Assembly: GCA_028023455.1 (NCBI GenBank)
Contig: JAQFVV010000002.1
Coordinates: 16,864,001-16,928,000, forward strand
From: Epiperipatus broadwayi
Lineage: Eukaryota; Animalia; Onychophora
Reading direction: 5' to 3'
DNA: 64,000 nt
Shown here: piece after piece, positions 1-64,000 of the stretch
Numbering within the stretch: position 1 is the first letter of the stretch
How the letters are laid out: each line of letters begins with the position of its first letter
Position numbers and translations under genes: made by a program
Notes under the pieces: generated by a model
Seen by the model: the letters and a program-made list of their open reading frames with translations, nothing else
What the model was told of the DNA's origin: nothing
Database searches by the model: none

Positions 1-676
1 TAGATGTGTGTAATATATATATATATGAGGTGCTACTACATAAAAATTGTTGTGGCAAGTGAAATAAAAACATTATAAAAAAAAAGAAGAGTGCTTTTGT
101 TTCTAAAAAAGACACGCTTTGTCATTGATGTATATATATATATCACATGATAATAGTCAAAGCTTAACAAATTATAGAATTTATTGTCAAAATAATCTCT
201 GTATAATGAAAAATGGTTTTCAATGGATTTCACCTTCAATTTTGGCCTAAGATTTTAATATAATCAAAGAATACTGATCTATGACTAACAGATTGAAATT
301 TTTATCTTCCTAGAAGTTTATATGAACCTATTTAACAGGCAAAGATAACTAACCTTCATTTTTACAATCTTTTAAACTAACTCTTATTCATTACTTTAGA
401 TAACAAACCATAAATTACCAATAACTAGGTGATTTCTAAATGTAAATCACATGGTAACAGTCAAAACATAAAATCTTCAATCTGTTGTCAATGCATTCTG
501 TATAAGGAGTCATCATTTATCTGTAGAAGTTGCTTTGACAACAGTTTGTAGATCCTATGGTTGATTAATCTTTGGCTGTTACCATACAACTTTCATTTAG
601 AAGCCACTGAGTTTTTGGCAATTTATCTTTAATATATATGTACATATTTCATCTGAATGCTGTATTTATTTTTAAG

Positions 677-831
677 GTGAAACTTTAGAAGAAACAATTG
701 AAAGGGAAGTAGCAGAAGAAGTTGGATTAGAAGTTTCAGAGATTAGATATGTGGCATCTCAGCATTGGTCTTATCCTCTTAGTTCTCTTATGCTAGCATG
801 CTTTGCTACTGTAAAAGATAAACATAATGAG
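677..831 (+). CDS. NUDT13: Nudix hydrolase (NADH pyrophosphatase NudC family, NUDT13-like), internal exon containing the Nudix box
   Basis: tttaag|GT GAA ACT... translates (G)ETLEETIEREVAEEVGLEVSEIRYVASQHWSYPLSSLMLACFATVKDKHNE|gtattt. It has a canonical GX5EX7REUXEEXGU Nudix box plus the SQHW-P-SSLM motif of the NudC/NUDT12/NUDT13 group. Upstream exons lie outside the window. Confidence 0.92.
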
Positions 832-1480
832 GTATTTTAGTAAATATTGTTTGGAACTACTATTTTGATTTGGTATTACTAAAACAAATATATGCAAAGA
901 TAAGTAAAACAATGTTGTTCTTATAAGATGTAAAAAGCTAATGTAATAAGATAATAATGGATTATTTATATTAGATAATAAAATAAAAGTAATGGTAAAA
1001 ATATATGTAAGAGATTATGGTCTGGCCAACTGGTGAGTGCTGGTTCAGCATGAAATGTACCATAGATCTTTTTCACATGTCTTTCGTCATATGTTTATGG
1101 TTACATCCCTCCACAGGATGTTGAAAGGGGATAAAAACCATTCCCTAACTTGCGTGAGAGTGGCATAATGAAAATTGCATTAAAATTTTTATTCTCTTCT
1201 ATAGCCAGTTCACAATTATATTTTTTATATCATTATTAACTCATTTTCATATCATTTACAAAACACTAGATATTCAATGTTTTTTAATAGACTGTTTTTA
1301 AATTTTTTTTATTATTTTTTCTTTTTTCATGCATTGTCTTGCCTCATTAAAAATTTAATTGGCAAATTGCTCCTTTTTTATAGCAGCTATGTTTCTGACA
1401 GTTCTTAATAGAGAATCATTTAGTTTCTTATTGATTTCAGTCAAATCAGAACCATCTTCAACATTTGTTAATATTTTAAA

Positions 1481-2029
1481 ATATATAGGATATACGAGCA
1501 CAGACTTTCACACGACCCACCACTCTCCACTCTGTCTTATAACACCGATACACTTAAACACATATATGTTGAAAAGATAAATAATCACCAATATACATAT
1601 TTCATGCGAAACCAGCAATCATCAGTTGGTCCAGATTACCATCTACACACATATATGCTACACGTGCTCAGATATATATTAAAATAACCAATCCTTATAC
1701 TTTAATGGGCAGGCTTCAGTCTACTCCACACTCCAACTCTTCAACTGTCCATCCAATTGAAAATCTGATGATGGAATGTTCAAAGGCCACCCCGAGGCTG
1801 AGACTCCTGTCACACCCATGTTGACCTAAGGTCAATCTGACCCCTCATGTACAGGACATAATCCATTTAATACTCATACAAGGGATGGGCAGATATTTCT
1901 ACTATGTAATAACTGAAACACAGAGGCTTATATATACCTGTGTTTGTATATGTAATATATAGGGTATATGAGCACAGACTTTCACACGACCCACCACTCT
2001 CCACTCTATCTCATAACACCGATACACTT
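1481..2029 (-). mobile_element. Retrozyme-like element: 474-nt unit plus 75-nt terminal redundancy, carrying a hammerhead
   Basis: 1481-1555 is repeated at 1955-2029 (period 474). The block is GC-richer than its flanks, has no ORF and has an HHR on the - strand. No TSD seen. Confidence 0.75.
1582..1638 (-). ncRNA. Type I hammerhead ribozyme, core intact
   Basis: - strand reads taatc tgg accaa CTGATGA t tgc tggtttc gca t GAAA t atgt a TA ttggt gatta. Stem I accaa/ttggt is extended by taatc/gatta across a 3-nt bulge; stem II is tgc/gca. Predicted cleavage after AUA (1592/1591). Confidence 0.85.
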
Positions 2030-2559
2030 GAATGATTGATTTGCAAGTTCTAATCTAAATTCATTGGAGTTATTTTTAAAGATTAAGAATATTAACTGTT
2101 AATACTGCCTTGATTAAAAATTTTCATATCTCTCTAGTTCTGCATTAACACACATTTTACATTTCAATAATTGGTCATTTCTTGAGTTGAATCTATTAAG
2201 AAACATTAGTCAAATTATAATCCAGTTTAGTTGTATATTCATTTGGATGCCTTCATATTTATTTTAATTTAGTTTTTCTCAAAAAAAAATCATAATATAC
2301 AGTTTTTATTTTTCGTAAACTCAGTGAATGTGTGTCCTCTCTGAATTTCATCACCATAACCAAATTTACTACAGCACTTTCACGTTTCAATCATTAACAG
2401 TTCGATTATTAAAGTCTCCTATAACAGTTTTAAATACTGATTGGTCTGATCATATGCATTTTGAACAGCTATATAAAAATCCTCTACTTTTTTACTACAA
2501 TGAGAATTTATTGGTGGCATAAACCTGAACAATCTGCATTTGATATCTTTCTTTAATTT

Positions 2560-4720
2560 GAATAACTAAAATCATGCCATGTCTAAAAGGTTATTTTATT
2601 GTTTCATTGTATAAAAAAAGAATGAAATAAATTACTGCAGCAATTATTATAGAATATAGCAAAGGTATTTACAATGTTTTTTGATTAATAAGTTGCTTCC
2701 GGTCATAGATGAATGAATGTATAGTGTTTATAGAATCAAAAAGTAGTGTAGACATGATTTTTGTTTTTAGAAAAGAGCCTGAAAAATGCTTTAATCAAAG
2801 GAGTTATTTACATATTGCTTTAATTGATTCAGTGAAGGTATTTGGCTTAATAAATTCGCCAAGACTGTAGCAATGTTTGAAATTAATTGGTTATTCAATG
2901 AAATTTATTTATATTATACAGCTTTTATATGATGCAATTAGGGAAGTATTATTATTGCTGGTGGCAAACTTTTAGCATTTAATGCTGAAATTGATGTTAT
3001 ACTAGGATGTGGTTTAACTGTTTAGATTTGATTTTTGCTCAATTAGTTATAAACTAATTAAAAGCACCTATAATTTTTTGGTGAATATTGATGTACAACA
3101 AATTAACACTCGATCTTTTTCATACATAATTCATATTTTATGGCAACAATCCATTTCAGTCTACTTAGCTATACTTTAAACATGCTTTAACCTATATTCA
3201 ATGCACTTTAAAATTCATAATAATCAAGCATATTTTGCCAATAGAGGGAACCTTCCAAACCATAACACAAGATAATGACTTTTATAAAGATAAGAGCAGC
3301 TGTCTTATCTTTAACCTCAGCAAAATATGCTTGATTATTGCAAATTTTAAAGTGCATTGAGTACAGGTTGAAGCCTGTTTAAAATATTTACATATGCTTT
3401 CTGTGCGCTCAGTAAATTAATTACTATTTAATAGTTTATAGAATTTCCAATATTAAGATCGTAATATTAACTCACTGTAAATCGCAAGATTTCATGTAAG
3501 TTAATTTGTAAAGGAAATAATGAACTTAAACAGTGGAGAAAATAACTACTTCATGCTTCCAAATCAAGATGCTTCAGATTTGCCACATAAGTGGACATTT
3601 AGGTTAAAGATAAGACGGCCGCTCTTATCTTTATAAAAGTCATTATCTTGTGTCGTGGTTTGGAAGGTTCCCTCTATCAGCAAAATAAGCTTGATTATTA
3701 CGAATTTTAAAGTGCATTGAATACAGATTATAGCCTGTTTAATGTATTTACATATGCTTTCTGTGCACTCAATAAATTAATTACTACTCTACTTAGCTAT
3801 GAAAATAACTGAGAACAGTCAATGGATGTCAGATGATAGTTTCTTCTCTTAGTAAGTTCATGAAACAAATATCAAGATACATTATAGATTTAATATTGGA
3901 GTTTTTAATTTGAACCAATTAAAATCAATAACAAAAGTTTCATTTTCTTAATTTTCTAGATTATACAGATTGTTCTTGATGTTCTGTATACATCATATAA
4001 AAATTTTGGTTTAGTAGTTAATGTTTAAAAGACTTGAGTGTTTTAATTAGCCTATGATGGAAGAAAAATCTTTGGGAACTTTTAACTTGTTAAGATTATC
4101 ATTTTGAGACTGTGAGTCAATTTAATATTTTGATAACAATTAAATAGGAAGGTGGATTTAGATGTTGGGATTCAACTCAGACTTTAGTATGAAGGAGCTG
4201 TATTTAAAAAGTTAAAAGTCAATGGATTTTATTGTAATGATAAAACTATTTTGCAATTACATTAATTGCGTATAGAGCTATTATTTTGCCCAGTATGAAA
4301 ATGAGCTCTAGATCCAATTTCAATGTAATATGGTATTAGAAAAAAATTATTTAAAGAATTTTCATATGATTGTAAAAATAAGATGTCAACATTATAAAAG
4401 CAAATCAAAATTGTGCTTAGTTTGCTGTTCTGGAATAAAGTCTGTTATTGAAAAATCATATTTTCATTTAATTGGGTCATTTGAAATGAATGAACAATAA
4501 TAAACATCTATAAAAAGTATGGTATGGTGAGCTTGAGTGATAATTTTCATAGATGAGACATACCCCATTTATATTATATAAAGCATCTCAAAGATTTTCT
4601 AAGTTAATAATATTAATGGCTTCCACGGGAAAGATATGTCTGACAATAGAATACAGAGGAAGACTAGAATTAGGCACATTTTGCTGCAGAAGAAGTTAAA
4701 GAATCATTAGATAAACAATC
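2560..4720 (+). mobile_element. Decayed RTE-type non-LTR retrotransposon (RT to C-terminus), interrupted by the 3173-3787 insertion
   Basis: Broken frames give LHIALIDSVKVF (about LYIAFIDxxKAF), EIDVILGCGLT (about TGVxQGCxLS) and MSDNRIQRK (about RMxDxRIxRK). Many stops. Confidence 0.5.
3173..3787. mobile_element. S-family short element: inverted arm plus tandem 360-nt unit, 13-bp TSD
   Basis: TSD tctacttagctat at 3160-3172 and 3788-3800. 3173-3317 is the inverse of about 3600-3750; the block at 3318 repeats at 3678 (period 360). Confidence 0.85.
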
Positions 4721-5808
4721 ATGTGATATATATTTATGTGTTTGTGGTTCACAGATTGATTTATATGTTATTGTCTTTTTTTTCTTGCATCTTTTTTTTT
4801 TTACTTATTTCTGAATCGCAGATGCTAACACTAATGTGAAGACTGATAAGTGATTTTTTTTTGCAAATTATTTAGCACTAGCTGGGGAAATAATGTCTGT
4901 GTTGTCTTTATGATGTCAGATGGTTACATTACCATAATAGTGTGAAATTAGCTTGAATAAAGATATTACCTTTTCTGGTTTAAATGTTTTAACATTTATT
5001 TACAAAATTATATTTGTAATAAAAACAAAGTCATAAGGAATGGGCCTTGCCCATAGCTTGAAAAACAACTTTATACAATGGATGCTACCAAGGGATATTT
5101 ATTGCTTTTTTGCAATATAGTTTACATGGCAATTAAACAATAACTTAAAATAATTAAGGAAATGATAAATGTTTAAAATTAGAAAGATGATTTGTTTTGA
5201 TATAATCAATATTTTAATATCTCAAATTGCATTTACTTTTATACTGATCTTTTTTTGTGTAAGTGCATTTGAAATGTTTCTAAAAAAATTTTCATTTATC
5301 TAAATATTACTCCTTTTTTTTTTGCAATTATTATGCTTTTTTTTAAAAAAAATATTTTTTGAATTTATATAATTGTTTGATAATTTCATGAATAAAGGAA
5401 TTTTTAATTTTTACTGACTACTTAACTATTTCTTTCCTTCTTACATAAAGCATTCTTAATTTTATCAAAATATTCAAGAAAAGTAATATATTTTCTTTAT
5501 TTTTACATATTTATCAAGTTTAATAAGAAATTTTTTATTAAACAGTTCTTATCAGTTTATTATTAAATGAAGGAGAAAAAGCAAAGTTTTAATTTCAACA
5601 TATTAAAAATTGTATTATTAAGATTGATATTTTATTTATTCGTTTATTGAGAGATTGTTAATGATAATGTAGTGCAGATGAAATGGTTCTCATTATAAAA
5701 GAATAATGTGTTATTTTTTAAAAAATATTTATATAACTATACATATATGTAATTATATAAATAAATATTTATAAATAAAATAATTAGATAATTAAAAATT
5801 TTATCCAC

Positions 5809-5850
5809 TTAGGAGCGCTTTCGATTACCCTAGTAAGCTTTGTCAACTAA
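5809..5850 (-). ncRNA. Minimal type I hammerhead at PLE 3' end, U3-A8 core variant
   Basis: - strand reads ttag TTGACAA ag c ttac tagg gtaa t c GAAA gcgc TC ctaa. Palindromic GCGC stem/loop III; lies just downstream of the GIY-YIG stop. Confidence 0.75.
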
Positions 5851-7190
5851 CACTTTGAAAGGCTAACCTTCCCATAATTCCGTGATCTTAATGTTTGCTG
5901 CCTGCCTGTTAATTAAGTCATGTTTGTATTTAGATATTAGCATAGCTTCCTTTATTTTCATTTTATTGTTATTTTTTTCAATTTGCAACATTTTTACATT
6001 ATTAAAATTGAAGTGAAAACCATAAATACATGACTTATTATGGTCATAAAAAACAAATGCTGAAATATTATTATCTACTTTACAATTTTGTTTCATTTTC
6101 TGTACCTGTTTTAATAACAGCAAGTGCTCTTTAATTCTTTTTTCCAATGTACATTTCCATTCACCTACCACACCTACATATCCATTTATAAATGACACAA
6201 TTTTTATTTATAAATAAGGTTTTATCTTTAGAGTTATTTATTAATTTGTTTAATGTAGGAGGTGTGTAAAAAGCAATATCATATATATCTTTATAAATTT
6301 TCCTTATAAAATTTACTTGATCATTCAAAATATACGGTATTGATCTCCATATTTTTTTTATTAGCAGGAGAATCAATATTATTATTAAAATTGTTATTCT
6401 TATATTTTGTATTAAAATCTCTAATAACTTTATATATATGATTATAATTGTAGACAACATTTAACAATTCATTCGAATATATTTCAATATTTTTGCCTTT
6501 ATCCGATGAATATTTGCAAAGACTTATTTCTAAATAAGAAGGACTTTAAACTTGCTATTTTGTGTGACATTGGCACTCTTGATTTATATGGAATATAACC
6601 TCTTTTTACTATTGGTTTAATGGTCATACATTAATCCAGCATACATTGATTTCTAGTTATTTTAAGATCAAGAAACTGAATGCACATTAAATTTTCATCT
6701 GTTTTTATTCATTTTAGGCCTTTTAAACCATTTAATTCTTTAAACAACTCATTAATTGTATTTGGTTTGCCACATACAAAAACATCACCAACTTATCAAT
6801 AATATACAGTAATATTTTTTTGATAATATTCCTTTTTCAAAATATTTTCTTCATATTTAGAAATTACAAAATTACATATTTGAGCAACAGTAGGTAAACC
6901 CATTGGCTAGCCATTGCTCATTTTATAAAAATCCTTCTTAAAAACTGCATAAATATTTTTATCAATAAAGCTTAATGTTTCAGTTATAAATTTTATTATT
7001 TTCGCGTTAAAATTTTTTAAACTTAATGCATTGGAAATAATTTCAATAGATGCTAATCGATCAATTGATGTATGCATTTCACTTACATCCAAAATACATA
7101 TTATGTCATTAACATCAATCCTAATGTTACAGATTTTATGAACAAAATCAAATGAAGAACATATTGTATATTTACCAAAACCAAGAATTT

Positions 7191-7298
7191 TTTTTTTTTT
7201 AAATGTCATAGCATCGGCCGGGACGCAAACCCCGCAACCCGGGCAACTGCCTGCAAGTGCAAGGCAGTCGCGCTGACCTCTCGACCACCAATGCAAGA
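7191..7298 (-). mobile_element. tRNA-derived SINE with A-tail, inserted in PLE RT
   Basis: 15-bp TSD caaaaccaagaattt (7176-7190, 7299-7313). - strand reads GCATTGGTGGTCGAGAGGTC...GGGTTTGCGTCCCGGCCGATGC-tatgacattt-An, with A/B-box-like motifs and a 7-bp acceptor stem. Confidence 0.9.
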
Positions 7299-9409
7299 CA
7301 AAACCAAGAATTTCTTGTAGAATTTTCTCAATTAAACAACAAGTTTTATAATAAAACACCCCCCCCCCCATTAAAAAAATCAACCATTTAACAGAATGGT
7401 TCGTTTTCTTTATGCAGTTATGTATTTGAAAAAATCTTGGAACATATTGCAGCAGAAGGATAAATCTTATAATAAGTACTATTATCAATCACATTGTTTT
7501 GACTTTTTTAAAAACGTTATTAATAAATTGAATACGTAAATTTTCTATATTTACTTTATCAACTTTCATAAAGTTAAGATTATTCATTTGAGTAATAACT
7601 TTGACTTCATAATCAGATTTTAACTATATATATATGAAAATATAACTAAATTTGGTTTCCATATCAAATATTGTAGCATCATTTATGTAAACAAGAGTAA
7701 TCAAAAGATTCCAAATGATAGTTCAACTAGATTCCCAAATTATTTTTTGATTTTTGATCTTTACCCGTGAGGAATACTATATTCATGTAGAAGCCATTTT
7801 TACTTTTATTATGCCATTTATGATAATGATGTGTAAATTTAAGTTTTTGAACTAAGACAATAGCATACTACAGCCTAATACTGATATTTGATTATTAGTA
7901 GTGATAATTCGCCAACTCCATACAGATTTATCAAAATCATATATAAAAGCTTTCTGAATAGTGTTTTCTTCACAGTTTCTCTGAAAAGCAATGGTGCAGA
8001 TACTTTTGCCTGAAGCAGGCTCTTTAATGGTTGTTTGATCTTTTATATAAATAAGATTTCTATAGTTTTTATGCTATCTAAATTTTATTACAATTACGAT
8101 GTACAGTCATCAATAAAATGAAACAGAATTTTTTATTATTATTTATCATGATGTTTAATGCTTGTAGCTCATCTGGTGAACAAAAGTTATTTACAAAACA
8201 CATTTGCAGTGAAGGAGGATAGTGTGAATTTTTATGCTGGTGAATAATTTGCACATAATTAAATTTGAGCTGAGCAGTACACTAATAAAAATTTAAAAAT
8301 TTGGAAAAAAGAAATTTATTTCATATTGAAAGAAAATTATTACTAATTTATTCTAATTTGCTTAATTTCTAAGTAATAAATACTATATTTTAATCTGGTT
8401 AAGGAAAATTTATATTGGATAAAAATTATTGTTTGAATTTAGTATATCAAGTAATTTTCTAAAATTCATTTACAATAGCAAATAATAATAATAATATCAC
8501 TTTTTTAAAATGATGAAATTGTAACATTGAGACAATAAAACTATGTTGCTCATAAAGAAATATGTGCAGAAATTTCTTAAAACCTAGCAAGATAGAAATT
8601 ATTAAGTTTTTTTTTTTTTTAATTGATTGGAAAAGTTGTGCCATCTTTTTTGATCCTTTAGTCAATCAACCAGCTTTTTAAATAATTTTAACAATAGAAT
8701 GCTGCTAATGATATATATGCTAAAATTTAAATAACATTTCAGTACCGGGCCTAATTAGTTTCTTTTTTTATTTAGACATTAATAAGTGAATGAACATTTT
8801 TGTGGAAGGTTTTTAAAAATAACTTTAAAATTCGAGCTGTGAAGCACGACGATGATTTGACAATTAATAGTAGGTAATACTCGCTCACTTTACTATAAAA
8901 AAATTCCATTTGAAGTAATAGTTCAATAATTGCATAGACCTAAAATTTACACACTGCAAATAATACAGCAGCACAGTGTCAATAACGAGGATTTGCAGAG
9001 TAAAAACAGATTGCATGATTAAATGCGATAAGAATACATTACCCAAGTGTGAATTGTGAGAAATTAGCATAACACACTTGAGGGCATCATGGGCCCACAA
9101 ATGGCATATTTATGTTGTTTGGTCTACAAATGGTGCCATCAAGCGGCCTGTACTGGCTATCATACTAGTACCAAATTTTCTTTTTGTTGCATTCCATAAA
9201 TATATATCTTGTACTGAAGTGAAATTATTAAAAATTTGTATTGAATAAGAGTTTTATATACATTTTGTAGATACGTTTAACAAACTTAGTGAAAATGTAA
9301 ATGTTTTCTGTGAATTATTAATTATTTCAGGAATACATATATAACAATAGAATGAAATGATTATAAATATTTTTTGTCGTTAATATATATATATATTGGT
9401 CTCTTTCAG

Positions 9410-9622
9410 ATAAGAATTGACCAGACTGAATTGGAAGATGCTCGCTGGTTTAGTTTAGATGCTGTCAAAGAAGCTTTTAAAAATTCTCTTAAAATTACTA
9501 ACATAAGTCAGATATTGACTAATAATACTGATGACAAAATATATGTCCCGATTAAAGGGGCAATAGCTCATGAATTAGTTAAAAAGTGGATTCTTCAACA
9601 AAATAAATGTAAATTCATGTAA
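9410..9622 (+). CDS. NUDT13: NUDT13-like Nudix hydrolase, terminal coding exon
   Basis: ctctttcag|ATA AGA... gives IRIDQTELEDARWFS...VPIKGAIAHELVKKWI..*, matching the NudC C-terminal ELEDARWF and P..AIA..LI..W motifs. Phase 0 agrees with the 677-831 exon (intron 8578 nt). Confidence 0.92.
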   Translation: MRIDQTELEDARWFSLDAVKEAFKNSLKITNISQILTNNTDDKIYVPIKGAIAHELVKKWILQQNKCKFM

Positions 9623-10722
9623 TTAGAAATGAGCGGAATGTGCATATTTTTTCCATTGTCTACAATTGTATGCTTGAAATTGAAAATCAGTAATTAAAAT
9701 TTTTAAAATGCATATATAAAATAAACTGAAACCATTTCAGTACTAACATATAAGTAAGTGTAAAGCTGTAATCACCTTACAGTATGTTTGTATGCCCAGC
9801 CAATTAAAAGATTTGTTACTTTTTAAAAAAATAATATCTGATGTTTAGAAAGTAACATTCATGTTCTGAAAAGTAAGATTGCTATTATAGGATAGCATTT
9901 TTTGTGTGTATTTTATCATTTTTGTAAGTTTTAAAAAAAAACTTATTAAAGATTTTGGAAATTTTCATTAGGAATTAAACATTTAATTTAGCATTATTAT
10001 AATAAAAACCTAAGAATGCACGAATATGTCTAAGATTAATAAAATAAAACGAATTGTTTTATTTTTTAATTTGCTTTTAAAAAGATTTTAAAAATAGATT
10101 AATATTTGTCAAATATATATTGAAATTATTTTATTTTTAATCAGAATTTTTTTTTATTTATATACATATGACATTTGAATTTTTAGAGACCCTAGATATT
10201 AAATGGGAAATACATGTATTTTCAATGTTTATTATACGATGGTATTCATATAATGGATACCTTATTATTTTCATTAAAATGTTTAAATTTTTTTTTTTTA
10301 ATTTCAAATTTCTTTCACCAAAGTAATGATATCAAGAGGAAAATTTAGGAGGCATTGTTTATAGCAAGAGATATAAATGCAATAAATAGAAAAGATACAT
10401 GCTTTTCTATTTCAAAAAGATGGTCCTATATGAATGAACTTGCATAGATTTGCACAAATTATTATACTTAAAGGGTATGAATATGGATAACGAATCTCTG
10501 AAAGCGCTTAACCATAAAGAATAATTATTTCAACTAAAGAATTTTTAGAATTTTTATAAAAATCTATAAAAATTATTGTTTATAATAGCAAAAAGAAAAT
10601 AAGAATAATCCTGCATATAAAGTTGTTTATTAATTATCTTAATCATAGATACTTAAGAATTCCTCATCACTTTCATTCATATCATCACAATCTTCTACAT
10701 CTGGCTCATTACTACTTTTTTT

Positions 10723-11108
10723 AAACCACTAAACATCACATGATCACTATCTCTTATACTAGCACATAATTGTTATTAAACAAGGCAAAACTCTCTCCAT
10801 ACAGTAGTGCCACCTTGTGCCAACCAGAGCTTAAATTGAAAATATTATCATATTTTCAATTTCATTCTCATAGTTAAGTAGAGTTAAAAGGTGGCTGCTG
10901 GAGGGTTGCATTAGATCCTAAGATTTAGATGCAGTGCTCTCAGATCCAAGGCTCCTCACTGCCGAAGGCCATTAGCCAGAAATTAGTCTGGAGATATTGG
11001 ATGAGTAGACACTAGATAGGGATTTTATGCACAAGCCTTCTGGCATCGATTGATTACTCTGGTTGGGACAGGGTGGCTCTACTGTGTGGAGAGAGTTTTG
11101 CCTTGTTT
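10723..11108. mobile_element. R454 retrozyme-like family, copy A (inverted 3' arm plus + strand body)
   Basis: Shares sequence with 19761-20370. Its HHR at 10945-11001 has a mutated core (CTGCCGA). Confidence 0.85.
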
Positions 11109-14100
11109 ATTACTTTCTTTATAAGTAGCCTGTCTTCTATATCAACAATAGTGCTATAAATATCAGTTTTCTTGAAAGACTTTATAATGATTTCTTTTTT
11201 AATGCCATTTCATCACATCTTTATCCAATCATATACCTGGATATTGATGACCTTTTTTTTATTCCTGTTGGTGTTAAATCTTGCTTTTTGATATCATGGA
11301 ACGATTCCAGTTTTATTTATATTACATGTATATAATGTGCCTTCCATTTTTTTTTTACTTTTAAATTTTTTTTTTTTAAAAAGTGTGCAGTATATATAGA
11401 TCTATTTCCAAAATAATTTGAAAAACTTGTTCAAACAAATAAAAAATAATATTTTTATCTGAATAGAAATACATTTTGAACACTTGTCATTTACATCTGA
11501 TTTTAGTTATAATAAATAAATAAATTTGATGGTCTTGTAATAAATTTGGTTTTCAGTAATGGCAAAATCAATGGAAAGTAGTTAAAGATTAATTTTTATT
11601 TTAAGAAATAAAGTACTATATGTTTACTCTTTTTCCACTACTTTTTTTTGTTTGTTTACTGTATATAAAATAAAGCTGTTCATAAATTAATTTAGATTGA
11701 TATTTCCACTTCTATGGCACAGAAATAAAAAACATCAGTGTAATGTTTTTTTTATATATAATACAGAACCCTAAGAAGATATTAAGGAATACGTTATCTG
11801 ACAAGAATTAGTCTTATAAGTATGTTAAAATTGCAAACTTTTTGAATTTAAAGAAATCAAATTGATGATTGATGTCTGATTAGTTGGAATATCCAAAACT
11901 TTCTATTGGATCCATAGTTAATAAATTCCATATTTTAAAAGCGGAAATTGATTGATTTCTGTATAGTTTTCTTTATTAATTTTCATTTTTACAGTGTCAA
12001 AGAAATATATCTGACCCATCTGAGAATTGAAATGGATGCTGTTATATCTTAAGTAATATGTTTACTTATTATCATCATCAGTAGCTACTAATTAACAGAT
12101 GCTATATATTCCAGAACATTTTTTAAAGCTTTTTTCTAATGTCTCTATTTATGTACTTTTTTTTATTATTATAAAATTGATAACTATGTATTTTCTTTCT
12201 TTATGTGTTTTTTTTTTTTTTTTTTACATTCTTTGCTGGCTCATATAGTTTATTCTTTGTCTTTTTTTTTCTTACTTTTCAACATATGCCAATTCATCTT
12301 TTTTTTTTTTTTTTGTCTTTTAATTTTCTTGATATATATATACACACACACACTATTTTAATGGAAATATTTGTCATGTTTCCCAAATATGGTGGAGTTG
12401 ATGACTTGTTGGTACTTTTCATAAATGTTATCATTAGCTTTATTTTACTTTTATAATAAAGAAAGAATGTAATATGTTTTACAAGATGCCACAATGAATG
12501 TCTAGTAAATATTGTAAATAATCAGCCACTCATATACTGCAACAATATCCCTGTAACCAAACTTAATAAAGAAACATGAATACAGAAAACAAAAGAAATA
12601 CAATCAATAAAACAAAATGATACTAATTAAATAAATTAATATATTAGCAGCTAAGTTGGCTATTTATATTATGGCTTATATTAATACAACAAAAATTATA
12701 TATTTAAATTAACAATTGAAATTATTGATCAGAATATTTATGCAAGAATATACTAGTTTTGAGAGAATGAATTTAATCTATATACCATTCCTCAAGAATT
12801 TTAATAATGATTAATGTTAATTAAACCAATAATTGTAATGATATTTTGTTATAATAAAAGATAAGTATTTACATAATAATAATTTAAGAAAATCAATCAA
12901 AGAAAGTAATAATATAGATTACATCTTTTACTTACATTCCTAAACAATGTGAAATTTATAATGCATATTAAATAAATTATATGACAGAAGGTGAACAGAC
13001 TTATGCAGAATTTTCTCTTATCCACGGTTTCAGAGGGAAGGCTTGATATTAGAATGATAAGCATAGATATTTCATTCTGGGTGATGTAGACAGGTCCAGC
13101 AAGTTAGACAATAAGATATTATAACTATATATTATCATAACAGCAAATAAAAAGCTAAAGTAATTGTAATATTATATGTACATAGATGCATTGTATATTT
13201 TAATAAATAATAAATTGTGGAAACAATAAATGAAAGCATATATATTGTAACAGTATGGAGAAATTTAGGGGTGAACTGGGGGTGGTGCCACATTTCATCT
13301 GGGATAATGGCACATTTCATCATCACCCCCAAATAACAAAATATGGAATTAAATATAAAAGGAATGAACATGAGAGATCAGAACAGAACTAACTATAAGT
13401 TCACTAGCCTTAAACAAAAGCAATAATGATCATTCATCATCATGAATGATCAATAATAAAAATAAATAATTAAAATGAAATGTAGAGCATGGACTTTAAA
13501 GGATATCCCCTTTGTGTCAACCAGGATCATCATCTAGATGTCTATAACACTAAATATAAACATATATAACAGACCATTATGCATGAATCCAGCTCAGTGA
13601 ACAAAAACTATAATTTACTGTGAGCAAGAGATATAATTTTAACATATAAAATTTTAAATCTATTGTAGAATTAATTAAATTCACTGGATTAACTTTAACA
13701 GTGAAATATAAATTTATTAATTAGAAACAGTAAAGTGAAATTAAGGTCTGCTGATCATGCTATAAATATATATTCAGCATTCTGATTTTGATTAATAGAA
13801 AAAGAAATAAGCTATTACATTGTGATTGATAAATGTACCTATATATATAAACACTCAGATGTGTTGTATAATAATTTAAAAATGAACATGCTCGAATTGT
13901 CATAGACTTATAAGAATTCATTTTTAGAATACATAATAATTTAACAATTTACAAAGATTTTTAGATGTTTACATGACACATGTCTATATAAATAAGCACA
14001 GATATGCTGTATAAAACATTCTATTTTTAATGATACATAAATAATGATTGATTTAATATATGTTTGAGTACCCATCCAAATGTGAGCACACACAAATGTT

Positions 14101-14249
14101 TATATCTTAGTGATATTTCCTTAGTTAACAAATAAACTTATTAAAAATATTCTATTTATACCAAACAATTAATTCAATGTCAAAAACATATACATAACCA
14201 ATGCCCACATATGTGCTTATATATGTTTTTACTAATTAAGTCATTGGTT

Positions 14250-14700
14250 AACTATTTCCAATGGTAAATAAGTTTTTTTTCTCTTTCCAAAAAATATTAC
14301 TTCTTTGACAGTCCTTCATAAAAGTTTTTTTTTTCTTTTTTAACAAATAATCACTCCTTCGATCCAGTTTGGAAAGTCTTTCCACTTAGAAAAAAGATCT
14401 TTGGAGTTTCCCATTATTTTCCAATCTAGAAAGATTTTTGGGGTCTACTTTTTTAATTTGAAAATAAAATCATTTATGAATCAATCTTTTGTTTTTAGAC
14501 ATTGTGTTACTTTTAAATTTGAGATTTTAACAATCATCAAGAAAGTTCCAGAGTTTCACTTATAGTCAATAAAACTGGAAACGGTCATTTATATATCTCC
14601 AATCTTAATCATCTCAATACATAACTATTAGCTGAAGTTTATTTTGATGTTTCTGCTTTATCACTGAACTATTTTTTTTATTCTACTGATCCATTTTTCA
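14250..14700 (-). mobile_element. RTE-type LINE 3' relic
   Basis: - strand gives TPKIFLDWKIMGNSKDLFSKWKD, resembling RxPKxILxW...GxRxxGRPxxRWxD. Heavily decayed. Confidence 0.4.
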
Positions 14701-15247
14701 GAGACAATAATCAATTATGATAATCTTCATCTACAAACTTTTTGAACGTTTTATTTTAGAAGACTTGAAGTGTAGCAAATACTTTAATTAATTATTCAAA
14801 ATTATGCTAATATTAGTACACTGTATTCTGCATAATACTTGTTTTACTGAAACCTGACATTTCAGTTTTCCAATACTAAAATATGATACTTGTCTATTGT
14901 ATATAGTCTACTATAATAAACTATGAACAACTCTGTCATTAAAATTCAATCATCTGTATGCAATTAAAGTTTTGTTACATAGATAAAATGTAAAAAACAT
15001 TAATTATAATATTATTGCACTTTTGTTACTTAGCATCTCTTACTAAGGCAAATGTTAGTATAACATTTTGCATTTGAAAAGGATGTTTATAAAAAGCAGT
15101 AATATAATTTTCTATTAATTCTTTCTAAACTATTATTCAATACCTAAACAATTATCTGCAGTTATCTTGATATATATGGGAGCAGACTTTAATCTAGCAG
15201 CCATACACTCATTAGTTATTCTTAGAAAATAACATACAAAAATTTTA

Positions 15248-15461
15248 TTAAACAAGGCAAAACTCTCCATACAGTAGTGCCAACCAGAGTAATCAATGGA
15301 TATCCCTAGACTAGATAGGGATTTTATGCACAAGCCTTCTGGCATCCATTGATTACTGTGGTTGGTACAGGGTGACACTACTGTATGGAGAGTTTTGCCT
15401 TGTTTAAAAACAATTATGTGCTAGTATAAGAGATGGTGATCATGTGATGTTTAGTGGTTTA
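15248..15461. mobile_element. R454 family copy B (foldback-like 3' fragment)
   Basis: Exact 14-bp TSD atacaaaaatttta (15234-15247, 15462-15475). Ends at the family 3' terminus gtttagtggttt. Confidence 0.9.
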
Positions 15462-16490
15462 ATACAAAAATTTTAATAACTTGATAAATTTATTACTCAT
15501 AATATGTATATGAATTAATAGAGTGAATATGTTAAACTAGCAGATTGCTGGTAGAGCTTCGTAATGTAATCAGTCTAAATTCACATGAACATATCTGTAT
15601 AGAGTTGGACTCTATTACAACCTTTTATTAATGTCTTTCATTTCAAAACTATTAACCTTCAAAGTTATTTTCCCATAATATTTTTATCACCATTTACAGT
15701 TCACCAATTTCAGGTTTACCAAGACGTTTTTATAACTTCACTAATTTGCTAATTATTTCACTATAGTTCTTATGCAAATTAAAACATTTAGATTAACTTT
15801 CATTTTGCATAATTCCATATTTTATTTCCAGAGAGGCAACTATTTTTCTCCCTATTGACTAGTTCTGATCACAGACATATAAATCTTTATTTAATACATA
15901 GACTAGTCAGTAGATGGCATATCTACAATTTCTTTGTATTCCATTTGAAATATCAAACCCTATCTCTCTTTGCTTATTTCTTAGACATGTAATATGGAGA
16001 TCAAATAATAGAAAACAACCATGGAGGATGCAATTATTATTTTCCAGACTGTAAATAACTCCTATAAATATCTTATTTTAATATTGGTATCCAGATATAG
16101 TGGACAATGTATTGATTGATTCATGGAAGAGATGATTATTAGCTCAAACTAAAAATTTTTTTGTACTTTATGCATAAGTGGTACAATGAGTATATAAAGC
16201 AATATATTAAAAATCTAAAGTTCATAGAATAATATATTAATAAAGACTATCTTAATAATAACGGAGTAAATGTAAAGAGAAATAATATTATTTAAATTTT
16301 TTTAAGGTAATTTTTTTATATACAATAAATATGTTAGTGTTTTTAATTATATACTGTAGTATACAAACAATACAAAACAAATATTTTAAAAAAATATATT
16401 GCATTTCATTTTTTTTTTATTTGTTTTAAATAATATTTAAATTTACAGATTTTACATAAAACTTTAGTTGTAGTTGCTAATTTACATATA

Positions 16491-16668
16491 TTATAAATCT
16501 GAACTAAATCTTTTATTTAAATTTTTATAAGAAGATTCACTATCTTCATAGTTTGGTGGTTTATAATTAATGTTATTCTGTGGTTTATATATTGTGAAGT
16601 TTGATTGTTTTTGATTTAAATCATTTCCGGATAGAACAACATTGTCATCTAGTGATTCATTCCCACTT
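16491..16668 (-). CDS. Cad87A: Cad87A/cadherin-23-like cadherin, terminal exon (cytoplasmic tail)
   Basis: ttttttagccttag|A AGT... gives (R)SGNESLDDNVVLSG...KPPNYEDS...RFSSDL*. The SLDxN motif and PDZ-like end fit this cadherin class; phase 2 matches exon 32739-32804. Confidence 0.85.
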
Positions 16669-16775
16669 CTAAGGCTAAAAAAAAAAATTATCACATATAT
16701 ACAAAAATAAATAATACTTCTGTTAATATATAACTAAATATAATATAACAATTTGTCAATTGTTAAAACAAAGAA

Positions 16776-17238
16776 TCTATATGTATTGCCACACACAGAA
16801 AGCTAGAGTAATCAATGGATGCCAGAAGGCTTGTGCATAAAATCCCCATCTAGTTCCTACTCTTCCAATATCCCCAGACTAGTTTCTGGCTTGTGGCCTT
16901 CATCAGTGAGGAGCCTTGGATCTGAGAGCACTGCACCTAGATCTTAGGATCTAATGCAATCCTCTAGCAGCCACCTTTTATCTCCACTTAACTACAAAAC
17001 TATGAATCTTAAACTGAAAACATCTTAATATTTTCAATCCAAGCTCATTAGCTTATATAGTCATATAGTCTTGGGATATTGGATGAGTAGGCACTAGATG
17101 GGGATTTTATGCACAAGCCTTCTGGAATCCATTGATTACTCTAGCTTGCTGTGTGTGGCAATACGTATAGCGAGTTTTGCCTGTTCTAACAAGTTATAAG
17201 CAAGCATAAGAAATGGTGATCATGTAATGTTTATTGGC
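16776..17238. mobile_element. R454 family copy C (- strand body with intact HHR, then + strand 3' arm)
   Basis: Exact 13-bp TSD ttaaaacaaagaa (16763-16775, 17239-17251). The + arm begins at agtc-ttggga, i.e. at the HHR cleavage site. Confidence 0.9.
16864..16920 (-). ncRNA. Type I hammerhead ribozyme, core intact
   Basis: - strand reads tccaa ggc tcctca CTGATGA a ggc cacaa gcc a GAAA c ta GTC tgggga ta ttgga. 6-bp stem I plus 5-bp distal helix; palindromic CTAG stem/loop III; cleavage predicted at 16877/16876. Confidence 0.88.
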
Positions 17239-17283
17239 TTAAAACAAAGAAACTTTAATATAAATAAAATAAAATAACTAACT

Positions 17284-17327
17284 ATTGCCAAGAGGTTTCA
17301 ACTCTTAAGAGTCCTTATCAAGGCAAT
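17284..17327 (-). ncRNA. PLE 3' hammerhead, U3-A8 core, stem III damaged
   Basis: attgcc TTGATAA g gactc ttaa gagtt GAAA cctctt ggcaat; perfect 6-bp stem I. Confidence 0.7.
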
Positions 17328-18260
17328 GTAAAAAAATTCTATTTTCTCCTAGGTGATAAATTCAACATTTCATTGTATTGGCCAGGAACAACTAATTGGA
17401 AAGCTGGTTAATTTTGAATTCATAGCACAAGAAGAATTTTGTATAAGATACAATTCTTTAATCTTGCATTTTTTATCATGTGTTTCATGCATTAATATTG
17501 TAAAATCCTTTGGACTACATATATGGCCTACACTGTTTTGGTGAACATAAAAAGCTGAATAAAATGTATCAATCTTCTCTTGCTCTATTATATGTATATT
17601 TATGTTGTTGAAGGCGATATTTAATATTTGTTTTGGTTTCTCCAACATATAATGCCTAACAATTTATTTGTGGACATCTAATAGAATATACAACACTGCT
17701 TTTATCCTCCTTATTTATTACTCCCTTAGAATTATTTATTAATCTATTTAGGTTAGCGGAGTTCTCCATGCTAATCGGAAATCTTGACTTAAAACTTTTA
17801 CTATATTTTTATTAATATTGGGAATAAAAGCTAATGACATCCATGGTTTATTATTCATATTTATATGATCACCATTATAATGTTGTTTATAATATTTCAA
17901 CACAATAAATAATAGCCTTTGTTTATTATAAGCCACTTGTATCAAATCTTGCATATAACATTTTATATTATCTTTCTTAAACATTTCATTTGAACACAAT
18001 CATTGATTACGTTTTAAAAAAACTCTAAAACCAGTTAATTTGTATACTAAAGGAACATTAGATGTTGGATGAATATAAGCTCTATAATCTATATGTTTTA
18101 CAACCATTTTATATGCTAATTTATCATCAATACTTGATATTTGCAAATCCAGGTATTTAATATTAGAATTGTCCTCTCTTTCTATTGTCCAAACCATCCT
18201 GGTTCTGCAAACTATTAAAAATATTTTAATAATTATTTTTATTTTATTTATATTAAAGAT
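17284..18260 (-). mobile_element. Penelope-like element, 5'-truncated relic (RT C-terminus, linker, GIY-YIG, 3' HHR)
   Basis: WTIEREDNSNIKYLDLQI, AYIHPTSNVP..K..FRVFLKR, VVYSIRCPQINC*ALYVGETKQ and H.NSVGH...DFTILMHE...KIKELYLI. Confidence 0.9.
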
Positions 18261-18299
18261 TCTCTGTTTTAACAATGACAAATTGTTATATTTATACAT

Positions 18300-18655
18300 T
18301 GGTGCTGATTTAGTATACGCTCTCAGCCACTATTTTGAATTACAAGAACCGCCCAAAACCACGCTGACACATCCGACTGATAAATGACTTCGATCAAAAT
18401 GGCCATTTTCATAAATAAATAAAAAACCCAATTTTCATAGTTATAAGAAATGTAATCACATGACTAAAATATTAAAACACAAAATTCAACAATTGGGGTT
18501 TTGGGTTTTTTTTTATGAAAATGGCGATTTTGTAATGAATGGTCAGATCACAATGTATAGATTGATTGATGTCATTTATCATTGGATATGTCAGTGTGGG
18601 TTTTGGGCGGTTCTTATAATTGGAAATGGCCATGAGTGCATGCTAAATCAGCAAA
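18300..18655. repeat. Foldback element abutting the truncated 5' end of a PLE; related to 38228-38395
   Basis: Arms ...gaaccgcccaaaaccacgctgacacatcc / ggatatgtcagtgtgggttttgggcggttc..., with nested inner inverted segments. Confidence 0.8.
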
Positions 18656-19760
18656 TATATTTGTGTTTGCATGATAAAAGTGTCACATTAAAACTATGCA
18701 AAACATTTATTATTATTATTATTATTTTGTCTTTTGAAGTACATTATCTTAGCCTGTTTATCTTTTATCAATGTTTTAACTAATATATATCATTTACAAT
18801 ACTTGTTTGATTTCAAAGAAAAATTATAATCATATGACCCCAACTTTTAAGTAATAAATCTATTTATCCTACAGCTTGCCACCTAGTGTAAACTTGAGTA
18901 ATCAGAAGATGAATAAAGGTTTAATATTAATTTATGATCATGAAATTTTGACTTCCATTATTAATTTGAAAGTAATATAAAATATTATTTAGTCATACTT
19001 ATTTTTGAGATGGTTATTTCTGAATACTCACTGATGGCTTCTTTTAGTTGATCAAGTTATTTTAATTTTCAGGGTATATATACATTTTGAAAGAAATTTT
19101 ATTTATTCACATAATTATCTTTGTCTACAATAATTCAATTTTTGAAGTAAATACACAGTCAATCATAATTGAAATAGTATTAATGTCAAACGTTGATAAA
19201 CTTTACTTATGGATTCTGTATTTAAAGTTGATTTGATGTTTTAATTTCATAGTCTTGACAAACAGGATTAGCTCTAAATTTTTACCATGCTAAGTATTAA
19301 TCACAGAGTTTTCTATAACTTAATGATAAAGGTAAACCATAGACAGCCTTTAAAAGTGTATGGCACTTCTTCACCATTTATGAAAGCTGTCTCATATTAC
19401 AATTATATTTATCATTTCCAAACATTACACCAATAATCATCCAATATTATACCACATGGTCTCTTTTTTTTATCATAGTTTGGATTACATTAAAGTGTCT
19501 TTTATGATTTTTTTATACAACAGTAGACAAAATATTCAAACTTTTACATTTTAGTCAATTCCATTCAGAGCCAAACTACTTAGATATTTTTAAAAAATTA
19601 TCTTATTTTCAGATAAAGATATATTACTTTATAATTGCTATAAATGAAGTCGAGAACAATTCTCTTCATTAAAATTTTTATTTATTTTGAATGAGAATTC
19701 ACTAAAAAAAAAATTCAAGAAACTACAATATAATGTTTTGGATTATGTGTATTTTATTTT

Positions 19761-20370
19761 AAACCACTAAACATCACATGATCACCATCTCATGCTAGCA
19801 CATAACTGTTATTGGATGAGTAGGCACTAGATAGGGATTTTATGCACAAGCCTTCTGGCATCAATTGATTACTCTGATTAGCACAAGGTGGCACTACTAT
19901 ATGGAGAGTTTTTGCCTGTTTACTAACAGTTATGTGCTAGCATGAGATGGTGATCATGTAATGTTTAGTGGTTTAACACCAATCCTGCCTAATAGGATAA
20001 TGGTGGCTATGGTCGTTAAAGAGCCAAAGTCACCAAAATGTATGGGTGCTGAATTAAGTTCAGACCCATATGACTATATAAGCTATTGAGCTTGGATTGA
20101 AAATATTACTGTGCTTTCAATTTCATTCTCATAGTTTTGTAGTGAAGTAGAGATAAAAGGTGGCTGCTGGGGGGTTGCATTAGATCCTAAGATCTAGGTG
20201 CAGTGCTCTCAGATCCAAGGCTCCTCACTGATGAAGGCCACAAGCCAGAAACTAGTCTGGGAATATTGGATGAGTAGGCACTAGATAGGGATTTTATGCA
20301 CAAGCCTTCTGGTATCCATTGATTAATCTGGTTAGCACAAGGTGGCACTACTATATGGAGAGTTTTTGCC
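19761..20370. mobile_element. R454 family copy D (short inverted arm plus 1.2 head-to-tail units; defines the 454-nt monomer)
   Basis: Exact 13-bp TSD tgtattttatttt (19748-19760, 20371-20383). attggatgagtagg at 19811 recurs at 20265. Confidence 0.92.
20214..20270 (+). ncRNA. Type I hammerhead ribozyme, core intact
   Basis: tccaa ggc tcctca CTGATGA(20228-34) a ggc cacaa gcc a GAAA(20248-51) ctaGTC tgggaa ta ttgga; cleavage predicted after 20257. Confidence 0.85.
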
Positions 20371-21949
20371 TGTATTTTATTTTGTTTATTCAAAATAAAA
20401 TTGAATAAATTAATACTTATAATGTGTACACAATTGCTTATTTATGATTATTTATAAATACGGCTTTATTAATTAATTCATATTTAAGAAAACAAATTAA
20501 AAAACATATAATGCAATAAAAATCTATTTTATTTCCTGGAAGGTTTTATTGTGAACCCATTAATAATATCATAATTTATTCTCTTTTGTAAATTCTGATT
20601 CACTAGATAAAATTTTTAATAAAGAGAATCATTCTTGACCTATGCTGGTTTTACATTAACATGGCTAGCCCATTGTGAAATATTTAAGCATACATAGCCG
20701 AAAAATCAGCATCACCACACAACTAGTACTTTTACAATATCGGGCGTTGAAATTACAGAATTCTGGTGGGAAAAAAATTAATTATGTTTTTCAAGTAATA
20801 AAGCATTTTATTGTTTGATTTTCACAGAAAGCATGTATCATGGTAATTTGATAAATGGGAATTCTAGTGTGAGCGCACCATTCACACTGCCCTCGGGTTA
20901 GCGGTCGCTATCACACATTCAAACTTAAAATAAAGATCTGACTTTACCCTTCAAGTTTTCCAAATATCAAATAACTTTTTAAAAAATAAATCACTTAGAG
21001 GATAGCAAAAAAAGCTAAAAAATTCAACGTTTTCAATTTCTAATTTATTTATTTTTTAGTTTTGGGTGGAGTTAAGCGTAAATATTATAACTCCACAAAG
21101 AAAAAAAAGCGCAAAAAAATGAGCTTTTTGAATGACTATAAAACCTACCTGTTGATCCCAAAATAATATATATTTTACAATGTTTTTAAACTTCTGTTTG
21201 TAGCTCTCTGTTGTATTTTATTGTCAGCAATATCCTATTAATAAAAATGATGAATATTACATTTTCTAGAGTATCTTTAAAAATAATTTTTATAATTTAA
21301 ATGGAATTTGTTTTTCTCAGAAAACTCATAATCAAGTTTGCTATAAATTACCATTCAATCACTTCTCATGCCCATTATTATGAAGTTGCAGCTTTATAGT
21401 AGTGGATTGTAAAGCACTATATTCAGAAACTTCAGCAATGTAAAGATTGATGTGATATGTTGGACTATTTCCATCATCTATGAGATAATGTTATGTGTGT
21501 GATTACTAACAAGTTGTTTGTATGTGGAAAGTTTAAAATTTGCTATACATTCAACATTCACTCACAGATGATGAAAATAGTCCAACATATCACATCTAAT
21601 AATATACCATCATCACAAACCTTCAGACAAATGTTAAGTTTGATCTTATGGTTTTGTCATCAGATTTTAAAAACGTTATACAACATTTTAAAGGAAATAT
21701 ATTATACGCTATCATTAAAAAGTTCATTATCATGTACATACAATAAATTGAAAAAAATAACTCCATATACAAATAATTTAGCAGCCATAATTATATTACA
21801 TAGCGGAAGTACATTGAAGTTTATGTTGAATCTCAATACCTATATCCTCCTTTTTATCTAAAAAAATACCAAGATATTTAAATTGATTTATATTTTTAAA
21901 TTGATAGCCATTCAATCTTAATGGTTGGTGCTGTACATTTTTCTTTCAT

Positions 21950-23750
21950 CATTAGCTGATGGGGATTTAAATTTTTGAACTGCAATTAATAAGCAAATGC
22001 TTTTATAGGTTGCGTTCAAAATATTAAGAAAATTGTATAAATCGTCTTTTAAATGGCAGGAAAAGTATAACCAACCAGCATACTCTGAATCAAATATGAT
22101 ATTTATGTTTTTGCTTTAATCAGTTCAAATTGAAATAAACCTTTATTGCTCTTTCATCCTTTACAGAGTCATCTCCAAAAATCACTTTCATAAGAACAAA
22201 AAACAAAATTGGAATTAGTATGCATTCTTGTTTGACATCAGTTTCCATTACAAATGTCTCAGGTTTTGTAATAATACTTTCTGTCATTTTATTGTGTGAA
22301 AGCAGTATAGTAGAATAAACTTTAGCAGTCAATCAACTAATTTTAAACATTGCTTCAAACATTTAAGTTAGAATCAAATTATCAAACCAATAAAATCAAT
22401 ATATAAATTGTATTTTTTTTTTTTTTACGATTCTTTTGCATTTTCTTTTAATTCTTTAAAACTACTTTGAGTCTCTGGTAACCATTTTTCTATGAAGCAA
22501 TCAAACTATTCCAATACCTATCACAGAATTTTATGAATGCATAAAATTTTTTGTAAATAATGCATCATTATCATATTTTAAAACATTAGGACCAGCAGTC
22601 TTTCCATATTTAAAATTTCAAATAACTAATTTAACTTTATTAAACTAAACATCTTTGGTCAAATTAATGTTATCAATTCTTGAATCATCTAGGCAAAACT
22701 CTCCATACAAGCATAAGAAATGGTGATCATGTGATCTTGAATCATTATTCAAAAAATATTCTCTAAACCTGTTCAAAATATTAACTTTACCACAAATCAC
22801 AGTGCAATCTATATTATCATTTTTTTGAATCAATATGATGCTTTTAATGTACCAAAAAAGAATATAAGAAGACCACAATCACAAATGGACAGATCTTTGA
22901 ACTTTCAATTCATCAATCATTTTTTAGTTTTCTTATCAGTCATTGAACTTTTTATTCTAAATTGTCATATTGTTTTTGAAGCTTTATATTCAATTTATTA
23001 TTTTGCCCAGCAGAAGTTACTAAATGTTTTCTTTGAATCCAAATCATTAATAATAGAATCATAGTAGAGAACCAGTCAGAATTCTTTTCAATAAATTCAA
23101 GAGAAGATTTTTTTCACAAAAAACACTCCCTATGAGAAATGTATGCCTGACTGACATGAAAGGTCTTTCCCTGAAAAAGTTTAGAAGAATGGTAGGATGT
23201 CAGATTCTAGAATATAGTGTCTTAGAATGGATTCTGGTGCTGGCACCTTTAGTGCTTGGATTTCTTATAAGTTCTTGAGCAATAAGACCATAGAAATATA
23301 TACTGGCAAGGCTTGCAGATCCAAATAGGTAATTTTGGTGTTTAAGGATTGTTAAAATGTATCATTAGTAGATACTCCAAAAGAATGAACATTAAATTTT
23401 GAGCTGATATGTTTGGAATAGAATCTTTTTAATGCAGCTACAACTTTGATCTTGGAGTATCTAAGTTTATGATCTGTTCAAAAATATGCATCTGTGAATG
23501 TTCATGTAATATGGATTTTTTTTGCAACATCTAACTATAATGTAATTTATTAGATGTGATTATTGTGAATATGCGCATATCCAAATTTCTATTTAGCAAT
23601 TTTTTTCTGCTTAAGCAAAGTGTTCATAATAGTTAAATTATTTGTCGTATCATAACAGCAGATCATCTGAGTTCACAAAGCCATTATCATTATTTTCAAT
23701 AACTTTGGGATAAAGTATTTTAATGGTAATATACTAACACCATTCAACAA
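21950..23750 (-). mobile_element. Decayed RTE LINE (APE endonuclease end, linker, RT)
   Basis: NNLTIMNTLLKQK (APE), TDHKLRYSKIK..KFNV (linker), KYGKTAGP and ETDVKQECILIPILF (about TGVKQGCILSPxLF). Confidence 0.7.
22689..22734. mobile_element. R454 family copy E, 46-bp mini-insertion
   Basis: 11-bp TSD tcttgaatcat (22678-22688, 22735-22745). Inverted aggcaaaactctccatac is joined to the direct near-3' end aagcataagaaatggtgatcatgtga. Confidence 0.85.
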
Positions 23751-24183
23751 GAATTTTTTTTTTTTAATTTTTTAATCAAATGTTATAGCATAACCATTGA
23801 TAAATATGCATAGATATTCATTATTATTTTTATAAATTCCAAAAATAAAAGATGCAAATTAGATTTCTTAATCAATTTCAAACCATGTATTCTCATTTAA
23901 TGGTCTGCCCTTGCAAAAAATCATCCATGCGTTCAACTAAATTTCCTCCCTTTATAAGCCGAGTTTCACTAAGAATAGTTATAGCAATATTACATTTTTA
24001 AAGCTTATTAGCTACAATAGCTATCTTTTATCCAGTACTTTAAAAGTTGGCATTAAATAAAGTTTGCATATTCTGTATATCTATATTTAGAAAAAAATAT
24101 TAAATTAAAATACTATTTTTAATATTACCTTTTTCCTTTTGCTTTGCTACTATTACCATTATTGAATTTACAATTACTTCTTT

Positions 24184-24538
24184 AAGAGTAGTAATTAATT
24201 TATAGAGTGCACAGAGAGCTTATGTAAATAGTCTGAACAGGCACTAACCTATATTCAATGCGCTTTAAAATTCGCAATAATCAAGCATATTTTGCCGATA
24301 GAGGGATCTTCCAAACCACGACACAAGATAGTGACTTTTTTATAAAGATAAGCTTCCAAATCAAGATGCTTCAGATTCACCTATATAAATGGACATTTAG
24401 GTTAAAGATGGCCACTCTTATCTTTATAAAAAGTCGCTATCTTGTGTCGTGGTTTGGAAGATCCCTCTTTCGGCAAAATATGCTTGATCATTGCGAATTT
24501 TAAAGCGCATTGAATACAGGTTAGTGCCTTTTCAGACT
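24184..24538. mobile_element. S-family element (same subfamily as 3173-3787), inverted arms
   Basis: 12-bp TSD aattacttcttt (24172-24183, 24539-24550). Same 3' terminus ...ctgtgcactc.ataaattaattactactc, here on the - strand. Confidence 0.88.
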
Positions 24539-26535
24539 AATTACTTCTTTAATTTAGGTAAATAATCATCCAGATACATCAATCTAGCCAGATTATGAGA
24601 TTGACTATTTTTAGATCACCTTTTCTGGGTCCTTCCACATTCAAGATAAGTAGGAGTATTATTAAATAAAATTTCCCCAAAATACAACTATATACAAAGT
24701 TAGAATCCTGACCTCAATCCAGTTCCAAAATAATTCATTACTTGTTGCATTGTGTCAAGCAATAATAACAATTATGACTCCTGTCTTCTACGTCTTCATT
24801 ATTATTGCTTTTTCAGCCTGAGATCATAGATATATGCAATTTTTTTTAAAAAATGGAGTAAAAATTACTATGCATGTAAAAGAAGATAATTAATGAGACA
24901 GCACAAACACGCATTTCCACATGGACAGTTGATGGTCAATGGTGTAAGAATATCATATTATTTATTTATTTTAATGTTGAGCACTTCTATTGATTTTTGA
25001 ATTTAGAAATTGGTAGGTTTGGTAGTTAGATGTTATATATTAAATGGATAATTCTTTTAAATTAAAAAATTTTCAAAGTTTTTAATTTATAGGATTAATA
25101 AATAGATTTATGACTTTAATATATTTAGTACCATATCAATGTTTTTGGATAATATAAAGTTTGAATACAATGTCTTTATGAAGATAGTTATTAATACATT
25201 AAGTTTTTTTAATGAGGCAATTGAAGATATAATTATGTATAAATGCATACAATGTTTTTAATATTTTCAAATAGGTGGATTTAAATTCTAAAAAAAATAT
25301 TTTTATTTGGCATATAATAAATGAGACTTAATATTGTGATTACTGGCCTGTTGGTTATCAATTGTTCATTATCGTTACACATTCTAAATTTTAATATCTT
25401 TAAACATATATTTGAAAGAAGCATCCTTTAAATTACATATAAATGTATAATTTATTAAGTTTAGCATGTCTATTGCACTAAAATTCAGTTTAATTATAAT
25501 TTTTCATGACATATTTTCTATTTTCAAAGTATTGAAAAAAGTCTCCTGTTGCTATATAGTTATTCTGCTATGTTCAACAAAGAATGTTATTTTGATTACT
25601 GCATAATATTTTATCAATATTTCATAAGGTATACTACTTAAATAGAATTAATTTATATTACATGTAGACAAAGTAAATCTAAACTTTTTGAAATTGCTCT
25701 AAGAACATTGTAAAAATCCTAATTATGTAAAAGAAAAAAATAAATGTTTATCCTAATGTACTTCTATACAAAGAAAGGCTTTATATAAATAGTTATGAAA
25801 CTAAAAATAAAAAAAAAACGTTTTTTTATAAATGCAGATGAATGGAAACAAACAATCAAAATCACTAACAACTGATTTTCTAAATTGTGGGGAGGGGAAA
25901 TAATTATCCAATATAATATTAGAAAAAAATTGCTTAGTTATATAAAAAAATACAAAGGTTCTCATACTACAGCAGTTAGCATCACTGCCTGCAATGCCTA
26001 TGCTTTGGAATTTGAATCTAGGTTAAATAAAACATGGATTACTTCAGGTTTTCATCTTTTTTGGAATATTATTTTCTAGTAAAGCCTGAAAACCATCAAA
26101 AACTGGTTAGAAAAATGAGCAACTATGTATATTTATATGGAGAGTGAAGCAAGAATAGAAAAAAAAATTAAACCATTGTCATCCATTATATGTAAAGCCT
26201 GATGAGTAATTCCTTCTATATTATAACTTTATGAGGCAGACATTTCTGAACTAGGTCAATAGCGGCCAAAATATAATTATCTGTCACCACACATACAGGG
26301 ATCTGAATAGAGAAAGATATTTATGTTCAAATGTAGTCTTCTATAAGAGAAGGAAAGTTGGAGAAACTTTTGCTCTTCAGTGAGTTATTTAAAATACATT
26401 TCATATGCATAAATAATGAAATCATTTGCCAACATCAAACTCATTGGGTAAAAAAAAATTATATTGCATAAGTTAATCAAAATGTTTTCTGTGTGTTTTA
26501 ATGCTTTTATTTGATGAAGAAACTGTTTGTTTGTT

Positions 26536-27980
26536 TAGGAATGCCCAACATAACCTGCAGCCCACCAAGATTTTATGTGCAGGTAAAAACACTCACTCAT
26601 TAATCTAAGTTTTTAAAATCTTAAACTGTGCAGGAATAATTGATCAATTGGCAAGTGGGCACACTTGGGTTTTGATTGGAAACTACACTCAATATAGGCC
26701 TTGTGGTTAGCATACTTGGGTTCACTTCCCGGTCAATGCATTTGACATATGAAAAAAAAGATATGTTTGTTTTAATTATATAATTATATTAATGTGTGAC
26801 AATTTTGTTTCTTATAATTTCAAGTGTCAACTAATGTGGAATGGATACAGAAAACTTGTGACTTATTTGAAGCATATTGTTTTAAATCAAACTATAATTT
26901 AATTACCCACAATGGCAAAAATAGAGCATTTCCAAACAATTAGGAATAACATTTTGTTTTGTTGTACAAAATAAACACAGTTCAACAACTTGTTTGATTT
27001 GTCATGAAAGTATTACATTAAAAGTTTGTCATTATACCATGAAATACAAATTATTTAATGACCCTTTTCCTCATGGGTATTTAATAGGATGTGGAAAGTT
27101 AATTGCTTCAAAAAGTTATTACAACACCAACAAAATGTTATGTCAGTGGCAATATTACACGATGTAGTGGTGACAAGAGCATCATATGAAATTTTCTATA
27201 CAACTGGTAAATATATGAAACCATTTATGAAGCAGAAGTTATGAAGAAATGTTTCATCAATGCTTCCAATGTATTATTTGGTAGTTTTGACAATAAAAAT
27301 CAAATAATATCACAAATTAAAAAAATCAGTTCTCAGATTCTACATGCATTAGATATATTGAAGGTATTAAAAACACATTCTGATAACATCATAGAAGATT
27401 TGAAAAATTATAAATATTTTAACTTAGCTTTTGATTCTATCATTGACATTTTGTCAATATAACAATGTTTCATTTTCGTTTATTATTGTACTGAATAGAA
27501 TTTAATTCAAAAAGATTTTTTGAAATTTGTTTCTATACGAATCAAATCAGAGAATGTATAACATTGATATAAAAAACTGATTTGTATGCACACTGATGAA
27601 TGTTCTTTAATGACTGAATCCAAAATATTTGTTTTTCTATTGAAAAAGAAATACAATTTAATAAATCACATCATTTTATTGTATCATTCATCAAGAAAAC
27701 TTGGCAGCATATATCTCCATGCCCAAAACAGATACGGTGATGAAAACCATTGTAAATATAGTGAATTATATCTGGGTGTGAGGAATGAATGAAGAAAATT
27801 CAAAAATCTTTTGAAAAAAATTAATAGTAATTAATACAACATTCTTTTATATATCTCAGTGCAACGACTAAGCAGAAGAAAAGTTCTGGATCGTTTTTTC
27901 TTTATGGCAAGAAATTATTTTATTTTTATAACAAAACAATAAAGTTTACAACAAACTTGAAATTGAGGATGGTAAGATTC
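26536..27980 (+). mobile_element. hAT transposon relic (GTF2IRD2/Buster-like transposase, 5' portion)
   Basis: Left end taggaatgcccaac...ctgcagccc. Translations KKCFINAS..FGSFDNK, YFNLAFDSIIDI (about FSLALDESTDI), TDECSLMTES (about TDGAPSMTG) and VQRLSRRKVLDRFF (about VRWLSRGKVLERFF). Confidence 0.8.
26696..26759 (+). mobile_element. tRNA-derived SINE, 3' fragment
   Basis: gggttcacttcccggtcaatgcatttgacatatg-An matches the 3' part of the 7191 copy. Confidence 0.7.
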
Positions 27981-30900
27981 GTATTCGAATCTTAAGTTTC
28001 ACCTTTTTCTATCATCTCTCACTCACCGCTCTATCCTACCCAAATTTAAACTTTTTGGTATTGAATTGTGTGTATAGCAATATTAAAAATGTATAGATAT
28101 ATGTAGAATTCACCATAAATATGCACACATTTCGATATCAAATTTAAGGCAATAAATAAAGATAAATGATATAATTTAGATTTCTTCTTTTAGTTATATA
28201 AAAATATTATTTTTATATTATTTATTTATTTATATAAAGATATATAAATTCAGCTATTTATTTTGAATTGTAAAATCTGTTATTTATTGCTTTGTTTAAA
28301 TTTCATTTAGTAATAATTTTAGAAATAGATTGTAATATTTAATTAAAAGTAAAAATAATCATATGTTCCCTTTTGTATTTGAAATTTTAAAAGCAACGGC
28401 TGGTGAGAGATAATAGATTAATTAAAGAAAAATTCCCCAAAATGTAATTAGTAAATGTAAATGTAAACAATAGAAAGGCAGCTTTCTCGATAATTAAACT
28501 TAACAAAATGCATTGATTATCCTCAGGACAGATTAAGTGGAATCCAAAAATAAACTATGACAAAAATGTGAAAGATAAGATCTAAGAAAAGAGGCCATTT
28601 TAGACTTGCTAGAAACTTTCACTTTAACTTTAGCTTTGCTCTCGATCAGGAGAGTCTCCAAAGAGATATATATTAATTTACCTGCCACTGTATGCGTGAG
28701 TAGTAAGCGCCAAAGACTATTCTCCCTGGAGATGGTCTATAGTATGCTGTGAACCTTCACTTATGCCCTCCAAAATACCAACCAAGATCTGCTGCCCGAA
28801 CAATTAGAAAGCTGCTGCTGCTGTTAAATTAAATGAACCACCTAAATACAGGAAAGAACTGCTAATGCTAGAATCATGAACAATTTGCTACTGACCAATG
28901 AATTGGAAAACTTCTCATAAAACAGGTACCTGTATCCAAATTCTCTAGAGTACTCTACTAATATCCCAATATAGCTTATTCATTCTTTATATAAATCATA
29001 AACTGTAAAACTATCATTTGTAATACTATAGATTTAATAATTAATATGTAAATTTCTTTAATAATCTAGCCTGCCTAACTCTATCCTTCTTGGGTGTGTA
29101 TTTCTAAAATCTACATTTTATATAATTATCGCATGCTCATAATTTTCTAAGTATAAATCTATGATCGCTTGAAACAGTGGAAGCGTGTCAAATTTTCATT
29201 AATATTTACTTTCATAAATAACTTAATATTTTCATCTAAATTGACATGCATTCAGTGCTTCATTTATTGTAATGCAGGGGTCTACTGCTTAACAAATGGC
29301 TGACGTATTAGTTATAATAATCACCCAGTTTATATATTTTATTAAATTTATAATTAATAATTCCATAAAATTTGCATTTCTTTGAGAGTTGCAAACATTC
29401 CTTATTAAAGGTTGATAATGTAGGGCTGAGTTATAAAATATATTTAAATCTTAACAGAATCGTCTGTACATTATACATGTGTTACATTTTAGAGATGCGA
29501 TGACCCATTACAAGCCTTGAATATTCCGGATTCTATAGGGTTGAAATTAACCCCAGTCGTCCTATACAAGCGGACATAATAAATGCTCCCATAGGGCTTG
29601 ACGACTGTCATGCAGCCAGCAGGCAACTGTGGCATGAACCACTTGTCCCTGGTTATGCGACACCTTACCTCTTCGGGCCTATGGCAAACGCCAACCCATT
29701 CACGGCTTTGCAGTTTCAATATACTGCCACTTCCTATCGCCTTTCTAAACGTACCACGTGTTTCTTTTATTAACTTTATTATTTTATATATGACTCCGTC
29801 CCTCCATTAGTGACATAACTCACTCTCAAATAAATGTTTGCCCGTAGTTATTAATAAATATCTTTAATTAAATAAATATATGTCCGCCGTTACTATTATA
29901 AATCTTACTTAGACTCATGTATTGCAAAAGCATAAATCCCTAAAGGCATGCCTTAGAAATACTTGCTCAAGAATTTTAGGTAGCTAGATTACATCCTCAA
30001 ATAAATAAATGTATTTCTTGAACATAACAGTATCGGAAAATACCGCAACTCAATTTAAACATTACCAAATATTATTAGCAAATAATTTGTTATTAAAATG
30101 TTTCAATAAATAATGTCAAACTATACATCTGCCGTTACTTCTTTATTTATTTATTCGATAACCATTCTATATGTTTCCTCGATTCTTTAAATATAAATGT
30201 TTAAGATTAATGTTCTGATTGGCTAACTCGAAATAAAATCATGAATCTCTTGCATCCCCTGATCACCGTACCTAAAGAAATATTTACTAATGTTGCATCA
30301 GATGCGTTGTTTCATAGATTGTATTGTGGAACTGATAAACTACGTTCGAACTCAGTACTACGGGTAGCTTCGCTATCTAGATGGTGCTGCAGTTCTGTGA
30401 GGTGGTCGAATTCTGCACTATGTTAACTAATACACGTTCCTGACCGTTACATCGTATCTTTAATTCTTTCTGTGTAACATCACAGAAAAACTTGGTGAGG
30501 TCAGTCATGGTCTAAAGACTGAAAATAAAATGGATTTTTCAGAAGATAAATAAAGTAATTGCTTCTGAAGAGAAACTAGGTGTCTATTACAAGAAAATAC
30601 AAAAACCAAATAATATGTAATTTTTTAACCATAACAAAAATTTAAGATGGTATTGACATTTTTTAAAGAGACTATATGATCATTTCAAATTATCTAATTG
30701 CCTTAAAAAAGGAATTTAAGGAAACATTTCAGGATATAAAAATATTAAAAATTGTCTGTTGTTTGAAGAAAATCTCTGGCACTTATAATCAACTATTATT
30801 ATACATCTATATGCATTGGGATATGATTGTGCAAAACTATGTGACAAATTTAAGTTCAAAAATAATAGAAATCTGAAAGTTATTTTAAAAAAAGAGAAGA

Positions 30901-32485
30901 AAAAGCATACATTACATTTTGGAAATTAACCTTAAATGGTACAAGATTGTATAAAAGTGTGCCCAAATGCTGCTCACATTGTTTACATCAACATATCTTT
31001 ATGAATCATGCTATTTTAAAATGAAATATGCAAAAACCTATTTACAGAAATCAGCTTACTGATTATTATATTGATGATATATTAAAAGTAGCATGTAGCA
31101 ATTATAAATATGATTTATATAAAATAGCCAAGTTTGTCTCAACACCAAAAATCATCCTAATTTTTAAATAAATATCTGTACATATTTAGGTTTATTTTTT
31201 ACATTATATTATGAGTTATAGTGTACTAGGTTGTGAACTATGTAACATGCAAAAATATGTATGTGGCCCAAGAAAAAACAATGTTGAGTATAGAGACTTC
31301 AAGATATATTTTATAATCAAATTTTTGCAGACTTCTATCAAATAAATTTCCTTAATTAGAAATCGGTGGTAATGCAGCATGACAATGAAATATTTCAAGT
31401 TAGTTCCTGGTTTGTTTACTATAGTAATATTGGCAGTCCAAATTTCATAAGTGTTAATATCAGTTCAGTAAGTTTTCATGATACATATTTTAAAAAAGAG
31501 CTTTGATTACAAAATCTTAATGATCAATTAAAATAGAAATAAAAATAAATTAAAAAAAAATATATGTATGAAATTTTAATTTCTTTTAATTGCAAAAATT
31601 GATTTTTTAAAAGTGCTTTTTTCATAATAAAAATAACAATATTGTAAACAATCTTTAATGTGGGAAAATTTCCTTTCAAATATTATGCAACCTGCTTGAG
31701 ACATAGCTTATAATCTCTATTTTAAATTGGAATAGTTAGAAAAAATATCTAAAAACTAAATATTAACATATAGACAATGTTTTATAATAAACACTTTTAT
31801 TATTGTGTGAATACTAAAAAGTTAAAAATAATATATATAAAAAATAATTTATTTACTGTGCACTAAAAAGTGAATATAATAATTGTTTTCTCCAACTGTA
31901 ATTGGATTTTTTTTATATTTAACAGAATTAAAAGTACATACAATTATTTAACTATCAACTTGGCCTTCCTATCTTATTGAGACCTTTTCAAAATATAAAG
32001 TTTTATACACCACTTGACCTATTAATTACATTTACTCCACCTATTACAAGTTATAGTTAAAGATCCAGCAAAATTAGGTGGAATGTGTGCATTATTAGAT
32101 AATTGAAAGATTTAAAAATTATGGTTGAATTATAAATGAAAGTTTATATAAAGGGGGGGGGGGAGTAGAATGTTTATTTTTTGTATAGTTATATGAAAAA
32201 CCTATGTATCTGTATAATTTTAAAATTTGTTATGTATTTTTATTTTATTTAATTTATTCATAGGTTTATATGTATAATGATTTTTGTTGAAGGTGAATAA
32301 TGTCCAATAGGTTGAGTAAATGCAATTAATAAGTCATGTGATGTATAAAACTTTATATCTTGAAAAGGTCTCAGTAAGAGATGAAAGCAATATTGATGAT
32401 TAAATAATTGTAAATATGATTAGTTATTTGTTTCAATCTTATTTAGATTGATTATTATATTAAAAATCAAAAGTGTGGAATGTCC

Positions 32486-32542
32486 AGAAATTACTTAATT
32501 CAATCACAAATTTTTACAATGTGATTGAATTAATTAATTTCT
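32486..32542. repeat. Short foldback/hairpin
   Basis: agaaattacttaattcaatcaca ... tgtgattgaattaattaatttct. Confidence 0.7.
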
Positions 32543-32738
32543 GTTTAACCAAACTCCAATTGTGGCTAAAGAAAATAATTATTTTTTGCTTTTTTAGTGC
32601 ACAAAAATAAAAGCTTTATTATAAAATATAGTTGATATATATGTATTATTAAAAAATGATGGTGATAATGTAATTTTATTACAATATTTGCAAACTAGCA
32701 AAGTTTAATTAAAAATATTATTTTTAGTAAAAATTTAC

Positions 32739-32804
32739 CTGTTATTATCTTCTCCATGTAACCACATGTTATTGAATCCATTTTCTTGCCAAATAGGATT
32801 TGTT
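32739..32804 (-). CDS. Cad87A: Cad87A-like cadherin, cytoplasmic exon
   Basis: tatatag|A ACA AAT CCT ATT TGG...AAC AG|gtaaat gives (G)TNPIWQENGFNNMWLHGEDNN. The G[ST]NPIW motif is characteristic of this cadherin group; phase 2-2. Confidence 0.88.
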
Positions 32805-32948
32805 CTATATATATATATAAAGGTAATATTCATTATAAACAAAATGTATAATAAACAAAGTTTTATAAAAAAAATATATTTACACAAATTAATATTTTCT
32901 CTCTAGTAATATTTATATATGTTATATATAGAGCTTGCAAATAAGGTC

Positions 32949-33055
32949 TTAACAAGCTTTGCGGAATATCCCAATTCCTAATCAGTTTCTACTACTGGCT
33001 TCCTCAGTGAGGTGCTAGGATATTCGAGCATTAGACTGTAATACAAGCTTGTTAA
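32949..33055 (-). mobile_element. Mini-insertion with decayed hammerhead (third family)
   Basis: Inverted ends ttaacaagctt/aagcttgttaa; imperfect 10-bp TSD aaataaggtc/aaattaggtc. - strand reads gaatatcc..acctca CTGAGGA agccagtagta GAAA ctgatt agg..ggatattc. Confidence 0.55.
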
Positions 33056-34055
33056 ATTAGGTCATGTGACACAAGACTTGATTTCTTTGTAATATATATA
33101 TATATATTAGGTATTGTGTACACATTAGATAAATTTACACATAGATGGAGAAAAAAAATATTGAAGAGAAAATAGATTTCATTCTCATATATAAATAATA
33201 GAATGTGTAATATGATTATATCATTGGTTTCTTCTCATTTTGATGTTGCATTTAATGTTGGATCAAATACTGGTAGATTAATTATTAATGAAAAAAATGG
33301 TGTTTATAAAATTAACAAATATAATTTTGTATATAAAATGCTATGCCAATGCAGCTCCAGTTACTTGAGTGAGTCAAACTGAGCATTGAAAAAGAGAATT
33401 CACAAAGAAGAACTTTTATATAATAAATTGTAATATTTGCTGAACATTCAATTATTCATAATGAAAATTTTTGCTTCGATACAGTGTTTTATTTTACTTG
33501 TGGAAACTGACTTGAAGAACAGAAAAATTAAATAGGCATATTTTATAAATATAACAAATAATTTATTAAATAAACAATATAATTGTGTTAATATACATAC
33601 ATTATGTAAAGTTGTCCATTTGCATGGGAACTTTACTGTTGTATGACTTTAATGAGATTGAAAAAAAAAATTAGTTATTAAATGCTACTCAGAATGGCAT
33701 ACTGCAGTATGCTAGTTATAACATTTATTTCTACACATTGATATTTTGATTATTGTAGAGTTTATTGCCTGTATGTAGAAGGTAATTGGAGAGACAAATT
33801 CCTAATTTAAGAATACATTCCCAACCATATTTCATATAATTTTGGTACTTTTTCATTTATTTTACATATATGATTGATCATTTTATTTATTATAGACATT
33901 TTTCATTAAATGACATGACCATATTGTTGTCAATAAAAATTATAAATTCTTAATCAATTGATAAATTATAAATAAAGTGAAATAATAGACAACTCATTAA
34001 CATACAACTTAATATCATTAAACTGATTTTCATTCTAATATGAACCTTCTCAAAA

Positions 34056-34780
34056 TGCTGTTAACATCGTGCTAACAATTTTGAAAATATTCCAGTGCAT
34101 CTTGTTCTGTTGATGAAATATTCCAAATTTTTAATCATATTTCCAAAAATGGTATGTTAAAGAAGAAATGTTAACAAAACGATGTATAACTAATGTTAAA
34201 AAATATTATGATAACTTGTCACATGTGATCTGCTAACCTTGTGTTAAGTGTTCACTGAGTGTTAACATTTTGACATTATCTTGTGAATGGCAGGGCTAAT
34301 CCTATTTTTTTAAACAAATTACATTACTAAACTGACTGTTAATTTTAAAAAAAAAATTGAAAATATTTTTCAATAAATTCCATTTAGAACATAACATTCA
34401 AACATTAACATTTGCTCAGCACTAAAATTGTCATTCTTTAAGCAGTTGCTAACCTGTGTGTAAAATTATAAAATTTGAAATACTTCATCAACAGAACTGG
34501 AAATATGATTAATATGTGGAATATTTCATCAACAGAACAAGATGCATTGGAATATTTTCAAAATTATTAACATGAGGCTAATAGATAACAAGTGATAAAT
34601 TATTGTAATTTTTTGTTAACATTAGTTTACATTTGTTTTTTTAACATTCCTTTTTTATCATATCATTTTTAGAAATATGATAAAATCTGGAATATTTCAT
34701 CAACAGAATAGAAAATATGACTAAAATTTGGAATATTTCATTGGCTGAACAAGATGCAGTGGGATATTTTCAAAATTATA
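34056..34780. repeat. Inverted plus tandem repeat element (period about 212, internal about 39-nt subrepeat)
   Basis: 34056-34240 is inverted relative to 34500-34690; 34483-34570 recurs at about 34695-34780. Confidence 0.7.
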
Positions 34781-35098
34781 GGATAGTTTCTGCCCAAAAA
34801 AGTGATATTGGTTTGCATGTTTGTTATAGACTACTAAATAATGTTTTTTTTAAAAAAAAAATACTTGCTATATTTACATTAAAAAATTTTTGAATTACAA
34901 CCTTTTGGACTTTTATTATTTTAATAAATAAAAAAAAACTAATTATTGAATACGATAACTTAGAATCAGCTGTATTGTTTATTCCATGTGTTCTGAGCCC
35001 CTGAAACTGGATTATTAAAAAAAACAGAGGGCAAACTTCCAGAAGACAAACTACATAAGTACCAATTAGAGTAAAAATAATTTATTTTAAAAATATTA

Positions 35099-36100
35099 TT
35101 CAATCGAATGTATGAAAATAATATTTTAAAATAATCATGCTTCAAATTACCATTTATGATAACTTAAAAAGTAAATTATAAAATAGCTTTGATTTTTTAT
35201 TCACACTCCAGTTAATTGTATGGTTTTCTGTTTTTTCTATGGGGAATTTGATAGATTAGGAATTTTTGCTTTAGATGTTTGAAGTTCTTTCTTAAAAATA
35301 AAAAAAAATGTAAAAATTTAAGCTATTCAAATAATAATTGTCTTTAAAAACAAAATAATTAAAACCATTTTATTTTTATTGTCTTTAAAAAAAAATTAAA
35401 AGAATTTATTTTTAAAAGTAACATCATTCAATAGAATATATGAAAATAATATTTTAAAACAACTTTGCCTTCAAATTGTAATTTACATTAACTTATATAA
35501 ATATTAATTCTTATTAAGCACAATGTCAGCACGTAATACTTATATAAAGCTAAAGCTTTAGTACATGCGCCTTGAGTGCTTAATTAAGAAAAATAGGTTA
35601 GAGATAAGAGGGTCCCTCTTATCTTTATAAAGTCGAATCTCATGTTATGATTTGTAGAGGTCTCTTGCTAAAATTAAGCACTCAAGGTGCATGTACTAAA
35701 GCTTTAGCTTTATTAACTTATATAGTTAGTTATAACATGGCTTTGAACTTTTTATTCACGTTCCTACTCCATTTAATTGCACAATTTTCTTTCCATTTTT
35801 TTTTATGAATTTCATAGACTAGGAATTGTTTTAAAAGCCTGAAGCTCTTTTTAAAAAAGGATTATACATTTAAAAAAATAAATGAATAAAATTTAATTAT
35901 TGGTTTTACAATTTCTCTTTTAAAATATTTTCATGTGATTAAGAAAGTTTTATTTTGGCTTGGAATTATTGTTCATGCTAAATTTAAAGGTTAGATTAAA
36001 TATATTATACATTTCATTAAAAAATGTTAAAATTTAAACTATTTAAGTAATTATTGTCTTTAAAAGATTAAAACCATTTTATTTTTTCAAGTGACATTAT
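35099..36100. repeat. Degenerate tandem repeat (about 329-nt unit) interrupted by an S-family copy
   Basis: The ttcaat.gaat.tatgaaaataatattttaaaa block at 35099 recurs at about 35428; further shared blocks at 35180/35740 and 35320/36035. Confidence 0.55.
35500..35711. mobile_element. S-family element, divergent subfamily, foldback form
   Basis: Exact 13-bp TSD attaacttatata (35487-35499, 35712-35724). Hairpin gataagagggtccctcttatc; 3' motif tattac...tgtgcttaataa. Confidence 0.82.
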
Positions 36101-38227
36101 TCAAGTGATACTTTAAATATGTGGACCATTTCAAAAAGATTGTTACTCTTGCCTTCAAACAGCACTGCTATGTGCAAGTGTGCAGGGCACAAAGGTACTT
36201 CAGCAATTGGGATGCCAAATTAATACAATTTATATGTAAATGAAAATGTTTAGATTTACAAATGACTCAAGTATTAGAAACATGTTCCAATTCATAAATG
36301 CTTTTTAAGAATCAGTCAATTATTAGAAACATGTCTATTGTAAATGTTTCATTTAAATATAAGGGGATTACTTTTTTTACTTAAATTGTTGGAAATATAT
36401 TAAATATTATATTCTCTATCTTTGAGCTGCACCAAGCAGAGAAGTGCCATTTCACCATAAGTAATAAAATTTACCCCAAATCCAAAACTCAACCAGACTA
36501 GTCAAGAAATAAAATCTAAAACACTACCAATGGTTTATATGTAAATAAAAATCTTTAGGTTTCTGAAATATTCCATTGTTAGAAACATTTTCTGATTGCA
36601 CTTTTTTATTTATTTAAGTATAAGAGAATTACTTTTTTACTCAGATTTCTGACAATTGTTCAAAATATATTAAATATTTTATTGTCTACCATTGTGATAA
36701 ACTGAACCGACTTGGTGTCATTTCACAATGATAATTAATAAATTTAAATGTAAATGTTTAGATATCCAAATTACCATTATTTAAATATTTTAATTTATAT
36801 GAAAAATTATATTATTATTAATAATTTATTTAAAAATAAACTTATTTAAAACATTACCACATAATAATTATAAATAGGAGGTAATTTAGTTTAATCATAT
36901 TTTTTAAACTTTCTATTGTGTGGTTATATGGTTGAAGGGTTAGGGTAGATGATCAGAAGCCTAAACATATGATTTGAGAGTCAAGTCTGATGTAAGCATT
37001 TTTTAAACAGCGTTATTGTCTTTTTTTCATTTCATAATTTTTTTACATTTTATTAATCTGCGTTTACTGGATTTGTATTGCAGTAGAATTTGATACTTAG
37101 TTAAAATTTGTAATTGATTCTCAAAATTGCCCAAATACATGCCAGTCCAAATCCTACAAAAACTGAGTTATTAAAAAACAATTTTTTAAAAAAATATTAT
37201 TGTGAGCATTTCATTGAAACAGTATTTATTATTGTCCCTCTGTTGATTGAAACAACTATATAATTTTATTTATAAACACTTGATTGGGAAAATGTCTACA
37301 AATTTTTTAATCTGCTCTAATGGAAGAAACCAATTGTTTGATTTTTTTTACTTATTATAATCTATCACTAAACAAAAGAAAATGTAAGGCATGTATAATG
37401 GCTTCTAAAAATTTATGAAATAAAAATGTAAGCATGAAAATTTCAATTAAATATATGTAATGTAAATCCTTAATATCCTAAATAGCTTGCTATATATCAT
37501 GACTAAGTTTTTAAACTAAAATAACAAGCACACAAAAATTATTCTATTATTGAATGAACATTTGAGATTGAAAAGCTAACTTCGTTAATAGAAAACGTAA
37601 GTTATGCATGAAAGATTCCAAATAAAACAAAGTAAAAAACAACAGTTATTTTGAATATGTTGGTTAGAGTCAATCTAGTTAAAAGTGATCACTATTTATC
37701 ACATTGCAGCCACCAAAGTTAGAAGAGTTAATATATAATGATAACTATGTGCAAAGCCATCAATTGGTGGCATGGATAATCAAATATGAGAAGCAAATGA
37801 TAGTTTTAAAATAATCTGTTAAATAAATAGAATATGATTTGGCAGTTGTTTCTGTATTTATTCAACACTTATGCTATTTCAACATGTAGATTGATCAATT
37901 TTATGTTTATTGAACTTGTGGGTTTTTAATTAATATATGTGTGCATTTTTTTTTCCCTTTACTTTTTCTGTTTAAGTACTTTAAAATCATATTTTAGAAA
38001 TTATAAGCTAGTAAAAATAATATGCTTGCATATAGTATAATTTGTATTTTAGAAGTTATAATCTTTTAGTATTTGGAAATTATAAGCTTGGTTAGATCAG
38101 AGTTCTGCATTTTTTGGATGATACTTCATATCATCCAAACCATCCTTTCCCCTCCCCCACATTCCATTATGTCAGGCCATCATTATTTAATAACATTCAT
38201 ATTTTAGAAGTTATAAAATTTAATATT

Positions 38228-38395
38228 TAGAGTGCGCCTACTGACATTTTGAATTCTAAAGACCAGCCAAAAAACACCGCTGACACATCCAAGTGGTCCC
38301 ATGTGGATTATACGATGTCATGTATCACTTGGAAGTGCCAATGGTGGTTTTGGATGGTCCTTATAATTCAAAATGGCAGTGATTACATACTATAT
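38228..38395. repeat. Foldback element upstream of a PLE endonuclease fragment; related to 18300-18655
   Basis: ctgacattttgaatt...ccgctgacacatccaagtg / cacttggaagtgcc...aattcaaaatggcag. Confidence 0.75.
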
Positions 38396-38499
38396 CAGGA
38401 CCAGTTTCAATATATTAAAAGATTTATTTGTTAAAGTTAGAAAATTATTTAAAATGATTAATAAAAATATGTTTTCATTTATCCTGTTTATAAAAAGAA

Positions 38500-39045
38500 A
38501 AAAAGTTTTTAAGTTTTTTAATTAATAATAATAGGGAATGTAATAATTTAGAGATTATGAATTCAGTTTACATAATAAAATGTTTGAATTGTATTAAAAA
38601 TAATATAGAAATGTCATATGTTGGGACTACAAAAAGTAAATTAGAAACTAGACTAAAACATCATTTAAGTGATAAAAATTCTGCTATTTATAATCATATG
38701 AATAAATTTGAACATAAAGATTTTGAAATAAAATCTTTAGAATGTATAAAGTCATACCATGAAAGAATAGTAAAGGAAGGAATTTACATTAGTTAGATTT
38801 GTTAATTAAATGTTTTTAGGGTATTTTTGGATGGGTATATAAATATAAAAAATTTGATAAAGGTTTGAGATTGTTTATAATAGAAAAAATGTTGAGGCAA
38901 AGACAATTTTTTAGTATTTTTTAATGTTTTTGGATTTGTTTGAAATATGTGATATTTATATTTATTATTATATATTCATATTATTATTTTTTTAGTGTTC
39001 CTTGAAAAAGACTATATTATAAAATAGTCAATTCATCAATAGTCA
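38500..39045 (+). mobile_element. Penelope-like element 3' fragment (GIY-YIG plus HHR relic)
   Basis: ORF 38557-38796 reads NSVYIIKCLNC...SYVGTTKSKLETRLKHH...SAIYNH...KEGIYI. At 39001 is c TTGAAAA a gactat/atagtc, with the GAAA strand lost. Confidence 0.88.
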
Positions 39046-39172
39046 TATAAAAAAACAAGTTTTAAAAAGAAGTTTGATGTATTCATTTATATATATGAAA
39101 AATTATGAACAATTTTTGAAAAAAAAAACACTGGGGAGATGATATTTTAAATTTGTTGATATATATTAAAGA

Positions 39173-39460
39173 ATGGAAATGAAAGAAAATATCCATGTAA
39201 ATAGAAAATAACCTTTAACCTTTGATGTTACAAAAAAGTTATCATTTACAACTAATTGACAATTTTTGCATTAAACCTATAATAGTTCTTTTGTTGGAGT
39301 TTTGTTACATCAAAGCTCAAACAAAAGAGCTATTATAGGTTTAATGGAAAAACTGGTTTGGCTTCAGGAATTGTCAATAAGTAGTAATTGATAATTTTTT
39401 GATAATATCAAAGGTTAAAGGTTATTTTCTATTTACACGAATGTTATCTCTCATTTCCAT
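39173..39460. repeat. Foldback (MITE-like) element
   Basis: atggaaatg..gtaaatagaaaataacctttaacctttgat / atcaaaggttaaaggttattttctatttac..catttccat; inner arms ttaaacctataatag/ctattataggtttaa. Confidence 0.85.
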
Positions 39461-40855
39461 GCCTTATTATAATAATAATCCATGAAAATATTTAATTCAA
39501 TATATATACAAAGTGTGTTTGTAATGCTCTTAAAGCACCTGTTACTGTAAATAATTCATCTACTTTCTAGTCATATTTGATAAACTTTTGCAATAAGCAT
39601 AAGGCCACTTTTAATGGCATTCTATGTTGCTTGTTATATAGAGAATTATCATGCATCATTTTAGTTAAAGAAATGTGTGTTAAATTTGTTAAGGTATATA
39701 TTGTAAATTAATTTAAATTGATTGATAACCATTTAGGTGATTTTGCAATTGTATTGTGCAAACTGTCCAACAGGGATTCTAGCAACATCTGAATATATTG
39801 ATTATCAACTATTTAAAATTTGCAATACTAATATTCTTAGGAATTTACTTAATCTGCTACTAAATAATAGTAAAAGAAAACTTTCAAATTCAGAAATATA
39901 AAAATCAACATTAATTAAACAGCAGCTCTACTTAACTTTTTTTAATATATCAAATCAAACATATTGATAGCAAATTGATATCATAGTTAGTGAATGAGAA
40001 AGCTGTACATAAAGTGAACTGGTGTATGAAGACTAAATTACTACTAGATAAACATGATAGAAACATAGACCAGCATTTTTGGTAATCATGTTTAGGTTGG
40101 ATACAAATTGATTTCTTATGGAGATAAATCAATAATGACACATTCTTTGCCTTATATAATTTGGCTGCTTCCAACATTGATAGAACTATAATCAGAAATG
40201 CATAGAAAAAAATTGAAAATGTTGAAAATCTAAGGGTTTGGCATTCTTTGTGTACAGATTTTATAATATATATTATTCTGAGAAAGTTCATATAATGATA
40301 AAAAATTATTAAGAGAATATTTAAGGGTATTTTCTTAGTACAATTAGATTGAAGCAACATGTTTATTATCAAAAACAATAACCTAGATCTTATATATTTA
40401 TTTTATCAGCTTTTTTTGCAACAACATAATTTAATGATTTCAAAAACTGATGTGATGTGATACACTGTGACTTCTGCTTAAACGGAGTCAGGAATTATTT
40501 ATTTTATTGAGTTACGCCACCTATTGTATGCTTAAATAATCAAGAAATGCTAGATATAGGGCTGATTGAATACCTATCTAGTATTGTTCTATCCAGACAC
40601 CCAATTAGTTTTTGAACTAGAGTTTTTGGCAGTGAAAAGTTATGAAACCTTAATTTAATGCACTTGGATTTTTTGAATCTAATGCATTTTTTTACCCAGC
40701 AATCACTGTTTACTTTTTTTTTTGCACTATCAAACTATCAGCCTTAATATTCTGAATCCAAGGTGGGGGCATGTTTTGGGTTTTTTTCATTAATGTTGTT
40801 AAACAAAACTTACATTGTTATAATTAAAAAAATTAGTTTAAATATAAATAATTAC

Positions 40856-40916
40856 CCTGAACCGGCATATTGATTTGTTCCAGGAACAATTAATTCATCT
40901 TTATCTACATCAAAAT
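40856..40916 (-). CDS. Cad87A: Cad87A-like cadherin, cytoplasmic exon
   Basis: ttattatttag|AT TTT...TCA GG|gtaatt gives (D)FDVDKDELIVPGTNQYAGS(G). The P[GN]TN motif precedes G-TNPIW; phase 1-2 fits both neighbours. Confidence 0.88.
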
Positions 40917-41311
40917 CTAAATAATAATGAGAGAATTATAAACATGGCAGATATATGTGTATGTGTGTCTGTGTGTGATGTGTATTTATAGTATTGATAT
41001 ATCAAACTGATTTGCTAAGTTGATGTAAAATCAATATGTATTGTATACACTGGAAGTAAAATAGACAAAAAAATAATAATAATACATAACATTACCAAAC
41101 ATTTTAAATCTTTTTAATTTAAACTTGTTAAGTTTTAAAAGAGAAATTTGTCTAGTTACTGAGAAGCTAGTAATATCACAATAAATTAAGATTTAGTAAT
41201 TAGCAAAGGGAAAGGGAATGATAGAAAGATATTAATATTTTATAAAATATAAGAAAGTAAATATCCAAAATGGACTAAAAACAATAATAATAGTAATAAT
41301 GCATAAATTCA

Positions 41312-41506
41312 AAAATCTATATCTTTTGCAATCTTTGAAATTTTATTTAGTGTGCTCCATAATACAATGTTCACAAAAAGGTACTCATATTAGAAAGCAT
41401 TTCAGAGAAATAAATATTTGCATTCTAATATGAGTACCTTTTAGTGAACATTGTATTATGGAGCACATTAAGTAAAATTTCAAAGATTGCAAAAGATATA
41501 TATTTT
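41312..41506. repeat. Foldback (MITE-like) element
   Basis: About 85-bp arms: tatatcttttgcaatctttgaaatttt..gtgctccataatacaatgttcac..ggtactcatattagaa and its reverse complement. Confidence 0.9.
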
Positions 41507-41519
41507 AGACCGTTTAGAT

Positions 41520-43250
41520 ATTAACAAAATATCATAAAGGAATCTATAGAAATTCCAAAAAGGAATTAAGTTTACTAATGATTCTATTAAATCCAATCCT
41601 GTAGCTATAGATTTGACAATCATTAATTGAATGGTTTATAGTTTATGATTGCCTAGATTTATGTAATAATGGCTGTTAAATTCCATTAATGGTTGCAACC
41701 ACTATAGATTGTCCTGAATTTGTTGGAAAGACTCCAGTTGTGTCCAGCTGACTTTATTATTAGATTTGAGAAAAGAAATACAATGTAACAGTATTACGTG
41801 CCAAAGGAGATTTAAATAGTTGTGGCTTCTAGATTAATCACACCTTCACATTATACGCTATCAATCTTTTAAGAATGTGCATAGAAAACAACACTACCAA
41901 GCAAATATCAGTATCACTAACAAGCGGCGCAGTTTTCTGTGCGTAGCATGGAGAAACAGCCCCACATAGTGGGCTAAATTGCTGGTAGCAGACGATGTAC
42001 GCTAGATGTTTACCTATGGCTATCAGCGCCACCAAGAGGGGAATAGTGCTGGCAGCTAGTTGGAATTAGATTCCTGTGTGTATGCATGGTAAACAATGCC
42101 ACCTAGCATCTGGAACTTATGCTGCCGCATTTGGACCCCTACTCTGAATATTTCTGTGGTTGGCACAGAAATTTCTCACTTGCAAGCTTTGGGCAGTTGT
42201 TGATGTTGGCGCAGCACAGTCTACCGGCAGTAGTACAGTCCCTCCACAACTACCAGAAATTTGTTTGAACCTCAAAGAATCCATTTTTATACTATAGTTC
42301 TTTGATTCTAGACCGGTCGAACAGCCAAAATCAAGATCATGATTTAAAACAAGTCTTATCTGGTGAAATTATGCCCTGATCCTTAACAACTTCCATGCTA
42401 TTTTTTTTAGTTTGGAAAGTCTTTTTTTTTTCTTAAATAAAATAAGTACAATTAACTGAAAGTTACTTTTGATCTTGTAAATTGGAATAATTTGTTTGTA
42501 ATATTTCATCTCAAGACTTGTACATATTGTTATATTTAATTGTTTTACCAATAGTAAAATAAAGAACTACCAACAGTGTTAGCTATTTATTAGGATCCAT
42601 AAAAGGTTTTTTCTATGATATATGTTGGTGTTACAGCTCACTATACTCCCTACTTTTACTGATCTTTAAAATCTCATAACATTCCATTTGTTTTTACTAT
42701 ACTATTTGAATAAATCATCAATATGGCAATTGTCTTTGGGTAAACTGCTTACTTTAAAGCTATACTATCATTATTTTTAGATATTCTGGTCAAAATTCCA
42801 AAATTAAATTAAGTCATTACTAATTTAGAAAAGTTAAAATAAAATTAAGCCATGTTTATTAAAACTATTATATCCCTTCATAAAATTTTGAATCATTAAT
42901 GCCAATTTTTGGTGGTCATCTCACATGTTTATAGTCTTTAATGTGTCTAATGAACAATTCTTAGTCAAATAATTAGAGATTCTATATCATCATCTCATTT
43001 GTAGAAATGGTTTAAACTTAATTTATCCTAAATAATTTCCATAGATTCATCAAAACTAGAATTCATATTGCTACATTAAAAATGATACCAACTAAAATTA
43101 ACTTGTTAAATACATTATCATATGCTGAAGAACTTGCTTTACAGATTTTCTCTTGAATAAGCTGTTGAAATATGTCAGATAAATAGTAGTTCACTAACAA
43201 ATGTCTCTTATAACAACATAAAGAAAGCCCTCTATTCATAGTGGAATCTC
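41520..43250 (-). mobile_element. Very decayed non-LTR RT relic, interrupted by a GC-rich block
   Basis: Only fragments such as IIPIYK and a K..G...IAN-like motif; many stops. Confidence 0.3.
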
Positions 43251-44609
43251 TGAACATAAAGTAAATAATTGAATGACTTTACGTTCGCAAGAAGTTTGAG
43301 TGCCAGAATTACAAGAATTGCAATTGATCTGGTGAAACGGAACTCCTCAAGAAATTAAAATAATCTGAGCAGAAAATGAAAGAAGTAAAAGATAAAAAGG
43401 TGTAAAAAGTTATATCAATTGTGTTATGATCAATTATCCAAGAAATTGGAGATAACACTTGTAATAGTGAAAGAGGGATACTCAATTTGTATTGCTATAG
43501 GTGTGCTATAAAAAATTTTCAGCAAGTGTTGGGGGGAGGGGGTCTCTTCTGAGTTTATTGTTTTCCTTGCTATGTTTTATTTTCTGGGCAGCTACGGATT
43601 TGCTGAACTAAGAGAAATATTCTAGTTGTAAAGAATTGTGTGATCCACTCGTGGTTGGCTGCTGACATTATTATAAAGATTTCTAGAGTAAGTTAAAAAA
43701 TATAAAAATGCTTAAATTTTATCATTAAAATGCTAATGAAGTTAGTGCACCAGCCAGACTCCTATGCTGCTGTCATGTAGCCACAGATGCTAGATGATGA
43801 TGATGAACACCTTAATGCCTACATTTTGCTGTGAAGAAGAAAAGCCCAGAGATGGTTAATGGAAAGAAACCAGACGAAAGCCAGATGATATTATTTATTT
43901 TTATTATCATTATGTCTTATTGCTATAAATTTTATTGTATTTTTTTATTATTTGTATTTTTTTGTTTCTCTATAAATTATTATTTGATTTTTCTATTTTA
44001 AAACAGTTCTACCAAATTCATTTCTGGAATTCTTGTGGGTATGCCGAGGCATATATATACATATTTGTTTATTGTTTTTTGCTTTTAACACACTGTTCTA
44101 TTTGAGAAAAGAGAAACTTACTTTTCATGAAATTATTATTATTATTTTTGTAATCTTTGTAAATGATTATTGAAAATTTATTGATATGCTGATTTGTTTT
44201 TTGTTTTGTTGGCAGTGGTATTTCCTTTTTGAAAGTGTTTTTTTCTTCTCGAAAGTGGCAAATAAAGGTGAGGTTTAGATTCAGCCTTTCAAAGATATAC
44301 TGCCTAAAACTTCATGGTACCAATTAGCAGAGTATTAGAGTTTTGTATAGAAAGAAGTCAAGAAATATAATCGATTTTGGTTTGATTTCATTCATTTAAA
44401 CTTAAATTTAATAACTTTCAATTTCGTTTTTTCTTCTTCCTATTGATATCGAGTTCATGTTACCTTATTCCGATGCATGACATTGACATCATGTTATAAC
44501 TTGTGTGCATCGTATGAATTATGGGGTAGGCATCATTCGGTACAGTATCATTAGTTGCTATTTACGTCAAAAATATCAAACAGATTAAACAGTGAAAACT
44601 GTTATACTT

Positions 44610-44681
44610 GGGGGAGGGGGGCATTACAAAATTTATGACTTGCAAAGGAGGTGGTCGCCTGAAAAAGTTTGGGAACCTATG
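44610..44681 (+). mobile_element. hAT right-end relic
   Basis: ggtcgcctgaaaaagtttgggaacctatg followed by atctagat resembles a Charlie/Buster terminus with an nTCTAGAn target. Left end not found. Confidence 0.5.
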
Positions 44682-45129
44682 ATCTAGATGGTTTCTAAAT
44701 AATTTAAACTTTTTAAAAATAATCATCTGTCACTTCTCGCTAAATAATTTAGCAGGGTGACAATTTGTGCTTATATAACTACAAGATCTGATGCAAATGT
44801 AAAAAAAAAAACATACGGCAAATGTATAATGAGAAGCACTTGAGCTGGGAGAAAGACAATTTTGTTAGTTTATTTTTATTAATATTAATACTAATATAAA
44901 TATTTTATGTGTCTACATCAATATATATCATACGAAGCTGAGATGACCAAATTCATGATATTTTACATGAAAATTCAATTTGATAATACAATACATAGTA
45001 AAATATACTCAGTGTTTTCATATATTTGAAGCTTACATAAATATTATGAAACTGTGTAATGTTTTTAATTTAGAACTAAATCTTATATGTGCATAGAATA
45101 GATATAGATTCAGACCATTACAATATATA

Positions 45130-45700
45130 TATACGTAATGATAAATAATATTTTAATAATGAATAACTATAACGTGTGAAAATTTTACAAATCTATTTAA
45201 ATAATAATTGAACTGCCCTCTAGCTGCCAAGTTCGATAACTTTTTACAGTAAGAGAGTGAGACCACCTCTTAATGTCTTTTGGATGTTTTTATGTACAGC
45301 CATCCAGAACAATAACAGCTAGACTGCCAATTTAAATCAATCATTGAATCTTTTAATGTAAATTGATCTTTAACTAACTGATATTAAATGTATAGAGTAG
45401 AGATCTTTCACTCACTTCTAAAACTCTATAATAAATTAACACATGTTATATACGTAATGATAAATAATATTTTAATAATGAATAAAAATTAAAGATCAAT
45501 CTACATTAAAAGATACAAAGACTGATTTAAATTGGCACTCTAGCTGTTATTGTTTTGGATGACTGTACATATAATTATCTAAAAGATATTAAGAGGGTCC
45601 ACTCTCTTACTGTAAAAAGTTATCGAACTTGGCAGCTAGAGGGCAATTCAATTATTATTTAAATAGATTTGTAAAATTTTCATATGTCGTTATAGTTATA
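45130..45700. mobile_element. 319-nt unit element: tandem redundancy plus about 210-bp inverted arm
   Basis: atacgtaatgataaataatattttaataatgaataa at 45131 and 45450; about 45160-45374 is inverted at 45487-45700. Confidence 0.8.
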
Positions 45701-45936
45701 TATATATCACAAGTGCCAATAACTAACTAACTGGTTGTCATCTGTGATTGCATCATTACAATTGCAGCCAATGTTTAAATAAACTGATAAAAATATTTAT
45801 CAAGATAGCATTTTGTTTTAGATAATAAATGGAATCATTTATTATCTTGATATAAAATCTTATATAGACAATGAATGAATGAAAGCAATGATGATTTCAC
45901 TTTGGTTTCATCCACCATTTTTCTCATTGTCTAGAA

Positions 45937-48395
45937 CACACCTATCAATCTTTTTTTTTTCATGTGTCATAGCATCGACCGGGACGCGAACCCACACCCG
46001 TCTGCAACCAACTACTTGCTTACAAGGCGGGTGCGATGACCTCTCGGCTAACAATGCTTGACGACCTATCTTGTGGCCCATAAGGAATATTTTTGCAGCC
46101 CAGACAATATAATGGTATGTAAGAAACATTTTAATAAAAGTTTTGTGACTTAATTTTTACAATATCCTGTTATACATAATTATTAATAATGAAGTACAAT
46201 GTGTGGTGATGCCTGATTACTGTAATCATGTTACACCCATATCTTTTACACACCTTATGTGCAGGTGCACCATTTCCCTCAATTAATGCTAGCAGTGAAT
46301 ATTATAGCAGCCAATTATACAACTACTACAATGTGCCAATGCCATGTCATTAGTCTTGTTCTGACTTATTTGGTGTCCATAACAAGAAATATGTTGCTTC
46401 CAAAGAATAAAAAAATGTGTATTTACATTTCACTTCTTAAATGTATGCAGTTATTCAGTGTCTGTAGGTTAATGTTTAAAAAACAAAAAGAAATTTCTTA
46501 AAATGTTCTTAGTCCTTTGTATTCAACATGTCCCTATTGAAACCAAGTGGTAGTATAAATAAACAAAAATTGCTGACAAACATCAAAATTTTCAAGAAAA
46601 GTGGCAACTGGAGTATTTTTGCTGTGAAATAAAAAATAAAATAATCCACTTGATATACAATAATGTTATTAATGTACCAAAGTTATACAACATTAATCAT
46701 CAACAACATAAATCACAAGTGAAAATTACAAGGGTTTAATGAGAAGAAAAGATGAAAGAGCTCAAGTTGGGACTGAAAAATCAAGGTTCATGTTTACTAA
46801 ATATCACAAGAAAATGAAGAGATGGCGCATTGTCAGAGCTTATAGTGAAATATCAAAATCTTCAGTAAAGAAGGTGATTTTATCAAGGAATGTCAAATTA
46901 AAAGCTGCAGAAATTATTGGTCTTGGAAAGGTGAAGGCTTTTCATGCAATCGCTTTGTATCAAAATACAGCTACAGAAAGAGTTACTGATTTGGCTGACA
47001 ATTTAACTATTCAGACCAAAGCATAATCATCTAGTTTCAAAACTTTTTTACTGCCTGTGACAAAAGTACAGACATTGAGAACATAGCTCAATTAACTGTG
47101 CTTCTTTGTGCTTGCACCATGGATTTCAACATTTTTGAGGAATTATTGAAACTATTTCCAATGCATATTACTAATATAAGACACTATATATTAAATTGTG
47201 TTATTAAACTTCTGCAAAAATACAATCTATCTTTATCAAATTGCCTTCTGTAGCTACAAATGGAGCTCCTTTGATGACTGGCAACAACAATGCTTTTGTA
47301 ATATTATTACAAAAACACAAAGTGAAATTTATGATCGATCCAATATTCATTATGTCAAAAGTAATAAACATGGAAAATGTATTGGTATTTAGCAAAAAAA
47401 ATAAATCAATTTCATAAGATCTTGAAGCTTAAATCAGTGACACTTCTCTGCTTTCTTAAATGAATTAGATAGTGAAGATTACAGTTTGTCCTACTATACT
47501 GAATTATGTTGTCTATTCTATTCCAAGGTTCTTAAAAATTCTGGGACCTGAAAGAAAAAATATGTCAGTTCTTAATAACTAAAAATCAACACATAAGCCT
47601 GTTTTTTGACACAGCGCAGTTGCAAGATTTAACATTCACGATTGATATAAAAAAACACATATAATTTAAATTTAAAACTGCAAGGAAATGATCAGATCAT
47701 TAAGAACATGCATGACCAAGTTAATGCATTTAAATGTAAGCTAATTCTTTAAAAAAGAAATTGAAAAATGAAGATTTAGCACACTTTCCAACATGCAACA
47801 TGAACAAATCAAGTTCAGATGAAATTGCATCATTTCAAAAATATGCCAAAAAAATTTTAATCCTTAGAACTGAATTTAAAACAAGATGTTCAGATTTTAA
47901 ATTTTTGAAAGACAAGTTTTCCTTGTTATAGAATTAGTACATGATGAAATGCAAATGGAGGTAAGTGAGAATGATTCCGATTTAAAGTCAAAATTCAGTG
48001 AAGTTTGCATGCCTGAATTTTACAAATAGTTTGTTATCTGCCAGGTTTGAAAATACTCAAAAATTTACACATTAAATTATTTCCATATTTGGAAGTACTT
48101 ATCAGTGTAAGCACTATTTACAATTATTAAAGGAAATAAGTCTTTTGTCAGATCCAGAGTTCTGACATTTACCTTTGGCATCCTTGTTAACAAAATTTCC
48201 CCCAAAGTAAGAAAGAAGAGATGCTGAGTGTCAAAAAAAAACCCATTAATTTTATCATTGTTCTTGTTCTTTTTTTATATAATACTTTTTGAAATAAACC
48301 TATGCTTATATGAAAATTGAAGTTTTTTTTCTTTGAGGCCCACATAAACTTACACCTTATTTGGACCATGTTAGCTTTTGAGTTTGACATGAATG
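45937..48395 (+). mobile_element. Full-length decayed hAT transposon (GTF2IRD2/Buster-like transposase pseudogene)
   Basis: 8-bp TSD gtctagaa (45929-45936, 48396-48403); degenerate TIR cacacctatcaa / ttgacatgaatg. Translations LKAAEII..KVKAFHAIAL..NT..ERVTDLADNL, VATNGAPLMTGNNNAFV, VNAFKCKL and EMQME...LKSKF. Confidence 0.92.
45947..46063 (-). mobile_element. tRNA-derived SINE inserted in the left end of the hAT
   Basis: - strand reads GCATTGTTAGCCGAGAGGTC...GGGTTCGCGTCCCGGTCGATGC-tatgacacatg-An; acctatc on both sides is a probable TSD. Confidence 0.88.
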
Positions 48396-48495
48396 GTCTA
48401 GAACAAAATGATAAGAGATTCTATTTATTACCTGAAAAATAAAAGTTGCCATGACAGCAGATTCTTAATATTCTACCGGTTTATTTATGTGTATA

Positions 48496-48710
48496 TCAAA
48501 TCACCCCAGTTCATACTTAACATTAATCAATAGAATATCAGCATTATCAAAGCTAAACTCAGGTAATAAGTGGAAATCCACTTATTATTAGTCTATTTAA
48601 AATCCTAGATCCTGATAACAAGTGGATTTCCATTTATCTGATTGCTGCTTTTATAATAGATTTCTGATAATCTATTGATTAATGTTAAGTACTGACTGAG
48701 AGTGACTTGA
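48496..48710. repeat. Foldback element
   Basis: cagt..tacttaacattaatcaatagaatatcag / ctgataatctattgattaatgttaagtactgactg; inner ataagtggaaatccactt. Confidence 0.75.
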
Positions 48711-49341
48711 TTTACTTAATTAGCTATGTGCCTTTATAGTTTATTACATTTATGTGTGTGCATCAAAAATAAATTAACAGGAAAACCATTTGTATGCCAG
48801 ATATTAAACATAAAAATATGGTTTATAAATGATCACGATTTTTATAAATACTATAAGCAGAGACATGCTCCACAAAAAAAAAAGATTTTTAATATAATTG
48901 TTGAAAAAATACGTATTCACATTATTTAAAAGTATCCAGTTATAATGAAAAACTGTTAAGCAGTAGTTTTTATTGTGAAATGTTACTATATATATATATA
49001 ATGTGAGCACTATTTCAACAATGTGCATGCATATGTAAAATATTTAAAATCAAACAAAAATAAAATTTGGCTTTCTTTCAGGATAAAGTTCAGTATCCCA
49101 AAATCTATACCTAAAAAAAATCATATAGAAATCTAAAAATAAAATTCTAAACAAGATATTTCATAGAATCACTAGCGACACTATTATTTTATTCATTAAA
49201 ATTATATTAGCAAATGATATCAACTTAAAATTAATACTAATAATTTATAAAAGTTAATCAAAGGAGTTAATTAAACAGAACTGAGTATTTTATAAAATGA
49301 ATTAAATATTTAATCATTTACTATAAAATTAAAAAATAAAC

Positions 49342-49382
49342 CTGTGATCTTAATCTGAGCGACTTTGAGTTTTCTTTTGTAC
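49342..49382 (-). CDS. Cad87A: Cad87A-like cadherin, juxtamembrane exon
   Basis: ttttttatatctag|G TAC AAA AGA...ACA G|gtttat gives (W)YKRKLKVAQIKIT, a basic stop-transfer segment; phase 2-1. Confidence 0.87.
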
Positions 49383-50994
49383 CTAGATATAAAAAAATGT
49401 AAACAAATGCAATAGACATTTTTACTATTAAAAAAAACATCAATCTCTATCTATCAACTTATCTATCTATCTATTTATAAGAATAATAACTAAACCAAGT
49501 AAACACCAAAATAAAATAAATGGAAGAAATCTTTTTAAAAAAATTTCTATGTATATATTTATGTATGTTGTCTGCTCAAAGGTCAGTTAGGGTAACTAGC
49601 ACCAGGTAGTATTGTTTTTGACATTACACCAGTTCATCAGTTCAAAAGATTAGAAAAGTGACAGTCATTTTATTCACATAGAAACAATATAATATTAACA
49701 TTCTTTTTTCTTCTCACAGAATAAACTTTTGCTTTTTGTTTCTATTATTATTATTGTCTATTTAAGAATTCTATATTTTTTATAATATAACTTTTGAAGT
49801 CTTTAAAACTTTCATGCTTATTAAAATATTTATCTGGTTTTAAATCCATAGAGAGGCTTTTATGGGATCTTCTTTTCTTTCTAAGTAACCCCTAGACAAA
49901 GAACTATTACCAATTACTTGAGTTTAAAGATGGTAATACTAGTTGATAGTTATCTAGCAATACTTTGCTAATAGGTTTCTCTAGTTATTACATGTAATAA
50001 TAATCTCATTCATTCTATTGTTTACATTATAATATTCAACAACTACATGATATATCTCTGCTACATGTGATTACTATTTTTTCACCTAGTTGAAGATAGT
50101 GTTATCAAAATGATATATTTATTTTATTAAATGTGGTTGCTTCCTAAACATATCTTAAACATCTTTTGCCTGTGAGAACATTCTTTTCAATATAATATGA
50201 TTGTACAAATAAAATATAATTGGAGAGATAAATTCCTAACCTAAATGTGTTATGATAATAAATGTCAATATTTAAATTTGTTTAGCTGTCCATATAATAA
50301 TTTGGAAATGAATGAAAACAATTCATTTTTCATTCATTACACCACAACTTTGATACTAGAGTAGAGGAAAATGCATTAAATATCACAGTGCATTTGAGTT
50401 AGAAATTTATCTCTGATATATTTCATGTTATTTGTGGTGTTTAATTTACCTTTCATATATAGATATATTAATTTAATATTTTAATGAGGTTAAAGATCAT
50501 GAAAACATTTGTAATAAATGGAACAATTCTATTTTAAAATATAACTAAAATTTCCAGCTGTGATATTTCCAAGACAATAAATAATTAAAACTAATTGTGC
50601 AAGACATTGTCAGCTATTTTTGGTTAGTCAAGACCAGAAATTATATATAATGCTAAAAGGATTCTGAAACAGTATTAAAGTGCATAGTTAATTTATTATT
50701 ATATTATATATATTAAAGTGTTATCTAACAATAGATCAGCTTAAATGAAAAGTCATTTAAAAATAGAGGTAATAGTCAATAATATATATACAAAATATAT
50801 TATGATTTCATTATTTTAATTATTGACTGCAAAATACCTTATATTAAATTTAACACAGAAACAGTGCCTCTAGCGGCCATTGTGTACGTAGGGTTAGACT
50901 ACCAATTTAAAAACTAAAAATCCAAAGAGTGAGAAATTATTTAAGTTGATGAATCAAAATCAGGGTTCTTTAGTACTTTCCATACCTTTCCAAC

Positions 50995-51340
50995 CAATGA
51001 TGTATATTTCAGAAATTAAAAATAATATTATTTAATTTTTTTGTAAATTTAAAATTAATAGACGACATCAGGTACTTCTCTCGACTTAATGCGAATCTGG
51101 CATTAATGACGATGTTGGAGAATAACTTAAAAGGTGCTATATTACGCCATTTTTAGTCGAATTTATAATACAATATATTTCAGAATTTAAAAACTATCAA
51201 AAGTAATTAATTGTAATTTTTATAATTGCAGATGAATTTACAAAAAAAATTTGCTTATAATATATTTCAGAAATTAAAAATAATATTAATTAATTGTACT
51301 TTTTATAATTGCAGAAGAATTTACAAAATAATATACGTCG
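50995..51340. repeat. Degenerate tandem repeats (about 90 nt)
   Basis: tatatttcagaaattaaaaataatatta occurs 3 times and ttttataattgcaga.gaatttacaaaa twice. Confidence 0.6.
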
Positions 51341-51933
51341 AAATGACATTATTTATTAGAAACAAAAATGAAAATTACTTACAAATAGCGTTCACCGTGG
51401 TGGACTGATGACAGAATGAAAAAATCAGTCTGAAGCCATGAGTAGCAAAATCACAAAAGATAGACAAATGTCAAAATTTCCCAAAGCTCTCTCCGATTTT
51501 TAAATCTCATGGGTCAAAAAACCCAAAAATTGACTCTCACATGGATTAATCATGCCAGTATCTTGGTTGCCATGACAAAGTTGTCATGTTATGATCGATG
51601 ATGTCTACCGGAAGGAAAATTGGTAGGTGTAATACATCATCGGTTAAATAATACTAAAGTACCAAAATCAGTATTAAAAATTATTTGTTATATGTTTCTA
51701 ATGATGTTCAAGCACCAAAATGATAATGAAGACATATAAAACATTCAATTTACTAAAGCTTATGCATTCTCACTAAGGAATCAAACTATGAATTTCAGTT
51801 TTCAAACTTTTCACTCTTATCACTAGGTCAATTATAAAAATTTACTGTATTTTACACTTCAAAATAAAATTGCCCAGAAATTTTAAATCATTAAAAAAAA
51901 ATTTTTTTTAATTATATGCACTGATTTTTATTT

Positions 51934-51987
51934 AACCACTAAACATCACATGGCACTAATGTATGGAGAGTTTTGCCTGTTTTAATA
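51934..51987. mobile_element. R454 family copy F, mini-insertion
   Basis: Inverted terminus aaccactaaacatcacatg plus direct gcacta..gtatggagagttttgcctg; imperfect TSD gcactgatttttattt/gcaatgatttttaatt. Confidence 0.8.
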
Positions 51988-52061
51988 GCAATGATTTTTA
52001 ATTTTAACTTCTTATTCCATATGATGTTAAGATCAATTTTTTGATGATTTCTCAGAAAGTC

Positions 52062-52145
52062 TTTTTTTTCCCATATGTCAAAGTATCGACCAGGAAGCGA
52101 ACCCACAAACCCGGGACAACTGCTTGTGAGGCAGCTCTTCTCTAA
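52062..52145 (-). mobile_element. tRNA-derived SINE, 5'-truncated
   Basis: - strand reads ..gctgcctcacaagcagttgtcccggg..gggttcgcttcctggtcgatactttgacatatgg-An. Confidence 0.8.
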
Positions 52146-52823
52146 CTGATATTTGATTAGATGGTGATGTTCATTCAAGTAATAACAAAATACTTCCCAT
52201 TAATTCTGAATTTGACAAGTTATAATTGCCTATCATTTTAAATGGCATAGAATTAACAGGATCACAGGAAAAATTAGAAATAATTGAGATATAGTTAACT
52301 TGCCTAAAGTTTGATGTAAAGCAGAAAAAAATAGATTGAAAGGTAAATATATATTATAAGAAAATAACTAAAAATATAGAAATAAACAACTGGCTCAGAA
52401 GTATTCTCATAATTAGTAACTGAAGTTAATAAATTACCAAAGTGCTTGGCTATATTCTTACTGGCAGGTTAACTGTTTTAGTTACATGTTCAGGTTATAT
52501 CCATTTTTATTTTATCCAGAAATCAATTAATTAAATTCTATAGAACCAAACTATAAAATTAAAAGTCAGTGCAGTTAATGAAACATTACAAAAGAAGAAA
52601 ATTCCCCCACACATCTAAGCAATTTTTTAGTAACTATAAATATAGGAATAACAAAATATCACATTAACTGCTTATACAATATTTTTATGTAGCACATCTA
52701 TTAATTACATGAGCTTATACTAGGTGGCAGAACTGTAGAGAGAAAAATAGATTTGCTGTATACAACTATGAATAAAATTTTCAAAAGAATGCTATTTTTA
52801 TTTTTCATTTAAAATGATTAATA

Positions 52824-53055
52824 ATATATATATATGTTCTGTGCACGGATAATGAAGCTATTAAATGTAAGTAAAATTATCAAAAGTTACCGCCAAGCAC
52901 TTTGGGACATGCATTAATATTACAGTTCTTAACTAAAGACAAGTTGCCATGAATATAGGACTACAAACTGTCCCGAAAGCGCTTGGCGGTAACTTTTGAT
53001 AATTTTACTTACGTTTAATAGCTTCATTATCTGTGCGCAGAGCACATATATATTA
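52824..53055. repeat. Foldback (MITE-like) element with TA-rich ends
   Basis: About 95-bp near-perfect arms: atatgttctgtgcacggataatgaagctattaaa...gttaccgccaagc..tt.gggaca. Confidence 0.9.
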
Positions 53056-53344
53056 ATTGATTTCAAACGCTAATGAAGTAAAGCCTTAACTAGTAAAATG
53101 ATTATATATTGTTATATTATATCACCGATTTATTCCGTAAAGCAGTTTACTTTAACAACTTTGCCACTGTCACGTGTTCACCAAATCTCTCGATAGTATT
53201 GCAAAATAGATATTCTATAATTAGCAGCAACATCATCAACCCCCAGCTGATTTATAATAAAACATATTGAATAATTATAACAGAACAAGTTTTTAACTTT
53301 TTTATTTAGACTTGAAATTATTACGATTTAAATAAATGGATTAA

Positions 53345-54202
53345 TTATAAATTTTATTAAATGCACATTATTATATTAAGTAATATTTACTAAGCCTGTA
53401 ACCTTATAAATAAGTGTCTGAAAAATTCGAAGGTAGGGACCTCTACAGGTCTTAGCCACAAGCTTACACTCAGAAGAAAAGAGGGAAACCTTCTTTACTT
53501 CAACTTACTTTTATATATGAATAGGTGAAGCTGAAGTGGTTAGATCTAAGAGTGTGAAGCTATTCAATACTTCACTAATTAAGTCCACAATTCTTATTAT
53601 ACATTAATACTCGCGAAATCTTATGATTTACAACGAGTCAATGGAAAGATCTTATAGTAAGAAATCTATTACGATAATTTAAAGTTGTTATTATAAATTT
53701 TATTAAACGCACATTATTATATTAAGTAATATTTACTAAGGCTGTAACCTTATGAATAAGCGTCTGAAAAATTCGAAGGTAGGGACCTCTACAGGTCTTA
53801 GCCACAAGCTTACGCTCAGAAGAAAAGAGGGAAACCTTCTTTACTTCAACTTACTTTTATATATGAATAGGTGAAGCTGAAGTGGTTAGATCTAAGAGTG
53901 TGAAGCTATTCAATACTTCACTAATTAAGTCCACAATTCTTATTATACATTAATACTCGCGAAATCTTATGATTTACAATGAGTCAGTGGAAAGATCTTA
54001 TAGTAAGAAATCTATTATGATAATTTAAAGTTGTAATTATAAATTTTATTAAACGCACATTATTATATTAAGTAATATTTACTAAGGCTGTAACCTTATG
54101 AATAAGCATCTGAAAAATTTGAAGTAAAGAAGGTTTCCCTCTTTTCTTCTGAGCGTAAGCTTGTGGCTAAGACCTGTAGAGATCCCTACCTTCGAATTTT
54201 TC
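53345..54202. mobile_element. S-family element: 2.2 head-to-tail 346-nt units plus inverted arm
   Basis: gcacatt at 53363, 53709 and 54055; inverted arm 54121-54202; exact 13-bp TSD ataaatggattaa (53332-53344, 54203-54215). Confidence 0.92.
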
Positions 54203-54496
54203 ATAAATGGATTAAATAAAAGTTTATAAATTTTATGTAAAATCTTATATTTCCAATAATTTTATTTTCATAAACTATTAACATAATGGTGAAATAATTA
54301 TGTACTTTGTTTTGCTGTAACTAATTTTGGATTAAAGTTTAACATTTCACTGAAAATATAAAAATACAATTTTTATTTTATTAAATAAAAACAAATTGTA
54401 TAAAACTGTAATAAATGTAATACAACTAAATATTTAAGATAAAGAGACAAAAATTATATTGCAACATAGGTAATAACAAAAAACAAATATAAATAC

Positions 54497-54618
54497 CATG
54501 ATCTTTGTACAAGACATATGGAGAAAATAAGTAGCAGAAATAATCCTAAAGATGCAGTAAGACCAATAGCAATAGCTTGCCACGTGATGGTTACTGGGGG
54601 GTCTGGTACTTTATTTAA
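54497..54618 (-). CDS. Cad87A: Cad87A-like cadherin, transmembrane exon
   Basis: aatttatttag|TTA AAT...TCA TG|gtattt gives LNKVPDPPVTITWQAIAIGLTASLGLFLLLIFSICLVQRS, a single TM helix; phase 0-2. Confidence 0.9.
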
Positions 54619-55702
54619 CTAAATAAATTATAAACATATATTTATAAATATATATTATAATGACATCAACTGTTTATACTTCTATACGAATGTAATAAAT
54701 GTAATAAGTGCACTTACATGCAACTATATATGTGCATAATAATGGAAGATAGTAAAAAAAGCCATAAATTTGTTAAACATGCAAAAAAAAAAGTGATAAC
54801 ATTTTTAGTTGTGATTCAAGAGAAATTTTATTATCTGTCAGACTCTAGTGGTAACAAAACATTGAAAATTAATAAAATAATTTTCAAAGTATATAAATAA
54901 TTATAATTTAAAGAGAGGATCCTTTCAGGAATAGTCTAACAATATATTATATAAAAATTCAAACATACTATTAATCTAACAACTTTATTAATCCTAATTA
55001 AGTAAAAGGATAGTGTAGTTTAGGGATCTCTTTTAAAAATATTAAAATAAAGGGATGCTAGAATCAAATTTGAGCTTTATCCAATCATTATGCTATCCTG
55101 CATATAAATTAATACTGCAATGTAAACAACCAATTAGAAATATATGAAACAATGACATGAAATAAGCAATTGATAAAATAAGTATTTAAGAATAAGATAA
55201 AGTATAAAAATATATACATATGATTTGGAATTAATTGTTTTCAAAATGATAATGTTTGTATGTATTTTTCAAAATGGCATTGGATTCTTTGTGAATAGTA
55301 CAGTACATATATGTTCATGTTTTTCTGCCTTGTAATCACTATATTAAAACCAATCTCACATAAGAGTTAAAAATACAATCTGCTCTTGTTATTAATAGCA
55401 GATATTATTTTCCAATAACAACTCTAAAAGAATAATACACTAACAAAAATGTTAGTGTTATTTATTTTAGCTAATGAAATTTCTTAAAGATGATTAATCT
55501 GTCTCATCTACTATTGGAAGAACAAATTCTCTATTATCTTTATAACTCTTGATCATCTTCTCTCACATCTAACTTATGACCTTCAAAAGATAATAAATCA
55601 TAAAAACAAGTAAAAAGAAAAGACAAGTCAAAATAGAAGAAAAACATAAAATAATAAAGGAAAAAATACTGCACTATCTTATAAGAATTTATCTAAGAAG
55701 GG

Positions 55703-55820
55703 GTTCCCCTCTTTTCTTCCGAAGAGTAAGCTTGTGGTTTAAGATCTGTAGAGGTCCCTACTATCGCATTTTTATACTTTTATATGCATGTGCTTGAGGC
55801 TACAGCCTTAATGAATATTA
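55703..55820 (+). mobile_element. S-family 3' fragment (relative of the 346-nt subfamily)
   Basis: aaggggttcccctcttttcttc..taagcttgtgg..aaga.ctgtagaggtccctac; ctaagaaggg duplicated at 55693-55702 and 55821-55830. Confidence 0.75.
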
Positions 55821-56192
55821 CTAAGAAGGGAAAGTAAAAATTAGTATACATTTTAATATAAGTATATTCAATATATAAAAAAAAGAAGACACAGCAATAA
55901 CAGGTTTTGTATTCTCTTATTGTGAACTCATAAGACAATAATAACAAATGTGTTTTATAAAAAGAAAGACTGCTTTTACTTTAAATTTTTTTACTAACAA
56001 TTAATAACACTGTAATATTATAAATATAAGAATCTTACAGGCAAAAACAAATTTACTATATAGATAAATTTATTTGTGTTAGTGAAATAATTCATTTTAA
56101 TAGATTATTAAATAACAGTTTAGTTTAATATTTTCACAATTCTTATAATATTAGAATACAAGTATAATTTAATATACTTTGAAATTAGATGT

Positions 56193-56307
56193 AATTGTAG
56201 AGGATTTGAACACAGACTTTCAAGCATGTGGTCATATGTATCAGTTGTATGAGATGGAATTGATAGCTGAAAGGTGCTTGAAAGTCTGTGTTCAAATCCT
56301 CTACAAT
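56193..56307. repeat. Foldback element
   Basis: aattgtagaggatttgaacacagactttcaagca / tgcttgaaagtctgtgttcaaatcctctacaatt, perfect 34-bp arms. Confidence 0.9.
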
Positions 56308-57799
56308 TCTTATACTAATAAATTAAAATGTATTATTTTTATAGTTATATAAATCATAAAATCATGTAATCAAACATCTGAGTCACTCAATTATCAAACA
56401 CATTTGAAATGTAATTTCTGTAATATACCTAACCAACTTATGTATTAACTAGCATATCAGTTATTAACAAAAAGCATAAATTCATCTCATCACCAACTTA
56501 TTATTTCTATACAATATTACTTTGTTCAATCACTTTTTTTATGCATTGATTGATCATGAAAAAAAAATGTATATAAAGACTAAAAAAAAGATGCAAAAAG
56601 TCTATTTTAAAAATGACCAATCAGAGCATTTATGTCAAAGCTATTTATCATTTTTCACATACTGCATTTCATTAATTTACCTCACATGAGAACTTAATAT
56701 GGATCTCTCACAATGTCTTAAATATAGTTTAAGACTTCAGTTGCAACTCTGTTACTATTTCAACAGTACCTGTTAATTTTTTCATTCATGCATTTCACTT
56801 CTGATTCCTCTTTGTTATTCCCAACAACATATTTCTTTTCATACTTTACTGTATAGAAGTCATAATTCTCTATCATTTTTACTCTCAGCCACATCCACCT
56901 ACTAAAAGCAATTCTTATTGTACCTTTTTAAAGACTTTTTAAAATGTTCTTTACAATGTTAATAAGATCTATCTTTCCAATACATATATAATAAATATTA
57001 AATTCACACAGCATTTGTGTCTGCAAAATGAATTAGTCTTGGATTAACCTCCCTCTAGCTGTAAAATAATTAAACAAATCTTCATCAGTAAAATAAAAAA
57101 TGAGTGGATCATCTATTCTCTGCACTTTTGATGATAAAAAGTTTAAGTTGATTAGAAATTATATTATTCCAGATATAAATATGGCATCATTAATTATGAA
57201 ATCATAATTAATTGTCAATGGATAAAAATTGAATCTCTTTTTTAGTAAGTTTCACATTGACAATCAAGTAGAAATAAAATAGTAAATATTAAATTGACAC
57301 AACATTCATGAGTATGAAATAAATTAGAATTGAATAAACTCTTTCTAATTGTAAAATAATTGAGTGAATTCAGCATTTTTACACCATAAACTAACAAATA
57401 GAAAATCCCTGACTATTTTTTGTGATTTTGATGATAATAAATTAAGTTTTCTATTATGAAATTTTGGAGTAGAAATAATATTTATGCCAAATATAAATAT
57501 GGATATTAATTTAGGAAGTCATAATTAATTAAACCAAGAATAAAGCCTGGGTTTCATTTTTAATAACATTTGAATTGACAACCAATTACAAGTCAAATAA
57601 TATTTATTAAATATTTATTTTGCGGCTAGATGTAGCTTATCAACACAAATTTATTTTATATATGTGAATGCCGTGCAAATTGAATATTTATTCTTTGATT
57701 TTATAATTGATTATCAATTAATAATGTCATATTTATAGCAGACAAAAATATTCTTTTCATTCTCAAATTTCAACATAGTTAGTAAACTTAGTTTATTAC

Positions 57800-58160
57800 C
57801 ACCAAAAGCATAAAGAATAGATGAGTTTATTCTATTCTTCAGTTTCTTATTATAAAGGTGATGGATTTGTTTAGTTATTCCACAATTAGATAGACTTTAG
57901 TCACCAGGAAAAGAAAAAAAATTTAAAGAAGCCTGGTTTATCACTAATAACACCCATGTGATAAATAAGACTCTTGAATAGTCTTGTCCCAGAAGTGGTA
58001 TATGTAAATTATATATTTGCTTACCAATCAGTAAATTACATATTGACCAGCAAATATCAAGATCATGTTTTCTTCAATATTAACACCAGTTGATCTAAAA
58101 AACTGAAGTTCTGTGATTATGACATCCCTTCCCCTGGGTCAAAAGCATTGCTCAGCAAAT
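57800..58160 (+). mobile_element. Possible PLE GIY-YIG C-terminal relic
   Basis: RKRKKFKEAWFITNNTHVINK resembles the KRxxKEAxxI...IN end of PLE endonucleases; a very decayed HHR-like segment lies at about 58110-58160. Confidence 0.45.
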
Positions 58161-58855
58161 TATTTATTTAATTATCTAACAGAATGTAATCTTTTCTTGT
58201 ATTAGCGTATTAATGTTATTCGTAGAATTACATATAATAAAATTATATGCATATAATTTAATGTTATGAAATATAATAATTGAAAATGAAATCACTTAAA
58301 AATTTAGCAAATAACATAAATAATAAAGTAAGATAGTAAAATATAATAGTAAACATTTATTACATATTTTTAAAAAGTTATATTAAGAGTTATTAATTTT
58401 AACAAGATATTTATAGTCAATAAAAATGACAATACAAAGAGTGAAAGCTCTTAAAAATTAAAAAAAAATAATTTAAGAAATAAAATTAGGAACATAAAAA
58501 TATTAGATAGAGAAAATTTTATCACTGAAAATAAGGAACAAAAAAATAATCTCAGAGAAAGAAATATTTTGAAAGATATAATTGAAAAAAAAATAGCAAA
58601 ACAAAATAGGCAAAAAAGCTTAGATAAGCTTCAAAAAGTAATAATTTTTATTTATTTTTTAAAAACTTATCTACTGATTTAGTACAAAAAATGAGTATAC
58701 ATTAAAAAAAAACCTAAAATTTAAAGCAGATTATTTATAATTTATATAATGATTATAATATTTTCCTATTTATTTTTGATATTTTCTTATTTTAATAGGA
58801 TCTTAATGTTATCTTTATATAACAGAAAATATAATCAATTTATACAAAGACTTAC

Positions 58856-58922
58856 CCCTGTTGAGTGAATTTGAAGCAATGAATTGAGTTCATATAAAAG
58901 GTTATCACTTTTGTCAATCATA
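58856..58922 (-). CDS. Cad87A: Cad87A-like cadherin, membrane-proximal extracellular exon
   Basis: tttatttattttag|T ATG ATT...ACA GGG|gtaagt gives (N)MIDKSDNLLYELNSLLQIHSTG; phase 2-0. Confidence 0.88.
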
Positions 58923-59174
58923 CTAAAATAAATAAAAATATAAAACTAGTTTTTTTTAATTTATAAAATCATGTTACATTTAATGGTAATTTACCAATTA
59001 CATAGTCTGAAAACTGCAAATTGCAATATATATTTATAAGTAGGTAGTTTCTTGTGGGAGAGGATATTTTTTTTATTATAAAACATATATATATATATTA
59101 TTACACAGAAGTTCTCAGAAATAATACTGTGAATTCATCATTTATCCATGAAAATATGAGAATTAATATATATA

Positions 59175-59597
59175 TATAAAGTAATGTTGTTTATCAAATT
59201 TTTTGTGGATGTATATTATCATATATAGGTGAACCCAATTGCAGTATTGAGAAAAGATTAAAGGAGCATCAATTATTATACAAGTGTGTAAAAAGTAATA
59301 ATAATAATTTAATGACTGTTTCAGTTCTCTTGGATCTTAAAAGGACATGTAAATATAAATTTACGTTTGATTTTGAAAATGTTAAGATTCTTCATGAAGA
59401 GGCAAATCACAATAAAAGCAAAATTAAGGAAACAATCTTCATAAATAAAAATAAAATGAATATAATTAATAGACAAGCCACTAATGTTAAAATTCAGGAA
59501 TCCTGGGATGTGAGTTGATGGATGATTGCTTCCTTTATGTTTTTTGAATTTAACAGTAGTTGAAGAGGTTTAAGTAATTAACAGAAAATATTTCTGC
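59175..59597 (+). mobile_element. Penelope-like element 3' fragment (GIY-YIG plus HHR), homologous to the 5806 element
   Basis: NVVYQ..CGCILSYIGE...IEKRLKEH...FDFENVKILHEE.NHNKSKIKETIFI...INRQATNVKIQESWD. Confidence 0.9.
59556..59597 (+). ncRNA. PLE 3' hammerhead, U3-G8 core
   Basis: gtag TTGAAGA g gtt taagtaatt aac a GAAA a ta t T t ctgc; palindromic ATAT stem/loop III. H17 is U, so possibly weak. Confidence 0.65.
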
Positions 59598-62109
59598 AGG
59601 TTGAAAGATACCACACTTAATTATATTAAAAACATGGGAGTAAACATCAAAATTACCCTTGATAATTAATATTGTATTTGAGAGCGAATTCAGTCATTTT
59701 CACAAACATATATGAATATACTCATATTAAATAAGTGAATGGTTTTTTAGATCATGTCATATTTGAGTACCAGAAGTAACTAACTGAACACTTATTTCTT
59801 GAATCTGTTACTTTATCACTGTACAAAATTTCATAAGATCAGAGAAGTAGTAATAAATTTTTTTGATACTCTAAAAGAAAAAAAAATTTTATTGTGTATT
59901 TTTACTAGTTTATTTTTGTATAAAATTCATTATTCACATATTATTGTTGTTATTGTCTCCTATTAAAAATCAACTTGTTTTATTTTTTTAAAATATTAAT
60001 TGACATAATTTATCTTTACATAAAATCATAACATTTTTTAAATTCATGTTACATATTTAGTTTTCATTTTTGAAAGTCATGTAACTTCAAGGTTTACCGT
60101 GAAGCTGCAATATACTGCATCAATATATCAATGTTTCATGTATGCTTTTTACAAAAAAATGTAAATAAACTAAAAAACCATTAAAATTCATAAATTTAAT
60201 ACATTTTACAATTTGGGAGAAATCATATTTCAATCTCAGAATGCCACATTCAAACATGTTTATTAAAAAAGTTTCTTTGGCTTCATTGAAAGTATATATA
60301 TTTTATTCTTCTGAATTTGATTTACAGTATTCCACATACATTCTAAAAGTTTAACAAACTTTATCAAAGTAACTGGATGGGGCAAGTCAGCTTATAACAA
60401 AACTGTTTATATGTTTTCATAGGGAAAAAAAGGTTATTAAAGAAAAACAATTGTGCACAGAACATATTTAATTGTGATGAAAATCAGAATTTTACTAGTC
60501 ATTTTATTTAAAAATAAAAATTTGGTACGGTATTTTATTATTATTATTCTTTGAGTGAATATAAATAAGTGAATGCATACTCATTAAACATATATGCAAA
60601 TGTGTCTCTTCAATTTATAATTAATAACAATTTCATTATTATTTTTTAAGTTTGTTTATAGTATAATATTATAAATATAAAAACGCACTTGTTTTATATA
60701 TGCTCTGTTGAAAAGTACAATAGACTTGCAGTTTGGGAACTATTTATTCTATTGTAATCAAAGCTTATAAACAAATGTGAACTATTGTGCAAGGATATGA
60801 GAAAAAAATATAACTATCATTGTTATCTTCAATGTGAGCAGACCAAAAAAATAGATAAATATCCAATGATAACGATATTAAATTCATCATAGTTCGAAAA
60901 ATTGAGACATTATTAATTAATGTAGGCAACAAAATTAAAATTGTTTATTTATCTAGAATAAGTAATGAAATTAAACAAAAGAAAGAAATTACTATGAAGA
61001 TAAATGATTTTATCAATCCTACATGAATAAAATATATTTAATCTTTAAGTGAAAATTCAGTATATATACAGAATTTCCACAGCCAGTTAAAATGTTTTAG
61101 ATAATTTTCTAAGTAAACTCACAATCTCAACAATGAAAATTGCTTAGAGGTAATAATTTTTCTGTTAAAACATATAATTATAGAATAATAATAATACAGC
61201 CATGATATTGTGTTTTATTTCTATTGCCCTCCTTATTTTGTTAGAATTTAATATTTTGTATGTCAAAATAATTAGAACATGGTAACCAGTGAAAAAAGAA
61301 TGTAATATTTGAAGTTTATTCCATTGAGTTAACAATGAATAATTTCCAGTAAGATATTGGGGCATATTAACCTTTAATGATGATTATCATGTTAGAAATT
61401 ATCATACATATCTGTAAATAGTTATCACTTTATCCATCATTGTGTTAATAATTTGTAGTCATAATGTATAGATAACATATATATTTCATATGATGGTATT
61501 ATAAAACCATGAAGGTGTGTTAAGATAATATGTAAATCACGTGAATTTTTTGAATTGTTATAATATCTTGACAAGGTTCATTTTTGAACAAAAAACGATT
61601 AGATGTTAATAAATTTATTATTTAAATATATAGTTGTCATATAAATTGATTATATTTCATTTCAGAGAATAATATATATATATAAGTTTACATTCAATAT
61701 TTTATTAATATTTTATGAATGTATTATTCCAATTAGTGAATCATTATTAACTTTGAATCAGTTGACAACTTGTTAATTTTATTTTTTGGCATTCACATAT
61801 ATATTTATCAGGCGTATTGAATTAAGCAACCATTTTAAAACTCTGGTAAAACTTTTAGAATGCTATAACGAACAATAAATTCCATTCAGGTGTTGTTTTA
61901 AAACCTCTCAAAAAAAATTAGGTTTGTCCTCCAGGGTAAACATCGGATTTTTTATTTACTTACCCTCTGCTCATATTAATTTCTCTAAAGCATCCTCAAT
62001 ATATATATACTGCATATTTTATATAAAAATGTAGCACTTATAAATTGACTGATATACATACAAAAACAAAAGAATAATTATAAAAAAAGAAAACCAATTT
62101 AATATCATA

Positions 62110-62395
62110 GACTCAGGTCACGTGATTATAATATCAATAAAAAAGCAACACACATAAATCTGAAAATTTGACAAAACAGATATGAGATCGCATAATAATA
62201 ATAAAAAAAAGGCCAAATAGATCGCATAATAAAAAAGAAAGCCAAATTACTATGTGATCGATTTTGGCTTTCTTTTTTATTATGCGATCTATTTAGCTTT
62301 TTTATTAATATTATGCGATCTCATATCTGTTTTGTCGAATTTTCAGATTTATATGTGTTGCTTTTTATTGATATTATAGTCACGTGACCAGAGTT
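62110..62395. repeat. Foldback element with GTCACGTGAC ends; end motif repeated at about 62457
   Basis: About 135-bp arms containing the internal repeat agatcgcataata; agtca.gtgacc.agttctaaattt duplicated at about 62378 and 62457. Confidence 0.88.
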
Positions 62396-63256
62396 CTAAA
62401 TTTTCCATGTTTTGGCCTTTTTTTTAACATGGGATGTTTTGGCGGGGTTTTTTCAAGTCAGGTGACCCAAGTTCTAAATTTTTTCCATTTTCATGTACTT
62501 TTTTAGCACTTAGATGTGTCAGATGATGTTTTTGGTTGTTTTTGAAATTCAAAAAGAACACCGTTTCATTTTATCATTTATCTATTAAAATATTTTTAGT
62601 TATTTTATTTTTTATTAAAAACTTCCTTTTTTAAAAAACAAGAAAAAAGAATATTGTGAGAAATTTTTTGAATTTTGTCAAAGAAATTAATTTTTTTTAA
62701 CTAAAAATCAAAAGTTTACAAAAAAAAATGAAATATTTTTTAAATGTAATTTTAAAATAATAGGGTATAGTGGTTGTATTAAAGTTTATAAACTCAATAT
62801 GTAAATTACCAGATATGATATTATAAAAAAATTTTAAGAATCTGTTTAAAAATGATCTTTAACTCATATCCACTTTCTGCTCTAATCTTATTTTTGTTCC
62901 TACAAATTTAGTATCTGAGATGAAAGACAAGTCTGTGATAAAAATATGGTGGGATAATTTTTATTTTTGGAATAATAATTTCCTAATGCACATATAACAA
63001 CAACAATAATAATAATAATAATAATAATAATGATGATGATGATGTTTTTCAAATCATATTTTTTAGAATAAAATTTTAATAAACTTGCAAATAATGCCCT
63101 CTCGCATAAATTTTAATTCACTTAACTTCAATGTTATCACATAGATAATAAATTAATTATTGTTATACATAAGTTATGTGTGTTGATGATGAATGAAAAT
63201 TCAAAATTTTTTTTACACACATACATGTAATTAATGCAAATAAAAATTATGCTTAC

Positions 63257-63319
63257 TTTAATACTGTTGCAGCATCCATTATTTTTCCATCTTTAATAGC
63301 ATGTAAAATAATATCAGTT
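63257..63319 (-). CDS. Cad87A: Cad87A-like cadherin, membrane-proximal extracellular exon (gene continues beyond the window)
   Basis: tttttttttccag|A ACT GAT...TTA AA|gtaagc gives TDIILHAIKDGKIMDAATVL(N); phase 2-2. Fits the TD..IH.......V...ID pattern of this cadherin group. Confidence 0.88.
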
Positions 63320-63437
63320 CTGGAAAAAAAATTTTTTTTATTAAGAATTAATAAGAAAAGTAATATTAACTTCAATATGTAATATATATATATATGCTAC
63401 AAATAAAATGTCCATTAATTAAAAACTATTGTAATAA

Positions 63438-63619
63438 CAATAAAAATAATAAACATAATGGTAATTAACTATTATATATAGTTTTTCAATCCACAGAAGT
63501 GCTTTCAGTTTATTCCTTAACCTCAGTTGAGAAAGGTTAAGGAATTAACCAAAAGTACTTATGTGGATTGAAAGACTGTATATAATAGTTAATTACCATT
63601 ATGTTTATTATTTTTATTG
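63438..63619. repeat. Foldback element
   Basis: caataaaaataataaacataatggtaattaactattatata..ttcaatccaca.aagt and its reverse complement. Confidence 0.88.
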
Positions 63620-64000
63620 CTATATATTAAAATGAAGATTTTCACAGGCTACAGATTTAAGTAATACTATTTGGGTTCATCCATGTATAATTTGCTGTAC
63701 TAAAAATATATACTTTGACATTTTAGTTAGACCATACTAGCCATTAATTGAGTAATGAATATAGTAAAAATATGTTAGAGGCACTACAAACATGTGATGT
63801 ACAACAATATTGAAAATCCTACCAATAGAATACAGGTAGCAATAATAAAAATTAAAAACTATTTAGATTAACAGGTTTTTAAAAAATACTTCCAAATAAA
63901 AAATATTTTTCATTTTCATCATATTTGTTGGTACAATATTGCCTTTTAAAAAATATAAATAACACCTCTGATCTTATATTGTTAGAGAACATCATATCTA

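Follow-up and report, generated by a model that had tools for sequence, protein, structure and literature searches.

A hammerhead-less family of short non-coding repeats with retrozyme-like insertion anatomy in the onychophoran Epiperipatus broadwayi

The S family and its copies

The DNA analysed here, which we call the window, is a stretch of 64,000 nucleotides from Epiperipatus broadwayi (assembly GCA_028023455.1, contig JAQFVV010000002.1, positions 16,864,001 to 16,928,000). It is AT-rich (G+C 22-31%) and contains, in addition to the repeats that we refer to as the S family, the copies of a hammerhead family, R454, and at 5809-6460 a decayed Penelope GIY-YIG ORF followed on its 3' side by a variant hammerhead. 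Five S insertions, which account for about 4% of the window, were found by blastn with both types of unit at the places named in the original prediction, and a search with an nhmmer profile added none; their extents and parts are listed in Table 1. Three to four subfamilies can be recognized among them (at least three had been claimed), and the divergence between subfamilies is approximately 35%, or about a third. The S346 unit is 346 nt long and present in 2.3 copies of 97% identity at 53342-54124, as determined with Tandem Repeats Finder; the insertion at 3173 (c3173) consists of 1.3 units of 360 nt (a full unit and a 110-nt partial one) and a 145-nt inverted arm. The colinearity proposed for the S360 and S346 units is borne out by their alignment, which extends from end to end and contains the conserved blocks that the original prediction had quoted.

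The open frames of S do not exceed 88 codons and are without homologues, which indicates that the family is non-coding. Protein searches with the translated S frames and with fragments of the Penelope ORF returned no proteins, and hence no contigs. None of the S copies carries a poly(A) or simple-repeat tail, and neither blastn nor nhmmer, applied window-wide, revealed any similarity of S to the Penelope remnant, which is the only Penelope-like element (PLE) in the window. Pattern scans of metagenomes and viral sequences for S outside the window produced only two matches, both due to chance.

Table 1. Positions of the S insertions and of their parts in the window. TSD, target-site duplication; q, inner end of the inverted arm; r, beginning of the sense part; start sites 1 and 2, the two putative reverse transcription start sites described in the text.
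Feature	Position	Strand	Remarks
c3173 insertion, element	3173-3787		
c3173 TSD, left copy, TCTACTTAGCTAT	3160..3172	.	13/13 identical to 3788-3800
c3173 TSD, right copy	3788..3800	.	
c3173 inverted arm	3173..3317	-	antisense of the equivalent of 3601-3747; 147 nt, 91%
c3173 partial sense unit	3317..3426	+	begins at r (+76 from q, directly 3' of block B); 90% to 3677-3786
c3173 full 360-nt unit	3427..3787	+	ends at canonical 3' end (start site 2)
Main hairpin, TAAAGATAAGA-CGGCCGC-TCTTATCTTTA	3605..3633	+	second copy in arm, 3285-3313
Block-1 extended hairpin, AUUAACUCAC..AAAUC-GCAA-GAUUU..GUAAGUUAAU	3466..3505	+	conserved; compensatory changes in S346
GAACUU (5' strand of candidate long-range helix) and GUGGAG...CUUCAU hairpin	3522..3554	+	
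Block B, UUUGGAAGGUUCCCUCUA, with AGGUUC (3' strand of candidate long-range helix)	3659..3676	+	r directly 3'
c24 insertion (element 24186-24538)	24172..24552	-	14-nt TSDs AATTACTTCTTTAA at 24172-24185 and 24539-24552
c24 sense part	24186-24352	-	from inside the hairpin to canonical 3' end
c24 arm	24352-24538		from -55 to start site 1
c35 insertion (element 35500-35711)	35487..35724	-	13-nt TSDs ATTAACTTATATA
c35 arm	35594-35711	sense on +	starts at AGGTTAGAG
c35 sense part	35500-35596	-	ends at canonical 3' end
c53 insertion (element 53345-54202)	53332..54215	-	13-nt TSDs ATAAATGGATTAA
c53 sense part, 2.26 units of 346 nt	53345-54124	-	
c53 arm	54124-54202		starts at GAAGTAAAG
c55, single 5'- and 3'-truncated copy, fourth subfamily	~55690..55826	+	from hairpin 5' strand to start site 1 (..TATTACT)

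Insertion anatomy and clustered breakpoints

Perfect TSDs flank four of the five S insertions (13 bp in c3173, c35 and c53, 14 bp in c24), and the same four share a common plan, in which the first TSD is followed by an antisense arm (from its outer end, p, to its inner end, q), a sense part (from r to the 3' end) and the second TSD. The sense part amounts to 0.3-2.3 units and is longer than one unit in two insertions, which are partial tandems of 1.3 and 2.26 units. The layout of c55 is ambiguous; a 10-nt repeat, CTAAGAAGGG, is found at both of its ends. The outer ends of the insertions fall on two sites that are 37-47 nt apart: four coincide with the canonical 3' end, and four (p of c3173, c24 and c35, and the 3' end of c55) are located 37-47 nt upstream, directly 3' of a small hairpin of the form CAGG..CCUG, AAGG..CCUU or AAAGCU..AGCUUU. 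The sole outlying end is that of the c53 arm, 75 nt upstream of the canonical end.

Each arm is 91-98% identical to sense units from its own subfamily, and since the subfamilies themselves are ~35% apart we rejected the notion that arm and junction were inherited together from a single master copy. Inside c3173 three copies of one segment differ from each other by 9-15%, even though the 13-bp TSD is perfect, which suggests more than one template unit or molecule.

The R454 family displays the same insertion anatomy as S. Two of its copies have 13-bp TSDs, all four are built of an arm and a sense part, and their ends gather around two stretches of the unit, positions 116-132 and 173-179. The claim that R454 arms start at the hammerhead cleavage site is upheld by the copy at 16777-17248, whose arm begins exactly at the cut (between GTC and TGGG); in the copy at 19762-20372 it is the sense part that starts close to the cut, 8 nt after it.

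The inner ends of the S arms are clustered. In c3173, c35 and c53, each from a different subfamily, q is found 0-5 nt 5' of the main hairpin (5 nt in c3173, whose arm has its outer end at start site 1), and c55 starts within the 5' strand of this hairpin with an ambiguity of 10 nt. The exception is c24: its arm ends at a point 55 nt upstream of the hairpin, and the opposite side of the junction falls within the hairpin's 3' strand. The original prediction had placed the beginnings of inverted or truncated arms at the 5' base of the hairpin: this is correct for c3173, c35 and c53 and incorrect for c24 (-55), while the start at 'aagaaggg' given for c55 overlaps CTAAGAAGGG and is ambiguous. Rather than being uniformly distributed, four of the five ends fall in a 15-nt interval of a unit of ~350 nt, for which a rough estimate based on these five insertions gives a chance probability of about 4e-4; the original observation is confirmed as real and non-random. 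The other side of the junction, r, is also clustered, just 3' of the G+C-rich block B, at +76, ~+75 and +68 to +72 (range +68 to +77). Neither this second cluster nor the perfect 13-14-bp TSDs had appeared in the first reading of the sequence.

Because three q ends are 0-5 nt from the hairpin, and an R454 arm ends at the hammerhead cut, it is reasonable to infer that the RNA has a discrete 5' end at the hairpin, and by analogy with R454 q would most simply represent the 5' end of a template RNA. We consider it likely that the RNA start at the hairpin is discrete; against a start at this point is the fact that the c24 template extends 55 nt upstream of the hairpin. Of the earlier proposal that the hairpin region defines the RNA 5' end, what stands is that the arms of three independent insertions from three subfamilies end there; the two causes proposed for it, self-cleavage and a transcription start, are candidates.

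RNA structure, abundance and candidate 5' end signals

The main hairpin is present in all five copies, as had been stated, with a partial deletion in the 24184 copy (c24). It is 29 nt long, consists of a perfect helix of 11-14 bp and, at -9 to -16 kcal/mol, is the most stable local structure. Compensatory changes have occurred in this helix between subfamilies (A-U to G-C, U-A to A-U), and it shows no strand bias, since S346 has its G.U pairs on the antisense strand and c35 on the sense strand. In the GUGRAG/CUUCAY and block-1 hairpins, G.U and compensatory variation is found on the sense strand. A candidate long-range helix (consensus GRACUU x AGGUYC) would pair GAACUU with AGGUUC in S360 and GGACUU with AGGUCC in S346; it occupies the same alignment columns in the two units and includes one compensatory pair. 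The compensatory changes are suggestive evidence for an RNA structure and no proof of it, as they come from only two or three lineages. The folding z-scores of the whole units are modest (-1.5 to -2.8), and RNAalifold predicted no structure for a gapped alignment of 11 rows.

Sequencing reads were searched with a query of 501 letters consisting of one S346 unit and its unique flank; the contigs obtained in this way inform on abundance and conservation, not on breakpoints, transcription or circles. In DNA run X1, 9,632 contigs match the query, and the summed word depth, which is not a copy number, reaches 2.1 million versus 4.19 in the unique flank. The S family is clearly very abundant in the genome. 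Depth is highest at 53557-53590, the S346 equivalent of the block with GAACUU and the GUGGAG...CUUCAU hairpin, and second highest at 53438-54, in block B: both peaks coincide with the strands of the candidate long-range helix, and the main hairpin lies in a depth valley. In relative terms the upstream block is far more common genome-wide than in the window, which suggests either long tandem arrays elsewhere or, in view of loose contig ends at 53543 and 53651, a separate module of 109 nt. Small runs labelled 'RNA?', from this and from a second species, also contain S, including a unit-to-unit junction, in which DNA, multimer and circle are indistinguishable.

The absence of a CUGANGA/GAAA core from S is confirmed on both strands: a pattern search for CUGANGA...GAAA yielded eight matches in the window, all of them outside the S copies, and there is not a single GAAA in the sense S346 unit. 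Examination by eye for variant hammerhead cores at N3:N8, including the C3:G8 swap, found none that is conserved in S. One arrangement just 5' of the break, CAGAUUU-hairpin-ACAUUU, resembles a decayed type I hammerhead in its layout; it was discarded, as three core positions and the GAAA are wrong and it occurs in S360 only, not in S346. The comparison with Rfam ribozymes suggested in the original prediction was carried out on the whole window and on stretches of 751 and 951 nt, at the gathering thresholds and at E<=10, and returned no ribozyme in S, and in particular no twister, twister-sister, pistol, hatchet, hairpin or HDV-like ribozyme with E<=10; the only matches were chance, miRNA-like ones on inverted repeats. 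This negative result is weak, because as a control Rfam was equally blind to the R454 hammerhead.

Individual folds were also considered and rejected. A hammerhead cutting at the observed place is excluded by topology and has no core; the cut of pistol is 3' of its hairpin and the break of S is 5'; twister does not agree with a hairpin that is a perfect helix without conserved loops. Hatchet was judged by Rfam alone. Cleavage at the 5' edge of a compact fold of ~70-85 nt is how HDV-like ribozymes set the RNA 5' end in non-LTR retrotransposons (R2, RTE, L1Tc), and the interval from q to r in S, ~75 nt, is near this size; however, their nested double-pseudoknot order of helices cannot be fitted to S, in which the 29-nt perfect hairpin starts 5 nt past the break and leaves no room for P1-P3 before it. 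Processing of a tRNA-like structure or by RNase P was likewise dismissed, as ARAGORN found nothing in S.

As regards transcription, the TATA-like motif tatataaa that had been noticed in two subfamilies is indeed present in c24 and S346, and only there; as a start signal it is less convincing, being too near the break (~17-21 nt upstream, versus ~30 expected) and not conserved, since the 3173 unit and another subfamily seen in the reads lack it. Our preferred, if weak, explanation for the RNA 5' end is that transcription starts in the upstream partial unit. This is plausible given that the pseudo-LTR is where transcription of Penelope begins (PMC8557442, PMC11167929), and it would explain the inserts of ~0.5, 1.5 and 2.5 units counted from q.

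Probable Penelope-type insertion and its alternatives

These results can be compared with what is known of PLEs and of the elements that depend on them. The insertions of PLEs are 5'-truncated partial tandems (pseudo-LTRs), often adjoining an inverted 5'-truncated copy and with an optional tail of 30-40 bp (Craig et al., PMC8557442), and the same complex tandem and inverted structures are formed by the clades without hammerhead, Naiad and Chlamys, and by non-autonomous derivatives (PMC8557442). With a purified Penelope-like protein the reaction has been reconstituted in vitro, and the two DNA strands are both cleaved and extended (Frangieh et al., PMC11167929); reverse transcription begins, without homology to the target, at two adjacent internal sites of the RNA that bound the 30-40-bp tail, and unprocessed multi-copy RNA is accepted (PMC11167929). 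In the Penelope of Anolis, hammerhead cleavage is protein-assisted and dispensable in vitro, the cut being at +26 and the reverse transcription starts at +111-118 (PMC11167929). Animal retrozymes derive from PLE pseudo-LTRs (Li et al. 2026 preprint, bioRxiv 10.64898/2026.07.22.740005).

Point by point, S resembles PLEs (PMC8557442, PMC11167929) in its partial tandems (more than one unit in two insertions) with an adjacent inverted, 5'-truncated arm (four of five insertions), in the presumed priming of both strands, in the AT-rich targets, in the absence of poly(A) and in the two putative internal start sites ~40 nt apart, to which the four canonical and four upstream ends, at 37-47 nt, correspond; it differs from autonomous PLEs in that it encodes no protein, besides being dissimilar to the remnant in the window. 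Also comparable are the Naiad and Chlamys clades, with non-autonomous Chlamys elements such as MRC1, which proliferate with pseudo-LTRs and head-to-tail or inverted insertions without a canonical hammerhead, although the non-autonomous Chlamys-type forms have been described in green algae, a host unlike that of S (PMC8557442). The non-LTR retrozymes of metazoans (Cervera & de la Pena 2020, PMC7229834; Li et al. 2026 preprint) are, like S, short (150-450 nt), AT-rich, non-coding partial tandems with TSDs of more than 4 bp that coexist with PLEs, and the units of S (346 nt x 2.3, 360 nt x 1.3) and its TSDs of 13-14 bp conform to this description. Every unit of a retrozyme, however, carries a type I hammerhead, whereas no unit of S has one, not even as a variant core. 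Because this defining hammerhead was tested for and not found, S is not a strict retrozyme; we place it among the Penelope-dependent short retroelements, as one without a hammerhead.

We consider it probable that S is a non-coding, non-autonomous retroelement inserted by a Penelope-like reverse transcriptase/GIY-YIG endonuclease, a machinery that it would share with the hammerhead retrozymes of this genome; the lack of similarity between S and the Penelope remnant of the window counts against this reading. The insertion anatomy is directly observed, and from it we infer the following steps. The enzyme would cut the two target strands ~13 bp apart, and each 3'-OH would prime cDNA at one of two internal start sites of the S RNA, namely the canonical 3' end and the site 37-47 nt upstream, just 3' of the small conserved hairpin. 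A short cDNA of ~80-190 nt would reach the RNA 5' end, 0-5 nt before the main hairpin, and become the inverted arm. A long cDNA would copy a multi-unit RNA and usually halt at +68 to +77, 3' of block B, that is, at the first G+C-rich stretch of the region already copied, after which the two cDNA ends would be joined. The RNA 5' end most probably results from a start of transcription within the upstream partial unit, akin to the pseudo-LTR promoter of Penelope, and the conserved hairpins and candidate long-range helix most probably form the RNA structure that recruits the enzyme. Internal priming on both strands accounts for the concatemers, the inverted arms and the 170-190-nt distance of the arm ends from the 3' end without any ribozyme.

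An alternative view, which we find unlikely while granting it some weight, is that an unrecognised motif within a conserved multi-helix domain, maybe protein-assisted like the hammerhead of the Anolis Penelope, cleaves itself just 5' of the hairpin and so produces the RNA 5' end; S would then be a retrozyme in which a new ribozyme class replaces the hammerhead. Relative to the reverse transcription start sites, the break is placed like the hammerhead cut of R454 and the cut of the Anolis element (PMC11167929), the arm ends of three subfamilies agree within 5 nt, and the silence of Rfam carries little weight here. The region from ~-80 to +68 holds conserved helices, some with compensatory changes, and the long cDNA of three insertions stops at the 3' edge of this domain; on the other hand the covariation is that of two or three lineages, the z-scores are modest, the main hairpin is a plain perfect helix without strand bias, and conservation between subfamilies is poor in the nucleotides directly 5' of the break. 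No known ribozyme core is present, the site is traversed uncut in the multi-unit inserts, and PLEs without hammerhead give the same insertion structures with no ribozyme (PMC8557442). It also seems improbable, and we give it little credence, that there is no discrete RNA end at all, the hairpin and block B being places where the reverse transcriptase pauses or cDNAs are preferentially joined and the clustering a by-product of structure. Such a reading is in keeping with the stability of the hairpin, the cluster that r forms directly past the 3' edge of block B (+68 to +77), and the location of one side of the c24 junction inside the hairpin. It is challenged by the observation that the arms traverse the entire hairpin and stop 0-5 nt past its 5' base, not at the 3' side where a block would be encountered, as well as by the internal units, which were copied through the hairpin unbroken, and by the R454 counterpart, which ends at a true cleavage site.

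Very improbable, in our opinion, is that S is a SINE moved by a LINE with twin priming in the style of L1, or a rolling-circle or other DNA-level element for which the palindrome serves as the hairpin to be nicked. LINE-mediated insertion does generate 5' inversions as well as TSDs that exceed 10 bp and vary in length, and the hairpin of S is, at the DNA level, a near-perfect palindrome. To our knowledge, Helitron-type elements make no target-site duplications, which is at odds with a rolling-circle origin. A SINE would be expected to have features that S lacks: there is no poly(A), simple-repeat or other LINE-type tail and no tRNA-like part, as ARAGORN gave no match and only AGTGG- and GGTTC-like fragments, 135 nt apart, can be discerned. 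S and the hammerhead family R454 have an identical architecture and the same TSD size, and inversions in four of five copies, together with common tandem units, are typical of PLEs and not of SINEs (PMC8557442).

The retrozymes of animals are defined by their hammerhead, and yet the role of the hammerhead in Penelope-type mobility is disputed. The S family offers a natural comparison, being abundant, of the same anatomy and devoid of a hammerhead, and residing beside hammerhead families. The regularity of its junctions, at q, r and both start sites, provides a genomic read-out of the late steps of Penelope insertion, which are poorly understood. If the RNA of S starts at a promoter, a ribozyme would be dispensable for a retrozyme-like life style; if its start is instead the product of cleavage, S would represent a new ribozyme class.

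Outer ends of R454 and S insertions

In the window, all four insertions of R454, a hammerhead retrozyme family, consist of an inverted (antisense) arm joined to a sense part, and 13-nt duplications flank two of them. Their outer ends fall into two groups, at about unit positions 116-132 and 173-179; this two-start-site pattern is common to R454 and to the S-family (S), the short non-coding elements of 346-360-nt units, for which two internal starts of reverse transcription were inferred. In the S insertion at about 55690-55826, CTAAGAAGGG is present at both ends, overlapping the hairpin's 5' strand. This repeat is either a duplication of 10 nt, in which case its microhomology to the element is unusually long, or a junction at which template jumping joined a 3' end to an RNA 5' end.

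Features of the window
Feature	Position (strand)	Remarks
R454 insertions	10721-11112; 15236-15468; 16777-17248; 19762-20372
R454 hammerheads	16883-16906 (-); 20228-20251 (+)	CTGATGAAGGCCACAAGCCAGAAA; helix III of 2 bp
Decayed Penelope GIY-YIG endonuclease ORF and following hammerhead	5809-6460 (-)	ORF in two frames, ..NCVIYKWICRCGR / ..YVGVVGEWKCTLEKRIKEH..
CTAAGAAGGG repeat	55693-55702; 55819-55828
Inverted repeat	56199-56303	28 bp, perfect; spacer 48 nt
Palindromic hairpin	52874-53005	long
tRNA-Thr (TGT) gene	45970-46058 (-)	89 nt

Hammerheads and Penelope remnant

The R454 hammerheads are not detected with Rfam 15, even at E<=10 on a 651-nt query, and therefore ribozyme negatives from Rfam carry little weight in this genome. 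Another hammerhead, with a UUGACAA (U3:A8) core, comes after the decayed Penelope ORF, fragments of which have no detectable homologues in the protein libraries searched.

Other inverted repeats and a tRNA gene

The perfect inverted repeat matches a miRNA model by chance; it could represent a MITE-like element or a small foldback. The palindromic hairpin, on both strands of which a plant miRNA model scores, sits 340 nt upstream of the S insertion at 53345-54202, and outside it. The tRNA-Thr gene is long enough for an intron.

A 109-nt module in the DNA reads

Among the DNA read contigs there are many copies of a 109-nt module extending from the block-1 hairpin to the GUGAAG hairpin, both conserved in S, with edges at 53543 and 53651; the sequence bordering these copies is AT-rich and heterogeneous. 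The summed depth of the module in the contigs is about twice that of the downstream half of S, whereas in the window the relationship is the opposite, the module being 3 times rarer than the downstream half. The module may form satellite-like arrays, or may be part of another family.
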